64,000 bases of DNA from Myxococcota bacterium (GTDB lineage: Bacteria > Myxococcota_A > UBA9160 > SZUA-336), in contig CBDFGR010000003.1 in NCBI GenBank assembly GCA_965247115.1, positions 1,376,001-1,440,000 of the forward strand, read 5' to 3'. The position numbers and the translations under genes were made by a program. The notes beneath the pieces were generated by a model that worked only from the letters and a program-made list of their open reading frames with translations, did not search any database and was not told where the DNA came from. Within the stretch, counting starts at the first letter, position 1. Each line of letters starts with the position of its first letter. Of the stretch, positions 1 to 64,000 are shown in pieces.

Positions 1-48
1 GTGGCGCGAGAAGGGCGAACTGGCGATCCGTTTCCTGCTAGCAATGTG

Positions 49-62
49 AGAGTAATTACTCT
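49..62. promoter_or_regulatory. Perfect 14-bp palindrome AGAGTAATTACTCT, putative operator of the downstream MerR regulator
   Basis: AT-rich perfect inverted repeat 12 nt upstream of the MerR ATG in otherwise GC-rich DNA. Confidence 0.5.
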
Positions 63-74
63 AGTAATAAACAC

Positions 75-842
75 ATGAAGTATCGGGTCGAGGAGCTGGC
101 GCTCGCGGCGGGCGTCAGCGTGGACACGATCCGCTTCTACCAGTCGAGACAGCTACTTCCGGCCCCCCGCCGAGATGGCCGAATCGCCTACTACAGCGCC
201 GAGCACCTGGAACGGATCCAGCAGATCCGCTCGTTGAACCGTCAGGGACTCACGCTCGACGGCGTTCGGCGAGTACTGACCGATCCGGAAACGGATGGGG
301 GCGGGGGCGAGGTTCGCGCCTCGCTGCTCGGTGCGCTGGCGGAGGCGGAAGGCGAGCGCACCTACGATCGGGCGGAGCTGGCCGCCGCGTCTGCCGTGCC
401 CGAGATGCTGATCGCGCAGGCCGAGCAGGCCGGGCTGCTCCAGCCACTGCTGGTAGACGGCCGCGAGCGTTACACCGAATCCGACCGGCGCGCGGCGGAA
501 GCTGCACGCGGGCTGCTCGAGGCGGGACTGCCGCTGGTGGAGCTCGTGGCGCTAGCCCAGAGCCACGCCGCCCACGTGGAGCAGGTGGTCGATCGAGCCG
601 TCGAGCTCTTCTACAGCTACGTGCGCCAGCTCGGACCCGACGGCGCGCGGCGCCCCACGGAAGAGGTCACGGAGGCCTTCCGCGAGCTGCTGCCGGCCGC
701 CACCACCCTGGTCGCCCTGCACTTTCAGCGCACGCTGATCCAGCGTTCGCGGCGTCGTCTCGCCGAATCCGGCGATAACCCCGAGCTCGAGGCTGCGATC
801 GCGGCGAGCGAGTCGTCGCGCCTCAAGATGACGTGGGGATGA
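75..842 (+). CDS. MerR-family transcriptional regulator
   Basis: N-terminal MerR HTH (YRVEELALAAGVSVDTIRFYQSRQLLP); second degenerate HTH-like segment (YDRAELAAASAVP); stop overlaps the next start (ATGA). Confidence 0.9.
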   Translation: MKYRVEELALAAGVSVDTIRFYQSRQLLPAPRRDGRIAYYSAEHLERIQQIRSLNRQGLTLDGVRRVLTDPETDGGGGEVRASLLGALAEAEGERTYDRAELAAASAVPEMLIAQAEQAGLLQPLLVDGRERYTESDRRAAEAARGLLEAGLPLVELVALAQSHAAHVEQVVDRAVELFYSYVRQLGPDGARRPTEEVTEAFRELLPAATTLVALHFQRTLIQRSRRRLAESGDNPELEAAIAASESSRLKMTWG

Positions 843-2257
843 GCGCGCCGACTGATGACCCTGGGCCGGGCGCCGCGCGAAGGGGCGGCGTGATGGACGA
901 CCCGCTCCGCCGCGCCCTGCGCCGCGCTCGCGAGCTGTCGCGGCCAGTGCTGGCTGCCGACTCGCTACCTGTCCGCGGAATTCCCGTGGCGCTCGAGCTC
1001 TTCGCCTCCGCGGAGGCGCGGGGGGAGCGGCGCTTCTTCTCGGGTCACCCCGACGAGGAGCACGAGCTGCTCGGTCTGGGCTGCGCCTGGGAGCTCGCTC
1101 CGGGCAGCGACGGGCACTTCTCCGACATCCGCGAGCGTGCGCGCGAGGCCTTCGCTCACTGCGTTTCGCGCGGGCCCGTCCGGCCGTGCGCGGTCGGGGG
1201 CTTCGCATTCGAGCCGCGCGCCGTGCGCGATCCGGGCTGGCGCGAGTTCGGCAATGCGCGCTTTGCGATCCCCGAAGTCGCCCTCGAGCGCTCGGGCGAG
1301 CAAGTCACCCTGACCCGCGCGGCCGTCGCTCGACCGGACGATGACGAAGATGCGTTACTCGTGCGCCAGCACGCCCGCTGGAAGACCCTGCTCACCGAGT
1401 CGGCCGAGCCGGCTCGCGCGCCGGCGCCCGCGACGCTGCAGCCGGGGGAGCCTCCCGCGTCCAGTCCACGCTATCGCGACGCGGCCGCGAAGATCGTGGC
1501 GGCGATTCGCCGAGGCGAGCTGCAGAAGGTGGTGCTCGCCCAGTGCGAGCGACGTCGGAGAGCACCGAGCGATGCCACGCGCGTACTGCGAGCCCTGCTC
1601 GAGCGGAATCCGAGCTGCCGCACCTTCGCGCAAGGCATTCACGGCCGCACGTTCCTCGGGGCCAGCCCCGAACGCATCGTGCGCTGCGACGGCGGCGAGC
1701 TCGTCACCGACGCCCTGGCTGGGACCGTGGCCAACAGCGACGACGCCGAGGTGCGCTCGAATCTCGGGAGCTCGCTGCGCAGCTCGCAGAAGAATCAGGA
1801 GGAGCACGAGTTCGTCGTGCGCGCGATCGAGCGCTCCCTGGCTCCGATCTGCAGCGACCTCCAGGTTCCGATGGCGCCCGAGCTCGTCAGCGCGGGCGTC
1901 ATTCAACACCTGCGCACACGCGTGTGCGGCAGGCTGAACGAGGGGACGCACGTGCTCGACGTACTCGCGCGGCTCCATCCGACTCCTGCCGTCGCCGGCA
2001 CGCCGACGAATCGCGCGCTCGCGACGATTCGCGCATACGAAGACTTCGACCGCGGCTGGTACGCGGGCGCGGTCGGCAGCTTCGACGCGCGGGGAGATGG
2101 CGAGTTCTTCGTCGCGCTGCGCTGCGGGCTGCTCGACCGCGAGGAGACGTGGCTGTTTGCAGGCTCAGGGCTCGTCGCGGACTCCGACCCCCTCGCCGAA
2201 GCCAACGAGACCGCACTCAAGTACCGACCGCTCTGGGAAGCATTGCGAGCGAGATGA
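839..2257 (+). CDS. menF: Isochorismate synthase
   Basis: Chorismate-binding motifs KVVLA, FLGASPER, ALAGT, KNQEEH, LHPTPAVAG, RGWYAG, AGSGLV; directly upstream of menD. Start could instead be near 892. Confidence 0.88.
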   Translation: MSAPTDDPGPGAARRGGVMDDPLRRALRRARELSRPVLAADSLPVRGIPVALELFASAEARGERRFFSGHPDEEHELLGLGCAWELAPGSDGHFSDIRERAREAFAHCVSRGPVRPCAVGGFAFEPRAVRDPGWREFGNARFAIPEVALERSGEQVTLTRAAVARPDDDEDALLVRQHARWKTLLTESAEPARAPAPATLQPGEPPASSPRYRDAAAKIVAAIRRGELQKVVLAQCERRRRAPSDATRVLRALLERNPSCRTFAQGIHGRTFLGASPERIVRCDGGELVTDALAGTVANSDDAEVRSNLGSSLRSSQKNQEEHEFVVRAIERSLAPICSDLQVPMAPELVSAGVIQHLRTRVCGRLNEGTHVLDVLARLHPTPAVAGTPTNRALATIRAYEDFDRGWYAGAVGSFDARGDGEFFVALRCGLLDREETWLFAGSGLVADSDPLAEANETALKYRPLWEALRAR

Positions 2258-4044
2258 CGGCGCCGAATCTTTCGATGGCCTGGGCCGGGGCACTCATGCA
2301 TGAGCTCGCCGCCGCGGGCGTGCACCACGTCGTGGTCTCTCCAGGCTCCCGGTCGGCGCCACTGGCGCTGGCCGCCGCGTCCTGCGCCATCCTCCGGGAT
2401 CACTCCGTGCTCGACGAGCGCTCCGCCGCCTTTTTCGCGCTCGGGCTCGCGAAGACGCTTCGCGAGCCCGTCGCGCTCGTCTGTACCTCTGGCACGGCGG
2501 CGGCCAATTACCTCCCCGCAGCCGTGGAGGCGCACTACGCGCGAGCATCCCTGCTCTTGCTGACTGCGGATCGGCCGCCGGAGCGGAGGGACTGCGGCGC
2601 CCCACAGACGATCGAACAGCCGGGACTGTACGGCCGCTACGTTCGCTACGCGGTAGACGTTCCATCGCCAGAGCTCTCGGACGTTGCGTTCCGCACTCTG
2701 CGCGCGCTCGTCTGCCGGGCACTGGCTGCGTCGCAGGGCCTGCAACCTGGCCCGGTCCACCTGAATCTTCCGTTCCGCGAGCCGCTCGACCCCACGACGG
2801 TGCCGGACGAGATGCACGCGCTCGAGAAGCTACCGGCGCTAGCGCGCGAAGGCCGCAGCTCGGATCCGTTCATTCATGTGTCTCGCAGCCCGGAGATCGT
2901 GCCGGCCGCGGCGCAGGTCGACGCGCTGGCAGAGTGGCTCGGCGGCGAGGAGCGGGGCTGGATCGTCGTGGGCCCGCTCGACGCGGACGACGCGCTGGCC
3001 GCCGCGCTAGTACGGCTCACAGATGCGGTCGGCTGGCCCGTGTTCGTCGACGCGCTGTCCGGGCTGCGCGCGGGTACGCACGCGCCGGCGCTGGCGGTCG
3101 ACGCATACGACGCCGTGCTGCGGGCGAAGCCGCTTCTCGACCCCAGACCGCCTCGCCGGGTGCTCCGCTTGGGCGCACTCCCTACCTCGAAGCCTCTATG
3201 GGAGCAGCTCGAGGCGCATCCGGAGATCGACCTGCGCGTCGTCGATCCGGTGAGCTGGTCCGAGCCCAGTGCGTTCGCACGCGAGCTGCTGCGCGTGGAT
3301 CCGAGGCTGCTCGCCGAAGCACTGCTACCGCGCCTGCGGCCGCGCGCCCCGAGCGCCTTTGGCAAACGCTGGATCGAGGCCGGACGCCGAGCGCGGCGCG
3401 CCATCGACGCGCGGCTCGACGCCGAGCACCGACTGACCGAGCCGGCTGCCTCCGCCGACCTCGCCCGGGCCCTGCCGCCGGGCGGTACGCTTTTCGTGGC
3501 CAGCAGCATGCCGGTGCGAGACGTGGATCTGTTCTGGCCGCAGTCCGGGCCGCCGGTCCGGATCCTGGCGAACCGGGGGGCGAACGGCATCGACGGAACG
3601 CTCTCCTCTGCCCTCGGTGTCTCACAGGCGACGGCGGGCCCGTTCGCGGCGCTCGTCGGCGACCTGGCGCTGCTCCACGACCTGGGTGGGCTGGTGACCG
3701 CGCGCGCGACCGGTGCCCGCGGCGCGATCGTCGTCGTCGACAACCAGGGTGGCGGAATCTTCGAGCTGCTGCCGGCCGCGTCCAGCGTCCCGCGCGAGCT
3801 CTTCGAGCGACATCTCGGGACCCCGCAGTCGGTCGATCTGCGTGGGGCGGTCGAGGGCCTCGGCTTCGAGTGGCGCGACCCCGACTCGCGCGACGAGTTC
3901 GTCGAGGTGTGTCGCGCGGCCGTGCGCGGCTCCGAGCTGTGCTTTGTGCGCCTGCGCACCGACCGGCGCGAGAACGCCCGGCTGCACCACGAGCTCCATG
4001 CGGCCGCGGCGGCCGCGCTGGCGGACGGGTCCGACGATGCTTGA
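2254..4044 (+). CDS. menD: SEPHCHC synthase
   Basis: SPGSRSAPL, DERSAAFFALG, CTSGTAAANY, GPVHLNLPFREPL, NRGANGIDG, GDLALLHD; ATG at 2254 overlaps the menF stop. Confidence 0.95.
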   Translation: MTAPNLSMAWAGALMHELAAAGVHHVVVSPGSRSAPLALAAASCAILRDHSVLDERSAAFFALGLAKTLREPVALVCTSGTAAANYLPAAVEAHYARASLLLLTADRPPERRDCGAPQTIEQPGLYGRYVRYAVDVPSPELSDVAFRTLRALVCRALAASQGLQPGPVHLNLPFREPLDPTTVPDEMHALEKLPALAREGRSSDPFIHVSRSPEIVPAAAQVDALAEWLGGEERGWIVVGPLDADDALAAALVRLTDAVGWPVFVDALSGLRAGTHAPALAVDAYDAVLRAKPLLDPRPPRRVLRLGALPTSKPLWEQLEAHPEIDLRVVDPVSWSEPSAFARELLRVDPRLLAEALLPRLRPRAPSAFGKRWIEAGRRARRAIDARLDAEHRLTEPAASADLARALPPGGTLFVASSMPVRDVDLFWPQSGPPVRILANRGANGIDGTLSSALGVSQATAGPFAALVGDLALLHDLGGLVTARATGARGAIVVVDNQGGGIFELLPAASSVPRELFERHLGTPQSVDLRGAVEGLGFEWRDPDSRDEFVEVCRAAVRGSELCFVRLRTDRRENARLHHELHAAAAAALADGSDDA

Positions 4045-4873
4045 CGTGCAGACTCCCGATGGCGGGGGCCTGTACGTGCGCGAGAGGGGAAAGGGCATGC
4101 CCCTCCTGCTCGTGCATGGCTTCACCGGCTCGAGCGAGGCGTGGGGCGAGAAGCTACTGGACGAGCTCGCCAGCGAGTTCCGGTTGCTGGCTGTCGACCT
4201 GATCGGCCACGGTTGCAGCAACCGCCCGCATGAGCCGAAGCGCTACGGGCTCGCGAGCCAGGTGCGAGACCTCTGCGCGGTGCTCGACAGCAGGAACGTC
4301 AAGCGCGCGGTCTGCCTGGGCTACTCGATGGGCGGACGCATCGCGCTGGGCGCGGCGCTGCTCTGTCCCCAGCGCATCCGCGGACTGGTGCTGGAGAGCG
4401 CTTCCCCCGGGCTCGACTCCGGCGACGAGCGCCGTGCGCGTATCGAGCAAGACGAGAAGCTGGCCCGTCGCCTCGAAGACGACGGGCTCGAGGCCTTCGT
4501 GGCCCACTGGATGGGTCTTCCACTCTTCGCCACGCAGGCGAAGCTCGGACCAGCGGCGCACGAGCGCGAGCGCGAGCGCCGCCTGCGGAACGACCCGGCC
4601 GCGCTGGCGGCGTCGCTCCGCGGCATGGGCACCGGCGTGCAGCCCTCCTTCTGGACGCGACTCCACGAGGTACGCGTGCCGACACTCGTACTGGCCGGCA
4701 GCGAGGACGAGAAGTTCTGCGCGCTGGCGCGCCGCATGGCCGCGAGACTTCCGCAGGCGCAGCTCGAGCTGATCCGCGGGGCGGGACATACGCCGCACCT
4801 CGAGCAGCCCGAGACCTATCTCCGTCACGTGCGCGACTTCTGCCGCCGCCTCGCCGCGGAAGCCCCCCGGTGA
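4037..4873 (+). CDS. menH: SHCHC synthase (alpha/beta hydrolase)
   Basis: HGFTG, DLIGHG, GYSMGGR, LESASPGL, LRGMGTGVQPSFW, AGH; position after menD. Confidence 0.92.
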   Translation: MLDVQTPDGGGLYVRERGKGMPLLLVHGFTGSSEAWGEKLLDELASEFRLLAVDLIGHGCSNRPHEPKRYGLASQVRDLCAVLDSRNVKRAVCLGYSMGGRIALGAALLCPQRIRGLVLESASPGLDSGDERRARIEQDEKLARRLEDDGLEAFVAHWMGLPLFATQAKLGPAAHERERERRLRNDPAALAASLRGMGTGVQPSFWTRLHEVRVPTLVLAGSEDEKFCALARRMAARLPQAQLELIRGAGHTPHLEQPETYLRHVRDFCRRLAAEAPR

Positions 4874-4971
4874 AGATCGAACGGAAGACGGATCGGCGCT
4901 TCGAGGACATCCGCTACGAGAACTCCGACGACAGCATCGCGCTGCTGCTGGCGGGGGTTCCGTCACTTTGA
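4870..4971 (+). pseudogene. 33-codon remnant: MenB-like N-terminus joined to a short hydrophobic tail
   Basis: Reads MKIERKTDRRFEDIRYENSDDSIALLLAGVPSL*; FEDIRYE..DxIA matches the MenB N-terminus; coupled to the menH stop (GTGA) and the menC start (TTGA). Confidence 0.65.
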
Positions 4972-5987
4972 GGATCGTGCGGATCGACGTCTCGCCGCTC
5001 GAGTACCGACTACGTCGTGGCCTGACGACCGGTGGCGGCTCGCTCGCGACGCGCAGTGGCTTTTCGGTCGCGCTGCGCGATGACGCGGGCGCTGTCGGTG
5101 TGGGGGAGGCGCTCCCACTACCCGCCGCGGGCACCGAGTCGCTCGGCGAGAGCCAGCACGCCCTGCAGCGCGCCGCCGCTGATTGCACCCGGCGCTGGCG
5201 CGGCCGAGACGAGCTGCTCGACTGGCTCGACACGGAGCTGGCACAGGCGCCGGCCGCGCGCTGCGCACTCGATGTCGCGGCGCAAGCGCTCTCCCCTCCC
5301 GATGAGAAGCTGCGCACCGGCCCCGTCGAGGTCAACGCGCTCCTGGGCAGCGATGGGATCGACGCCACCGTGACGGCGGCCCGCGCCGCACGCGGGCGCG
5401 GCTATCGCACGCTCAAGCTGAAGATCGGAGCCGGGCCGGCCGGTGACGACGAGGCCCGACTGGCGGCTGTGCGGGTAGCTCTCGGAGCCGACGTGCGGCT
5501 GCGGGTCGATGCAAACGGCGCCTGGTCGCCCAGCGAGGCCCGGCGGCGGATCGAGCGACTGGTTCCGTTCGCGCTCGAGTTCGTCGAGCAGCCGCTGCCG
5601 GCACTGCAGCTCGACGAGCTCGCAAAGCTCCGCGAGTGGAGTCCGCTGCCGCTCGCCGCCGACGAGTCGCTCGCGAGCGAGGCGGGCCGGGCCGCGCTGC
5701 TCGGCGGCGACCTCGCGGACATCGCGATCCTCAAGCCCATGGTGCTGGGCGGGCCACGCGCCGCGGCCAGGCTCGCCCGGGACGCGCATGCGGCGGGCCT
5801 CCGCTGTGTCGTCACCACGACCTTCGATGGACCGTGTGCTACCGCCGCCACCCTTCGACTCGCCGCGGCGGTGGGCGATCCGGAGCTGGCGCACGGGCTC
5901 GCCGCCTGCGAGGTGCTCGACTGTGAGTTCCCAGAGGGGCTGGTGCCGCGGAACGGTGAGCTCGACCCGAGGAAGATCCCCAGATGA
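4968..5987 (+). CDS. menC: o-succinylbenzoate synthase (enolase superfamily)
   Basis: GVGEALPLP, TLKLKIG (KxK), RVDANGAW, EFVEQP, ADES, ILKPMVLGG. Confidence 0.9.
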   Translation: MRIVRIDVSPLEYRLRRGLTTGGGSLATRSGFSVALRDDAGAVGVGEALPLPAAGTESLGESQHALQRAAADCTRRWRGRDELLDWLDTELAQAPAARCALDVAAQALSPPDEKLRTGPVEVNALLGSDGIDATVTAARAARGRGYRTLKLKIGAGPAGDDEARLAAVRVALGADVRLRVDANGAWSPSEARRRIERLVPFALEFVEQPLPALQLDELAKLREWSPLPLAADESLASEAGRAALLGGDLADIAILKPMVLGGPRAAARLARDAHAAGLRCVVTTTFDGPCATAATLRLAAAVGDPELAHGLAACEVLDCEFPEGLVPRNGELDPRKIPR

Positions 5988-6065
5988 CGAGAGCTCGAGG
6001 GCTCAAGGAGCTGCGACCGCGGCTGACAGACTGGATACAATGCTGGCAACGGAGGAACAGAGACG

Positions 6066-7694
6066 ATGGCGCAAGCTCCACGCGAGAACACGGTGAGAGC
6101 CGGGACAGAGCCCGTAGAGGAACTGGACGCACTGGTGATCGGCGCCGGGGTGACCGGGCTCTATCAGCTCTACTGCCTCCTGCAGCTCGGGCTGAAGGCG
6201 CGGATCTACGAGGCGGGGGACGGGGTAGGCGGCACCTGGTACTGGAATCGCTACCCCGGCGCCCGCTTCGATTCCGAGAGCTGGTCGTACGCGTATTCGT
6301 TCTCGGAGGATCTTCTCCAGGAGTGGGACTGGAAGGAGGCGTTCTCGGGGCAACCCGAGAACGAGCGCTATCTCAACCTCGTCGCGGACAGGTATTCCCT
6401 ACGCCCACATATCCAGCTGGGCACGAGGGTCAAAACGGCAACCTTTGACGAGGCGGCCAACCGCTGGGACGTCGAAACCGAGGACGGCCGCCGGGCCCGG
6501 ACCCAGCATTTGATCGCGGCGGTCGGCATCCTCTCCGCCACGCACATGCCCGACATTCCGGGGATCGAGAGCTTCGAGGGGGAGTCCTTTCACACCTCCC
6601 ACTGGCCCAAGAAACCCGTCGATCTCTCGGGCAAACGGGTGGGGGTGATCGGTACGGGCGCCACGGCGGTCCAGCTCATCCCCGAGGTCGCCGTGGAATG
6701 CGGGCATCTGACCGTCTTCCAGCGCACCCCCAACTACTGCGCGCCGCTGCGAAACTCGCTCATCGACGACGAGAGACAGCGGGAGATCAAGGCGAGCTAT
6801 CCCGAGATCTTCAAGAGGTGTCGCGAAACCTTCGCGGGCTTCATCCACGATGCCGACCCCCGCGCGACCTTGGACGTGACGCCGGAAGAACGAGAGGCGT
6901 TCTACGAAGAGATCTGGGCCCAGCCCGGCTTCGCTAAGTGGTTCGGCAATTTCAAGGACCTGATGACTAACCCCGAGGCGAACGAGCTCTACTGCGAGTT
7001 CGTGCGCAACAAGATTCGGGAGCGCGTGAACGACCCGGAGGTCGCCGAGAAGCTCTGTCCGAAAGACCACCACTTTGGGGCCAAGCGCATCCCCCTCGAG
7101 ACGAACTACTACGAGGCCTACAACCGCGACAACGTACGGCTCGTCGACGTGCGCGAGGCCCCGATCGAGCGCATCTCCCCGACGGGCGTGAAGACGAGGG
7201 ATGCGGAGTACGAGCTCGACGTCATCATCTACGCCACGGGATTTGACGCGGTCACGGGCGGGATCACGCGAATGGACATCCGGGGCGTCGGGGGGCAGAC
7301 GATCCGGGAACGCTGGGTAGAGGGGCCGCAAACCTACATGGGGATCCAGACCGCGGGGTTCCCCAACTTCTTCATCGAGAACGGCGCCGTCTTCTGCAAC
7401 TACACCCGCTGCGCTGAAATTGCCGCTGAGTTCGTGAGCGGGTGCATTGGCCACCTGCGGGACAACGGCTTCGAGCGCATCGAAGCCACCCCGAAGGCGG
7501 AGAAGGACTGGTACGAACACGCCAGTTCACTGCTCGAGAACTTTCTCGAGTCAGAGGTCCACAGCTGGTTCTGGGGCAACAACATCCCCGGCAAGCACCA
7601 AAGCTTCCTCCTCTATGCGGGCGGCAACCCGGCTTTCCGGATGAAGTGTGAGGAAGTGGCGGCCAAGAACTACGAGGGCTTCGAGCTCACGTAG
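6066..7694 (+). CDS. Baeyer-Villiger monooxygenase (cyclohexanone monooxygenase family)
   Basis: GAGVTG, GGTWYWNRYPGARFD, fingerprint FEGESFHTSHW, GTGATAVQ, ATGFD. Confidence 0.93.
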   Translation: MAQAPRENTVRAGTEPVEELDALVIGAGVTGLYQLYCLLQLGLKARIYEAGDGVGGTWYWNRYPGARFDSESWSYAYSFSEDLLQEWDWKEAFSGQPENERYLNLVADRYSLRPHIQLGTRVKTATFDEAANRWDVETEDGRRARTQHLIAAVGILSATHMPDIPGIESFEGESFHTSHWPKKPVDLSGKRVGVIGTGATAVQLIPEVAVECGHLTVFQRTPNYCAPLRNSLIDDERQREIKASYPEIFKRCRETFAGFIHDADPRATLDVTPEEREAFYEEIWAQPGFAKWFGNFKDLMTNPEANELYCEFVRNKIRERVNDPEVAEKLCPKDHHFGAKRIPLETNYYEAYNRDNVRLVDVREAPIERISPTGVKTRDAEYELDVIIYATGFDAVTGGITRMDIRGVGGQTIRERWVEGPQTYMGIQTAGFPNFFIENGAVFCNYTRCAEIAAEFVSGCIGHLRDNGFERIEATPKAEKDWYEHASSLLENFLESEVHSWFWGNNIPGKHQSFLLYAGGNPAFRMKCEEVAAKNYEGFELT

Positions 7695-7741
7695 GGGCGC
7701 GGTGCGGGACGGTCAGTCGCGAGCTCAGGCCGCGCTGCGCA

Positions 7742-8926
7742 CTAGACCTGAACCAAAGGGTCGCGGCGAACGATGATGAGAGCCGCACCGACCACTAGCA
7801 GCAACGGGATCGGAAGCAGAACGAGTGTGTGCCAGCCGTAGTAGTACATCACAGGTCCTGCGAGCAACGACGCGGCGGCCGACGTACCAAATACGCCAAA
7901 TTCATTGACAGCCTGCGCCTTGAATCTCTCGGCTATCGAATAGGTGAGCGTGAGCATCGCCGTACCGCCGATGTAGAGAAAATTCCAGCCGACGCCGAGT
8001 AGCGCCAGTGCCAACCAGTAGTGCGTGATCGACTGTCCCTGAGCTCCAATCAGAGCCGCAGCCAGTAGCCCGATGGCCCCCGCCGACATCATCTTGACCA
8101 TACCGATCCGCTCTATGAGCAGTCCCGACACCAGCGACGGAACGTACATGCCAAGGACATGGGCCCGCATGACATTGGCTGTTGCCTCGAGAGAATAGCC
8201 GTCATTGATGTGCATGCTGAGCGGCATGCCCGTCATGATCAGCATCATCATTCCATGAGCGACGGTCCCGCCGAGTACCGCAACGATGAAGACGGGTTGC
8301 CTAACAACCTGACCCAGTGGTCTTTGGGATTGCGTTCTCCCGCCGTCTTCCTCACCACGCAGAGGACCGAGCAAAAGAAGGAGCAGCGACTGGATCACGT
8401 ACAAAACGGCCACTGCGACCAGCGAGCCTGTATAGGGGACACTGCCAGTCAAGAACTGGTTTTGTTTCAGAAGCTCGGCGCCGACAAAGGCCCCACCGAT
8501 CGAGCCGATCAGTACGATGGAAATCGCGCGTCCGGCATGGCTCTGTGCGACGCTCTCAGCTGCTGCGAAGCGGTACTGCTGCGCGAACGCCATGTTGATG
8601 CCGAAGATCGCGGCCGCAACGATCAACAGGAGGAAGCTCGACACCGAAATTGCGTAGGCGGTCAACGAGGCCGATACGGCCGCCGACAAGGAGGCGAGCG
8701 CATAACCGAGCTTGCGTCCGATCGCGCGCATCAGGAATGTCGCCGGTATGGTTGTGGCCGCGAGGCTGAGGACCATCACCGGTACAGGTAGTGTGGCCAG
8801 CGCCTGATTGTCGGTCAGTTCGGATCCGATGATCCCACCGAGCGTCACGAGCACGAGTGCGCCGGCCGCCGAGATCAGCTGACATGCCACCAGAATGGAC
8901 AGATTGCGTATGGCTACAGGTGGCAC
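7742..8926 (-). CDS. MFS transporter
   Basis: About 12 hydrophobic segments; QQYRFAAAES and HVLGMYVPS motifs; GTG start after a GAGGA RBS. Confidence 0.88.
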   Translation of the reverse strand: MPPVAIRNLSILVACQLISAAGALVLVTLGGIIGSELTDNQALATLPVPVMVLSLAATTIPATFLMRAIGRKLGYALASLSAAVSASLTAYAISVSSFLLLIVAAAIFGINMAFAQQYRFAAAESVAQSHAGRAISIVLIGSIGGAFVGAELLKQNQFLTGSVPYTGSLVAVAVLYVIQSLLLLLLGPLRGEEDGGRTQSQRPLGQVVRQPVFIVAVLGGTVAHGMMMLIMTGMPLSMHINDGYSLEATANVMRAHVLGMYVPSLVSGLLIERIGMVKMMSAGAIGLLAAALIGAQGQSITHYWLALALLGVGWNFLYIGGTAMLTLTYSIAERFKAQAVNEFGVFGTSAAASLLAGPVMYYYGWHTLVLLPIPLLLVVGAALIIVRRDPLVQV

Positions 8927-9061
8927 ATCCTCACACGTATCCCTCGCAGGTGACTGAATCGCTCCTCCTGAGGATTTGGTGCAGGCTACTCGCGATCAGG
9001 AGCCCCGACAAGCTGCTGCCACCAACCTGCAGCGGTCCTGCCAGAGCCGAGGTGGGATAGA

Positions 9062-9508
9062 ATGGCCGGCATGACACGCAAGCGCGCGGTGCTCGACCAG
9101 CTCAACATCGTGGTCCGCGACATGGCCGCGGCGGTGGACTTCTATCGCCTGCTCGGGATCGAGATCCCGGAGACGCTGCAAGAGTGGCAGGCCCACCACC
9201 GGACAGCCGAGATGACAGGCGGGGTCGACCTCGAACTCGACAGCACGGCGTTCACCCCGCAGTGGGACGCAGGCTGGCCGTCCTCGCAGCCGGGTGTCGT
9301 GGTGGGCTTTCGAGTGGCCACACGCGAGGACGTCGACGAGCTGTACGAGGAGCTCACGAGCGCTGGCCACGTCGGACAGCAGGTCCCCTACGATACGTTC
9401 TGGGGCGCGCGCTACGCGATCGTCGAGGACCCGAGCGGGAATGCGGTCGGGCTGATGAGCCCCGTCGATCCCGCCCGACGCTCTCGACCTGCCCCACCGC
9501 CTTCCTAG
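9062..9508 (+). CDS. VOC/glyoxalase family protein
   Basis: LNIVVRDMAAAVDFYRLLG; PYDTFWGARYAIVEDPSGNAVGL. Confidence 0.9.
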   Translation: MAGMTRKRAVLDQLNIVVRDMAAAVDFYRLLGIEIPETLQEWQAHHRTAEMTGGVDLELDSTAFTPQWDAGWPSSQPGVVVGFRVATREDVDELYEELTSAGHVGQQVPYDTFWGARYAIVEDPSGNAVGLMSPVDPARRSRPAPPPS

Positions 9509-9520
9509 CCCGACTGTCGC

Positions 9521-10648
9521 TTACAAGCCCTCATAGAGCGCCTTGCCGAGGCTCGCGCCGCGCGGGTCGCCCACGATGTTGTTGTCCATCTGGTTCATCA
9601 CGTAGGAGAAGCACAGGTGGGCGTCCGTATCGACGACGATGGTGGAGCCGCCAGCACCACCCCACCACAAGGTGTTCGCGTTCGGGCTCACCGGAATGGT
9701 CTCGCTCGGAAACGCGTAACCCATGCCGTAGCGAACAGGTAGCCCGAGCACCGCGTCCATTCCGTCGGTCTGCGGCTCCAGCGCTCTGCGGCAACCCGCA
9801 CTCGACAGGAGCTCCACCCCGAAGGCGCGGCCCCCGTTGGCCAGCGCCGTCTGCGCGCGCACGACGGAGCGCGCGTTGCCATGCCCGTTCGCCGCGGGGA
9901 TCTCCGCCTTGCGCCAGCCGTCGGTCCGTGTCGTGCCCGGAGTGACGTCCAGGTTGGCGAAGACCCGGCCAGGGATGGACTCCGGGTCCATCTGGAAGAG
10001 GGGCGACTTCTCCACGGCGGGGACGAGATCTGCGATGCGATGGAAGTGCTTGGGATTCACGCCGACGTGGAAATCCGCGCCGACCTTCTCGGCCACTTCT
10101 TCGCGGAAGAACGTGCCGAAGGACTTGCCCGAAACTCGCCGAACCACCTCGCCAACGAGGTACCCCTGCGTGATCGCGTGATAGCCGCTCTGGGTGCCTG
10201 GCTTCCACCAGGGCGCCTGGCTCGCAAGATCGGCGCAGGCGAGGTCCCAGTCGTACAGCTCGTCGGGCTCAAACGGGCGGCTGAACCCCGGTAGACCGGC
10301 GGAGTGGCTAAGCAGGTGCTTCACCCGCACGTCTTCCTTGCCGTTGGCCGCAAACTCGGGCCAGTACCTCGCAACGGGGGCGTCGAGATCCAGAAGCCCG
10401 CGATCGGCGAGCATCAGTGCAGAGAGGAAGGTCATCGTCTTGGTCGTGGAGTACACGTTGATGATCGTGTCTTCCTGCCAGGGCCGGGTGCGCTCCGCAT
10501 CCTGAAACCCGCCCCAGATATCGACGACGGACTCACCCTCCAGGGTGGCCGCAAAACACGCCCCTACGTCGCCGCGATCGGTGAAGTTTCTCTCGAACGC
10601 GTCCTGCACTTTCCGAAAACGCTGGTCGCAATGCCCTTCGATCTGCAT
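9521..10648 (-). CDS. Serine hydrolase (class C beta-lactamase-like esterase)
   Basis: SxxK motif (STTK), LLSHSAGL, GYHA, WGGAGGS; start set at MQIEGHC. Confidence 0.9.
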   Translation of the reverse strand: MQIEGHCDQRFRKVQDAFERNFTDRGDVGACFAATLEGESVVDIWGGFQDAERTRPWQEDTIINVYSTTKTMTFLSALMLADRGLLDLDAPVARYWPEFAANGKEDVRVKHLLSHSAGLPGFSRPFEPDELYDWDLACADLASQAPWWKPGTQSGYHAITQGYLVGEVVRRVSGKSFGTFFREEVAEKVGADFHVGVNPKHFHRIADLVPAVEKSPLFQMDPESIPGRVFANLDVTPGTTRTDGWRKAEIPAANGHGNARSVVRAQTALANGGRAFGVELLSSAGCRRALEPQTDGMDAVLGLPVRYGMGYAFPSETIPVSPNANTLWWGGAGGSTIVVDTDAHLCFSYVMNQMDNNIVGDPRGASLGKALYEGL

Positions 10649-10736
10649 GGTCCAGACTACGCAGTTGTTCGGACAAATTTCAAGCGGTGGACCACTATAA
10701 TCGCTGCTATACGGTTCACTCGAACTGGAGCCGCCG

Positions 10737-12173
10737 ATGAAGTCCTCAGAGATCCACGCCAAGCTCTCTCATCCCATCATCGACTCCGATGCGCACTGGC
10801 TCGACTTCGGGCCGATGCTCCAGCAGCGGATCGAGAAGATCGCCGGCCATGAGGTGGCCGAGCTCTTCAGGGGCTTCGAGAATCTGATCGGTAAGCCGCT
10901 CCAGATGAGCCCCGAGGAGCGGCGCCACAAGCGCGTGGCGCACCCGGGCTTCTGGCAGGTGCCCATGGCCAATACTCGCGATCGGGCAACGGCCATGATG
11001 CCGCGGTTGCTCTACGAGCGAATGGACGAGCTCGGCCTCGACTACTGCGTGATGTATCCAACCACGGGAATCGACCCGGGCGACGACGAGCTTGAACGTC
11101 GGGCGCTGCGCGCGTTCAACATCTTCTGCGCGGAGTACTTCGCCGAGTGCGCGGACCGCATGACCCCGGTCGCGATCATCCCCATGAAGACTCCCGACGA
11201 TGCGATCGAGGAGCTCGAGTACGTAACGAGCCAGCTCGGGATGAAGGCGGCCTTGATGCAAGCCATGATCCCGCGCGAGGTCCCCTCCGCGGCCGAGGGC
11301 GACGAGGGCGCGGCGAAGCTCGGTAGATGGTACGACGTGCTGGGACTCGACAGCGCCCACGACTACGATCCGGTCTGGGCCAAGTGCGTGGAGCTGGGGA
11401 TCTCCCCGACCTTCCACGCATCGGGTCGCGGATACGTCCTGCGGCGCTCGCCGTCGAACTTTACCTACAACCACATCGGTCACTTCGCCTCGACCGCAGA
11501 GGCGATCTGCAAGGCGCTCTTTCTCGGCGGTGTGAGCCGCCGCTTTCCGACGCTCAAGGTCGCGTTCCTGGAGGGCGGTGTGAGCTGGGCGTGTCAGCTC
11601 TACGCGGATCTGATCGGGCACTGGGGGATCCGGAACCGCGAGGCGCTCGAGCAGGTGAACCCCGCGAACCTCGACCACGAGGGGCTAATCGAGCTGGCCC
11701 AGAAATACGGTCCCCCCGACATGGCCGCACTTCTGAAGGACCGCTCGGCGGCCCTGTACGCGGCGACGAATCCCGACGTATCGACGGCCACCGGAGGCGA
11801 GGAGAATCTGGACGACTTCGCCGCCTGCCAGATCAAGACCGCCGAAGACATTCGGGAGCTCTTCAGCAACTTCTACTTCGGCTGTGAGGCGGACGACCGG
11901 ATGAACGCACTGGCGTTCAACGATCGAGTGAACCCTCTGGGCGCGAAGCTGCACGCGCTGTTCAGCTCCGATATCGGGCACTTCGACGTGGTCCACATGA
12001 ACGAGGTCCTGGCCGAAGCCTACGAGCTCGTCGAGGATGGTGTGATGAGCTCGGAGGACTTCCGCGACTTCACCTACACCAATCCCGTGCACTTCTGGGC
12101 TGACGCGAATCCCGATTTCTTCAAGGGGACAGCCATCGAGACGCAGGTCGCCGAGCTGCTGGGGGCCAAGTGA
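10737..12173 (+). CDS. Amidohydrolase_2 family protein
   Basis: IIDSDAH, PTFH, FLEGG, FSSDIGHFD. Confidence 0.85.
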   Translation: MKSSEIHAKLSHPIIDSDAHWLDFGPMLQQRIEKIAGHEVAELFRGFENLIGKPLQMSPEERRHKRVAHPGFWQVPMANTRDRATAMMPRLLYERMDELGLDYCVMYPTTGIDPGDDELERRALRAFNIFCAEYFAECADRMTPVAIIPMKTPDDAIEELEYVTSQLGMKAALMQAMIPREVPSAAEGDEGAAKLGRWYDVLGLDSAHDYDPVWAKCVELGISPTFHASGRGYVLRRSPSNFTYNHIGHFASTAEAICKALFLGGVSRRFPTLKVAFLEGGVSWACQLYADLIGHWGIRNREALEQVNPANLDHEGLIELAQKYGPPDMAALLKDRSAALYAATNPDVSTATGGEENLDDFAACQIKTAEDIRELFSNFYFGCEADDRMNALAFNDRVNPLGAKLHALFSSDIGHFDVVHMNEVLAEAYELVEDGVMSSEDFRDFTYTNPVHFWADANPDFFKGTAIETQVAELLGAK

Positions 12174-12232
12174 AGCTCGAGAAGCTCCTGGTTGCGAACC
12201 GCGGTGAGATCGCGACCCGGGTGATGCGCTAG
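12170..12232 (+). pseudogene. 20-aa stub of a biotin carboxylase gene
   Basis: Reads MKLEKLLVANRGEIATRVMR*; LLVANRGEIA is the biotin carboxylase N-terminal signature; GTG overlaps the upstream stop. Confidence 0.8.
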
Positions 12233-13206
12233 TACCCACCCTGTTCGTGGGTCTCGAAGAAGCGGCGCGGATTGTCGACGAGCATGGTGTCGATCTGCGC
12301 CTCGCTGACTCCGGCCTTCGAGAGGGCGGGGATCACGTCTTGACTGATGTGAAGGTAGTGCCAGTTGGGAACCGCCCCGAGGGCGTTCTCGCCGGCGATC
12401 CAGTCGAGATAACAAGAGGCATCGTGGCTGAGGACCAGCTTGTCGGCGTGATCCCGGCGGCAGAGCTCGGCGACGACCTCGACTCGGGCCTCGGTGGACA
12501 GGATGCCATCGAGTCCGAAACGGTCCATGCCGAGGTAGCTTCCGGCGGCGATCAGCTCCTCGAGATAGTCGAGGTCCTCGGTATCGCCGCAGTGGCCGAT
12601 GACGACACGAGAGAGGTCGACGCCTTCCTCTCTGAAGATGCGCTGCTGATCCAGGCCTCGCTTGGACGCGGCGCTCGTGTGCGTGGTGATCGGACAACCC
12701 GTCTGCCGGTGAGCCTGCGCGCACGCGCGAAGGGTCCGCTCGACGTCTGGCGTCACGCCCGGCTCATCGGTGGCGCATTTGATCACGCCCGCCTTGATGC
12801 CCGTGTTCCCCATGCCTTTGGTGATGTCGCGCACGAAATGGATCGTCATGGCGTCGAGCTCGTCGCCGCGCGGCTCACGCATGCGGTAGTACATGGGGAG
12901 CTCGTTGAACGTGTAGAGGCCCGTGGCAACGATGATGTTGAGGTCGACCTGTTCGGCGATGCGCGCGATTCGCGGGATGTAGCGGCCGAGACCGATCGCC
13001 GTCGGGTCGCAGATACTGTCGATCCCGGCGTCCTTGAGCTCGCTGAGCCGCCGGATGGCGTCGGTGACGCGCTCGTCCTCGTCTCCCCACTCCTCCGGGT
13101 AGTTCTGCTGGATCTCGGTCGAGATGACGAACACGTGCTCGTGCATCAGGACCCGACCGAGGTCTGCGGTATCCATCGGTCCTCGAGCGGTCTCGACCCT
13201 GGCCAT
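12229..13206 (-). CDS. Phosphotriesterase-like lactonase family protein
   Basis: LMHEH, IKCATD, ITTHT, IGHCGD, DRFG, LSHDA, NPRRFF. Confidence 0.92.
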   Translation of the reverse strand: MARVETARGPMDTADLGRVLMHEHVFVISTEIQQNYPEEWGDEDERVTDAIRRLSELKDAGIDSICDPTAIGLGRYIPRIARIAEQVDLNIIVATGLYTFNELPMYYRMREPRGDELDAMTIHFVRDITKGMGNTGIKAGVIKCATDEPGVTPDVERTLRACAQAHRQTGCPITTHTSAASKRGLDQQRIFREEGVDLSRVVIGHCGDTEDLDYLEELIAAGSYLGMDRFGLDGILSTEARVEVVAELCRRDHADKLVLSHDASCYLDWIAGENALGAVPNWHYLHISQDVIPALSKAGVSEAQIDTMLVDNPRRFFETHEQGGY

Positions 13207-13267
13207 GGCGTCTTCCGCCTGTCAGGAAACGAGGATCATACCCTGCGGGAGACGCGCCAGGGAGAAG

Positions 13268-13771
13268 TCAGTACCGCGCGTAGACCGAAGTCCTTCCCTC
13301 GGAATCGAACGCCAGAACCGCGTAGGGGTCCTTTCGACCGCTCGGAACCTCCATACCCGGGGAACCGACCGGCATGCCGGGAACGGAGAGCCCGGCGATC
13401 TCCGGCCGCTCCTCGAGAAGCCGAACGATCTCCCTGGCGTGAACGTGACCTTCGACGACGTAACCCTCGATCTCTGCCGTGTGGCAGCCGGCGAGCTCTC
13501 GCCCGACGCCGTGCCGGGCCTTGAGTGCGCTCAGCTCAGCATCGCCGAGGTCCTTCGTCATGACTGAGAACCCGTTCTCTCGCAGGTGACCCACCCACTC
13601 CTCGCAGCAGCCTCAGGTGGGGGTCTTGTAGACCGCGATGTTCCGAACGGCACGACGCGTCCCCGTGTCGCCCCCTGGCGCCTGCTGACTCTGGTACGCA
13701 ACGAGTCTGACCGCGCCACCGATCACGAGAAGGGCACCTACGATCGCAAGTCCGGTCACGCTCGACTTCAT
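13268..13771 (-). CDS. DUF411-like exported metal-binding protein with in-frame TGA at codon 53 (probable selenocysteine)
   Basis: ATG at 13771 gives a hydrophobic N-terminus, then IAVYKTPT*GCCEEWVGHLRENGF, GCHTA, EGHV and LSVPGMPVGSPGME, all in one frame. Confidence 0.8.
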
Positions 13772-13799
13772 GCTCAAGATCCCAGCTCCGCTGCGGCTG

Positions 13800-14267
13800 C
13801 TAGCTGGTCCGCAGCTCGACCTGCCCGTCCTCCGCGGTCCATCCCTTGTCGAGCGCCACGAAGTGGAACAGATGGATGTTGCGAGACTGGAATTTCCAGT
13901 CTTGGCCGACCTTCACGTACTCATCCCGGTAGTACCCGGCGGCGGTCATCGGCACGCCGTCCTGAACAGCCCGAACCTCTACTGCACAGGTGCCCCGCGC
14001 GTGAGTCGTGTCCACGATCTCGATCAGATGGTTCTGGATGAAGGGCATCAGAGTTATCCCCGAGGTTCCTCCGAACATCTTCTCGATCGCCTTCTTTCCG
14101 TGAGCCGGCGCCCCAGCGTTGCCGAGGAATGACCCGTCGTCGGCAAACAATGTGGGCACCTTCTCGCGCTCGTTGGTCATGACGTAAAAGCAGTACCACG
14201 CCGTCAACTCGCGGATCTTCTCGCGATCGAACAGCTCCTGCGTCATCTGCTCAGTGGTCATTGCCAT
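13800..14267 (-). CDS. SnoaL-like/NTF2-family protein
   Basis: DREKIRELTAWY, LFADDG, NHLIE, GYYRDEYVK, WKFQSR. Confidence 0.85.
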   Translation of the reverse strand: MAMTTEQMTQELFDREKIRELTAWYCFYVMTNEREKVPTLFADDGSFLGNAGAPAHGKKAIEKMFGGTSGITLMPFIQNHLIEIVDTTHARGTCAVEVRAVQDGVPMTAAGYYRDEYVKVGQDWKFQSRNIHLFHFVALDKGWTAEDGQVELRTS

Positions 14268-14327
14268 CGCATCCTCCTTCCGGTTGCCATCTTCGTTCTC
14301 CCGCGCTCGCGGAACTCGCCCCCGCGA

Positions 14328-15200
14328 TCAGTTGGAGATCGCGCCGGGCGAATTCGAATCGACCAGGGCCCGACTCCGCGCCGACCACGCGAACCCGTGC
14401 CGGATGCGTCCTAAGCGCCGCTCGACCCAATCCTGCATGCGGGGGTCGATGAACAGATAGAACTGATCCTCTTGGATCCCCTCGAGTACCAGCCGGCCAA
14501 CGATAGCCGGGTCCAGCCCCGTGCTCAGCAGGCTGTCGAGGTTCCCAGCGGTACCCACCGCAACGGAGCGGGCGGAGCCGCGACCGTAGTCGGAAGGCCG
14601 GTGGTTTGCCGCGTTGGCGATGTTCGTAGCCACGGCGCCAGGGCAGAGGACCGAGCAACCGATGTTGGTTCCCTTGAGCTCGCTGTACAGTACCTCGCTG
14701 AGCGACACCGCCGCGTACTTGGTCGAGTTGTAGGGGCCCCAGCCCGCACCGCTGTTCACCAGTCCCGCCATCGAAGACGTGGTGACGATGTGTCCACCCT
14801 CGCCATGGGACTTGATTCTTGGCAGAAAGGCGCGAATGCCGTAGATGACACCGAGCTGGTTCACTGCGATCACCCAGTCCCAGTCGTTCTGGGACAGATC
14901 GTCGAAGGTGCTGCCGGCAACCACGCCTGCGTTATTGCACAGCACATGGATCTTGCCAAAAACGTCGGCCGTGGCCTCGGCCGCCTCGAAAACGGACTTC
15001 TCCTTGCTGACGTCACAGACGATGCTGGAGACTCCGGCCCCCAGCTCCTTCAGCTCGGCCTCCGCTTGCTCGAGTGACTCGGCGTCGATGTCTGCCAGCA
15101 TGACCCGCATGCCCGCACCGGCAAAGGCCCGGGCCATACCCAGGCCCATCCCGCTGGCGCCCCCGGTGATGAAGGCGGTCTTCCCTGCCACGTCCTGCAT
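14328..15200 (-). CDS. Short-chain dehydrogenase/reductase
   Basis: TGGASGMG, NNAGV, YNSTK; AGGAGGAG RBS before ATG 15200. Confidence 0.92.
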   Translation of the reverse strand: MQDVAGKTAFITGGASGMGLGMARAFAGAGMRVMLADIDAESLEQAEAELKELGAGVSSIVCDVSKEKSVFEAAEATADVFGKIHVLCNNAGVVAGSTFDDLSQNDWDWVIAVNQLGVIYGIRAFLPRIKSHGEGGHIVTTSSMAGLVNSGAGWGPYNSTKYAAVSLSEVLYSELKGTNIGCSVLCPGAVATNIANAANHRPSDYGRGSARSVAVGTAGNLDSLLSTGLDPAIVGRLVLEGIQEDQFYLFIDPRMQDWVERRLGRIRHGFAWSARSRALVDSNSPGAISN

Positions 15201-15247
15201 GCTGTGTTCTCCTCCTGCTATCCGGGAGCCGATTGTAGACGCAGACA

Positions 15248-17002
15248 TCACCGCCTGGTGAAGAGGAAGTTCTCCTCGATCTTTGCCAGCACATTCTTCA
15301 CGTGGGCGATGTACTGCGGGTAGGTGCCGTTGTAGTTGCCGTCCTGCCGGCGCTGAAACTCGCCCTCGAAGTTGTAGTAGCCCGGCGTACAATCCCGGCT
15401 ACGCGAGGTCTTGCCGCGGTTCGCAATGACCTCTTGCACCCACCATTCCTCGGCCTCCGGTGTGGCATCGATCGAGTGATAGCTGTGTGTTCGGGCGTGG
15501 TGGACGCATGCAGCGATATGGTCGCCCTGCGTCTGGAGAACGTCGGTCAGGTTGAAGCGGAAGGATGCTTGGTAGCCGCCCATGATGAAGAGGTTGGGGT
15601 AGCCATGCGAGTGAACGCCCAGCAGGGTGCGGATTCCGTGGCGGTACTTGTCGCTCAGGTCGAGGTCGTTCTTCCCCCGGATCTGGTTGTAAATCCCGGT
15701 CTTCTGAACCTCGAAGCCCGTGGCGTAGATGAGGAGGTCCAGCTCGTAGACCTTGCCGTCGAAGACCGGTCCGGCCTCGACAATCTCGTTGATGCCCTTG
15801 CCCTTGGTGTCCACCAGGTGGACGTTTGGCCGATTGAACGTGGGCAAGTAGTTGTTGTCAAAGCAGGGACGCTTGCACATGAACATGTACCAGGGCTTGA
15901 GTGCCTCGGCCGTCTCGGGGCTCTTCACGATCTCGTCGATACGCCCGTGGATCCGCATCATCATGTCGATGTTGGCGTTCTCCTGCCTGCGGATCTTCTC
16001 CTCGCGTGACAACGCGGCGATCTTCGCCCTCTGCTCGGGGCTGAGCTCCGGCTCCTTCAGCGCAGCCTCACGCCGCCTTGCCTGCCAGCCGGGTCCGAGC
16101 TTCCGCGCCCAGTTGGGATCGGTGGGCCAATCGTCCTTGATGTCGACGGAGGAGGGGGTGCGCTGGAACACGTACAGCTCCCGGGACGCCTCGCCCAGGT
16201 GGGGAACGGCCTGCACTGCTGACGCCCCAGTGCCGATGATGCCGACAGTCTTGTCCCGGAGACCCGACAGGTCGGACTTGGTGTAGTCGAAGTCCCAGCG
16301 CGACGTGTGGAAGGAGTGCCCGGCAAACGACTCCATACCACCGATCTTCGCCAGCTTCGGCTTGCACAGGGTACCGTTGGCGCAGATCACAAAGCGCGCC
16401 TTCATGTGGTCGCCACGGTCCGTGCTGATGTTCCAGAGCTCCTCGCCTTCGTCCCAGACGGTGGACGTAACCGTCGTCTGGAACACGGCCAGCTCGTACA
16501 GATTGTACTTCTTGGCAATCGCCTGGCAGTGGGCGTAGATCTCGGGACCCTTGGCGAAGTGATTCTTGGGGACGTAGTCCATCTCGTCGAGCAGTGGCAG
16601 GTAGTCGTATGAGATCACGTCACACGCCAGACCCGGGTACCGATTCCAGTACCAGGTGCCGCCCACGTCGCCGCCGCGCTCGACTATGCGAATGCTCTCG
16701 ACGCCGTATTCGCGGAGACGTGCCGAGGTGAGCAGCGCGGAGAACCCGCCACCGATGAACAGGCATTCGACCGTGTCGTTGAGGGCCGGCCGGTGCTCGG
16801 TTTCCCCCGCAAACGGATCGATTGCGTACTTGTCCAGCGCTCCGGTGAGCTCAGAGGTGAACTGCGCCGTGCCTTCCGGACGGTAGCCCAGCCGGATGTC
16901 GCGCTCCTCGGCGAATTTCTCCTTGACGCGATCGTAGTGCTCCTGCGGCTGCCGTGACGCCCGGTCTGCTCGAAACGCGGACAGATTCTGGGGCCTTCTC
17001 AT
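15248..17002 (-). CDS. Baeyer-Villiger monooxygenase family flavoprotein
   Basis: GGGFSA, GGTWYWNRYPG, FAGHSFHTSRW, GTGASAVQ, ATGF; start uncertain (17002 or 17050). Confidence 0.9.
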   Translation of the reverse strand: MRRPQNLSAFRADRASRQPQEHYDRVKEKFAEERDIRLGYRPEGTAQFTSELTGALDKYAIDPFAGETEHRPALNDTVECLFIGGGFSALLTSARLREYGVESIRIVERGGDVGGTWYWNRYPGLACDVISYDYLPLLDEMDYVPKNHFAKGPEIYAHCQAIAKKYNLYELAVFQTTVTSTVWDEGEELWNISTDRGDHMKARFVICANGTLCKPKLAKIGGMESFAGHSFHTSRWDFDYTKSDLSGLRDKTVGIIGTGASAVQAVPHLGEASRELYVFQRTPSSVDIKDDWPTDPNWARKLGPGWQARRREAALKEPELSPEQRAKIAALSREEKIRRQENANIDMMMRIHGRIDEIVKSPETAEALKPWYMFMCKRPCFDNNYLPTFNRPNVHLVDTKGKGINEIVEAGPVFDGKVYELDLLIYATGFEVQKTGIYNQIRGKNDLDLSDKYRHGIRTLLGVHSHGYPNLFIMGGYQASFRFNLTDVLQTQGDHIAACVHHARTHSYHSIDATPEAEEWWVQEVIANRGKTSRSRDCTPGYYNFEGEFQRRQDGNYNGTYPQYIAHVKNVLAKIEENFLFTRR

Positions 17003-17101
17003 GCTTGCGATCCCTTCGACCGGCCATGCTACCAGATCCTTCCTTTGCACCCGCGAAGCGGCCCTCCGCCGCTAGGTCAGGCGGTCTGGCCGCTGGCCGC
17101 T

Positions 17102-18442
17102 TCAGGCAAGGGCCGTCCTGTGGTCGGGGTGAGCTACCGCACGAATGGCCTCGGCACGGGCCTCCAGGGCCAAGCCGCGGACGTCTGCAACCCCATACTC
17201 GGTGACGATGAGGTCGGCTGCGTAGTAGGGAATTGTGACGCGATTCGGGGACTCGATGCTCCGGACGACTCGCGATGTCGAGCCGTCGCCGGTGACCGAC
17301 TTCAGCGCGAGGATCGAGCGTCCGCCCGCCGCCACACTGGCCGCGAAGGCGTAGTCGGGCGCTCCGCCGGGCCCTGACAGCACGCGCGCCCCCACGGTCT
17401 CGCTGTTCACCGCGCCGTCGAGGGCGACTTCCACACCTGACTGGAGCGCGACGAACCGGTCAATCCGCGCCAACACCTCTGCGCCATGCGTGTAGCGAGC
17501 TGGCGCCATGAGAAGCCGCGGGTTGCGGTCGACCCACTTCCTCATGGGCTCGGTGCCCCATACCTCGGCCGTGATCATGTAGCCGTCGTCAAACCCCTTG
17601 CTCGAGCACGTGATCGCTCCCTTCTCCAGCAATTCCGCGCACGTCATCGACACCATGCCCGAGTGCACCGAAAGGTTCTCGTGGTGGCGCAACTGCGCCA
17701 GGATGGCATCGGGAATGGCGCCGACCCCGAACTGGAGCGTTGCACCGTTAGGTACAAGCTCGGCTGCCCGCTTCGCGATCGTCTGGACGACCTCGTCCGT
17801 TGCCGAGTCTGCCGGGCGCGGCCATCGGAACCCCTCGGGGGACTCGACCAGGAGGTCGATCTCCCCGGGCTCGAGCTCACTCGCACCGAAGGTGTACGGC
17901 ACGTGTTCGTTCACCTGAGCAATCACGAGTGGGGCGTTGCGCGCGACGTCGACGTTGCCCCCTGCCGACGTCCCGAGGCTCACCCGACCCTCGGGTCCTG
18001 GCGCACTGACCTGGATGAGGGCTGCGTCGACGGGGTACGGACCGCTGCCGAGGAATAGCCCGGAGAGATCAGAGTAACGGGCAGGCAGGATCGAGACGGT
18101 GCCGGTGTCCCAAAGTCGCTCGAATGCGGGAGTCGCCTGGGTCGTGGTGAAGCGGAAGGGGGCTCCTGCGTGGTCGAAGACCGAGGGGCGACGCACCATG
18201 TACGCCATCACCAGCTCCAGGTCTGTCCAGCGTTCACGATTGGCGCTGAGCGCGTCCAGGAGCGTCATCGGCGTGCCGGACGTGGCTGCGACGAAGACCC
18301 GGGAGTGATCGGCGATGGCCGCGACCGCTTCGTCAGCGCTGACCCACTTGCCAAGCCGCTCGCCCCGCGAGGGAGCGAGGAATGGCAGAAAACGCGCCCG
18401 GCGTGGATCGTTTGCGGCGCGCCGATCGGCATCTGTTGTCAT
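17102..18442 (-). CDS. Acetyl-CoA hydrolase/4-hydroxybutyrate CoA-transferase family
   Basis: TLQFGVGAIPDA, SGPGGAPDY, VTEYGVA, AHPDHR. Confidence 0.88.
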   Translation of the reverse strand: MTTDADRRAANDPRRARFLPFLAPSRGERLGKWVSADEAVAAIADHSRVFVAATSGTPMTLLDALSANRERWTDLELVMAYMVRRPSVFDHAGAPFRFTTTQATPAFERLWDTGTVSILPARYSDLSGLFLGSGPYPVDAALIQVSAPGPEGRVSLGTSAGGNVDVARNAPLVIAQVNEHVPYTFGASELEPGEIDLLVESPEGFRWPRPADSATDEVVQTIAKRAAELVPNGATLQFGVGAIPDAILAQLRHHENLSVHSGMVSMTCAELLEKGAITCSSKGFDDGYMITAEVWGTEPMRKWVDRNPRLLMAPARYTHGAEVLARIDRFVALQSGVEVALDGAVNSETVGARVLSGPGGAPDYAFAASVAAGGRSILALKSVTGDGSTSRVVRSIESPNRVTIPYYAADLIVTEYGVADVRGLALEARAEAIRAVAHPDHRTALA

Positions 18443-18505
18443 GTCGACATCTCGTTGCCCTCGGACATGCTACAGCGTGTAGGATCGGGGTGGAAAGGAC
18501 TCGAC

Positions 18506-19720
18506 ATGACATCCTCAGCCTCCCCGCCGCCCTACGTGCCGCAGGCCATCTTCGCACCCGAGGAGAGCAGCGCACCCGTTCCCCGCGTACTCGTCGCTCC
18601 CAACCGGTACGTTCAGGGCGATGGGGTCTTCGACCATATGGGGCGCTACCTCTCGCTCGTACCGAGCAAGCGGGCAGCGCTGCTGATCTCCCGGCGGCGC
18701 CAGCAACGCGACGGAGTCCGCCTGCAGCAGAGTCTGCGTGACGCCGCCATCGAATCTGTCGTCGTCACGTTCGCCGGCGAGTGCTCCCTCGAGGACGTGG
18801 ATCGCACCGTCGCGACCCTCCGCGCGGAGACGGTGCCGGTAGACTGCTTGATCGCGGCGGGCGGCGGAAAGTGCGTCGATGCGGGGAAGTGCGTCGCCTA
18901 CAGGCTCGGGATTCCAGTCGTCGTCTGCCCGACGCTTGCCTCGAACGACGCCCCGTGCTCCGCCCTTTCGGTCATGTACACGCCGAGTGGCGTCTTCAGC
19001 GATGTCGAGTCCTTCCCCAGCAGCCCCGCTCTGGTAGCAGTCGACACGCGGATCGTTGCCGAGGCCCCCGCCCGCTATCTCGTCGCGGGAATGGGCGACG
19101 CAATGGCAACGTGGTATGAGGCACGAACCTGTCTTGAGAGCCCCCACGCGAGAACCATGCTAGCCGCGCGCCCTACGTTGGCGGCCACCGCCATCGGCGA
19201 GACCTGTGCGAGCACCCTCTATGCCAACGGCCTTGCGGCGGCCAAAGCCGTGGAGCGTTCCGAGGTCAACGAAGCCCTGGAGCGAGTCGTCGAGGCGAAC
19301 ACCCTCTTGAGCGGCATCGGCTTCGAGAGCGGTGGTCTCGCCCTTGCGCACAGCATCGCGCAGGGACTGACCGTTGTACCGGAGGTGCATCAAAACTATC
19401 TGCACGGCGAGATGGTGGCGATCGGCCTGATCGCCCAGCTGGTTGCCGAGAAGGAAACGGAGGAGGCGACAAAGGCCGCAGAGTTCTTCTCCGCGGTGGG
19501 CCTACCGGTGCATCTGGGCCAGGTGTCTCTGTCGCCGCGTGACACCGCCGAGCTGGACGCTGTCGTACAGGCGGCCATGACGCTGCCTTTCGTCCACAAC
19601 GAGCCATTCGAAGTCAGGCCAGAGAGACTGCACGCAGACATGTTGCAGGCACACGAGCTGGGCGTTCGTGTCGCGGAGACTGCTGGAGACGCCGCCTATC
19701 GCGCACTGCGAGCGGACTGA
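18506..19720 (+). CDS. gldA: Glycerol dehydrogenase family (metal-dependent alcohol dehydrogenase)
   Basis: PNRYVQG, GGGKCVDAGK, PTLASNDAPCSALSV, AGMGDA, LSGIGFESGGLALAH, HGEMVA. Confidence 0.85.
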   Translation: MTSSASPPPYVPQAIFAPEESSAPVPRVLVAPNRYVQGDGVFDHMGRYLSLVPSKRAALLISRRRQQRDGVRLQQSLRDAAIESVVVTFAGECSLEDVDRTVATLRAETVPVDCLIAAGGGKCVDAGKCVAYRLGIPVVVCPTLASNDAPCSALSVMYTPSGVFSDVESFPSSPALVAVDTRIVAEAPARYLVAGMGDAMATWYEARTCLESPHARTMLAARPTLAATAIGETCASTLYANGLAAAKAVERSEVNEALERVVEANTLLSGIGFESGGLALAHSIAQGLTVVPEVHQNYLHGEMVAIGLIAQLVAEKETEEATKAAEFFSAVGLPVHLGQVSLSPRDTAELDAVVQAAMTLPFVHNEPFEVRPERLHADMLQAHELGVRVAETAGDAAYRALRAD

Positions 19721-19735
19721 GAGGGAAGCTCGGGC

Positions 19736-20518
19736 TCAGGCGCTCGAACCGCCGTCCATCACCAGTACCGATCCATTGCAATAGCTCGCCGTCGCAAGGA
19801 AGACGATCGCGTCGGCGGCCTCGTCCGGCGTCCCCAGACGCATGAGTGGACAGAGGGCCGCCGCGGCAGTGGGATCCGAGAGCGCCTGGTCGAACCTCTC
19901 GCGATGCGGTTGGATCATCCCGGTGTCGATGAGGCCTGGGCAGAGGCAGTTGCAGCGAATCTGCTCGCGTCCATAGGTTCTGGCAATCGATCGCGACAGG
20001 TTGATGACGCCGGCCTTGGCAGCCGCGTAGGCGTGCGCGTCGGCCATGCCTCGCGTCCCGCCTACCGAAGACACGTTCACGATCACTCCACCGCCTCGCT
20101 TCCGAAGCTCTGGGATCGCCGCGTGGCACATGAGGTGGGTGGATTCGAGATTGATGCGCAGAACATCACGCCAGGCATCTGCCGGCACGTCGGCAGTGGC
20201 GGCCATGCTGCCCGGCCACTTCAGCTCGTAGGACCAGCCGACACTGGCGTTGTTCACCAGGATGTCGAGCCCTCCGAACGCGACTGCGGTCTCGCCGATC
20301 GCCCTGGCGGCGCCTTCCTCGGTGCCGACGTCGGCGACCACGGACCGCGCCGCGTCACCGTGCTTTCGCGCCTCCTCCACGGCCTCCTCCAGCGTGGCCC
20401 TCGTGCGACCGACGGCCACCACCTTCGCCCCGAGAGCGGCGAACTGCACGAGCGCAGAGCGGCCCATTCCCGTTCCCGCTCCAGTTACGACCACGACTCG
20501 ATCCGCAACGCTGTCCAT
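19736..20518 (-). CDS. Short-chain dehydrogenase/reductase
   Basis: TGAGTGMG, NNAS, YAAAK, PGLIDT, DGG. Confidence 0.92.
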   Translation of the reverse strand: MDSVADRVVVVTGAGTGMGRSALVQFAALGAKVVAVGRTRATLEEAVEEARKHGDAARSVVADVGTEEGAARAIGETAVAFGGLDILVNNASVGWSYELKWPGSMAATADVPADAWRDVLRINLESTHLMCHAAIPELRKRGGGVIVNVSSVGGTRGMADAHAYAAAKAGVINLSRSIARTYGREQIRCNCLCPGLIDTGMIQPHRERFDQALSDPTAAAALCPLMRLGTPDEAADAIVFLATASYCNGSVLVMDGGSSA

Positions 20519-20596
20519 GCCGTCTCCCGCCTCAGTCTACTTCAAATAGGTCCGCCTTCAGGGCCGAGCTGATATGCTTCGAGCTGAGACGGTTTC

Positions 20597-22006
20597 ATGC
20601 GTGCGCAGCCACCGAGCCAGACGGAGCCCCAATCGGCGCAGGCGACTACTCCTTCCCTCTCCTTCCCCCAAATGCTCACCTACGGAGCGGTGTTCATGCC
20701 ACTCTCCGTGGTCGGCCTGCCGCTCGTCGTCTGGATTCCGGCCGCGTACGCGGAGCTGGGAATTCCGCTCGGCTTGGTCGGTACGATCTTCCTCCTCTCA
20801 CGCCTGAGTGACGCGATCACGGATCCTCTGATCGGGATCGCCAGCGATCGGACGAAGTCGCGAATCGGTCGGCGCAAGCCGTTCATGCTCGCCGGGCTCC
20901 CGTTGTTCATGGTCTCGGTCTACATGGTGTTCGTGCCACCTGCCGAGCCCAGCGGCTGGTACCTGCTTGGCTGGATCTCGCTCATCTTCCTCTCAGCGAC
21001 GATCATGGATCTGCCCTATATCGCCTGGGGCGCAGAGATCTCCCTCGACTACTCGGAGCGCTCGCGCGTTGCCGGCATTCGGGAACAGTTCCACTTCGTC
21101 GGCACGCTCACGACGGTCAGCGTGCCGTTCATTGTGAAGACGTTCTTCGCGATCACGGCTCTGATGGTGTACCTGGAGGTGATCGGCACGATCTTCGTCG
21201 CGGTGCTTCCGTTCACGGTCCTGGCAGCGGTGCTGTGGGTTCCGGAGCGCCCGCCCCGAACCATCAAGAGACCGCCACTCTCGGTAAAGGAGCGCTGGCT
21301 GATCATCGGCCGCAACGGCCCCTTCATGCGCCTGATCTTCTGCTACACAGTCAGCGTCTTCGGCTCGGCCATGACAGGCGCGCTCTCGTTCCTGTTCGTC
21401 AAGCACGTGGTGATGGCCGAGGACCAGTATCCCCTCTACCTGCTCGTCTACTACCTGAGCTCGGTGGCGGCCGTTCCGCTCTGGCGACGCCTGGCAGATC
21501 GGATCGGCAAGCACCGGGCCTCCATCGTTGCCATCTTCTGGTACGCGTTCTTCGCGTCGTTCCTCCCGTTCATATCCCCGGAACACCTCGGGTGGATCCT
21601 CTTCATCATGTGCATGAAGGGAGGCTCGGTTGCGGCGCTGATGTTCCTGCCCTACTCGATGGCCGCAGATGCCATCGACATCGATACGCTGGAGTCCGGC
21701 GAGGAGCGCACGGGGGTCTACTTCGCCGTCTGGGGCATGGTCCGCAAAGGCGCGTACGCACTCGGCGGCGCGGTCGCCTTCTGGTCCCTCGCGTGGGTCG
21801 CGTTCAACGTACAGCTCGATCCCACGCTGTCGGAAGCTGCCGGAGGAAACGCCGCAAGCTCAAAGTTCCTGCTGGCGTGCCTGTACTCGATCATCCCGGC
21901 GGGGTTCTGGTTCCTCTCAATTCCGTTCCTTTGGAGCTACCCGCTCACCGAGGAACGCCAGAAGGAGATCCGAGCTCAGATCGAGACCGCCGAGGTCTCG
22001 GCCTGA
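20597..22006 (+). CDS. GPH family (MFS_2) symporter
   Basis: DAITDPLIGIASDRTKSRIGRRKPF; MAADAID...GEERTGVYF; about 12 TM segments. Confidence 0.9.
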   Translation: MRAQPPSQTEPQSAQATTPSLSFPQMLTYGAVFMPLSVVGLPLVVWIPAAYAELGIPLGLVGTIFLLSRLSDAITDPLIGIASDRTKSRIGRRKPFMLAGLPLFMVSVYMVFVPPAEPSGWYLLGWISLIFLSATIMDLPYIAWGAEISLDYSERSRVAGIREQFHFVGTLTTVSVPFIVKTFFAITALMVYLEVIGTIFVAVLPFTVLAAVLWVPERPPRTIKRPPLSVKERWLIIGRNGPFMRLIFCYTVSVFGSAMTGALSFLFVKHVVMAEDQYPLYLLVYYLSSVAAVPLWRRLADRIGKHRASIVAIFWYAFFASFLPFISPEHLGWILFIMCMKGGSVAALMFLPYSMAADAIDIDTLESGEERTGVYFAVWGMVRKGAYALGGAVAFWSLAWVAFNVQLDPTLSEAAGGNAASSKFLLACLYSIIPAGFWFLSIPFLWSYPLTEERQKEIRAQIETAEVSA

Positions 22007-22024
22007 TTACTGGCGGAGCGATCG

Positions 22025-23104
22025 CTACGGGCGGACCTCGTAGTAGGCGTTCAGCTGGTGCTCGAAGTCGTGACAGCGGAAGCGCGTGAAGCCCGCTTCG
22101 GCCGTCATCGTGCGGGCCAGGTCCTCGGTAAAGCCGAGGGTGCCGAGACCAGCGCCACCGGGCTCCGAGAGCGCGGAAGACATGCAGCTCAGCACAGAGA
22201 AGCCGTACATCATGCCTGCCATGGGGTTGTCCTCCAGGTTCTCCTCGAAGGTCGGCTTGCACTTGATGTCCGCGATGAGCCACGTCCCATCCTCTCTGAG
22301 CGCCCTGCGAATCGCGTGCATTACAGGACTCGGATTGGCCATGTCGTGGATGCAGTCGAAGGTGGTGATGAGGTCGAAGCTCGCATCGTTGGGGATCGCG
22401 TCGCCGTTGGCATCGTGAAAGGTCGCGTTCGTGACCTTTGCCTCCGCCATGTTCTGCGCTGCGTGGACCAGAGCGTGCTTCGAGATGTCGTAGCCGTGGA
22501 AGCGGGAGCTCGGATAGCTCCTTGCCATCTCCAGCAGAGCGACCCCACCGCCGCAGCCGACGTCGGCCACCTTGGCGCCCGCTTCGAGCTTGGCCACGAC
22601 GCCGTCCAACGCGGGCAGAGCGACAGGAACGAGCGTGTTGCGGAACCACGGAGCGAGCAGACGCTCCACTCCCTTGTTTTCGTCCTCTCCGAAAGCGTCG
22701 TAGGGCAGACCGAGTCCGGTTCGGAACGACTCGGGCAGCTTCTCGAGGACGGCGAACTCTGCAGGTAGCCCACTGAAGCCTCCTGCCGAGAAAGCAGGAC
22801 TGGACTCGTCTGCCAGCACCATCTCGCCCTCGGGCGATAGGGCGAAGCGTCCGTCCCCCGCGTAGTCGATCACGTGTGCGGCAGCCTGACCGCGAAGCCA
22901 CTCGCGCAGCCAGCGCTCGTCGAGGCCCGTCTTCAGTGCGAGCTCTTCACTGCTCACCGTGCCCGCGTCGGCCAGCGCCCGGTAGAGGCCGAGCCGGTCT
23001 CCGAGATAGATCATGGCGGAAACGACTGCGCCCCCCAAAAGCCCAAAGATGTGCTCGACTGTTTTCTCCAGCTTCTCTCGGTCTACGGCTCGATCGGTAG
23101 CCAC
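22025..23104 (-). CDS. Class I SAM-dependent methyltransferase with N-terminal winged helix
   Basis: GDRLGLYRAL, ERWLREWL, VADVGCGGG, FDCIHD; GTG start with GGAGG RBS. Confidence 0.88.
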   Translation of the reverse strand: MATDRAVDREKLEKTVEHIFGLLGGAVVSAMIYLGDRLGLYRALADAGTVSSEELALKTGLDERWLREWLRGQAAAHVIDYAGDGRFALSPEGEMVLADESSPAFSAGGFSGLPAEFAVLEKLPESFRTGLGLPYDAFGEDENKGVERLLAPWFRNTLVPVALPALDGVVAKLEAGAKVADVGCGGGVALLEMARSYPSSRFHGYDISKHALVHAAQNMAEAKVTNATFHDANGDAIPNDASFDLITTFDCIHDMANPSPVMHAIRRALREDGTWLIADIKCKPTFEENLEDNPMAGMMYGFSVLSCMSSALSEPGGAGLGTLGFTEDLARTMTAEAGFTRFRCHDFEHQLNAYYEVRP

Positions 23105-23167
23105 GAATCCTCCTGCCTGGCAGATGAGGGAACCCATCTTACAGGGCCGCAGACAGCCTTCGGAAGC

Positions 23168-23377
23168 TCACCCCGCTCGCGGGGTCTTCGTGCTCGCGGT
23201 ATCGCGCAGCATCTGTGCCACCTGGCGAGCCGCCAGCTCGTCCCGCTCTCTCTCCTTTGCGACGTTGGCCACAACGAGGACGATGATGCCCACTGCAAAG
23301 GCGATGACGCCGGGGAAGCCACCAAAGATGCCGAGGGGGGAGAGCACGACTGCGGCAAGGATCTCACTCGCTTTCAT
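23168..23377 (-). CDS. Small hypothetical membrane protein
   Basis: 69-aa ORF with two hydrophobic stretches and a charged tail; fills a same-strand gap. Confidence 0.5.
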   Translation of the reverse strand: MKASEILAAVVLSPLGIFGGFPGVIAFAVGIIVLVVANVAKERERDELAARQVAQMLRDTASTKTPRAG

Positions 23378-23471
23378 GAGCGGGCTTCCCGAGACCCTCC
23401 GTCCCCTGCATCATCGGCAGCGAACGGACCGAGTCTGAGCGTGCGCAGCCAGCCAGCAGCAGAGGTGCAGC

Positions 23472-24668
23472 TCACGCCGTCATGGCGACGCGCTTGCCGC
23501 GCGCCAGCACGCACAGAGGCTGCTGCAGCGCGCTCAGATCGCTGAGCGGATCGCCGGCAACGACGAGGATGTCCGCTTCCAGGCCGGGGTGCAGGCGACC
23601 CGTGATCGCCTCCAGACCAAGCGCGCGCGCGGACTCGGAGGTCGCGCTGCGCAGGGCATCCGCGTTCGAGAGCTCCGTCATGGCTGCAAACACCGCGAGC
23701 GCCTCTGGCAGGCGGTGGTGCTCCACGCGGGGGATGCCCGCGTCCGTCGACGCGATCAGCCGCACCCCCGCGCGGCGGAGACCCTGCAGAACTTCGGACA
23801 TCCTGCTGCCGAAGGCAGCCACCTTGCTCTCTGGCTCGAGGAAGCGCCTCCAGCCAGCGTTCACGGTCGGGGAGACCCAGGCCCCCCTGGCGGCGATCCG
23901 CTTCACTACCTCCGGGTCGTACCCGCCGCCGAAGCCGGGTCCACCCACAAAGGAACAGTGCTCGATCGTGCGCACTCCAGCCTCCGCGGCGCGTCGTATG
24001 CCTTCGGTTCCGTGACAATGCGCCGCCACCGCGCGCCCGTGCGCGGCGGCCTCGGCCACAGCAAGCGCGATCGCCTCGGTCTCGAACTGGGGATCGCCGG
24101 GGTTGGTCCCCTTCGTGATCACTCCGCCAGTCGCCATCAGCTTGATCCAGTCGGCATCGTGCTCCACCTGCCGTGCAATCACGCTTCGAATCTCGTCGTT
24201 GCTCGCCGCCTCTCCACCCCAGAACCAGCAATGACCCCGCACGGAGGTCACGGGCTGGCCGGCGCACAGGATGCGCGGCCCCGGAATCTCTCCAGCGGCA
24301 ATCCGGTCGCGCAGCGCGATCTCGCGCCATGCCCCGCCGCCCAGATCCCGCGCGCACGTGATGCCCGCGCGGAGCATAGCGAGAGCACGGGCCTCCATGG
24401 CGAGCTCGCGTTCGTCCGCAGCAACCTTGTCCTGATCTTCCGCGGCCTGAATCTGCGGATCGATGCAGAAGTGGACGTGTGCATCGGTGAGACCGGGCAG
24501 CGCCGTCGCACCGTCGTATGACAAGACCTCCGCACCCGCCTCTAGCTCGCCGGAGCTACCGATGGCGACGATCCGCTGGCCCTCTATGCGAATCGTCTGC
24601 GGGGCACGGCTCCGCTGCGCCGCCTCACCGTCCCAGACCCGAACGCCCGTGATCGCGAGACTATCCAC
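23472..24668 (-). CDS. Metal-dependent amidohydrolase (prolidase-like subgroup)
   Basis: PGLTDAHVH, IKLMATGG, AAHCHG, TIEH, STDAG, ADILVVAGDP. Confidence 0.9.
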   Translation of the reverse strand: MDSLAITGVRVWDGEAAQRSRAPQTIRIEGQRIVAIGSSGELEAGAEVLSYDGATALPGLTDAHVHFCIDPQIQAAEDQDKVAADERELAMEARALAMLRAGITCARDLGGGAWREIALRDRIAAGEIPGPRILCAGQPVTSVRGHCWFWGGEAASNDEIRSVIARQVEHDADWIKLMATGGVITKGTNPGDPQFETEAIALAVAEAAAHGRAVAAHCHGTEGIRRAAEAGVRTIEHCSFVGGPGFGGGYDPEVVKRIAARGAWVSPTVNAGWRRFLEPESKVAAFGSRMSEVLQGLRRAGVRLIASTDAGIPRVEHHRLPEALAVFAAMTELSNADALRSATSESARALGLEAITGRLHPGLEADILVVAGDPLSDLSALQQPLCVLARGKRVAMTA

Positions 24669-24744
24669 GCGGCCATGCTATCAGGCATGCCCGACGCCGA
24701 GTGGCGTACGCTCCAGATCGAAGCGCCCTTCGTATCCCGCAGCC

Positions 24745-25635
24745 TCAGCCGGGAGCGCGCTCGACCTCCTCGATGAGTCGGCGGTAGCAGCCCAGGCGCG
24801 AGGCGCGCAAGCGCCCTTCGTCGACCGCGCTCCGCACCGCGCAGTCCGGCTCGGAACCGTGGCGACAGTTCCGAAAGCGGCAGCTCGCCGCAGCGTCTGC
24901 GATGTCCGGGTAGACGTCGTCAAGCAGGGCGACATCGACCGGGCCACTCGCGACCTCGCTCACGCCGGGAGTGTCCACAACAACGCCGCCGCCCGAGAGC
25001 TGAATCCAGCTCGCGCTGGTGGTGGTGTGTCGACCGCCACGGGTCCTGGCACTGACGTGTGCCGTCTCCAGTCGGAGCTCGGGCTCGAGCGCGTTCAGAA
25101 GAGAGGTCTTGCCGACTCCGCTGTGCCCCGCAAAGACGGTGATCCCCTCACGTAGCCGCTCGCCCAGCGTCGCAACACCGGTCCCGAACAGAGCGGAGGT
25201 CTGGTACACCTCGAATACTTCCCCGTAGGCCTCGATCTGCTCCGGTAGGGGCTGATCCGCGAGGAGATCTATCTTGTTTGCAACCAGGATCACGCTGAGC
25301 CCGCCCGCGTAGGCCGCCAGCGCGAAGCGATCGACCGCCTCCGAGTGGAAGGGAGGATCCGCGACGGCAGCAACGATCGCGAGACGATCGATATTTGCGG
25401 CGATCACCTGCTGTCGGTGGGGAGCGCGCGTCTGGCGGCGCGCCAGCAGCGTCCGCCGCGGCTTGACATCAATGACGACCTGTCGCTCCAGATCGAAGGA
25501 GACCCGATCGCCCACGGCCAGTGTCTGTTCGCGATGCGCGTGCCTTCCCACCAGACGCAACGGAGTGACGGTGCCGTCGTGGACGGCCTCGCAGCCACCC
25601 CGAAACACGCTGATGACGGTCGCGATCGCCTTCAT
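24745..25635 (-). CDS. rsgA: Ribosome small subunit-dependent GTPase A
   Basis: Circularly permuted G motifs NKID, GHSGVGKT, HTTT, DTPG; Zn finger CRFRNCRHGSEPDC. Confidence 0.92.
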   Translation of the reverse strand: MKAIATVISVFRGGCEAVHDGTVTPLRLVGRHAHREQTLAVGDRVSFDLERQVVIDVKPRRTLLARRQTRAPHRQQVIAANIDRLAIVAAVADPPFHSEAVDRFALAAYAGGLSVILVANKIDLLADQPLPEQIEAYGEVFEVYQTSALFGTGVATLGERLREGITVFAGHSGVGKTSLLNALEPELRLETAHVSARTRGGRHTTTSASWIQLSGGGVVVDTPGVSEVASGPVDVALLDDVYPDIADAAASCRFRNCRHGSEPDCAVRSAVDEGRLRASRLGCYRRLIEEVERAPG

Positions 25636-26363
25636 GCGCGCCGGGCGTTCTGCACCAGCGCCTCGAAGAGCCGACGCTGAAGCGGCTCATGGGCCGCCTG
25701 CATCTCAGGGTGCCACTGGATCCCGACGACCCAGGCACGAGACTCGCAGAAGAGTCCCTCAACCACCCCGTCGCTGGCCCAGGCTATTGGCACGAGGCCG
25801 CGTCCCAACGTACGCACGCACTGGTGATGCCACGAGCACACCTGAAACTCCGTCTGGCCGTAGATCTCCGCGAGGACGCTGTCGAGCTCCACGCGCACGG
25901 GGTGATACGTTGGCTCCCGGGGCGGCAGACGATGTGCGACCTCGTCTCCGAACGCGTCGGGAATATGAAGCTCGAGGTCACCGCCGAGTGCGATGTTCAG
26001 TACCTGCATCCCGCGGCAGATGCCGAGGACAGGCAGACTCTCGCTGGCGAGGGCCCACTTGGCCGCGGCGAGCTCGAACTCGTCACGGTCCCTGTTCACC
26101 ATATACACCGTTTCGTGTTGAGCGCCGCCATAGAGCGCTGGGTCGATGTCGCCGCCGCCCGAGATCACCAGTCCGTCGAGCTGGCCGAGCACCTGCTCGA
26201 GCGGTGCACTGGTAGGCGTGATCAGAAACGGCAACCCGCCGGCGTCGGCAACAGCATCGCTGTAGGCTTGCGGCAGGGAGCAGACGGAGAGACCACCGGG
26301 CACGAGCACGTCTGGACCGTAGGTCGTGATCCCGATGACGGGCGAGCCGGGGTTCGTGGCCAT
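25632..26363 (-). CDS. Gamma-glutamyl-gamma-aminobutyrate hydrolase family (peptidase C26)
   Basis: SGGGDIDP, LGICRGMQ, GIQWHPE. Confidence 0.92.
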   Translation of the reverse strand: MATNPGSPVIGITTYGPDVLVPGGLSVCSLPQAYSDAVADAGGLPFLITPTSAPLEQVLGQLDGLVISGGGDIDPALYGGAQHETVYMVNRDRDEFELAAAKWALASESLPVLGICRGMQVLNIALGGDLELHIPDAFGDEVAHRLPPREPTYHPVRVELDSVLAEIYGQTEFQVCSWHHQCVRTLGRGLVPIAWASDGVVEGLFCESRAWVVGIQWHPEMQAAHEPLQRRLFEALVQNARRA

Positions 26364-26401
26364 GGCGTCTCCTCGTTTCGGATCCTATATCATGGCCGCA
26401 C

Positions 26402-27280
26402 ATGACCGCACCGATCACGGGGCCTGCATCTCGCACGTACTTCTCGCAACGGCTGCGCCTGCATTACGCCGATTGGGGAAACGAAGGAGCCCCGCCCTTG
26501 CTGCTCATCCACGGCGGCCGCGACCACTGCCGCAACTGGGACTGGGTAGCGCAGGACCTGCGCGGCGACTACCACATCATCGCTCCGGACCTGCGTGGCC
26601 ACGGTGATTCCCAGTGGATGCTCGGTGGCAACTACTCGATGGTCGACTACGTCGCCGACATCGCGCAGCTCGTGCACCAGAAGCAGGAAACCCCGATCAC
26701 GATCATCGGCCACTCGCTCGGCGGATCGATCTCCCTGCAGTACGCGGGGGTCTATCCCGAGAATGTGGTGAAGGTCGTGGCAATCGAGGGCCTCGGACCC
26801 TCCCCCACGCAGCTCACCCAGCGCGGAGATCGCGGACCTGGCCAGCGCATGCGGGAGTGGATCAAGGCGCTGCGCGAGTTCGCCGGCCGGACGCCGCGCC
26901 ACTACCGGTCGATCGAACAGGCCGTGAAGCGCATGCAGCAGGTCAACCCGCACCTGTCCCCCGAGCAGGCGACACACCTGACGGTGCACGGGGTCAACCA
27001 GAACGAGGACGGCACCTATAGCTGGAAGTTCGACAACTACGTGCGCGGATTCTCGCCCTACAACTTCAACTCGGAGGAAGCAGCGCAGCTCTGGTCGCGG
27101 ATCACCTGTCCCGCGCTCCTGGTCAGGGGAACGGAGAGCTGGGCGGAGGATCCCGAGAAGGACGGCCGGGCGGCGGCCTTTCAGAGTGCGCGCATGGTAG
27201 ACATCGAAAACGCCGGCCACTGGGTCCACCACGACCAGCTCGACGTCTTCCTCGAGATCGTCAAGGACTTCCTGGCGTAG
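26402..27280 (+). CDS. Alpha/beta hydrolase
   Basis: HGGRDH, DLRGHG, GHSLGG, AGHWVHHD. Confidence 0.92.
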   Translation: MTAPITGPASRTYFSQRLRLHYADWGNEGAPPLLLIHGGRDHCRNWDWVAQDLRGDYHIIAPDLRGHGDSQWMLGGNYSMVDYVADIAQLVHQKQETPITIIGHSLGGSISLQYAGVYPENVVKVVAIEGLGPSPTQLTQRGDRGPGQRMREWIKALREFAGRTPRHYRSIEQAVKRMQQVNPHLSPEQATHLTVHGVNQNEDGTYSWKFDNYVRGFSPYNFNSEEAAQLWSRITCPALLVRGTESWAEDPEKDGRAAAFQSARMVDIENAGHWVHHDQLDVFLEIVKDFLA

Positions 27281-27296
27281 GGAGACCGAAACGAAC

Positions 27297-28481
27297 TCAC
27301 GGTCTGGCGGGCATGTACCGTTCCGTCAGCAGGTCTTGCCGCGTCTCCAGAGAAACTTCCACGCCGCGGACGAAGACGCGCAAGGCCCAGCTCGTGAGCT
27401 CGAGCGGATCCCCGTTCCAGACGACCAGATTGGCCAGCGCGCCTGGGCGGATGGACCCGGCGTCTATCACGTTGAAGATCCGCGCCGGAGCGCTCGTGAT
27501 CGCCGCGAGCGCCGCCTCGTAGGGGTAGCCCTCCGCCACCGCGTTACCCGCGAGATAGCGCAGGCGGGCAGCGTAGTGGGGTCCCCTGCTGGACGTGAAG
27601 GCGAGCGTGACACCAGCACGGTGCAGGAGCAGCGCGTTGTCAGCGCGACCACGCAGCGAATCAAAGCCGTAGGGGAGCTTCAAGCTGGGATCGAGGAGCA
27701 CCGGCACCTCTGCGGCCGCGATCTCGGCAGCGGCGGCCCAGCCCTCACGAGCTCCCGCGAGCACTCCGGACAGCTCGTACTCGCGGATGAGATCGAGTGC
27801 GGTCCTGATGTCGGTCGCCCGGTCGACCTGGAACACGACGGGAAGCTCTCCGGCGAGAGCGCGCGACAGCACCTCGAGATCTTCAGCGGAGACGGACAGA
27901 TCTCGCAGGCGACCGGAGATGTAGGGCCCGCGGTTGTCGCGGTACAGCTCTGCATCCTGCAGGACCTCCCGCAGGCGCAGAAACTTCTCCGCCCGAGATC
28001 CCCGCCGTGACCCAGCTCCCAGCGAGACGTGCAGCGCCAGCGCGTCCCTGCGGATCGGCTCTCCCTCGACGAGATCCACCCAGATCGAGAGCCCGGACAC
28101 GAGACCGCCCGCCGGCACGATGACGGAGGACGTCACGCCTCCGAGGCGAGCGGGACCGATCGTGAGCGAGGCGGGATTGTACGTGTCCGCGACCCGCAGC
28201 GCCGCGCGCACGGGATCTCCGTCCGTCAGGGTCGCCTCGACACTCGACGGTACGAGCGGTACGTCGACGACTCCGAGACGTGACTCCACGCTGATCAGGC
28301 CCGGGGTCACGAAGGCGCCCTTCGCGTCGATCACCGTTGCGTCTGTGGGCACGGGGACGTCGGCACCCACGGCCAGCACGCGGTTCGCTTCGATGACGAC
28401 GACGCCACGCTCGATGGGAGGTCCCTCCCCCGTGTACACGGTCGCACCTACGATCGCGACGGCGGCCAGGATGGAGATCAC
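27297..28481 (-). CDS. Amidohydrolase-family protein lacking the HxH metal motif
   Basis: TPGLISVESRLG where DxHxH is expected; ANLVVWNGDP; GTG overlaps the upstream stop. Confidence 0.8.
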   Translation of the reverse strand: MISILAAVAIVGATVYTGEGPPIERGVVVIEANRVLAVGADVPVPTDATVIDAKGAFVTPGLISVESRLGVVDVPLVPSSVEATLTDGDPVRAALRVADTYNPASLTIGPARLGGVTSSVIVPAGGLVSGLSIWVDLVEGEPIRRDALALHVSLGAGSRRGSRAEKFLRLREVLQDAELYRDNRGPYISGRLRDLSVSAEDLEVLSRALAGELPVVFQVDRATDIRTALDLIREYELSGVLAGAREGWAAAAEIAAAEVPVLLDPSLKLPYGFDSLRGRADNALLLHRAGVTLAFTSSRGPHYAARLRYLAGNAVAEGYPYEAALAAITSAPARIFNVIDAGSIRPGALANLVVWNGDPLELTSWALRVFVRGVEVSLETRQDLLTERYMPARP

Positions 28482-29824
28482 GGCTCCGCCCGGATGCCGA
28501 GCTCGAAGTCGGAGCGCGGGGACTCGCCCGCGAGAGCCCGGTCGTAGCGGCGCACCCCCTGGATGAATACGAGCTCCGCGCGGCTGTAGATGCTGAACGG
28601 GTCGCCCGACCACATCACCAGGTCCGCGTCCTTCCCCGCTTCGAGCGTTCCCACGCGGTCCTCGATGCCCAGCACCCAGGCCGGGTTCGCCGTGATCCAA
28701 CGGATGGCCCGGTCACGATCGACGTCGAGGCCGGCTCGCTGCCCGGCGGCCCACGCCTTGGCCGCCTCCTGATTCAGGTGCTGGATGTCTCGCACCGAAT
28801 CGGAATGCAGGGCGACGCGTGCTCCTCTCGCCTCGAGCAATGCGGCGCCCGCCGGCACAGCGTCCAGCTGCTCGAGCTTCCCACCCCACCAATCTGCCCA
28901 CACGACGGCCGCGACGTCTGCACGCTTGAGCTCTTCCCCGATCTTGTAGGCCTCCACCGCATGGTGGAAGGCTCGCGGCACGGTGTCGAAATCCGCGAAG
29001 AGCTCCAGACGGAGCAGCATCTCGTCGGCCCGATAGCAGTGGTTCTGAATCAGGATCTCGCCTTTCAAGACCCGGGCGAGCGCGTCCTTACCGTAGTCCA
29101 GTCCCTCCTCCGACTTCGGCTTGTAGGCGCGCGCCTTCTCCAGCTCCTGACGCAGCATGGCCACCTCGGCCATGCGCGTGGCGGGCGCTTGCTTGCGCGA
29201 GCCGTAGACCCGCTTCGGATTCTCGCCACATGCCATCTTCATGGTCACGGGTGCTTCGGCGAACCTCATCTCGCTCGTCGAGAGACCTCCGACCAGGCGC
29301 AGCGTTACCCCCTGCCCGCCTACCAGGTTCGCGGATCCAGGCAGCACGTGGATGGTGGTGACTCCTCCCGCCAGGGCTCGCTCGATCGTCGGATCCTGAG
29401 GCCAGAAGGAATCCGACGCGCGTACTTCGGGCTTGAACGGTCCTGTGCTCTCGTTGCCATCCCGATGGGCCGCCACCTGTGGAACGGGATAGACCCCGAC
29501 GTGGGAGTGGGGATCAATCAGACCCGGCGTGATCCAGCGCCCCGAAGCATCGATGATCTCGACGTCTTCCGGTACATCCAGATCCAGACCGACCGCCGCG
29601 ATCCTGTCCCCGCGAATCAACACGTCAGTACCGGCAAGCGTGGGCCCGGCCGCCGTCATGACAGTCCCCCCACGCAGGAGCAGCATCGATCCCGTGGGCT
29701 CGGCCACCACCGTCTGGGCAACCGGCGGAGCCACCGACGTAGTTGGGGACTGACTAGTTCCGACCAGCTGGCAGGCTACGAGCCCACCAGCCAGCACCAA
29801 TCCCACAGACCTTCCCCACAGCAT
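28478..29824 (-). CDS. Amidohydrolase, probable lipoprotein
   Basis: Signal peptide with LVAC lipobox; PGLIDPHSH, KMACGENPK, HSD, DADLVMWSGDP. Confidence 0.88.
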   Translation of the reverse strand: MLWGRSVGLVLAGGLVACQLVGTSQSPTTSVAPPVAQTVVAEPTGSMLLLRGGTVMTAAGPTLAGTDVLIRGDRIAAVGLDLDVPEDVEIIDASGRWITPGLIDPHSHVGVYPVPQVAAHRDGNESTGPFKPEVRASDSFWPQDPTIERALAGGVTTIHVLPGSANLVGGQGVTLRLVGGLSTSEMRFAEAPVTMKMACGENPKRVYGSRKQAPATRMAEVAMLRQELEKARAYKPKSEEGLDYGKDALARVLKGEILIQNHCYRADEMLLRLELFADFDTVPRAFHHAVEAYKIGEELKRADVAAVVWADWWGGKLEQLDAVPAGAALLEARGARVALHSDSVRDIQHLNQEAAKAWAAGQRAGLDVDRDRAIRWITANPAWVLGIEDRVGTLEAGKDADLVMWSGDPFSIYSRAELVFIQGVRRYDRALAGESPRSDFELGIRAEP

Positions 29825-29939
29825 GGCCCGATTGTACACGCGCCCCGAGCCAGCCCGTCACCTCGAAAGCCTGACCGGAGATACTCCCCTGCCGTCAAGC
29901 AAATCAAGCGCAGCTCCGACTTCGGCCAAGGAAGTTATT

Positions 29940-30019
29940 ATTGAGGACCGTCCCTAAGTTATGACTCGAGAAGTCAAGATTAAGGACCGTCCCCAAGTTC
30001 AGATTCCCAGGTTTAGATT
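29940..30019. repeat. Two 21-nt imperfect-palindrome direct repeats (period 39) plus an overlapping 14-nt tandem duplication
   Basis: ATTGAGGACCGTCCCTAAGTT (29940-29960) and ATTAAGGACCGTCCCCAAGTT (29979-29999); CCCAAGTTCAGATT (29992-30005) and CCCAGGTTTAGATT (30006-30019). Confidence 0.75.
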
Positions 30020-30045
30020 CCGTGGAGAACCGGCAACCCCCCTAG

Positions 30046-31320
30046 CAGGCTGCTGAAAAACTCCTCATCGAAGGGTACCTTGGGAGCGAGCCCCAAAGGG
30101 GGAGGCGTGAGAGGACAGGGGACGCTTCAGGGCGGGATGTTCAGCTACGTGTCGCTGGAGTCGCGGATTCCGGATGATCATCCGCTTCGAGCGATGCGGC
30201 GCATGGTCGACACGGCGCTGCAGCGGCTATCGCCGCGCTTCGACGCGATCTACGCCAGAGGCGTAGGGCGCCCGTCCGTGCCCCCGGAGCAGCTGCTGCG
30301 CGCCCTGCTGCTGCAGGTGCTCTACACCATCCGGAGCGAGCGGCAGCTGGTGGAGCAGCTGGAGTACAACCTGCTGTATCGCTGGTTCGTGGGTCTGGAG
30401 CTTGACGAGGTGGTGTTCAGCGCCACGGTGTTCACGAAGAACCGAGACCGGCTGCTCAAGGGCGAGATTGCCGAGCACTTCTTCGACGCAGTGCTGGAGC
30501 AGGCCGAGACCGAGGGATGGGTGTCGTTGGAGCACTTCACGGTAGACGGGACGCTGATCGAGGCGTGGGCGAGCCAGAAGAGCTTCGTACGGAAGGACGA
30601 GGAACGGAGAGACGACGATGACCCGGGCAACCCGACGGTGAACTTCCGAGGCGAGAAGCGGAGCAACCAGACGCATGCGTCGACGACGGATCCCGACGCA
30701 CGACTCGCCGGTATGAGAGGCCAAGGCGCCCGACTCGCGTACCAGGGACACGTGGTGACGGAGAACCGGAACGGCTTGGTGGTCGCGGCGAAGCTCACGC
30801 AGGCGTCGGGATATGCGGAGCGCGAAGCGGCGCTCGAGATGGTGGAAGGTCTGGGAGGCGGGCGTCGGAGGACATTGGGCGGAGACAAGGGCTTCGACAC
30901 GAAGGGGTTCGTGGAAGAGCTTCGAGAGTTGGGCGTGACCCCACACGTGGCGCAGAACACGACGAATCGACGCAGCGCGATCGACGGGCGGACGACGCGC
31001 CACCGGGGCTACGAACTGAGTCAGCGTTTTCGCAAACGGGTGGAAGAGGTCTTCGGCTGGATGAAGACCGTGGGGCTGATGCGCAAGACCCGACACCGCG
31101 GCACGGATCGGGTCGGCTGGGTCTTCACCTTCACGGCCGCAGCCTACAACCTGATCCGGATCCGCAAGCTGCTGGAGGCCACGTAGGTCATGTGCGAAAC
31201 CGCCCCGCGATCAGCGGAGCCCAAGACCGGTTCGAACCGGGAATCGCGCCCCGCCCCTCGGCCGGTGAACCCCCTCGTCGGAAGGACCACCCCTCAACCA
31301 GTCACTTTCTCCGCAGCCTG
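30046..31320 (+). mobile_element. IS5-family insertion sequence (1275 bp)
   Basis: Left end CAGGCTGCTGAAAAA and right end TTTCTCCGCAGCCTG are inverted repeats; CTAG duplicated at 30042-30045 and 31321-31324. Confidence 0.9.
30107..31186 (+). CDS. IS5-family DDE transposase
   Basis: MRG...MFSYV, GRPSVPPEQLLRALLLQ, FTVDGTLIEAWAS, GDKGFD, RKRVEEVFGW; GTG start with GGAGG RBS. Confidence 0.93.
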   Translation: MRGQGTLQGGMFSYVSLESRIPDDHPLRAMRRMVDTALQRLSPRFDAIYARGVGRPSVPPEQLLRALLLQVLYTIRSERQLVEQLEYNLLYRWFVGLELDEVVFSATVFTKNRDRLLKGEIAEHFFDAVLEQAETEGWVSLEHFTVDGTLIEAWASQKSFVRKDEERRDDDDPGNPTVNFRGEKRSNQTHASTTDPDARLAGMRGQGARLAYQGHVVTENRNGLVVAAKLTQASGYAEREAALEMVEGLGGGRRRTLGGDKGFDTKGFVEELRELGVTPHVAQNTTNRRSAIDGRTTRHRGYELSQRFRKRVEEVFGWMKTVGLMRKTRHRGTDRVGWVFTFTAAAYNLIRIRKLLEAT

Positions 31321-31343
31321 CTAGGAGGCTTGGCAACCAGCAA

Positions 31344-31428
31344 GCGCCGCGGAAGCGGCGCGCGCAGCGAAGGCCGCAGGCCTGAGCGAAGGTGGGTGGC
31401 CCGCGGCCGCCCGCGGGCCGGGTCCCAC
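31344..31428. other. Cluster of GC-rich hairpins (REP-like element or terminator)
   Basis: GCGCCGC-GGAA-GCGGCGC; AGGCC-GCA-GGCCT; GGCCCGCGG-CCGC-CCGCGGGCC nested in GTGGG...CCCAC. Confidence 0.55.
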
Positions 31429-31433
31429 GAGAC

Positions 31434-31739
31434 CTAACTTTTGATGTCGAGGACGCTTCCCAGCGTGCCGAGGGCGGTATTGAGGGCTCGGACGGAGGCC
31501 TCGACCTGGATGGAGGCGCGGGTCTGCTCCACGATCTGCTCGGCGATGGAGACGTCTTCGGGCTCACTGGCACGCTTCTGCGTCGCGCGCGTGCCGCCTT
31601 CGGCGACGTCTTCCTGCTCCGTGCGGAGGGGGTGGAAGTCCTCGGTGAGCAGGTTCGCCAGATTGTGGCTCGCGCCCTTCAGCCGAGTCTCGTCCGCCTT
31701 GATTCCCGACAGGGCGATGGAGGTGGCATCCGCCTTCAT
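31434..31739 (-). CDS. Small flagellar basal-body rod-like protein (N- and C-terminal rod motifs only)
   Basis: SIALSGI...SHNLANLLT and C-terminal ASVRAL...LGSVLDIKS; GAGG RBS. Confidence 0.8.
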   Translation of the reverse strand: MKADATSIALSGIKADETRLKGASHNLANLLTEDFHPLRTEQEDVAEGGTRATQKRASEPEDVSIAEQIVEQTRASIQVEASVRALNTALGTLGSVLDIKS

Positions 31740-31764
31740 GTGTCCTCTCCCGTCTCCGCTGATC

Positions 31765-31792
31765 TCATCGGGATGCAGTTGGAGCGACTTGA
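31765..31792 (-). promoter_or_regulatory. Sigma28 (FliA)-like promoter for the rod-like gene
   Basis: Minus strand reads TCAA-N16-CCCGATGA, 25 nt upstream of the ATG. Confidence 0.55.
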
Positions 31793-31906
31793 GCAGCGTC
31801 TGCCGCTCGGGTGACACACAGGCAGAAGATGTGCACCGAGGGCGCAGCTCGTGCAGCTTCTGCGCAAGAAGGCGGCGCGTTTCGACAGCCTTCCAAGAAA
31901 AGACGC

Positions 31907-31934
31907 TAAAGGACCGTGCTGACGCCGACGATGT
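31907..31934 (+). promoter_or_regulatory. Sigma28 (FliA)-like promoter for the acidic hypothetical gene
   Basis: TAAA-N16-GACGATGT upstream of ATG 31989. Confidence 0.55.
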
Positions 31935-31988
31935 AGAAGCTATAGGTCCTGCAATCCGTTTGCGCGGATGTGGTGGCCTGGAACAGCG

Positions 31989-32918
31989 ATGGAAATCGGC
32001 AACCTACAGAATGGCGCGTCAGTGGAGAGCACGGCTCGGCCGGAGGCCTCGAGCTCGGAGCGTGTGGAACGTCCCGAGGAGCGCCAGGGTGACGCGGAAG
32101 TCACCATCTCTCAGGAAGGGCGAGAACGAAACGAGCAGGCGAAGGCGGATGCCGCCCGCAATGACGAGCTCCGCGAGAGAGCGCGCGAATCCCTGCGGAG
32201 CAACGAGCAGGCTGCCGCGGAGAAAGATGCGGGCCGGCCTGGCGTGATCGCAGTTCGTCTGGGCATAGGACCGCCCCCCCTCGAAGAGAAGCAGGAGAGC
32301 TCGGAGCCCGAGGAGGTTGTCCGCCAGGGTCTGCGCGATCGGGCGCTGATCCCCCGGGTGGAGGGAGTGCTCGACGACCAGCAGGATGACGAGACCGAGA
32401 CGGTCGCCCTGCCCGGCCAGGGCAAGGACGATGAGCGCCCGCGCGCTCTCGGTGAAACCCGCGCCCAGCAGATTGGTCTGGCGCGCGAGGAGCGCGAGTT
32501 CACTCCGTCCCCTTCCGTGGCTGACGCTTTCGCGTCGCGAGACGCGGGCACGCGCGACAGGGCAGTCGCGGAGGTGCTGGGGCGCGCGGAGACTCGGAGC
32601 ACCGAACGCTCCGACGAGCCAGAAGATCTGGATCGGGCGACCTCGGTGGCGCCTCAGGTCGGGCCGACTCCCGGCAACGAGGATGCCCGACGCGCGGAGA
32701 TCCTGGGCTCCGACCGGCAGGACGAGTCCGAGGAAGACAAAGAGAGGGCCCGCGAGGCCCTCACCCTTGGCGGCTCGGTGGAGGCAGACGCCGCCGATCA
32801 GCTCGTCACCCGCTTCCTGAGCGGTGGGGATCGTGAGCAGGCCGGCCCAACGCCGCAGGCGCGCGAGGAGCTCGGAGAGCGCGCTGGCCAGACGCAGGAA
32901 TTCCCGCCCGAAGAGTAG
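31989..32918 (+). CDS. Hypothetical acidic low-complexity protein
   Basis: Long E/R/A-rich ORF with GC-typical codons; contains an EVTISQEG motif. Confidence 0.65.
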   Translation: MEIGNLQNGASVESTARPEASSSERVERPEERQGDAEVTISQEGRERNEQAKADAARNDELRERARESLRSNEQAAAEKDAGRPGVIAVRLGIGPPPLEEKQESSEPEEVVRQGLRDRALIPRVEGVLDDQQDDETETVALPGQGKDDERPRALGETRAQQIGLAREEREFTPSPSVADAFASRDAGTRDRAVAEVLGRAETRSTERSDEPEDLDRATSVAPQVGPTPGNEDARRAEILGSDRQDESEEDKERAREALTLGGSVEADAADQLVTRFLSGGDREQAGPTPQAREELGERAGQTQEFPPEE

Positions 32919-32921
32919 CCC

Positions 32922-34397
32922 TCAGGCGGCCGGCAGGGTGAAGAAGAACGTGGAGCCCTGGCCCGGCTCCGACTCGACCCAGATCCGACCCCCATGACGC
33001 GACACGATCTGGCGACAGATCGCGAGCCCCATCCCTGTCCCCTCTGCCGCCTCCGCATGCGCGCGCTGGAAGGGCCCGAAGATGCTCCCGTGGTGGGAGG
33101 CCTCGATCCCGATGCCGTCATCGCGCACCCAGAGCTGCACCTCCTCGCCGCTGCGCACCCCGCTCACCACGATCACCGCCGGCTCGCCACCAGCGAAGTT
33201 CAGCGCGTTCGCCATCAGGTTCTGGAACACGCGGCCCAGCTGGATCGGGTCGGCCATCACGCGCGGCAGGGGCTCCGCCTCGATCACTGCCCGACTCTCC
33301 TCGACTCGCTCGCGTAGGTTCGAGAGCGCCCAATCCAGGGAATCGATCGGATCGCAGACAGCCAGCGCGAGCTCGCCCTTGCCGGCACGCGCATAGTCCG
33401 CAATGTCGCGAACCAGCACGCCCAGTCGACGCACCTGCCCGAGGGAGGACTTCAGGAGCATCTCCGACTCGGCTTTCGCCGCGCCCTCGAGGCGGCGGAG
33501 CATCGACTCGAGATTGCGCAGCGGCTCGCGGAGATCGTGCGCCGCGTTCTGAGCCAGCTCCTCGAGATCCTGCTTCGCCTCCGAGAGGCGCCGTGTCTCC
33601 TGCAGCAGCTCGTCGTTCCCCTGTCTCAGGTCGGTGATGTCGTGGGAGGATCCGACGTACCCCGAAAACTGCTTGTGCCCGTCAAAGCCGGGGATGCCGT
33701 GGTGACGCACCCAGCGGTAGGCGCCACTCGCGCTTCGCATACGCAGGTCGAGGCTGAACTCATCACGCTTCTCGAGGTGGTTTGCGTAGCTGTCTTTCCA
33801 GGCCGGCAGGTCGTCGGGATGGATGCCGTCGAACCAGCCGCGTCCCAGCTCCTTCTCATCGGGGCGGCCCGTGAAGAGCGACCAGCGTCGGGTGAAGTTC
33901 GTGAACTCCCCCGCCGTATCGGTCTTCCAGAGCATGGCGGGCGCAAAGTCCGCGCTGCGGGGCGCCTGGCTGGGCGCCAGGGGTCCGACCAGGTCGGCGA
34001 GGGCGCCGCGAAGGGCGGCCTCGCTCAGCTGCCCCAGCTCCAGGACCTGACAGCCGCCCAGGGTGCGCGCGCGATAGACCGAAGCCTCGTCCGCGGCGCT
34101 GGCCAGCATGAGAAAAGGTGTCCGAACTCCGCGAGCCCGCAGCTCGCGCACCGCGTCCAGGGCCGAGTCGTCCGTCGCGGCCAGCCCGCAGATGGCCGCA
34201 TCCCAGCCGTCTCGAGCCAGCTTCAAGCGTAGCTCGCTCGGCGAGGCGGCAAACTCGATGGAGACGTGCCCGGCGATCCTCCACGCCTCGAGCAGCGAGC
34301 GCAGGGCGGGGACGTTCGCGCTGCGACCAGGAAAGACGAGCAGCCGCGCCTGCCGGGGCGCAGCCGCGCCCCGATCGCTCCTCGGTTCACCCTCCAC
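32922..34397 (-). CDS. Sensor histidine kinase (receiver-like domain, PAS, HisKA, HATPase)
   Basis: PAS motif GWFDGIHPDD...YRWV; H-box AHDLREPL; QNLMANA, DDGIGI, GTGMGLAIC, GSTFFF. Confidence 0.92.
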   Translation of the reverse strand: MEGEPRSDRGAAAPRQARLLVFPGRSANVPALRSLLEAWRIAGHVSIEFAASPSELRLKLARDGWDAAICGLAATDDSALDAVRELRARGVRTPFLMLASAADEASVYRARTLGGCQVLELGQLSEAALRGALADLVGPLAPSQAPRSADFAPAMLWKTDTAGEFTNFTRRWSLFTGRPDEKELGRGWFDGIHPDDLPAWKDSYANHLEKRDEFSLDLRMRSASGAYRWVRHHGIPGFDGHKQFSGYVGSSHDITDLRQGNDELLQETRRLSEAKQDLEELAQNAAHDLREPLRNLESMLRRLEGAAKAESEMLLKSSLGQVRRLGVLVRDIADYARAGKGELALAVCDPIDSLDWALSNLRERVEESRAVIEAEPLPRVMADPIQLGRVFQNLMANALNFAGGEPAVIVVSGVRSGEEVQLWVRDDGIGIEASHHGSIFGPFQRAHAEAAEGTGMGLAICRQIVSRHGGRIWVESEPGQGSTFFFTLPAA

Positions 34398-34518
34398 GCT
34401 CCAGAGGGTAGTGCATCACCAATCCGAAGGCTCTCCTCCGCTGCGCCCTCGCGGGACTCCGACTGGAATGCGCCGCGCGCTATGATCTGGCACGGAGACT
34501 AGAGAGGGAGGGGCTCCA

Positions 34519-35463
34519 TTGTACGGAGACATCAAGGTCATCTCCGGCTCCGCGCACCCCGAGCTGGCTCGCGACATCTGCAAGCATCTCGGCGTCGAGC
34601 TCTCGGAGACTCGGACCGTGCGCTTCTCGAACGAGAACATGATCGTGCAGATCGAGGAGAACGTCCGCGAGGCGGACGTCTTCCTGGTGCAGCCCTCTTG
34701 CGCGCCGGTCTCGGACGGGATCGTGGAGCTGCTCCTGACGATCGACGCGCTCAAGCACGCATCGGCGTCGCGGATCACCGCCGTCGTCCCCTACTTCCCC
34801 TACGCACGCTCCGACAAGAAGGACCGCCCGCGCATCTCGATCGCAGCCCGGCTGATGGCGGACCTGCTGCAGACATCCGGGGCGAACCGTGTGCTGACCA
34901 TGAACCTGCACTCCCCGCAGGTTCAGGGCTTCTTCCGGGTTCCCGTGGACCAGCTGCTCGGCGAGCCCATCCTGTGCGACTACCTGTCCGCCAATCGGGA
35001 CATGTCGAACACCGTGGTGGTTGCTGGCGACGTCGGCGAGTCCAAGGATGTGGGTCGCTACGCGAACCGGCTCGGGCTGCCCGTGGCGATCGTGGACAAG
35101 CGACGCGACGGCGACGATGAGGCACCCGTCGCGACCCACCTGATCGGTGACGTCGCGGGGAAGCGCGCGTTGATCGTCGACGACGAGATCGCGAGCGGAG
35201 GAACCCTGGTCGAGGCCGCACGCTTCGTCCTCGAGCACGGCGCGACCGAGGTCGAGGCGGCCGCGGTGCACGCGATCCTGTCCGGGTCCGCCATCGAGCG
35301 GATCCGCAGCTCTCCGCTCCAGGCGCTCGTGGTGACGGACACCGTGCCCGTCCCGCCCGAGAAGCGCATCGACAGGATCAGCGTGCTGTCGGTCGCCGAG
35401 CTGTTCGCCAAGGCGATTCGCGCGATTCACGACGGCCAGAGCGTCTCCCACCTGTTCCGCTGA
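34519..35463 (+). CDS. prs: Ribose-phosphate pyrophosphokinase
   Basis: PYFPYARSDKK, LHSPQVQGFF, IVDDEIASGGTL, VTDTVP; TTG start after a GGAGG RBS. Confidence 0.95.
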   Translation: MYGDIKVISGSAHPELARDICKHLGVELSETRTVRFSNENMIVQIEENVREADVFLVQPSCAPVSDGIVELLLTIDALKHASASRITAVVPYFPYARSDKKDRPRISIAARLMADLLQTSGANRVLTMNLHSPQVQGFFRVPVDQLLGEPILCDYLSANRDMSNTVVVAGDVGESKDVGRYANRLGLPVAIVDKRRDGDDEAPVATHLIGDVAGKRALIVDDEIASGGTLVEAARFVLEHGATEVEAAAVHAILSGSAIERIRSSPLQALVVTDTVPVPPEKRIDRISVLSVAELFAKAIRAIHDGQSVSHLFR

Positions 35464-35506
35464 AGGTGCCCTGCGAGTAGAATCAGCTCGTCCAGGGCCG
35501 CGCGAC

Positions 35507-35803
35507 ATGAGCGAGTACGAAGAGGAAGAAGAGCCCGAAACGACGGGCACCATCGTCGAGATCCACGAGGATGGAGAGAGCATCACGCTCGAGGACGGCT
35601 CCGTCTGGGACGTGCCGAATGCTGACGAGGCCGCAAAGGTCGAGCTGTGGGCGGCGGGACAGCGGATCTCGATCGCGGAACGCGAGGACGACACCGAGGA
35701 CGTGTCCGACCACATTCACGTGGAGTACACGGCCGGCGAGGTAACGATCACGAACCTCGACGTGCAGGAGCTGGAGACCGTCCGCGTCGTCCCGCGCGGC
35801 TAG
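35507..35803 (+). CDS. Acidic hypothetical protein
   Basis: 98-aa ORF with GC-typical codons; ITLEDGSVWDV. Confidence 0.7.
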   Translation: MSEYEEEEEPETTGTIVEIHEDGESITLEDGSVWDVPNADEAAKVELWAAGQRISIAEREDDTEDVSDHIHVEYTAGEVTITNLDVQELETVRVVPRG

Positions 35804-36675
35804 CTGCGCGGGGCCATCGCCTCGATCACGGCCCAGTCGAACTCGCCGGGGGCACCCACCTTCAGCGGTTGGATACACACGTGCGTGGCGCCGGCATCGC
35901 GGTGCTCCTGGATGCGCTGCGCGATCGCCTTCTCGTCGCCCCAGCCGAGCAGGGCATCGATCAGCTTGTCGCTGCCACCGTTCTCGATCTCCGCCTCGGT
36001 GAACCCGAGGCGCTTCCAGTTGTTGCGGTAGTTCGGCAGAACCGCGTACATGGCGAGCGCCTTTCGGCCAGCCTCGCGCGCGCGTGAGGGGTCCGTCTCC
36101 AGGCAGACCTTCTGCTCCACGCAGAGCAGCTTGTCCGGACCCATGATCTCCCGAGCGGTGTGCGTGTGCTCGGGGTTCGTCCAGTACGGGTGCGCGCCGT
36201 CCGCCTTCTCGGCGGAGAGCTCGAGCATCCTGGGGCCCAGAGCCGCGACGACGGTTTTCGGCTCCTCCTTCGGCTCGGGTCCCTGGTAAGGAGCCGCCGC
36301 CATGTCCGCCAGGTACTGGCGCATCGTGGCAACCGGCTTGCCGTAGTGGAGCCCGCGTGCGCCCTCGACGAGCGGCGCGTGCGAGACGCCAACGCCCAGT
36401 AAGAAGCGGCCCCCGGACTGCTCGGCCAGGGTCTTCTGTGCCTGAACCATCATGCCGGGGTGTCGGTGGTAGATGTTCGCGATCCCGGTCGCGAGGTGAA
36501 GTGTCTCCGTCTGGCTCAGGAGATAGGCAGCATGCGCGAAGGGGTCTCGGCCCGTGGCCTCCGGCAACCAGAGGTGCGAGTAGCCCAGGCTCTCGATACG
36601 CCCCGCCAGCTCTGCCGCCTCCGGCGCCGACATGCCCTCGGTAAAGAACCAGACTCCGAGAGATCCCGTCTGCAT
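35800..36675 (-). CDS. LLM-class oxidoreductase (probably F420-dependent)
   Basis: LWLPE, ATGIANIY, RFLLGVGVSH, AALGPRML, DGAHPY; GGAGG RBS. Confidence 0.9.
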   Translation of the reverse strand: MQTGSLGVWFFTEGMSAPEAAELAGRIESLGYSHLWLPEATGRDPFAHAAYLLSQTETLHLATGIANIYHRHPGMMVQAQKTLAEQSGGRFLLGVGVSHAPLVEGARGLHYGKPVATMRQYLADMAAAPYQGPEPKEEPKTVVAALGPRMLELSAEKADGAHPYWTNPEHTHTAREIMGPDKLLCVEQKVCLETDPSRAREAGRKALAMYAVLPNYRNNWKRLGFTEAEIENGGSDKLIDALLGWGDEKAIAQRIQEHRDAGATHVCIQPLKVGAPGEFDWAVIEAMAPRS

Positions 36676-36686
36676 TGCTGCCTCCC

Positions 36687-38075
36687 TCAGTCGAGCTCGA
36701 GCTCGCGCTCGAGGTCCCGGACCACCTGGTCGATCCGGTCCACCAGGTCGTCCACGCCCTCGCCATCGATCACGAGCGGAGGAGCGACAAAGATGCTGGC
36801 GCCGGCGCGCGCGAGCAGGCCGTGTGTCTGCATGAGCCGTGGTACGCGGGTCCCGAGGTCGTCTGCCTCCGTGAAGTCCTCGCCAGCCTCGGGGTCGCGC
36901 TTCAGCTCGACGACATGCATGAGCCCGATCCCGCGTGTGTCGGAGATGATCCGGTGGCGCGACTGCAGCTTCACGAGCTGCTCGCCGAGATACGCCCCCA
37001 TCTTCTCCGCGTTCTCGACGAGGCCCTCGCGCTCGATGATGCCGACGTTCGCGAGCGCAACCGCGCAAGAGACCGCGTGCGCCCCGAACGTCGATCCGCC
37101 AACGAAGGCGTCCTTGGGCTCTCCGACAAAGGCATCCGCGACCTTGTCCGACGCCATCACGGCTGCGATGGGTGCGTAGCCAGACGAGAGTCCCTTGGCG
37201 ACGGTCATCAGGTCGGGCTCGATCCCGAAGTGCTCTACTCCGAACCACTTGCCCGTGCGTCCAAAGCCGTTGATCACCTCGTCCGCAATCAGCACGATGC
37301 CGTGCTCGTCACAGATGGCTCGCAACCTCTGCCAGTACTCCGGCGACGGCACGTGGTGCCCGTTCGACATCGAGATGGGCTCCGCGATCAGGGCCGCGAT
37401 GGTGTCGGCCCGGTGGAACTTCACCATCTCCTCTACGAAGTCCGCCCAAAAGGTATCGTCGAGCCCGGTCTCGGTGTTCGCGAGCTTGCCAACGCCGGTC
37501 GAGCCCGGAACGCTAATGGTGCCCGGCAGCAGCGGCTCGAAGGGCGACCGGTTGACCCAGGCCGCGCCGTTGACCGCCAGTGCTCCCTGCGTCGTGCCGT
37601 GGTACGAACCGATGCGCGAGATCACCTTGTAGCGCCCGCGCTCACCGCGGTTGTAGTGATACTGCTTTGCCAGGCGAATCGCGGTCTCCACCGCTTCCGA
37701 GCCTGTATTCACGAGGTACGAGCGGTTGATGTTCTTCGGCGTGAGCTCCGCGAGCTTCGACGTCAGGTCAACAGCCGGGCCCGTTGCGTATGCGAACGGA
37801 TTCGCGTACGCGAGCTTCGCCATCTGGCGAGCCGCTACGTCGGCAAGCTCCTGCCGACCGTGGCCCACGGCCACCACCCAGAGCCCCGACGTGGCGTCGA
37901 TGTAACGGCGCCCCTGGACGTCGGTGAGGTAGATGCCTTCGCCGCGGTCAATGACCACGAACCCGTCTTCCACCGCGAGCTCGTTGTACGGCCGGGCATG
38001 CACCCAGAGATGTTTTAGACCGCGCTTGATCGTGCCGTCGATCGCACTGGCGTCCGCTCGCCTCTCTTCGGTCAT
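36687..38075 (-). CDS. Class III PLP aminotransferase (omega-amino acid type)
   Basis: GSEAVETA, SYHG, DEVINGFGRTG, AKGLSSGYAP. Confidence 0.93.
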   Translation of the reverse strand: MTEERRADASAIDGTIKRGLKHLWVHARPYNELAVEDGFVVIDRGEGIYLTDVQGRRYIDATSGLWVVAVGHGRQELADVAARQMAKLAYANPFAYATGPAVDLTSKLAELTPKNINRSYLVNTGSEAVETAIRLAKQYHYNRGERGRYKVISRIGSYHGTTQGALAVNGAAWVNRSPFEPLLPGTISVPGSTGVGKLANTETGLDDTFWADFVEEMVKFHRADTIAALIAEPISMSNGHHVPSPEYWQRLRAICDEHGIVLIADEVINGFGRTGKWFGVEHFGIEPDLMTVAKGLSSGYAPIAAVMASDKVADAFVGEPKDAFVGGSTFGAHAVSCAVALANVGIIEREGLVENAEKMGAYLGEQLVKLQSRHRIISDTRGIGLMHVVELKRDPEAGEDFTEADDLGTRVPRLMQTHGLLARAGASIFVAPPLVIDGEGVDDLVDRIDQVVRDLERELELD

Positions 38076-38215
38076 GGTGCTGCCGCCCCTCTCGATTGAT
38101 GCCCGTATTGGACCACACGATCCCGGACCTGGCTACCCGGGCGATCTGCGGATGCCCCGCCGAGCTCGTGACCCGCACGCTGAGCATGCGCGAGCTCAGG
38201 ACTAGCGTGATCCTG

Positions 38216-39131
38216 ACTGCCCCCGGGGGTAGTAGTTTCTTACAGAAAGAGCAAGAAAGTGCTTGACAGGTTTTGAGAAAGACACAAATGCAGGTTCCCA
38301 AGACTATTTCGGACTCCAGGTTGCTCCGAGGACTCGGTGAGCTCGTGGCAAAGAGTCGACAGGACGAGGCGGATCTGCTCGCGTGCATTGCGGAGGTAGA
38401 TCAGCGCAAGCTTTATCTCGGACAGGGCTACTCTTCGATGCATCGGTACTGCACCGAGGTGCTCCACTTCTCGGAGGCGACGGCCTTTCACCGGATCGGC
38501 ACTGCTCGCGCGTCGCGCACATATCCGCTCCTCCTCGAGCGAGTGCGTGAGGGCGCGCTTCACCTGTCGGGTGCGAGCCTGCTCGCCCCCAGGCTCACTC
38601 CGGAGAACCACGCAGAGCTACTCGACCTGGCGCGCCACAAGAGCAAGCGCGCGATCGAAGAGCTTCTGGCCAACCGCGCGCCGAAGCCGGATGTACCGGC
38701 GCAGGTAAGGAAGCTCCCCGATCCTAAGACGGCTTCTGCTCTCCGGATGCCCGCGGAGATCTTCGATCGAGCCCTCACTTTGCTGCTCGAAGACGCGAAG
38801 CGGAGGAAGTTCGCCCGGACGGCGAGACCCCGTGCTCGGTCGACGGCCTCGCAAAAACCTGCGTCTAGGCATATCCCAGCGGAGATCAAACGCGCTGTCG
38901 TCGCACGGGACGGAGGTCGGTGTGCGTTCGTCGGATCGAACGGTCGCCGCTGCGGCTCCTGCGACTTTCTCGAGTTCCACCACCTGGATCCCTGGGCCAG
39001 GGCCAAGCGCCACGCGATCCCCCGAATCGAGCTGCGCTGTCGAGGCCACAACCACTACGCGGCGTTGGAGGACTATGGGGCTGCGTACATGGCGCGCTTC
39101 GCAGGGCGAGAGCACTGCCCCCGGGGGCAAT
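38216..39131 (+). mobile_element. Putative HNH element copy 1, bounded by C5G5-core palindromes
   Basis: ACTGCCCCCGGGGGTAGT (38216-38233) and ACTGCCCCCGGGGGCAAT (39114-39131) share 14 identical nt. Confidence 0.6.
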
Positions 39132-39154
39132 CGGACGTAAAGCCGCAGGAATGA
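38288..39154 (+). CDS. HNH endonuclease-domain protein (DUF222-like N-terminus), shorter internally than copy 2
   Basis: EVDQRKLYL.QGYSSM.RYC; RHIPAEIKRAVVARDGGRC...C...EFHH...CRGHN. Confidence 0.85.
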   Translation: MQVPKTISDSRLLRGLGELVAKSRQDEADLLACIAEVDQRKLYLGQGYSSMHRYCTEVLHFSEATAFHRIGTARASRTYPLLLERVREGALHLSGASLLAPRLTPENHAELLDLARHKSKRAIEELLANRAPKPDVPAQVRKLPDPKTASALRMPAEIFDRALTLLLEDAKRRKFARTARPRARSTASQKPASRHIPAEIKRAVVARDGGRCAFVGSNGRRCGSCDFLEFHHLDPWARAKRHAIPRIELRCRGHNHYAALEDYGAAYMARFAGREHCPRGQSDVKPQE

Positions 39155-39186
39155 CGACAACCGCGCGCAGCGGATCGGGTCCTGAC

Positions 39187-40158
39187 TCACTCCGCGGTGA
39201 GGGTGACAGTGATGCTGTCCCGGTGAAGCCCGCCGAGGCTTCCGGAAAGTGATCCGATGGTCACCTCGATCTCGTACACATCGCCTCCTGGCCCCGTCAT
39301 GTCAGATGTGGACGAGGCGATGGGGATCGGCGACCCGCTCGTGAGATCCGCTGGGACACCGTCGACCTCGAGGGTGTAGGGGACCGAGCTACGCAACGAA
39401 GCGTGTGCCATCGTCCCCCGATTGTGGGACTGCAGGCTCACGTCAAAGCTCGTGTTGCCACGCGCGCGCAGGTCGAAGCTCAGGCTCTCCCCGCTGGAGA
39501 ACGTACCGAAGTCCAGCTCCTGCGAGACGTCCGCTGCGTTGAAGGGCGCCCCCGTATCCACGAGCGAGACCTCGACCATCTTGGACGCTCTGGCTCGATG
39601 GTGCTTCGTAGCGCTCTGCCGGGGGACGTAGACATCGCCCACCTCCTCGTGCAGGTGAAAGCCGAGTCGGTCCTGGTAGCGACTGTTCGAGCCGGGCACC
39701 ACCTGCCCGGCGGGGATGGACCAGTAGTAGGTGTGCCTGTGCGCCTCTTGCTTCGCATCCACATCGGTGAACTCACCCGTGATCACCGCACGCCCGAACG
39801 TCATGTCCATCAGAATATTCGCGAGCGAAGCCGAGTCGTGCACGTTGTATAGGAGCTTCCCCCGCGGCCGAGATAGCTCGCGAGGATCGAAGACTCCCGC
39901 CCCACCTTCCGAGATACCGATCGCGTAGCGGCAGCTGCCACCTCCCGTCTTCCGCACACGGATCTCGACGGGTTGTACGTACTGTGCAGCGTCGAAGCAG
40001 TCGTAGCTGCTTCCCCCTCCTCGCCAATCGACGGGGTCCATGTCCGTCAGGTGGATCCGACCGCAGCCCGTCTGCGCGCGCGCCGGCAGCGAGATGACCA
40101 GCGCCGCACAAATCGAGAGCCCCAGCCTTCCGGCTACCCTTCGCGCCTGCTTGATCAT
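39187..40158 (-). CDS. Probable pilus tip adhesin (two-domain subunit)
   Basis: Signal peptide (ARA-Q); C-terminal G.H.DSITVTLTAE pilin strand; last gene of the usher operon. Confidence 0.7.
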   Translation of the reverse strand: MIKQARRVAGRLGLSICAALVISLPARAQTGCGRIHLTDMDPVDWRGGGSSYDCFDAAQYVQPVEIRVRKTGGGSCRYAIGISEGGAGVFDPRELSRPRGKLLYNVHDSASLANILMDMTFGRAVITGEFTDVDAKQEAHRHTYYWSIPAGQVVPGSNSRYQDRLGFHLHEEVGDVYVPRQSATKHHRARASKMVEVSLVDTGAPFNAADVSQELDFGTFSSGESLSFDLRARGNTSFDVSLQSHNRGTMAHASLRSSVPYTLEVDGVPADLTSGSPIPIASSTSDMTGPGGDVYEIEVTIGSLSGSLGGLHRDSITVTLTAE

Positions 40159-40177
40159 CGCCGAGGTCTCCTTTCGT

Positions 40178-42712
40178 TCACAAACCTGGAAATGGAAGCT
40201 CGCCCACGTCGTACAGACCGGTGGTACCCTCGGGAATCTCGAACTCGATCGATCGTCCCGGAGCGAAGTGCAGACTGAGCTCGTAGCGTCCCGGACGCAG
40301 CCCTCCACGGCTGAACTTGCCCTTCCGGTTCGTAAAGAGGACGAGCTCCTCACGGGGCTCTCCGAGTGCTCTCACCACACCCGCCTGGAGGCGCACCGGC
40401 TCCCCATCCATGGTCAACCTGCCTCGCACGACGGCCATCGCGTCCTTGCCGACCCGGATCAGGAGACCGCTCTTGTAGGTTGGCCGAGTGGCGAAGAACT
40501 CCTCTCCGAGGTCAAAGCCCGGAGGTAGGTCCGGCGCGTCGATGGCAACCGCACGGATCTGATAGGGAACCAGGTTCGGAAGGACGGCCGGCCCGAGGCG
40601 GTCGATCTGGACGCCTCCCCCGCCGGAGCGATCCACGCCGATCGTCTTGCCAGCGAGGCTCTTGTGCCGGGCCACCAGCGCAAAGCTCTGGGAGATCGGG
40701 CGCGAGATCGCGAACTCTCCGCCTGCGAACGCCAGAGCGCTGGACACTCGCACCGACGTCCGGTGCTCGTCGAGCCCTCTCGCTGTTCTTGCGGAGGTAG
40801 AGCGCTGGAACAGCTCCGCCTCCAAGCGCGAGCCGACGTGTTGGAGGGAGCCCGCGAGCTCGTACTGCTCGGGCCTACGCGATACACCAACACTGGTCGC
40901 AGTTCCGCCGATGCTCCGACTGGGTGTTCGTTGCCACTCGAGCTGCGTCGAGTGGTCGGTCGTGTCGTGGTTCAGACGCACGGTGTGATTGCGCTCGCGA
41001 TTCGTCCAGGTGACCGTCACGAACGCGCTCTGCTCCGGGCGCTCACCCGAGGCCAGGGTGCGATCCAGGCTGAGCTCCACCTCCCAGTCGCGAAACAACC
41101 TCCGCCGCAGCGACAACGACATCGTGCTGCTGTCAGACGTGTCGCCCCTTCCGAGCGCGTAGGCTGTGGCAACGCTGCCCCGGACTCCCGTCGACCAGAA
41201 TTCCTGGCTGACCGAAGCCGAGAACTCGTACGCCGTGGGGTTGTCGGGAACGGCACCGCCCACACCCGTGAATCTCCGCGACCTCGACAGCGCCGACACG
41301 ATCCATCGTCGCCGATTCTGGTTCTGCGTCGTTCCGTCGTAGTACTCGTACTGCAGTCGCCCCGCGTGGCTCGCCCCGGCGTCGTCGTCGTCGCTCAGGG
41401 CCACATCTGCGCGCAGCGAGCCCCACTCGCTCGCGAAGACGGCCTCCAACCCGAACAGGCGCCGCCGCCTGTCCCCTTGCAGGTTTGCGCCGAGCGTCAG
41501 CCCCTCGCTCAGGCCGTAGCGATGAAAGAGCGAGTAGCCAAAGTTGTCCCGGTCGTAGCGAATCACGTCACGCTCGAATGTGGGTACGCCTGCCGCGAGC
41601 GAGAACTCGCGCGTGCCCACGGCAAGGAGCCTGGGCTCGAACGAGAGTCCGAAGTGAAGCTCGCGCTCGCGCCCCAGGCTGTCCCGCATGCGAATCAGCA
41701 CGTCGTTGATCCCGGTCCCGAGCCGAAAGTCGCGAAGGTCGTAGCGACCCGGGAGGAGCTGCAGGCTCCGGACCAGCCGCCCGTTCACGATCACCTCGAC
41801 TTGCGAGGGCAGGTCCAGGGTGAACTCCTGGGAGCCTGCGGGCTCTACGACGCGATACGGCTGGAGATCGAAGTTCGTTGCGACCGTGAGCCCGCCAAGC
41901 GCCTGGCGACGCTGAAAGCCAGCGGTCTCGTAGGCGAGGTCGCCGAGCTGGACCCGGATCTGGCGTTCCGGGAGATCCCGAACCAGCCGCACCTCTCGTC
42001 GCTTCCAGGGGAAGCGCGCGTCCTCTTCGGCAGAGACCGCCCCTTCCAACACCCAGTCATGCAGGTTTGCAGCGCCGTCGAGCTCGAGACGCATGGGCTG
42101 CAGCCCCCTCTTCAGAGCCGAGGAGGTGGTGCCAATCCAGTCGAACGCGCCGCGCGCGTTGAGAAAGGCGCTGTAGGCCTGGGGCTCGACCTCCACTGCC
42201 GCAAACACCGAAGGCTGGCCTCCGCGGAGTCGGATCACTCGCAGCCGGCTCAGCTCGGGTGGGACCGTCACCGCGACGCTGAGGTTGCTGCGGTCGAAGT
42301 CTGCCACCAGACCGACCTCCATGAGGGCGGCAAGCGACACGTAGCCGTCCGCGTCTGCGGCGCGAGCGATCCTGTTCAGAAGATCGGGCCTCAGGGTCTC
42401 CCCGAGCAGCACCAGGAGCACGCTGCTGCGCAGTCGCACCCGCACGAGATCGCCTGCGACGCGTGCCGGGACAGCGCGCCGAAGCCTGCCGTCGACAATC
42501 ACGGGGAGCTCCAGGGCCAGCTCCTCGACCGTTTGGGAGTGACCAAACACCCTCTCGAAGACGGGTCCGGACTCGGTCCCTGGCTCCTGTGCCGCCGCAC
42601 TCCCCGAGCGAAGAGCTAACACGCCCAGCAGCAGTGCCAGCCAGATTCTGGCTTCAGAGAGCCGCCTCGGGGCAGGGGCTGCGGAACGACGCCTGGGGGG
42701 GAGGAGTGCCAC
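40178..42712 (-). CDS. Fimbrial outer-membrane usher
   Basis: 844 aa with signal peptide; QLGDL, PSQVEVIVNG...LLPGRY, YGLSEGLTLG; beta-rich. Confidence 0.88.
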   Translation of the reverse strand: MALLPPRRRSAAPAPRRLSEARIWLALLLGVLALRSGSAAAQEPGTESGPVFERVFGHSQTVEELALELPVIVDGRLRRAVPARVAGDLVRVRLRSSVLLVLLGETLRPDLLNRIARAADADGYVSLAALMEVGLVADFDRSNLSVAVTVPPELSRLRVIRLRGGQPSVFAAVEVEPQAYSAFLNARGAFDWIGTTSSALKRGLQPMRLELDGAANLHDWVLEGAVSAEEDARFPWKRREVRLVRDLPERQIRVQLGDLAYETAGFQRRQALGGLTVATNFDLQPYRVVEPAGSQEFTLDLPSQVEVIVNGRLVRSLQLLPGRYDLRDFRLGTGINDVLIRMRDSLGRERELHFGLSFEPRLLAVGTREFSLAAGVPTFERDVIRYDRDNFGYSLFHRYGLSEGLTLGANLQGDRRRRLFGLEAVFASEWGSLRADVALSDDDDAGASHAGRLQYEYYDGTTQNQNRRRWIVSALSRSRRFTGVGGAVPDNPTAYEFSASVSQEFWSTGVRGSVATAYALGRGDTSDSSTMSLSLRRRLFRDWEVELSLDRTLASGERPEQSAFVTVTWTNRERNHTVRLNHDTTDHSTQLEWQRTPSRSIGGTATSVGVSRRPEQYELAGSLQHVGSRLEAELFQRSTSARTARGLDEHRTSVRVSSALAFAGGEFAISRPISQSFALVARHKSLAGKTIGVDRSGGGGVQIDRLGPAVLPNLVPYQIRAVAIDAPDLPPGFDLGEEFFATRPTYKSGLLIRVGKDAMAVVRGRLTMDGEPVRLQAGVVRALGEPREELVLFTNRKGKFSRGGLRPGRYELSLHFAPGRSIEFEIPEGTTGLYDVGELPFPGL

Positions 42713-42730
42713 GACGGCGCGACGGCACCA

Positions 42731-43489
42731 CTATCTTCTGACCGCTCCATCGAAGTGGAAGGTCGCCTCGACGGGTCCGAAGGGGAGCTCTTGCGGCCAG
42801 GGTAGGAGAAAGCGTCTCTTGTGCCCGGCCAGGATGTTCTCTCCGCTCATACCAGCGAGCTTGTTCGGGCCGAGGTCGAGAGCAGCCGCAGCGTCCCCGT
42901 TCGCCTCTCCAGCGAGCGACAAGCTGAGATTACGCAGGATTGCGTGAGCCTGGCCGCGGTTGTGGAGCGTGACGGACAGCTGGCGCTCGCCGCTCGACTC
43001 CTCGGCAGCGACGTCCTGCAGTACAACGTCTGCTCGGACGCCGGTGGGCCGGACGTAGATCGAACCGATGTAGCGGACGAGGATCCTGACGGAGCCTCCG
43101 GACTCCTCCGCCGGCTCGAGGTCGACCGGAAGCTGCTCTGCGATGATGCGATAAGCCAGCTCGTGCTCAGGGTCCGCATCCCCGATCCATTGCACGCGGA
43201 CGATCTGACTCTGCTCGGGCTCGAGCACGATCTGCGTGGGGAAGACGACGAAGTCATCGTCTGCTTCGGTCAGCTCGTCGCTGCCGTCGAGATTCATGAG
43301 CCTGCGGAACACGCTGATCTCGACGGCGATCTGCTTGCCGGAGTTGTTCTCGACTCTGAAGGTCTGGTTCGCGCCGGGGCCCGACGGATCGAAGTCCGCC
43401 GTGAACGGAATGAAGCGAAAGGCTTCAGCGGGGAGCGGCGCGACGCACAGGAGAAGACCAAGGCAGAGGGGGAAGAGTCCTGCTCTCAT
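42731..43489 (-). CDS. Fimbrial periplasmic chaperone (PapD-like)
   Basis: Signal peptide; FVVFPTQIVLEPEQSQIVRV, ELAYRIIAEQLP, NRGQAH. Confidence 0.88.
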   Translation of the reverse strand: MRAGLFPLCLGLLLCVAPLPAEAFRFIPFTADFDPSGPGANQTFRVENNSGKQIAVEISVFRRLMNLDGSDELTEADDDFVVFPTQIVLEPEQSQIVRVQWIGDADPEHELAYRIIAEQLPVDLEPAEESGGSVRILVRYIGSIYVRPTGVRADVVLQDVAAEESSGERQLSVTLHNRGQAHAILRNLSLSLAGEANGDAAAALDLGPNKLAGMSGENILAGHKRRFLLPWPQELPFGPVEATFHFDGAVRR

Positions 43490-43525
43490 GGTCTTCTGTT
43501 TCGGCCCCACCAGGGCCACACTGAA

Positions 43526-43587
43526 GACCCGGCCGGCTGTGGTCAGGGCCGGCCGGGTCCAGGCTCAGGGTCGGTTCGAACCTGAGC
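43526..43587. terminator. Two stem-loops between the pilin and chaperone genes (mRNA stabiliser or partial terminator)
   Basis: Perfect 12-bp stem GACCCGGCCGGC/GCCGGCCGGGTC (43526-43559); second stem GCTCAGG/CCTGAGC (43563-43587). Confidence 0.55.
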
Positions 43588-43596
43588 TAAGTGTTC

Positions 43597-44118
43597 CTAC
43601 TTGGCGGCGATCGTGAAGGTAATCGTGTCCGTGTAGGTGTCGGCCTCGATGAAGCCGGGATTTCCGTACGAGATGTCCACGAGGTTCGCGGACCCGCCCG
43701 AGCCCGTGGGCGCGCTGGCATCGGTCACGGTCATGGCGGCACCGCTGCTCAGATCCACCCCCGTACCGCCGTACGAGAACGTGTACGCCACGCTGTCTGT
43801 GCTCGTAGGGCCAAGCGGCTGGAGCACGCTGCTGTTCGCGGATTGTGCGGTGACGGTGTAGCCGTCGGCGTCGTTGCAGGTCTCGTTGACCGAGCCGACG
43901 TTCAGAGCTGACTGGGCACTGGTTAGCGGCAGATTGTCTGCCACACCGGCGACCGGTGTGACGGAGACGTCACAGGCTGCGACCACTGAGCCTGAGAGAT
44001 CGAGATCTCCTGTACTGGCGGCAAACGCCGGCGTTGAACTTCCGAGCAGCAGGAAAGCCATGAGCAGACTGCTGAACCCGACCCTGGACCTATACGATGA
44101 GGATGACCAACAATTCAT
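43597..44118 (-). CDS. Chaperone-usher pilin subunit
   Basis: AFA-ASTGDLDLSGSVVAAC, ETCN..GYTV, C-terminal YTDTITFTIAAK; start uncertain (44142, 44118 or 44062). Confidence 0.8.
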   Translation of the reverse strand: MNCWSSSSYRSRVGFSSLLMAFLLLGSSTPAFAASTGDLDLSGSVVAACDVSVTPVAGVADNLPLTSAQSALNVGSVNETCNDADGYTVTAQSANSSVLQPLGPTSTDSVAYTFSYGGTGVDLSSGAAMTVTDASAPTGSGGSANLVDISYGNPGFIEADTYTDTITFTIAAK

Positions 44119-44241
44119 GCCAGCTGGTATCGGTAGCGCCATCCGTGAACTTTAGGGACAGCACTCCGAGCAGCCAGGCCCCGTGTCGGCCTCCGCCAGG
44201 AATCGCAATCAGCTTGTGGCTCTTACCGCTGCTGGTTCCTC

Positions 44242-44766
44242 CTACTTTGCCGCTACTGTGAAGACCAGAGTGTCCTCGTACGTGCCGCCAACCTGACTGG
44301 TGGCGGCCGCATACGAGACGGTGACCGCTTTCGTGACCCCTGCGGGACCCGTGCGGTCGGCCGTACTGGTCACGAGGACCGGACCGACTCCACTCAGATC
44401 CGCCTGGGTGTCATCGTACTTGAGCATGTAGCTGACGGCGTCGAGCTCTCCCAGGAAGCTCCCGCTGCCCAACGAAGAGACCTCGATCGTGTAGCCGGTC
44501 GGGCTGTTGCACGACTCTGTCACGGAGGCCACGGCAACATCCGTCTGACTGCTCGACAGATCCAGGGAAGTGGCAGCCTGCGTCGGATCCACCTGGATGC
44601 TGCAGGCCAGAGGAACCTGGCCGCGGAGCTGGAGCGCACCCGAATCCCCTGCAGCTGCGAAGCCAGGCAGCGAGACGCACACGCAGGCGACGACGCCCGC
44701 GAGCCACGCTGAACGCTTCGCGATGGGGAATGAGATTCTGAGGCTTTGGGGGGCGGGTGCGCCCAA
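44242..44766 (-). CDS. Chaperone-usher pilin subunit (paralogue of 43597-44118)
   Basis: GALQLRGQVPLAC, ESCNSPTGYTI, GTYEDTLVFTVAAK; in-frame TTG at 44766 lies 6 nt after AAGGAG. Confidence 0.8.
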   Translation of the reverse strand: MGAPAPQSLRISFPIAKRSAWLAGVVACVCVSLPGFAAAGDSGALQLRGQVPLACSIQVDPTQAATSLDLSSSQTDVAVASVTESCNSPTGYTIEVSSLGSGSFLGELDAVSYMLKYDDTQADLSGVGPVLVTSTADRTGPAGVTKAVTVSYAAATSQVGGTYEDTLVFTVAAK

Positions 44767-44772
44767 TCTCTG

Positions 44773-44867
44773 CTCCTTTCGGCAGCCGTTCGACCCGCCC
44801 GGATGTTCCGGGTTGGGGCACTGGCTTTGCGTCCCCGTGTCTCCACGGGTTTGCCTTTGTCGAGGAG
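44773..44867 (-). ncRNA. c-di-GMP-I (GEMM-I) riboswitch
   Basis: Minus strand CTCCTCGACAAAGGCAAACCCGTGGAGACACGGGGACGCAAAGCC...GGCTGCCGAAAGGAG shows the GGCAAAC / GNRA stem / GGGACGCAAAGCC / GGCTGCCG hallmarks. Confidence 0.88.
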
Positions 44868-45276
44868 ATGGACACCCGCGTCCACTCCCGACCCCCCGGT
44901 GTCGGCCGGGGGAGCCTTCTTGGAGACGTATCGGTACCGGGTCCAGCATCTTTAGTCGTTTGTTGGCCAGCAATGGAAACCTCCCGACGACTGTGCGCAG
45001 ATCCCCCCAAACAGCGAGAGGTTCAAGAACCGTTCCCGTATTCCCTAGATCAACGAACACCCGAGTTGAAGCGCGCGCTTCCGCCTACCGTTGCGCACCG
45101 GCGAGGGTGGGAGAAAAACAGGAAGGCGAGAAGCTCTCTTCCACAATGTGCCAGTCAGCTCCTCTCACTGAGTCGACTCTTGCGTCCACACGAGCGCCTA
45201 TACTCGCAGCTATGCAATGCGTTGCCATACTAGAAGCGCAGGCCACGGAAGTCGCGGCGAGCTTGAGGGGTCGCTC

Positions 45277-46119
45277 ATGAAGCTCAGCCTCAACCTGCGC
45301 AACTGGGGACCACAGGCAGAGCGCGAGCTCATGCTCGAGTGCGCTCGAGCTGCGGACGCGTCCGCGCTGGACACGCTCTGGCTCAACGACCACGTGGCCG
45401 TCCCGGCGGCAGCGGCCGCGCGCGCGGATCCCGACTTCGCGACCGGAATCCAGGTAGACATCCTCGCGACGCTCGCCTTCCTGGCAGGCGCCACCGAGCG
45501 CATAGGGTTGGGGACGGCTGTGCTGCTGCTGCCCTACCGGCCCGCGTTTCTCACGGCAAAGTGGGTCGCGAGCATCCAGGCGCTCGCTGGCGAGCGCCTT
45601 CGTCTCGGCGTCGGGACGGGCTGGATGCCGGCGGAGTTTCGGGTGCTCGGTGTGGAACGCCGTAAGCGCGGGGTGCTGACCGATGAATCGCTGGCGCTGT
45701 TGCGCCGCTGCTTCGAGAGCGACGAGCTAGAGCGGAACGGCGAGCGAATCCTGTTCCAGCCGCGCCCAGAGCGTCCGTCCATCTACGTGGGCGGCGCGCC
45801 CCCGCACGCCTTCCGCCGCGCCATCCTGTATGGGGATGGCTGGATCCCGGCAGGCGTCGAGCCCGAGGTCCTCGCAACCCAGATCCCCGAGCTGCAGAAG
45901 CTGGCGGAGGAAGCCGGACGGGACCCCCTCGAGGTCATCGCGATGAAGACGCTCCCGCTGGAGGATCTACCGCGCGCGGTCGACTACGCGGGGAAGTTCG
46001 CAGCGGTTGGCGTGGATCATCTCGTCCACACCCAGCGCTACGACAACGCCGCAGAGTACCGCCGCAACATCGACCTCCTCTGCGAGCGAATCCTCCCCGA
46101 GATCGCCTCGTCCGAATAG
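45277..46119 (+). CDS. LLM-class oxidoreductase (probably F420-dependent)
   Basis: LWLNDHV, TERIGLGTAV, RLRLGVGTGW, IYVGG, GDGW. Confidence 0.9.
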   Translation: MKLSLNLRNWGPQAERELMLECARAADASALDTLWLNDHVAVPAAAAARADPDFATGIQVDILATLAFLAGATERIGLGTAVLLLPYRPAFLTAKWVASIQALAGERLRLGVGTGWMPAEFRVLGVERRKRGVLTDESLALLRRCFESDELERNGERILFQPRPERPSIYVGGAPPHAFRRAILYGDGWIPAGVEPEVLATQIPELQKLAEEAGRDPLEVIAMKTLPLEDLPRAVDYAGKFAAVGVDHLVHTQRYDNAAEYRRNIDLLCERILPEIASSE

Positions 46120-46140
46120 GTCGGGCCTCAGTCGTCGGAG

Positions 46141-48132
46141 CTAGTTGCCCTTGCAAGTGCCGTTCTTGCAGTTGTTGGAGCAGCAATCGCTGTTGGAACT
46201 GCACGTAGCCCTCTTGCCCCCGCACGCCACGCACTGATCGCTACCCTCATCGCAGCCCAGGCCTGGGCACGGAGCGCTCCCGCTCTGGCAACTCTCACCC
46301 GAGCAGAGCTCGGCGCCGTTGCAGAACTGGCCGTCGTCGCACTCCGGGTCGGATGTGCAACCGCCATCAACGCCCGCACCACCGCAAGACCAGCCGCTCT
46401 CGGAACACCGCGAATCGCCGCAATCGGACAGGTCACCGTCGCAGCAATACCGGCCGCGAGGATTCCCGTTGGTCTTCTGTCGGCAGTCATTCGGACAGTT
46501 ACCGCAGTGTTCGCCCGCCTCGCAGGTTCCGTCGTTGTCGCAGGCCGGCGCATCGCATGAGTCGGTAGCCCCGTTACATATTTCGCCACCAGCGCAGGGG
46601 TCTCCGCTCGACTGACACGCTCCGCCGACACAAGTCTCGGTCCCGGTGCAGAACTGGCCGTCGTCACACTCCGGGTCGGTCGTACAACCGCCCTGGGGAT
46701 CGAGAAACGGGGAAACGGAATCCCAGTAGAAGGCGAGCGCACCATCAACTGTCCAGTTGTTGATCGAATCGCAGTCATCAAGACAGTTGAAGCCACAGCA
46801 ACCGGAGAGCTGACCGACCACCTCGCTTGCGCTGTTCAGAGCCGGCGAGCCGCTGCTGCCACCCATGGTGGCTCCGATCCGGTCCTCGCTGTAGATTCGT
46901 TCGCCGAGCGGCCACTGGCCGCATATCGGCGAAGTCGTGGTGACGTCGTGCTGCGAGTACACCTGCGGACCGAAGTTGGCGTTGCTGACCCTGTAGAGAC
47001 TCGCGCCATGGGTGTAGGCAATAGGAGAGTTATTCCAGCCGAGGAACGTGGCGCCAGCCGGAGGGGCCTCGTCAAGCGTCAAGAGCGTGTAGTCGCCAGC
47101 ACCTCCCGTTGCCACGACCGTGACACCGATGGTGCTAGCAGGCGGCGGCGTGCCGCCGGTTAAGAGGCTGTCGGGACACGAACCGCGACACGAATCCGTT
47201 GTGTAGTTGAAGAAGGTCTCCAGGTTCGAGATGTCCGAACTGACGCAGTGATTGGCCGTGAGGAAGTATGGGATCTGCGAAGCGCTATCCGTGTCCACCA
47301 GCAGCCCTCCAGAGCAGGTGTTGATGAACTGTCCAGTGATCCACTCCATCTTGGCGACGGCATCCTCTGCCGGCGCTGCTGGCCCCGTGTTCATGCAGTT
47401 CACGTCGACCACGCATGGAGCATTGTTCGAGCAGGGCCAGTTATCGTGGCTCTGCTCCCGCGGGCGTGGCGGTCGGCCGCGGATGTGGCCAACATCCGAG
47501 ACCGTGAAGGACATCTTTGGCCGGTCGTCAGCTGGCGCGTCGCCGCTGTAGCTCAGAACGACCGTGCCGGTGTCCGAGACTATCGAACGAGTCCAGAAGT
47601 CGCCGTCACCGTTGCGACCCTGCCCGACGTATGGCCCGTGCGCCTGGCCGTTCGGTCCGAGGAAGAACATCTCGGTGTTCTCGGGAAGCGAGAAGCCCGT
47701 GAAGTGCACGCGGATGGCCTGCGCGCCGGGAGACGTGACCGTCATCGCCCACTCGAAGCTCCCGTCCACATTCTGCCGGCCGACGCCGTGATTGAAGGCT
47801 TTCCCGAAGGGCTTTCCAACGAGCCTCTTGACGGACTTGACGACGCCGACGCGCAGCGGTGCGCTCCCGCTGGGGAACGGCTCGGCCAGATTGTCCAGAT
47901 CCTTCTGCGTGATGCCGACGCTGAGCGGCGTATGAGCCACGCCAGGGGGAACGATGGACGCGATCTCCTCGTGGAGCTCCCGCTCCCGCGCAGCTTGCTC
48001 GGCAATCGTCAGGCCCCCTCGTACCACCTCCGGAGCAGCACGTCGGTTCCCAACGCCCTGGGCGGCCGTTGGCGTCGGCAGGCCGAGGCAAATGAGAATG
48101 GCGAAGCCGAGAAAAGCAGAGATCGTGCGCAT
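46141..48132 (-). CDS. Secreted trypsin-like serine protease (lysyl endopeptidase-like) with Cys-rich C-terminal repeats
   Basis: Signal peptide and propeptide; catalytic triad in LTANHC, GDYTLL, GGSSGSP; two CTxDPECDDGQFCxGxExC repeats. Confidence 0.88.
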   Translation of the reverse strand: MRTISAFLGFAILICLGLPTPTAAQGVGNRRAAPEVVRGGLTIAEQAARERELHEEIASIVPPGVAHTPLSVGITQKDLDNLAEPFPSGSAPLRVGVVKSVKRLVGKPFGKAFNHGVGRQNVDGSFEWAMTVTSPGAQAIRVHFTGFSLPENTEMFFLGPNGQAHGPYVGQGRNGDGDFWTRSIVSDTGTVVLSYSGDAPADDRPKMSFTVSDVGHIRGRPPRPREQSHDNWPCSNNAPCVVDVNCMNTGPAAPAEDAVAKMEWITGQFINTCSGGLLVDTDSASQIPYFLTANHCVSSDISNLETFFNYTTDSCRGSCPDSLLTGGTPPPASTIGVTVVATGGAGDYTLLTLDEAPPAGATFLGWNNSPIAYTHGASLYRVSNANFGPQVYSQHDVTTTSPICGQWPLGERIYSEDRIGATMGGSSGSPALNSASEVVGQLSGCCGFNCLDDCDSINNWTVDGALAFYWDSVSPFLDPQGGCTTDPECDDGQFCTGTETCVGGACQSSGDPCAGGEICNGATDSCDAPACDNDGTCEAGEHCGNCPNDCRQKTNGNPRGRYCCDGDLSDCGDSRCSESGWSCGGAGVDGGCTSDPECDDGQFCNGAELCSGESCQSGSAPCPGLGCDEGSDQCVACGGKRATCSSNSDCCSNNCKNGTCKGN

Positions 48133-48319
48133 GGTTGCCTCGTCGAAGTTCCGCATCGTGAGGGAAAACGCGAGCAGTTACAAAGACTTAGGGGAGTATG
48201 AGCCCGCGATTTCCCGGTAGTCAAGACTGTACGGCCGCAGATCGGCGCGCCACCCAGACATCGGACTCGCGACGGATCCGCTGAACGCCTTTGATCTCGA
48301 GCGCATCGTTGTGCGGAAT

Positions 48320-49588
48320 AACTTCCCCCGGGGGAAGTTGGGATCTAAGAAATTTCTGGAAAGTCCCAGATTTCCGTTGACAGGTTTTCGAAAGCACAAC
48401 CAGTTTGCGTCTCTCGCGACCAAGATCCCGTTCTCTGGTCTAGGCACGGCGTTCTAATCATTCTCTTTCGCAGTTTTGGTTTCGGAGATCGCAGACAATC
48501 TCGATCAGGTCGTAGATCAGATCCTCCGACACCGAAATACGTCGTGTTATGTTCGAAAGGCAATGAACATTAGCCCCCTCGGACGTATGTCCAATGACGA
48601 GCTACTTCGTGCACTGGACAAGCTCGTAGCGACTAGTCGGAATGTCGATGCAGATCTGCTCGCTCACGTCGCTGAGGTAGATGCGCGGCGCCTTTATCTT
48701 TCGGAGGGCTGTTCCTCAATGTTTCGCTACTGCACGGAGGTGCTGCACTTCTCGGAGGCAACTGCGTTTCACAGGATCCACGTGGCTCGTGCTGCGCGCA
48801 GATTTCCGAGTCTTCTGGATCACGTTCGGCAAGGGCGGATCCATCTTGCCGGGCTGAGCTTACTCGTACCGCATCTCACACAGGAGAATCACGTCGAGCT
48901 TCTTGACATGGCGTACCACAAGAGCAAGCGCGCAATCGAGAAGTTCCTGGCGGAGCGCTCGCCAAAGCCCCGCGTACCAGCACTTGTCCGCAAGCTCCCA
49001 GAGACCAAGGCTGTGTTCGCAGGGCCGGAGACGTCGGACTTCCGCGAAACAAACGAGCAGCCGGCGCTTCGGGCTCCGCGCGCTCAGGCCGCCTCGCTGC
49101 CCGCACCTCGCTCTCAGAACTCCGCTCCACAACCACTCGGGCACCGGTGCTACAAGATCCAGTTCACCGCTAGTCAAGAGTTTTGCGACAAGCTTCGCGA
49201 AGCCCAGGCACTACTTCGGCATCAGCTTCCGGGCGGCGATCTCGCTCAGGTTATCGATCGCGCGCTTTCCCTGCTGCTAGCCGAGACACGACGGAGGAAG
49301 TTCGCGGAGACCTCACGACCGCGGAGCCGATCCGAAGACCGCACCAGCCTTGCATCTCGGCACATTCCGGCGGCAATCAAGAGGGCGATCGCTACGCGAG
49401 ATGGAGGCCGATGTGTCTTTGTCGGGCGGAACGGACGTCGGTGCCAATCAGCGGATTTCGTCGAGTTCCACCACCTGGATCCCTGGGCGAGCTCGAAGTA
49501 TCACTCGGTCGAGGGGATCGAGCTGCGGTGTCGGGCGCACAACCAGTATGCGGCGGATCGAGAGACTCAGCCTCCCCCGGGGGAAGCT
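48320..49588 (+). mobile_element. Putative HNH element copy 2, bounded by C5G5-core palindromes
   Basis: Perfect AACTTCCCCCGGGGGAAGTT (48320-48339) and near-perfect AGCCTCCCCCGGGGGAAGCT (49569-49588). Confidence 0.6.
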
Positions 49589-49594
49589 ACGTGA
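48563..49594 (+). CDS. HNH endonuclease-domain protein (DUF222-like N-terminus)
   Basis: EVDARRLYL.EGCSSMFRYC; YKIQFTAS...KLREAQALLRH; RHIPAAIKRAIATRDGGRC...EFHH...CRAHN. Confidence 0.87.
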   Translation: MNISPLGRMSNDELLRALDKLVATSRNVDADLLAHVAEVDARRLYLSEGCSSMFRYCTEVLHFSEATAFHRIHVARAARRFPSLLDHVRQGRIHLAGLSLLVPHLTQENHVELLDMAYHKSKRAIEKFLAERSPKPRVPALVRKLPETKAVFAGPETSDFRETNEQPALRAPRAQAASLPAPRSQNSAPQPLGHRCYKIQFTASQEFCDKLREAQALLRHQLPGGDLAQVIDRALSLLLAETRRRKFAETSRPRSRSEDRTSLASRHIPAAIKRAIATRDGGRCVFVGRNGRRCQSADFVEFHHLDPWASSKYHSVEGIELRCRAHNQYAADRETQPPPGEAT

Positions 49595-49598
49595 GGGG

Positions 49599-51389
49599 CT
49601 AGCCTCGTTTTCTCAGGTTGGCGGGGAGCTTGCGTTTGCGGAGGCGGAGGGAGGTGGGGGTGACCTCGAGGAGCTCGTCGGCCTCGATCCATTCCAGGGC
49701 GCTCTCGATGGTGACTTCGCGCGGGGGGGTGAGGATGGACTGTTCGTCTTTGCCGGCGGCTCGGATGTTGGTGAGTTTTTTCTGGCGGCAGACGTTTACG
49801 TTCAGGTCCTTCGTGCGGCGGTTCTCCCCGACTACCTGGCCTTCGTACACGCGGACACCCGCAGGGACGAACATGATGGCGCGCTCCTGGATGCCGAAGA
49901 GTGCGTACGGAGTCGTCTGGCCCTGCTCGCTGGCGACGATGGCGCCGACTCCGCGGCGCGTCAGATCGCCAGCGTAGGGCTCGTAGCCGCGTACCGTGCG
50001 GTGGAGCACACCCTCGCCGCGCGTGTCCGAGAGGAACTCCGAGCGGTAGCCGAAGAGGCCGCGGCTGGGGACCACGAACTCGAGGTGAGTGCGGCCGCTG
50101 CGCTGCTCCATGCCGATCAGGCGACCCTTGCGCGAGCTGAGCTTCTCCATGACGGAGCCGGCGTAGAGCTCGGGCACCTCGACGGCGACGTCCTCCACGG
50201 GCTCGCACTTCTCGCCTTCGACCTCGCGCAGGATGATTTCGGGACGTGAGACCGCGAACTCGTAGGCCTCTCGGCGCATGGTCTCGATCAGCACCGCGAT
50301 CTGCAGCTCGCCCCGGCCCGCCACCTCGAAGGTGTCCGGCGTGTCGGCCGCATCGACCCGGATCGAGACGTTCCCCAGCGCCTCACGCTCGAGCCTCTCG
50401 GCGATCTGGCGACTCGTGAGGAAGCGTCCTTCCTGACCCGCGAAGGGCGAGGTGTTGACCGAGAAGCGCACACGAACCGTCGGCGGGTCGATGCGAATGC
50501 GAGGCAGCGCCTCCGGAGACTCCGGATCGCAGATGGTGTCTCCGATCTCGATCGAGTTGACGCCCGCGATGATGACGAGCTCTCCAGCCTCCGCGCGCTC
50601 GAGCTCCACGCGTTCCAGGCCGCGCGAGCCGAACAGCTTGGTGACGCGGAAGGTCTCGGGGGCTCCCTTCTCGGGAACGCGGACGGCGAGCTTGCCGCGC
50701 TCCAGCACGCCCCGTTCGACGCGCCCGATCACGAGCCGTCCCAGGTAGTCGTCGTAGCCGAGCGTCACGGCCTGGAACTGGAATGGGCCATTTGCGTCGA
50801 CGGCGGGCGCCGGCGCGTGCGTGAGGATCATCTCGAGGAGCGGACTCAGGTCCTTGCGAGGCTGATCGGGCTCGAGCGCCGCAACACCCTGCTTCGCCGA
50901 GGCGTAGACGACGGGAAAATCGAGCTGCGCGTCGCTGGCACCCAGCTCGACCAGGAGATCGAATACCTGGTCCAGGACCTCGGTGGCGCGCTCATCAGGA
51001 CGGTCCATCTTGTTCACTACGACCATCGGGTGCAGGCCATGCGCCAGCGCTTTGCTCATCACGAAGCGCGTCTGCGGCATGACGCCTTCGACCGCATCCA
51101 CCAGGAGCAGCACGCCGTCGACCATACCCAGAACGCGCTCGACCTCGCCGCCGAAGTCCGCATGGCCCGGCGTATCCACCAGGTGGATGCGCACGCCCCC
51201 GTACTCCACAGATGTGTTCTTGGCGCGGATCGTAATGCCACGCTCGCGCTCCAGGTCGCCGTTGTCCATCACGCGTTCCTCGACCTGTTGGTTGTCTCGG
51301 AAGGCGCCGGTCTGTCGCAACAGACCATCCAGCAGGGTGGTCTTGCCGTGATCGACGTGCGCGATAATGGCGACGTTGCGGAGGTCCAT
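49599..51389 (-). CDS. typA: Translational GTPase TypA/BipA
   Basis: [57 protein letters not shown]. Confidence 0.96.
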
Positions 51390-51424
51390 AGGCGCGCGGA
51401 GGCTAGCAGACCCCAGGATTGCGG

Positions 51425-52339
51425 CTACTCGGACAGGCGCTCCGCGGGCAGCACCCCCGCCGGGCCCCATTGGCTGAGAGAGATGCCAGCGAGAATGAGA
51501 GCGAGAGCTACGAGTGCGGTCCACTCCGGCTGCTCGCCGAACAGAACGGCACCGGTCAGGACCGCCACCACCGGCACGGGATAATTCACCAACGACTGGA
51601 AGGTGGGACCTGCCGACGCCACGACCCGGAAGTAGACCACCGTGGCGGCCGCCGTGGGCACGAGCCCGAGCCAGGCGAGTGCCGCAAGCGACTGCGTTGA
51701 AGGCGCGAGCTCTAGCGGGCTGTCCAGGATCAGGGCTCCGGGCACCACCACGGCGCTCGCGACGAGGAGCACGGCCGCCGCCGCCACCAGCGGGTGCGTC
51801 ACAGGCATGCGCCGCGTCAGAATGGCGTTGGTCGCGTAGCAGAGCGAACCTCCGAGCACCGCTCCTTGCCGTACCACATCGCTCCCCCCACCTCCGATTC
51901 CCAGGAGCGCCTCGGGCCCCATCAACACGACGACTCCCGCGAAGCCGAGGGCGAAGCCGCTCGTCCGGTTGCGACTCAAGTACTCGCCCAGCACAAAGAA
52001 GTGCGCGAGCAGCAGCGTAACCAGCGGATTCATGGCCATCAGGATGCCCGCGACACCGCTCGCTACCCGCTCCTGTCCCCAGCTGATCAGATAGAAGGGC
52101 AGCACGTTCCCGACGATTCCCAGAACGAGGAAGTGGAGCCAGATGCGACCAAGAGGCGGAAGACGCAGACCAGCCGCGCGCATCGCCACATAGAGAACTG
52201 CAGCTCCGCTAACGATGCGCCCCGCTGCAAGGCTCAACGGGGGAATGGACTGCACCGCCAGATGGATGAACGCAAAGCCCGTACCCCACACGACCACGAG
52301 CGTGAGAAGCGAAGCCCAGTCGCGCAGGCTGTGACTCAC
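51425..52339 (-). CDS. DMT/EamA family transporter
   Basis: WGTGF, GNVLPFYLISWGQ, about 10 TM segments. Confidence 0.9.
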   Translation of the reverse strand: MSHSLRDWASLLTLVVVWGTGFAFIHLAVQSIPPLSLAAGRIVSGAAVLYVAMRAAGLRLPPLGRIWLHFLVLGIVGNVLPFYLISWGQERVASGVAGILMAMNPLVTLLLAHFFVLGEYLSRNRTSGFALGFAGVVVLMGPEALLGIGGGGSDVVRQGAVLGGSLCYATNAILTRRMPVTHPLVAAAAVLLVASAVVVPGALILDSPLELAPSTQSLAALAWLGLVPTAAATVVYFRVVASAGPTFQSLVNYPVPVVAVLTGAVLFGEQPEWTALVALALILAGISLSQWGPAGVLPAERLSE

Positions 52340-52722
52340 GCAGAGGGCGTGGGCTTCAGGACCTCATCAATCAGGAACAAGTCGGTGAGGAGGGCGCGCA
52401 GATGGATGGAGGCGTTGAGGTTGTCCACAAGCTGAGAGCTGATCGGGCTCCTGGCAAGTACGAGCCGGATCGCCGCCTGTGCCTTCGCGGCGTCAGTCGC
52501 AATAATCTCCACAAAGCTGCGGTAGGCCTCACTTGTCGCGATCCGATCGGTGCTCTCGTTCAGCACAACGGAGAGATCCTCGAGGGAGGCTTCCGCTCGT
52601 TCGAGGTGACCACGGATCTCGGTGTCGGACTCCTCGCGCGCGAGCCCACGAGCCGCGTAGGCCAGCATGAACTCGTACGACCTCTCTATGGTCTCGATAC
52701 GCTCCGTACGCGAAGGTTGCAC
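52336..52722 (-). CDS. Hypothetical helical protein in the molybdoenzyme operon
   Basis: IERSYEFMLAYAARG...ISSQLVDNLNASIHLRALLTDLFLIDE; GTG start after GGGGAG. Confidence 0.7.
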   Translation of the reverse strand: MQPSRTERIETIERSYEFMLAYAARGLAREESDTEIRGHLERAEASLEDLSVVLNESTDRIATSEAYRSFVEIIATDAAKAQAAIRLVLARSPISSQLVDNLNASIHLRALLTDLFLIDEVLKPTPSA

Positions 52723-52730
52723 CCGCTCCC

Positions 52731-53574
52731 CTACTCGCGGGCCGACGACTCTTTCGCGGCGTCCACGCCCTCCACGGGCCATGCTTGCGGATCGAAGTTC
52801 GCCCTGTACTCGTCGACGCTGATCCAGCCACGGATCATTGATCTGGTGAGAAAGCGCTTCTCCGGTCTGATCGCGAAGTAGATGTGGACCATCACGAACG
52901 TGACGACCCCCATGGACGCGAGGTCGTGAAGAACGTAGACCACACCCCAGGCCTGGTCGCTCAGCCAGTAGGGGTTGCGACGCCAGAACGGGGTATCGAT
53001 CCCCGCCATCATCATGAGACCCGTCACGACCGTGATCAGGATGACCAGCGCTACGCCGTGGTGGAACAGCTTCTGCGCCAGGGGGTACTTGCCCGGCTTG
53101 TCCGGCATCTCCTGCGTGAGACGGAGCGCGCGCCGCACACCCTGACGCGCGATCCTGAGGTCCCGGCGGTCCGAGGCCATGTTCCCCAGGCCCTCGCGCA
53201 GCGCCACGCGGGGGACGTGGAACAGCAGGGCCGCACAGAGCACCAGACCCGCGATCCAGTGTGGGGTCACCCAGGCGAACTTGACCCCGACGATGGGAAG
53301 AAAGCCGGTGAAAAGCAGCGCGAGGACGGACGTAGCCATCACCCAGTGATAGATCCGAATCGCCAGAGCGTGTCGGGTGACGCGTTCGGTCGCGCTGTCC
53401 GCCGCGTGAACAGCTCCGCTACGAGCCTCCACGGGGCTCCCAGCGCGCCTTGTAGAGCGCGTGGCCCAGCATGAACAGAACCCCGGCAGCGACGAAGAGC
53501 CAGAGCAGCTCCCAGGAGGCGCCGACGAGGATCTCCTGTCCCCACGGGTTTCGAGCGACTCGGAGTAGCTCCAT
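52731..53574 (-). pseudogene. FdnI-like cytochrome b subunit split by a single-base frameshift (real or an assembly error)
   Basis: N-part MELLRVARNPWGQEIL...WEP; C-part with heme-ligand His in YHW, FH, FHH, LHD, VHIY and PGKYPLAQK; removing one C of the CCCC at 53433-53436 joins the parts. Confidence 0.7.
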
Positions 53575-53579
53575 CCAGG

Positions 53580-54569
53580 CTAGGTGCCCCGGATCGCGCG
53601 CTTCACCAGCGCTTGCATCAGCGGAATCTTGAAGTGATTGAAGTTCAGTGGACGTGCGCCGCGCACTGCGGACTGACCGGCGATCTCGGCGATCTCCTCG
53701 TCGAGTTTCTCTCCGGTGAGCACGGCCTCGACCACCTCGAGCCGCATGGGAACGCACTGCACGCCCCCGCAGACCACCCGGACCCGCTCGATCACCCCGT
53801 CCTTCAAGACCATGGCGGACGCCACGTTGACGAGCGGGAAGTCGAAGGCGCCCCGATCCGCGATCTTCTCGAAGTAGAAGCGCGCACCCACCCAGGTGTC
53901 GGGGATGCGAATCGCCGTCAGGATGTCCCCCCGCTCCAGCACCGTCATGTGCTCGATGTCGATGTCAGGACCCACGAAGAAGTCCTCTGCCGCCACGCGG
54001 CGCTCGCCCCCGGAGCTCCGAATCCGCATCTCTGCCTCGAGCGCCACGAGAACGGGCGCGGTGTCTGAAGGAGAGACGGCCACACAGCGGTCGGCCTCAA
54101 ACAGCGTGTGCTCGCGGTCCATGCCGGTCGGCGTGTCCGCGTAGCAGGTGTTGCCCCCCGCGCGGTAGCAGGGGAGTCCGTCTCGGTAGTACCAGCAACG
54201 CGTGTCCTGGCAGACGTTGCCGCCGAGCGTGGAGACGTTCCGTATCTGCGGACTCGCCACCCGGCCTGCCGCGTCGGCGAGCAGCGGGAAGCGCTCGCGA
54301 ATGAGCGAGCTCTGCTCCAACTCGGTGAGCGTAGTCATGGCGCCGATCTCGATCGCACCACCATCCTCTCGGATGCCCTTGAGCTCCTCCACGCCGGAGA
54401 GATCCACCATGGCCTTTGTCTGCTTGGCGCGGTCCTTGAACCAATCCAGGCTGTCGTTGCCACCCGCCAGCACCCAGCCGTCGTCGCCATAGCGATCGAG
54501 CAGCTCCAGAGCCTCCTCGAGTCGAGACGGCTGATAGAGCTCGAAACCGCGCATCATGTCGCTGATCAC
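53580..54569 (-). CDS. FAD-binding subunit of a xanthine dehydrogenase-family enzyme with a [4Fe-4S]-type Cys insertion
   Basis: AGGNDS, ASPQIRN..TLGGN, RCWYYR...CYRAGGNTC...C; PaoB/HcrB-like. Confidence 0.92.
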   Translation of the reverse strand: MISDMMRGFELYQPSRLEEALELLDRYGDDGWVLAGGNDSLDWFKDRAKQTKAMVDLSGVEELKGIREDGGAIEIGAMTTLTELEQSSLIRERFPLLADAAGRVASPQIRNVSTLGGNVCQDTRCWYYRDGLPCYRAGGNTCYADTPTGMDREHTLFEADRCVAVSPSDTAPVLVALEAEMRIRSSGGERRVAAEDFFVGPDIDIEHMTVLERGDILTAIRIPDTWVGARFYFEKIADRGAFDFPLVNVASAMVLKDGVIERVRVVCGGVQCVPMRLEVVEAVLTGEKLDEEIAEIAGQSAVRGARPLNFNHFKIPLMQALVKRAIRGT

Positions 54570-54581
54570 CGCCGTCTCCCC

Positions 54582-56990
54582 CTAGGTGTTGACCTGAAGC
54601 GGCTTGTACGATTGGGGCCGCTTGGCCAGCGCATTCATGATGGTGTCCGGCATCACGGGCGTGTGGTTGAACACGTGACCCCCGAGGGCGTCCGAGATCG
54701 CGGACAGCAGTGCCGACGCACCTGCGCCCATCGTGGGCTCGCCGATCCCCTTCGCACCGACCGGGTTCTGCGGATCTGGCAGATCGACGGCCTCCGCATG
54801 CATCTGCATTGGCACGTCCATAAAGCTCGGGGGCTTGCACGTGTAGAGCGCGTGATTGCCCGGCGTGCCGTACTCCACGTCGAACACGTGCCGCTCCATG
54901 CAGGCCATGCCGAAGCCCATGACGGCACCGCCGAGGACCTGCTGCTTCAGCGACGCGGGGTGCAGCACGGTTCCGCAATCGGCCACACCGACGTAGTCGA
55001 CGATCATGAACTTACCAGTCTCGGTGTCGAGCTCGATCTCGACGAAGCCCGCGCAGAGCGCGGGCACGGTGCCGTCTAACGCGAGCTTGTCCTTGGCCAC
55101 GCCCACAAGACCCGTCCCGGCGATCGCCCGGACGGAAGCCTGGGTCATCACGTTGATGTCGTCGGGCATCTCGAGGCCGCTGTAGCTCCCACCGAGCTCA
55201 ATCGCCCTGCTCGCAGCCTGCGCGAAGCTGAGCGAACGCGTGGCATCCCCTGTGGCGACCACGCGTTCATCCTCGAGCGCGTAGTCGTCCGGCGCACCAC
55301 CAAGGTCCTTGGCGGCGATCTCCTGCAGCTTGCGCTTGGCGTCCATGGCCGCGGCGTACGTCGTCCGGGTCATGGTGAACGACGTGTTACTCCCGAACTG
55401 GCCCAGGTTCCAGGGCAGATGCCGCCGCGTGTCGCCGCGCTCGATCACGCAGTTCTCCCAGCGACAGTCGAGCACCTCCGCGGCCACGCGCGAGGTCGCG
55501 GCGAACGAGAACGTTCCGAGGTTCCCCGTACCGGTGTGGATGTGCAGCTTGCCGTCCGGGGCGACGCGCAGGAGCCCGTCGAAGCCAGAATACCCAGCCG
55601 AGTGGTAGGCCTGTCCGATGCCGATCCCCGTCACCATGCGGCCGCGTCTCTGACCGCTGCGCTTCTTCTTCTCCTCCCAGTTGAAGCGCGCAGCGCCCTT
55701 GTCCAGCGCTTCTCGCTGATAGGCGCTCGTCACCGGCTTGCGATCGCCTCCCATCTTCGCGTCGTTGTCGGGGGCATTCAGACGCCGCAGCTCGAGCCGG
55801 TCGACGCCGAGGCTGCGGGCCGCCTTGTCGAGGAGGGGCTCCACGGCGCACGCGATCTGGTTCTCGCCCGGTCCGCGCTGCGGTCCCTTCGGTGGCGTGT
55901 TCGTGGCCACGGGAATCCCGCGCCAGCGCATGGCGAGAGGCTGGTAGACGAAGGACACCGCAGTCCCCGCGGCCTTGTAGTCGCCGGAACCGCGGAACGG
56001 GCCGTTGTCGTGGACGACGTAGAGATCGGCGGCCAGGAGCCTGCCGTCGGCGCGGAAGGCGAGCTTGATGCGCCCCTGGAAGCCGGGTCGTGCCGATCCG
56101 ATGTAGTACTCCTCGCCCCGGCTCACGCGCATCATCACGGGCCGACCGGTCTTCTTTGCCAGATGGGCCGGGATGGCCATGGCGGTATACGCGACGGCCT
56201 TTGAGCCGAAGCCCCCGCCGCAGTACTCGGAGACGAAAACTAGCTGCTCCGGCTCGATTCCGATCATCCCTGCCAGGTAGGGAACGGCGAACGCCGAGCT
56301 CTGCGTGGAGCCGTAGACGAAGCACTTGCCGTTCTGCCAGTAGGAAAGGCACGAGCGCGACTCCATGGAGTGGTGCGCGTAGCCAGCCGTGACGAAGCTC
56401 TCGTCGAGGACGAGTGCGGCCTCCCCAAAGCCCGCCTCCACGTCTCCGTAGGACCACTCCTCGGATGGCTCTCCGAGTGGGAGCTCGTTCTCGGCGGCTC
56501 TCGCGAAGTCGCGAGCCGACCACTTGACCGTCTTGAACTCGGAAGTGCTGCCGTTCTGGGTCAGCACGTTACCGTCCCGACGGGCGTCGGGTCCCCCTGG
56601 GTGCAGGCTGTCGAGCGGGTCCATGACGAAGGGCATGGGTTGGAGGTCCAGCTCGATCTTCTCGATCGCGTCGGCGGCCGTCGTCTCGTCGACGGCGGCC
56701 ACCGCCAGGATCGGCTGGCCGACGAAGAGAGGCTCGTTTGTCAGGATCGGATCGCCCGGCTCCGGCAGAGCGGGAACGTCGTCTGCCGTGAGGACGGCGA
56801 CGACGCCGGGGAGCTTCAGGGCTTCCGAGGTATCGATGCTGCGGACCATGGCGTGCGGCATCGGGCTCGTGAGGAGCTTGCAGAAGAGCATGCCCTCCGC
56901 GCGGAAGTCCTCAGCGTACTTCGCCGTACCCGTGACCTTTGCCACGACGTCCGAGGGCGTGAAATCCTTGCCCAGCAGTCGGTAGGCCAT
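54582..56990 (-). CDS. Molybdopterin-binding large subunit (xanthine dehydrogenase family)
   Basis: KVTGTAKYAED, GGGFGSK, RGPG, FGSNT, DCGTVLHP, GAKGIGEP. Confidence 0.93.
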   Translation of the reverse strand: MAYRLLGKDFTPSDVVAKVTGTAKYAEDFRAEGMLFCKLLTSPMPHAMVRSIDTSEALKLPGVVAVLTADDVPALPEPGDPILTNEPLFVGQPILAVAAVDETTAADAIEKIELDLQPMPFVMDPLDSLHPGGPDARRDGNVLTQNGSTSEFKTVKWSARDFARAAENELPLGEPSEEWSYGDVEAGFGEAALVLDESFVTAGYAHHSMESRSCLSYWQNGKCFVYGSTQSSAFAVPYLAGMIGIEPEQLVFVSEYCGGGFGSKAVAYTAMAIPAHLAKKTGRPVMMRVSRGEEYYIGSARPGFQGRIKLAFRADGRLLAADLYVVHDNGPFRGSGDYKAAGTAVSFVYQPLAMRWRGIPVATNTPPKGPQRGPGENQIACAVEPLLDKAARSLGVDRLELRRLNAPDNDAKMGGDRKPVTSAYQREALDKGAARFNWEEKKKRSGQRRGRMVTGIGIGQAYHSAGYSGFDGLLRVAPDGKLHIHTGTGNLGTFSFAATSRVAAEVLDCRWENCVIERGDTRRHLPWNLGQFGSNTSFTMTRTTYAAAMDAKRKLQEIAAKDLGGAPDDYALEDERVVATGDATRSLSFAQAASRAIELGGSYSGLEMPDDINVMTQASVRAIAGTGLVGVAKDKLALDGTVPALCAGFVEIELDTETGKFMIVDYVGVADCGTVLHPASLKQQVLGGAVMGFGMACMERHVFDVEYGTPGNHALYTCKPPSFMDVPMQMHAEAVDLPDPQNPVGAKGIGEPTMGAGASALLSAISDALGGHVFNHTPVMPDTIMNALAKRPQSYKPLQVNT

Positions 56991-57616
56991 TACACGCTCC
57001 CCGCAGCGCGCATGACAGAGTTCAGGTAGTTCTCGTATGCCCCGCATCGACACAGGTTCCCCGACATCGCGCGGCGCGCCTCCTCACGAGTCGGACTCGG
57101 ATTCGCCTTGAGCAGGGCAACGGCCGACATGACCTGGCCCGGGGTGCAGAAGCCGCACTGGGGTCCGAGCTCGTCCACGAAGGCCTGCTGGACGGGGTGG
57201 AGCTCGTCTCCGTTTGCCAGGCCCTCGACGGTGGTGATCTCGCGGCCGCGCACGCTGTGGGTCAGGGTCGAGCAGGAGTAGTACGCGACATCGTCCATCA
57301 GCACGGTGCAGGCCCCGCACTCGCCCCGGTCGCAACCCAGCTTGGTGCCCGTCAGTCCGAGCTTGTAGCGCAGCGTCATCGCCAGCGTCTCCTGCGGCAA
57401 GACGTCGACGCGCCGGACCCGCCCGTTCACCTTCAAGCTGACCAGGCGTTCGACCGCACCGGAGGCTGCGTGAGCCGAGCGGATCGCGGGACCGCGGAAC
57501 AGGTACCCCGCAGCCGACACGGCCGCGCCAGAGGCGATGACGCCCTTGATGAACGCGCGCCTGGTCGTTCCATCGAGCATGCGAACGCCGCTGCTCGGTC
57601 CAGAATCATCGGACAT
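56990..57616 (-). CDS. [2Fe-2S] small subunit with Tat signal
   Basis: TTRRAFIK twin-arginine motif; GCDRGECGAC, QCGFCTPG, NLCRC. Confidence 0.93.
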   Translation of the reverse strand: MSDDSGPSSGVRMLDGTTRRAFIKGVIASGAAVSAAGYLFRGPAIRSAHAASGAVERLVSLKVNGRVRRVDVLPQETLAMTLRYKLGLTGTKLGCDRGECGACTVLMDDVAYYSCSTLTHSVRGREITTVEGLANGDELHPVQQAFVDELGPQCGFCTPGQVMSAVALLKANPSPTREEARRAMSGNLCRCGAYENYLNSVMRAAGSV

Positions 57617-57755
57617 GAGAGCCTCCCACAGGTCGGGGGCTCATGATATTCCATCCAGGAGTCGGAAGGCGAGCGGATTGAGGCCTCCTGTCAGCCACCC
57701 CGCCCTCATGCAACGGCTTATCGGGATTTCGCAGGATAGGTAGAATGGGACCAGC

Positions 57756-58389
57756 ATGAAGCTCTACATGTTCCAGGTCGCTCCCAACCCGACGAAGGTC
57801 CGTCTCTACCTCGCAGAGAAGGCCGCGGGCGGCGGGCAGATCGACATCGAGCAGCAGTCGATGAACCTGCCGAAGGGAGAGCAGAAGAGTCCCGAGCATC
57901 TGGCCCGGAACCCGTTCGGCACGCTCCCGTGTGCTAGAGCTGGACGACGGCTCGCACCTGATCGAGTCGCTGGCGATCATCGAGTACCTGGAGGAGCGCT
58001 TTCCCGAGCCTGCCCTGATCGGACGCGACGCGCAGGAACGAGCCAGGGTGCGCGAGCTCGAGCGCGTGGCGGACCTGGGCGTGCTGCTCCCGGTAGGGCG
58101 CATCGTGCACGCCACGAACTCGCCGCTGGGCCTGCCGCCCGTTCCCGAAGTGGCAGTGCTGTTCCGGGAGATCCTCCCGGAGGGGCTGCGATTCCTGGAT
58201 GCGGCGCTTGCAGACGGGCGTCCCTTCCTGGCCGGCCAGAGTCCGACGGTGGCCGATTGCACGCTCGCGGCGGCGCTCCAGTTCGCCCGCTTCGGAAAGG
58301 TGGAGATCGATCCGTCGTTCGAGAAGCTGGCGCGCTGGGACGCGGCATACAGGGAGCGACCGGTCGCCACGAGCGTACTCTCGCTGTAG
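57756..58389 (+). pseudogene. Glutathione S-transferase with a single-base frameshift near 57930 (real or an assembly error)
   Basis: APNPTKVRLYLAEK...NPFGTLP in one frame and VLELDDGSHLIESLAIIEYLE...TVAD in the next; removing T57930 restores the frame. Confidence 0.8.
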
Positions 58390-58427
58390 AGCGAGTGAGC
58401 CGGACAGTGTCGAAGGAGCGTCGAAGC

Positions 58428-59303
58428 ATGAGCGCACGTCAGGAGTTCCGAGCGGCAATCGAATCCGGGGAGCCGGTCTTCGCACCTCTGTGTCTCACTC
58501 CGTTGACGGCGCGCATCGTCGAGCAGCAGGGCTATCGGGCCGGCTACCTGAGCGGCGGGGCGCTCGGCTACGAGCTCGCGGTATCGGAGGCGCTGCTCAC
58601 CCTGACCGAGCTCGCGACGGCGAGCCGTCAGATCACGCGTCGCTCCGGGCTGCCGCTGATCGTGGACGGCGGCGTCGGCTTCGGAGATGCGGTGCACTGC
58701 GCGCGCACGATCTGGGAGCTGGAGGAGACGGGCGCGGCCGCGATCGAGCTCGAGGACCAGGTCGCGCCCAAGCGTGTGAGCCACCACCGGGGCGTCGAGC
58801 ATCTGATCCCGAGGGACGAGATGGCTGCGAAGATCCGCGTGGCGGCCGATGCGCGCGTCGATCCAGATTTCCTGATCATCGCGCGCACAGGCGCGGTCCG
58901 GAACGAGAGCTTCGATTCCGCGATTGAGCGAGCGAAGGCGTACCGCGACGCCGGAGCGGACATTCTGATGCTCTTCCCGAGCAACGAGGACGGCTGGGAG
59001 CGGGCTCCGAAGCTGCTCGATGCACCGCTTGCGGCCATCACCTCGCTGGATGCGCGCACGCCAACGCAGTGGGCTGAGCTCGGCTGGTCCCTCGTCATCG
59101 ATCCCTTTACCGCCCAGCTGCTGAGCGTCGAGGTCGTGCGCAACGCGTACGCGCGGTTTGCCGCGCTGGGCAACACGGGGACCGAGCTCGGCGGCGAACG
59201 GCTGCGCAAGGCCTACGCCGAGCTCTCGGACCTGGCGGGCCTGGAGGAGCTGTTCCAGATCGAGCGCGAGACGACCGAGCGCGACCGAGAGGAGCGACCG
59301 TGA
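58428..59303 (+). CDS. Isocitrate lyase/PEP mutase family protein
   Basis: YLSGG, IVDGGVGFG, IELEDQVAPKR, IIART, AGAD. Confidence 0.9.
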   Translation: MSARQEFRAAIESGEPVFAPLCLTPLTARIVEQQGYRAGYLSGGALGYELAVSEALLTLTELATASRQITRRSGLPLIVDGGVGFGDAVHCARTIWELEETGAAAIELEDQVAPKRVSHHRGVEHLIPRDEMAAKIRVAADARVDPDFLIIARTGAVRNESFDSAIERAKAYRDAGADILMLFPSNEDGWERAPKLLDAPLAAITSLDARTPTQWAELGWSLVIDPFTAQLLSVEVVRNAYARFAALGNTGTELGGERLRKAYAELSDLAGLEELFQIERETTERDREERP

Positions 59304-60520
59304 GCGGTACCTCAGAGCAGGCGAACGCCGGTCCCCTGACCGGCATTCGCATCGTGGACGTCACGCAGGTGATCTCGGGTCCCGTCGCCACGAAGATCCT
59401 CGGGGATCAGGGCGCGGACGTGATCAAGATCGAGCTTCCGACCGGCGACATGACGCGGGGCATGGGCGGAGGCAAGCGCGGGATGGCGCCCATCTTCGCG
59501 ACCGCCAACCGGAACAAGCGCTCCCTGGGCCTGAAATACCGAGACCCCGCGGGACTGGACGTGCTGAAGCGGATCGTGCGCGGCGCGGACGTGTTCATTC
59601 AGAACTTCCGACCCGGCGCCGCGGACGGTCAGGGGATCGGCGAGAAGGCACTGCGAGCCGTGAACCCGGAGCTCATCTACGTGTCCATCAGCGGCTTCGG
59701 CGAGACCGGGCCCTACGCGCACAAGCGCGTCTACGATCCGGTCATCCAGGCCGTCTCCGGCCTGACCTCGATCCAGGGCGGCGTCCAGGGCAAGCCGCAG
59801 CTGATGCGCCTGATCATCCCGGACAAGGTGACCGCGCTGGCTGCCGCGCAGGCCGTCACGGCCGCGTTGCTGTTGAAGGAGCGGACCGGCAAGGGACAAC
59901 ACGTCCGCCTGTCCATGCTCGACGCCGTGGTGGAGTTCATGTGGCCGGAGGGCATGGCCTACTACACGTACCTCGGAGAGGACGTAGAGGACGCGACGCC
60001 TCCCGAGCGTCGCGATCTCGTGTTCGACACGAAGGACGGGTACATGATCGCCGGCACCGTGGCGCACCGGGAGTGGGTCGCGTTCTGCCAGGCCGTCGAG
60101 AAGCCGGAGTGGCTCGAAGACCCGCGCTTCTCTAGCTCGGCCGGATTGGCGAAGCACGCCGATGCGCGCATAAAGCTGATGGCGAGCGTCCTGGCCACTG
60201 CCACCACGGCGGAGTGGCTCGAGCGGCTCGACGCGGCGCAGGTACCCTGCGCTCCCGTGCTCACCAGGGACCAGCTCTCGCAGCACCCACAGATCATCGA
60301 GAACAAGCTGATCGTCGAGAGCGAAACCCCCCGCACAGGTCGCATGCAGCAGGCTCGGCCCGCGGCGCGCTTCGAGGGCACGCCGTCCGGCCTCCACCGA
60401 CCTGCACCGCTCCTCGGAGAGCACACCGACGAAGTCCTCCGCGAAGCCGGATTCGAGAGCTCGGAGATCGAACGCCTGCGCGCAGACGGCCTCATCGGCT
60501 CGCCGCAGGCTGCCAGCTAG
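59300..60520 (+). CDS. Family III CoA-transferase (CaiB/BaiF)
   Basis: GADVIKIE, NRNKRS, NFRPG, ISGFGETGPY, YDPVIQ, APLLGEHT. Confidence 0.94.
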   Translation: MSGTSEQANAGPLTGIRIVDVTQVISGPVATKILGDQGADVIKIELPTGDMTRGMGGGKRGMAPIFATANRNKRSLGLKYRDPAGLDVLKRIVRGADVFIQNFRPGAADGQGIGEKALRAVNPELIYVSISGFGETGPYAHKRVYDPVIQAVSGLTSIQGGVQGKPQLMRLIIPDKVTALAAAQAVTAALLLKERTGKGQHVRLSMLDAVVEFMWPEGMAYYTYLGEDVEDATPPERRDLVFDTKDGYMIAGTVAHREWVAFCQAVEKPEWLEDPRFSSSAGLAKHADARIKLMASVLATATTAEWLERLDAAQVPCAPVLTRDQLSQHPQIIENKLIVESETPRTGRMQQARPAARFEGTPSGLHRPAPLLGEHTDEVLREAGFESSEIERLRADGLIGSPQAAS

Positions 60521-60580
60521 GAGAAGTGGGCGGGAGATCAGTGCCGCGACTGCGCGGACACGGTCCAGAGAGGAGCGGAC

Positions 60581-61408
60581 ATGGAGACCATCGACACCGG
60601 AACCGACGAGCTGCTCTGCTCCGTCGAGGAACGCGTCGCCACCATCACGCTGAATCGGCCTGAGAAGCGCAACGCTCTGTCCGATCAGCTCACGCCCGCG
60701 TTGCGCGAGATGCTGCTCGTGGTCGAGCGGGATCCCCGCATCGGCTGCGTCGTCATCACCGGCGCCGGGGGCGCCTTCTGCTCCGGAGGAGACGTCTCCG
60801 GGATGGGCGGTAACGCTCCGAGCGGAGACGCGGACCAGCGGCCCTCCCTCGAGTACAGCATCCGCAACCTGCAACACAGACAGGAGACGCTGACGCTGCG
60901 CCTTCACGAGCTCAGCAAGCCCACTGTTGCGGCCCTGCCCGGACCTGCAGCCGGCGCGGGCCTATCCATCGCGCTTGCCTGCGACATCCGCATCGCCGCA
61001 GAGAGCGCCTTTATCACCACGGCCTTCGCCAACATCGGGCTGTCCGGCGACTACGGCGGAAGCTGGTTCCTGACCCAGCTGGTCGGCACTGCAAAGGCGA
61101 AGGAGCTGTACTACACGGCAGACCGTGTGGGCGCGGACGAATGCGTGCGGCTGGGGATCTTCAACCGCGTCGTGCCGGATGCCGAGTTCGGTGCCGAGAC
61201 GCGCGAGCTCGCGCAGCGCATCGCGAACGGACCTCCCATCGCGCTCGGCTTCATGAAGGAGAACCTGAACCGCGCAGTCTGGGCGGACCTGAAGACCTGC
61301 CTGGGCATGGAGGCGGACCGGATGGCTCGCTGTTCTCGCACCGAGGACAGCCGCGAGGCCGTGCGCGCATTCATGGCGAAGAGAAAGCCCGAGTTCAGGG
61401 GGGCGTAA
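60581..61408 (+). CDS. Enoyl-CoA hydratase/isomerase family (PaaG-like)
   Basis: LNRPEKRNA, FCSGGDV, AAGAGLSIALACD, GLSGDYGG. Confidence 0.92.
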   Translation: METIDTGTDELLCSVEERVATITLNRPEKRNALSDQLTPALREMLLVVERDPRIGCVVITGAGGAFCSGGDVSGMGGNAPSGDADQRPSLEYSIRNLQHRQETLTLRLHELSKPTVAALPGPAAGAGLSIALACDIRIAAESAFITTAFANIGLSGDYGGSWFLTQLVGTAKAKELYYTADRVGADECVRLGIFNRVVPDAEFGAETRELAQRIANGPPIALGFMKENLNRAVWADLKTCLGMEADRMARCSRTEDSREAVRAFMAKRKPEFRGA

Positions 61409-61417
61409 GGAGCAGCC

Positions 61418-62026
61418 GTGCCTGTCAACGTGGAGTTTCTTTTCGATTTCGGCAGTCCCAACGCCTACCTCTCTCACCTGGTCATCCCCGCGATCGAGGC
61501 GCGCACGGGCGAGAAGTTCGCGTACGTTCCCGTGCTGCTTGGCGGCGTGTTCAAGGCTACGAACAACGTCTCGCCCGCCGTATCGCTGCAGGGCATCAAG
61601 AACAAGGGCGAGTATCAGGGGGTGGAGACGCGGCGCTTCATCGCGAAGCACGGCATTGCGAGCCTCCAGGCGAACCCCCACTTCCCGGTGAACACGCTCC
61701 AGCTCATGCGCGGTGCCATCGTCGCGCAGCGCGAGGGGTTCTTCGCAAAGTACGTGGACGAGGTCTACCGCCACATGTGGAGCGAGCCCAAGAAGATGGA
61801 CGACGCCAAGGTCATTCGGGCGGCGCTCGTCGAATCGGGCCTGCCCGCGGACACCGTGCTCGAGGGTATCCAGGACCCCGCGGTGAAGCAGAAGCTCATC
61901 GAGAACACGGAAGATGCCGTGACCCGAGGAGTCTTCGGATCGCCGAGCTTCTTCGTGGCAGGCGAGCTCTTCTTCGGCAAGGACCGGCTACGCGAGGTCG
62001 AAGAGGAAATCCTGCTGCAGAAGTAG
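61418..62026 (+). CDS. 2-hydroxychromene-2-carboxylate isomerase/DsbA family
   Basis: FDFGSPNAYL, GVFGSPSF, FFGKDRL. Confidence 0.9.
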   Translation: MPVNVEFLFDFGSPNAYLSHLVIPAIEARTGEKFAYVPVLLGGVFKATNNVSPAVSLQGIKNKGEYQGVETRRFIAKHGIASLQANPHFPVNTLQLMRGAIVAQREGFFAKYVDEVYRHMWSEPKKMDDAKVIRAALVESGLPADTVLEGIQDPAVKQKLIENTEDAVTRGVFGSPSFFVAGELFFGKDRLREVEEEILLQK

Positions 62027-62048
62027 CTGCTGGCTTGGTGCTCGAGCG

Positions 62049-62489
62049 CTAGTCCTGCGGGCTCGCGACGACGTAGGTGCGGAGCGCGTCCATGTCCTGC
62101 TCGAGAACGCGGTACGCGTCCAGGCGATACAGGTTCCTGGACCGTCGGCCGGAGCGCAGCGCTCGCCAGACCCGCTGGGGCATGACGAGCAGCCCGACCG
62201 CGAACGCGCCCAGGCGATCGAGCCAGAAGAAGAAATGCGTGTGGCAGCCGCCGCTGCCGAGCTCCCAGCCGGCCAGCTCCAGTTCACCGGTCCAGGTCGT
62301 CTCGTAGCCTGTCACCAGGTGGTGCACGTCGTGCAGGATCAACGACTGCTTGATCTTGCCACCGAGCGGCAGCACGCGGAGGCCACCAATGCGGTACCAG
62401 CGCTCTTCGAGGTAGTCCCGGACACTCGACCCCTCAGGGAAGAGGCCCTGCTCCACGAAGTACTGGGACAGTGCGTCTTGGGCATTCAT
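62049..62489 (-). CDS. Hypothetical Coq4-like protein (HDxxH...E metal motif)
   Basis: LHDVHHLVTGYETTWTGELELAGWE. Confidence 0.7.
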   Translation of the reverse strand: MNAQDALSQYFVEQGLFPEGSSVRDYLEERWYRIGGLRVLPLGGKIKQSLILHDVHHLVTGYETTWTGELELAGWELGSGGCHTHFFFWLDRLGAFAVGLLVMPQRVWRALRSGRRSRNLYRLDAYRVLEQDMDALRTYVVASPQD

Positions 62490-62538
62490 GCCAGCAGTCC
62501 CTTCATGATGCTACCGCAGTCTGTCCGTGGCCGCGCGC

Positions 62539-63375
62539 TCAGCGGTCCCCTTGCCATAGATCGATCGCTTCGCTGAATCCGTCCTCTTCGTGGCTCGCGA
62601 CGGTGCGGTGCCGCGAGCGAAGCTCCGGGGGCGCATTCCCGGTCACGAAGGCGCTGCCGGCCCACGCGAGCAGATCCTCGTCGTTGAAGTCGTTGCCCAC
62701 AGCCACCACCTGGCCCAGCCCGACCCCGACACGTCGCCGGACCCACTCCGCCGCGTGCGCCTTTCCAACTCCCGGAGGAAAGATCTCGAGCCAGCGCGAG
62801 GCGTGGTCCAGCGGTGACGTGGCGCGGATCACTTCGAGCTCGGACAGCCTGCGCTCCAGCTCGTCTTGCCGGGACGGCGTGCCAGCGGGCTCGATGGCCA
62901 GGAGCTGCGAGGCCCGGAGGTCCTCCGGCGGTGGCTCTGGCCACGCTCGCGCGTACTCCGCATAGTGCTGGTAGCGTCGCTCGAAGTCGGGATTCCCCTG
63001 ACCGGCCCGCCAGTAGAAGAAGCGATGGTTCTCGGGAACCGGGGCGTGCAGCATGAAGTCGAGGCCGAGCTCCATCAGCACGCGCGCCGCCTCGCGCGCT
63101 TGATGCGAGGCCATGTGGTGTACACGTAGCAGCTCGCCGCTCGGCCAGGCCGCGATCGCTGCGCCGGAGGAGAAGATCAAATAGTCGATCGGGAAGTCCT
63201 CGTCGATCACCCGCTGCGCTGAATGAAGGCTGCGACCGGTGGCGAGCACGCGGATGTTTCCTGCGCGACCGAGTTCATCGAGCGTGAGGCGATTCCGCTC
63301 GCCTAGCCGGGAGCGCTCGTCGAGAAGAGTCCCATCCAGATCGGTGACGACCATCCTCGAGACGCCGCTCCTCAT
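62539..63375 (-). CDS. Cof-type HAD hydrolase
   Basis: TDLDGTL, ATGRS, WLEI...GK, GNDFND. Confidence 0.92.
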   Translation of the reverse strand: MRSGVSRMVVTDLDGTLLDERSRLGERNRLTLDELGRAGNIRVLATGRSLHSAQRVIDEDFPIDYLIFSSGAAIAAWPSGELLRVHHMASHQAREAARVLMELGLDFMLHAPVPENHRFFYWRAGQGNPDFERRYQHYAEYARAWPEPPPEDLRASQLLAIEPAGTPSRQDELERRLSELEVIRATSPLDHASRWLEIFPPGVGKAHAAEWVRRRVGVGLGQVVAVGNDFNDEDLLAWAGSAFVTGNAPPELRSRHRTVASHEEDGFSEAIDLWQGDR

Positions 63376-63429
63376 TGCGAGGCCAGGCTAGCACGGGGCT
63401 CACGCGACGCTCGAGCGTCTGCTGCTGCG

Positions 63430-64000
63430 CTAGAGCGCGGCCTCGTCCGCGAGCGCCCTCGTCTCGTCGAGAAGCTGGCGGCCCACCTCGGGTGAGCGGC
63501 GGCCCATGCCGCACGCGCACGCGATGTCGGGCGTGAAGCCGAGGCTCCGCGAGGCCAGACGCAGGCGCTCCAGGTTGGCGGGGTGACCGTCCTCGTAGAC
63601 CGTTCCCACGATCAGGCGTGTGGAGGCCGGCAGCCGCAGCTTCTCGAGCGGCTCGTAGTAGCGAGGATCGGTGCTGTCGACGATGGGGATATGCAGGTAG
63701 TCGAGCGGCCGTTTCTCCGGCCAGACCGAGGCGATGGCATTCGCGAACAGTACGACCGGGCGAGAAGAGGGCGGTGTCACCACGCGCCGGTTCCCGGGAT
63801 TGCCAAGACAGAGATGCACGCCAACGGGAACCTCGGGCGGGACGTCCACGATCAATGACGCGAGCTGTCTGGCAAGGCGCCGCGCCAGGACTCGTGCGGC
63901 TGGAGGAAGGAGCGCGTGCACGCGCGCGATCGCCACCTGCTCGATGGCCGCGTCGAGCTGGACGACCACTGCGCCAGGGTCCAGCTGTACGGCTGCGCCG
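63430..64000 (-). CDS. Cobalamin-independent methionine synthase-like protein, C-terminal part (5' end outside the window)
   Basis: GVHLCLGN (HxC), YLHIP, ACGMGR; frame is open to the window edge. Confidence 0.65.
   Translation of the reverse strand, partial: GAAVQLDPGAVVVQLDAAIEQVAIARVHALLPPAARVLARRLARQLASLIVDVPPEVPVGVHLCLGNPGNRRVVTPPSSRPVVLFANAIASVWPEKRPLDYLHIPIVDSTDPRYYEPLEKLRLPASTRLIVGTVYEDGHPANLERLRLASRSLGFTPDIACACGMGRRSPEVGRQLLDETRALADEAAL

Follow-up and report, generated by a model that had tools for sequence, protein, structure and literature searches.

RAYTs (TnpA-REP) are HUH/Y1-domain proteins encoded by few genes and accompanied by tens to hundreds of REP, REPIN or BIME repeats, looped hairpins with a GTAG/CGTC-type foot. 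Free-standing HNH homing endonucleases spread between alleles of one locus, and their insertion destroys the recognition site. In integron cassette arrays, the cargo, toxin-antitoxin pairs among it, is flanked by repeated attC sites, and a tyrosine integrase is present. The Ssn nucleases are encoded by genes flanked by their own palindromic repeats (NTS/SRM), with co-varying pairs and lone repeats elsewhere (Chenal et al. 2025; PMC11893778). Ssn is described as a small, single-domain, monomeric GIY-YIG protein; it cleaves single-stranded DNA close to hairpins, and its repeats can number up to hundreds (PMC11893778). In Actinobacteria, the multi-copy, dispersed 13E12-repeat (REP13E12) genes encode DUF222-HNH proteins (PF02720 and PF01844); these genes are reported to be gene-conversion hotspots without defined function (PMC13061034).

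In this study, we describe two HNH genes from the window, the whole stretch of 64,000 nucleotides that was analysed, and the family to which they belong. The original prediction of a REP/RAYT-like or homing-like element holds in so far as multi-copy HNH genes lie between cognate palindromes, but the family is neither RAYT nor a classical homing system. We consider it probable, if only with modest confidence, that each copy is a transposase-free selfish element, whose dimeric product would bind the palindrome and nick or cut DNA, host recombination then moving the gene.

Two paralogous HNH genes with palindromes at both ends had been predicted, and they are present: there are four 20-bp units, and the two proteins share 50% identity (E 1e-104). 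CCCCCGGGGG is found in all four units (at 38220, 39118, 48325 and 49574) and occurs exactly four times in the window (expected 0.16; 0/100 shuffles reached four). The right-hand palindromes lie within the last codons, as had been noted. The unit at 48320 is the sole perfect one (10/10 pairs), followed by the unit at 49569 with 9/10. Judged by its sequence, copy 1 is a deletion derivative and likely a crippled copy: ~195 nt of its leader are missing, and the protein has lost linker and most of the RHH-like segment (Table 1). Its end extends past the palindrome, since the tail up to the stop codon is common to most copies of the subfamily. The leader sequence said to be shared by both copies is partly real. 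TTGACAGGTTTT is found in both, but GAAAG-N-CACAA of copy 1 derives from the ribosome-binding region, so that the match is partly coincidence there.

Table 1. Features of the two copies; positions are those of the window.
Feature	Position	Strand
Left palindrome, copy 1 (GCC-arm type, 8/10 pairs)	38215..38234	
TTGACAGGTTTT box, copy 1; the ~150-bp spacer and -10-like box that normally come next are deleted after ~38278	38263..38274	+
Copy 1 gene, 288 aa; ParB-like domain (predicted) and HNH kept, ~70 residues of linker/RHH-like segment gone in frame	38288..39154	+
Right palindrome, copy 1 (8/10 pairs), within the last codons (CPRGQ)	39113..39132	
22-nt tail up to the stop codon, copy 1	39133..39154	+
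Final ~31 nt of a luciferase-like monooxygenase gene, intact at the same site in sister species G002	39155..39185	+
Left palindrome, copy 2 (perfect 20 bp, TCC-arm type)	48320..48339	
TTGACAGGTTTT (-35-like) box, copy 2	48377..48388	+
Spacer, copy 2, of fixed length; ~9.75-bp A/T periodicity	48389..48543	+
Extended -10-like box (TGnTATGTT), copy 2; 171 nt after TTGAC	48544..48553	+
Copy 2 gene, 343 aa from ATG at 48563; predicted ParB/KorB-like HTH, Pro-rich linker, RHH-like segment, zinc-binding HNH nuclease	48563..49594	+
Right palindrome, copy 2, within the last codons (PPGEA); the stop of the convergent typA follows after 10 nt	49569..49588	
Stretch with copy 2; in the empty allele, seen in contigs of runs X5 and X9, 31 nt take its place and include a single palindrome whose arms are of another type	48305..49595	

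The C5G5 core common to the four units turned out to be merely a local variant and not the core of the family. Genome-wide, 13 of 23 C5G5 sites lie at element ends, and other copies carry different arms around one AACT..CCGG..AGTT frame. The family motif is AACT-N4-CCGG-N4'-AGTT, a loop-less dyad with bases fixed at rim and centre. A survey of homologues, as had been proposed, found the motif upstream in 64/128 as compared to 1/96 control windows and at the 3' end in 62/136 as compared to 0/105; at least one palindrome is present in 69% of loci and both in 27%. The right palindrome lies within the gene in 62/68 cases, and palindromes are also found inside linkers. The arms are indeed copy-specific: the two ends of one gene agree at 7.4 of 8 variable bases versus 3.6 when permuted (n=30). 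Co-diversification of protein and palindrome is upheld at the level of clades, since arm type tracks the HNH protein clade; for a helix residue, support is modest after tree correction. Outside the palindromes, terminal inverted repeats do not extend further (p 0.13, n=30), the longest shared outer word is 4.9 versus 4.6 nt (n=30), and neither target duplication nor precise ends were detected there.

Three parts are predicted for the protein: a DNA-binding domain resembling that of ParB/KorB, an RHH-like segment, and a nuclease of the HNH type. In the HNH of the family, which was matched in 51/74 members, the residues H302 and N325 are invariant, as are four Zn ligands; the middle Asn of the HNH is missing from the copies of the source genome. 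Pfam and NCBIfam searches of the proteins found no transposase, integrase, RT or recombinase family, as had been anticipated, and no HUH/Y1 domain. GIY-YIG had no match among the 74 members, nor had any RuvC family among the members' proteins. The elements are thus unlike insertion sequences (DDE, HUH, IS110, serine/tyrosine), as no transposase or recombinase gene was found in them. ParB/parS, Noc/NBS and KorB/operator are comparable in the predicted fold and in having a symmetric site with arms that change along with residues of the helix, whereas here the domain is fused to a nuclease, the sites bracket their own gene and the CTP-binding N-terminal part of ParB gave no match, the model ranges spanning the DNA-binding domain only.

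The description of the genes as DUF222-like is supported by profile-profile comparison (hhalign) with six actinobacterial DUF222-HNH proteins (97%, E 1.1e-10; the middle region aligns poorly), but not by PF02720, which has 0 matches in the source genome (G000) and two weak ones, below the cut-off (best E 3.5e-4), among the 74 members. An Atlas lead also points to DUF222 on 42% of the members of one cluster. The family shares with REP13E12 the homologous N-terminal domain, the C-terminal HNH and the multi-copy, dispersed occurrence. In contrast, a comparison set of 30 Propionibacteriales-family DUF222 loci contained one family-type palindrome (1/30, not CCGG-centred) and no split spacing (0/30). 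Both genes belong to an apparently undescribed, large family: it comprises 7,447 clusters (50% identity) at E<=1e-30, and no description was found in the literature searched. Palindrome-linked members are found in Myxococcota, Acidobacteriota, Armatimonadota and Eisenbacteria records, and none was found on phages.

Ssn and the family share a nuclease between its own palindromes, co-varying pairs, lone repeats and an IS-like layout without classical transposase. The palindromes might accordingly form hairpins when the DNA is single-stranded or cruciform; the HNH would cut next to them in DNA that is entering the cell or being replicated, and would thus spread repeats and direct recombination as in Ssn or RAYT. 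The layout rates would suit this (at least one/both: 69%/27% here, 71%/42% for ssnA; PMC11893778), as would lone copies at gene 3' ends and compensatory arm changes, two-sided in 5/8 pairs; symmetric change is, however, predicted equally well by a dimer-bound site. We regard this explanation as unlikely, given a loop-less dyad with fixed rim and centre, a ParB-like domain predicted to bind double strands, an RHH-like segment, and ~8 strong lone copies in the genome instead of hundreds. Unlike Ssn, the family has a ~350-aa, three-domain HNH protein in many copies, the right repeat in the gene and a fixed-length leader. With RAYT it shares cognate palindromes flanking the gene and lone ones at gene 3' ends, adjoined by IS110 remnants, but it has neither HUH/Y1, GTAG/CGTC-type foot nor looped hairpin, and 14 genes face ~8 strong lone copies. 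A RAYT system was rejected because an HUH domain is missing and because gene copies are many but lone repeats few.

The source genome harbours the family at 14 dispersed loci, two of which own the four palindromes of the window. Copies occupy many unrelated loci in both orientations, and 98.4% identical copies with different flanks exist. Empty alleles had been suggested as a check, and empty, inverted and arm-swapped alleles do occur in relatives. In runs from two studies, copy 2 is represented by an empty allele that holds a single palindrome, and a sister species shows one inversion, arm-type swaps and empty sites, differences that are unpolarised with one genome per species. Filled sites retain two intact palindromes. 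Comparisons of this kind suggest that the elements are mobile. None of three outcomes that would speak against such a system came about: a lack of flanking palindromes at the homologues, C5G5 palindromes being common at random intergenic sites, or vertical conservation without empty alleles. Classical homing was discarded because both palindromes remain intact in a filled site and because the copies are scattered over many unrelated loci; HNH homing endonucleases differ in these respects, and in the family's use of both orientations and its absence from the phages searched.

For the selfish element we favour, the protein is predicted to dimerise; the two ParB-like helix-turn-helix domains of the dimer would recognise the 20-bp palindrome, the HNH domain would nick or cut nearby DNA, and host repair and recombination would move the gene. 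The absence of recent copies from the source genome and the unpolarised state of the empty sites count against this reading. If DNA is broken at a remnant or a lone palindrome, repair may use another copy as template (ectopic homing), so that the same site would be reused by other arm types. Crossing-over between the two symmetrical ends would invert the element, or excise it leaving one palindrome. Any DNA between two palindromes, e.g. toxin-antitoxin cassettes, could be exchanged likewise.

Solo palindromes, sought as proposed, exist. They are more numerous than gene-linked ones, flank cargo genes such as toxin-antitoxin pairs and lie at the 3' ends of genes, in 19/46 cases between two genes that converge. 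The cargo between palindromes differs between sister species and includes toxin-antitoxin pairs, as in integrons; the elements have, however, perfect 20-bp dyads instead of attC, form short arrays, and no tyrosine integrase was found in them. IS110 remnants occur within palindrome-bounded cassettes, and IS5-type copies beside or within several elements. Such neighbours would fit a scheme in which other mobile elements, be it IS110, IS5 or group II introns, or a host recombinase target the palindromes, the HNH gene being a passenger moved in trans. This is improbable in our view: no such gene was noticed consistently beside the loci, whose neighbours were viewed unsystematically, arm type tracks HNH clade and, modestly, a helix residue, and the nuclease residues are conserved.

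Purifying selection and the lack of young paralogues or recent copies in the source genome, together with four sites filled in both species, would also suit old, host-tolerated or domesticated nuclease genes (e.g. damage-induced), with palindromes as autoregulatory operators looped by the protein as in KorB and patchiness arising by duplication, gene conversion and loss. The distance from the left palindrome to the TTGAC downstream of it is mostly 36-79 nt, loci L048 and L075 appear mosaic (dS 0.047 vs 0.31), and 13E12 genes were reported as LexA targets (PMC4181829). RecA-NDp-like promoters were seen at 15/30 of the actinobacterial (Propionibacteriales-family) DUF222-HNH loci as compared to 2/120 family loci. 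We nevertheless judge this rather unlikely, as it does not account for the inversion at a palindrome, for arms swapped within one site or for single palindromes at empty sites, nor for those in linkers, the cargo arrays and the near-identical copies with different flanks; moreover, elements at shared sites exceed their neighbours in silent divergence (dS 0.28-0.81).

More tentatively, and with somewhat less than even confidence, the selfish elements may represent a new class of prokaryotic mobile element without transposase or recombinase. Variation in its recognition helix would let a ParB-HTH/RHH/HNH protein read its own 20-bp palindrome, and wrapping of the ~150-bp spacer would gate the promoter or align the ends; the element would home, invert, excise, seed lone palindromes and shuffle cargo integron-like in thousands of lineages, giving a testable model for REP13E12 genes. 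If true, the repeat-nuclease-repeat layout, so far represented by RAYT (HUH) and Ssn (GIY-YIG), gains a third, unrelated protein chemistry, the first to include a domain dedicated to duplex binding. Homologues of the DUF222-HNH/REP13E12 proteins, known only as recombination hotspots without function, gain named candidate substrates. Natural protein-arm pairs form a ready test set for DNA reading by ParB-type helices, and the family is a possible source of 20-bp-specific nickases.

The leader has a -35/-10 pair ~149 bp too far apart at 85/122 loci. Rfam gave no match at the elements, and the leader has no signal of RNA fold or covariation; this, and the lack of a RuvC family match, sets the family apart from OMEGA/HEARO, where an HNH-RuvC nuclease has a structured guide RNA next to it. 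The split promoter may hold the nuclease low until some signal. Across the family the spacer is conserved in length, not in sequence; it shows the A/T periodicity given above and is likely wrapped or bent DNA; a promoter so far split by a periodic yet non-conserved spacer is a separate puzzle.

The palindrome-bracketed HNH genes in the window are real. CCCCCGGGGG occurs four times against 0.16 expected, once per end of two paralogous genes (copy 1 and copy 2, proteins 50% identical), as the original prediction held. That prediction had also placed the right-hand palindromes inside the coding sequence, and in both copies they are translated. Copy 2 looks intact; copy 1 lacks ~195 nt of the leader, the stretch between left palindrome and gene, and has lost ~70 residues by in-frame deletion, including most of the RHH-like segment.

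The genome that contains the window (G000; 5.17 Mb, 3 contigs), whose homologues carry Myxococcota labels in their source records, has 14 family loci by tblastn (E1-E14), copies 1 and 2 being E1 and E2. All 14 have at least one palindrome. Both exceed the score threshold at 8/14, one clear end is accompanied by a degenerate or frameshifted one at 5/14, and E10 has no left palindrome. The arms vary by copy (GCC, TCC, CTC/CTT and GGT types). A strict palindrome scan of G000 returned 21 sites, 6 of them lone (without a family gene), against none in three 2-Mb Markov controls. All eight strong lone sites inspected lie at a gene 3' end, judged by crude ORF calls; some lone sites are leftovers of an element's left or right end, and two flank a 1.6-kb block with a DUF4160-HTH pair, an IS110 remnant and a ParD-like gene.

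Beyond G000, a profile search yielded 26,391 clusters at E<=0.001, of which 7,447 reach E<=1e-30. At least 23 of 251 genomes of the phylum match, a floor set by a strict first pass, with 1 to at least 8 matches per genome. Searches of plasmids, phages and viral contigs gave no match. Palindromes were scored at 172 loci (14 from G000 and two further sets of 78 and 80), with a threshold fixed only once the motif had been seen and counts taken before 10 near-duplicates were dropped. The frame is AACT-N4-CCGG-N4'-AGTT, with a TCGA/TTGA centre in one clade. It lies upstream in 64/128 loci with sufficient flank (control windows 1/96) and at the 3' end in 62/136 (0/105), beginning ahead of the stop codon in 62/68. 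At least one palindrome is present at 69 of 100 complete loci, and both at 27. One Myxococcales-type clade, whose proteins have a C-terminal extension, retains the leader, and no palindrome was found in it; the clade may serve as a natural control or represent a domesticated branch.

The two ends of a locus match each other. At 30 two-ended loci, 7.43 of the 8 variable bases are shared between left and right, versus 3.57 when permuted (p 5e-5); within G000 alone the values are 7.25 versus 4.83 (n=8, p 0.002). In a quick tree of 82 proteins, phylum mostly predicts clade; the copies of G000's genus form one clade (SH-aLRT 93) and those of another genus group separately. Arms track protein clades, with exceptions including E8/E10 and E13. 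Once the helix is excluded from the tree, CC arms accompany H/K at residue 69 (E3 numbering) in 6.5 of 10 independent pairs, against 0.1 (median p 0.016). Six other residue-arm contrasts lean likewise with an insufficient number of informative pairs; the whole set of seven was picked after the data were seen.

Empty sites were sought in related genomes, and they exist. In contigs of the sequencing runs X5 and X9 (2/4 runs, two studies), window position 48304 is joined to 49596 via 31 nt comprising one near-perfect CTC-type palindrome, unlike copy 2's type. X5 additionally has a filled allele (89%); in X9 identity is 98% on the right flank and only ~92% over the left 3.4 kb. The E8 site is empty in genome G001. 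All 14 sites were compared with the sister species genome G002 (95% complete) (Table). Two copies in G002 correspond to a lone right end or to nothing in G000, and at the toxin-antitoxin block G002 has three palindromes surrounding different cassettes, Phd-like and VapBC-like.

Coordinates and loci of the features
Feature	Location or loci	Detail
Copy 1 palindromes (20 bp)	38215, 39113	window starts
Copy 2 palindromes (20 bp)	48320, 49569	window starts
c-di-GMP-I-GGC riboswitch	window 44777-44864 (-)	at its gathering score, E 4.9e-12; upstream of pilus cluster
Chaperone-usher pilus cluster	window ~39187-44142	PapD_N, Usher, SCPU-like
Recombined tract adjoining copy 2, judged from sequence	window 44938-48304	only ~92% identical in X9, neighbours 98-99%; partly replaced by different DNA in G002
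G002: filled, same orientation	E2, E4, E7	3
G002: filled but inverted, junction at palindrome	E5	1
G002: remnant, different arm type	E1; E10 (reversed)	2
G002: lone palindrome, different type	E3	1
G002: short spacer without palindrome	E9, E13, E14	3
G002: occupied by other genes	E6, E8, E12	3
G002: not syntenic	E11	1
Palindrome-bounded cassettes behind RND-type transporter gene	G000:C3:1479376-1481031; L158 14723-16434	toxin-antitoxin genes differ between sister species; IS110 remnants in both
Two E4-like copies in G002	L033, L035	different contigs, common left flank
~100-bp repeat near E6	L134 4766-4867	>30 matches in G002; probably a hairpin repeat not related to the 20-bp palindrome
Presumably IS5-like element	inside E14 (e.g. 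C2:504345-505630) and adjoining several elements	~28 copies in G000, at least 40 matches in G002
Split leader without palindrome (C-terminal-extension clade)	L063, L073, L089, L092, L095, L096, L110, L113, L227, L233, L236
GGCAC..GTGCC, second short hairpin-like motif	L119, L307, L308, L313, L315, L318, L334, L352, L353, L367, L368, L370	~5-25 nt from many palindromes in Acidobacteriota records
GTGCG-like word	L162 3500-3530	after one lone palindrome
Insert	L038 4010-4360	ahead of left palindrome; possibly a retroelement remnant

In other genomes, homology between same-genome paralogues often ends within ~13 nt of a palindrome, and one pair (L082/L117) is 98.4% identical with differing flanks. 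At L053, L104 and L119 the left palindrome is preceded by a repeat of the 20-25 nt that precede the right one, the outcome expected of a single crossover at a remnant. Several results caution against a simple reading: G000 paralogues are old (dS at least 0.47 in listed pairs), G000 and G002 differ about once per 4 kb in any case, element ends are imprecise, and no target duplication was found in the ends compared. In G002, L033 and L035 seem mosaic, with dS 0.047 in the binding domain versus 0.31 in HNH.

Mobility of the family is well indicated. We infer, with somewhat more confidence than doubt, that its most likely mechanism is binding of the dyad palindrome by a dimer, which would nick or cut close by, host recombination then completing the movement. 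Lone palindromes or remnants would be open to homing, an element could invert or excise between its two ends, and any DNA between two palindromes could be swapped. Since the site is symmetric, both orientations are expected at one locus, as observed at E5 and E10. A hairpin cutter like Ssn is an unlikely alternative, a resident gene regulated via operators is quite unlikely, and that the genes are passengers of other elements is very unlikely.

The layout resembles that of RAYT/REP systems and of Ssn/SRM (PMC11893778), yet the family belongs to neither. Actinobacterial DUF222-HNH proteins are homologous to the family, which fell short of a match to PF02720. Palindromes and split spacing were not found at 30 Propionibacteriales-family DUF222 loci, half of which (15/30) have RecA-NDp-like promoters in the leader, and 4/30 DnaA-box-like words (loci L441-L473). 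In the literature, most subscription journals being out of reach, we found no description of such palindrome-bracketed HNH genes. The family is large, apparently undescribed, and sits at the outer margin of the repeat-nuclease-repeat kind.

The leader has split promoter-like boxes. The cTTGACAgGTTT box and the TGnTA box are 168-174 nt apart in 85/122 loci (81 within 170-173), where canonical spacing would be 23; every other distance was seen twice at most. The spacer showed no conservation, coding or RNA structure. Its A/T and GC steps are periodic at ~9.75 bp (power 0.185 versus a null maximum of 0.032, n=64), also without G000's genus (n=56), and this is not a host-wide pattern. Our tentative reading is that this DNA wraps around a protein, which would gate the promoter or align the ends.

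In the reverse direction, from palindrome to gene, a DNA-only scan for one palindrome variant found at least 126 stretches, several rows being one pair seen from two sides. Of 80 fetched, 20 occupy a family gene's canonical left or right position, 8 fall within such a gene or close to it, and 52 are lone. By crude ORF calls, the 46 lone palindromes with long flanks are convergent (19), tandem (12), divergent (3), inside genes (11) or unclear (1). Three palindromes sit in frame within a family gene's linker, and palindrome pairs flank DinB, DUF922, glyoxalase, Imm32 and kinase genes.
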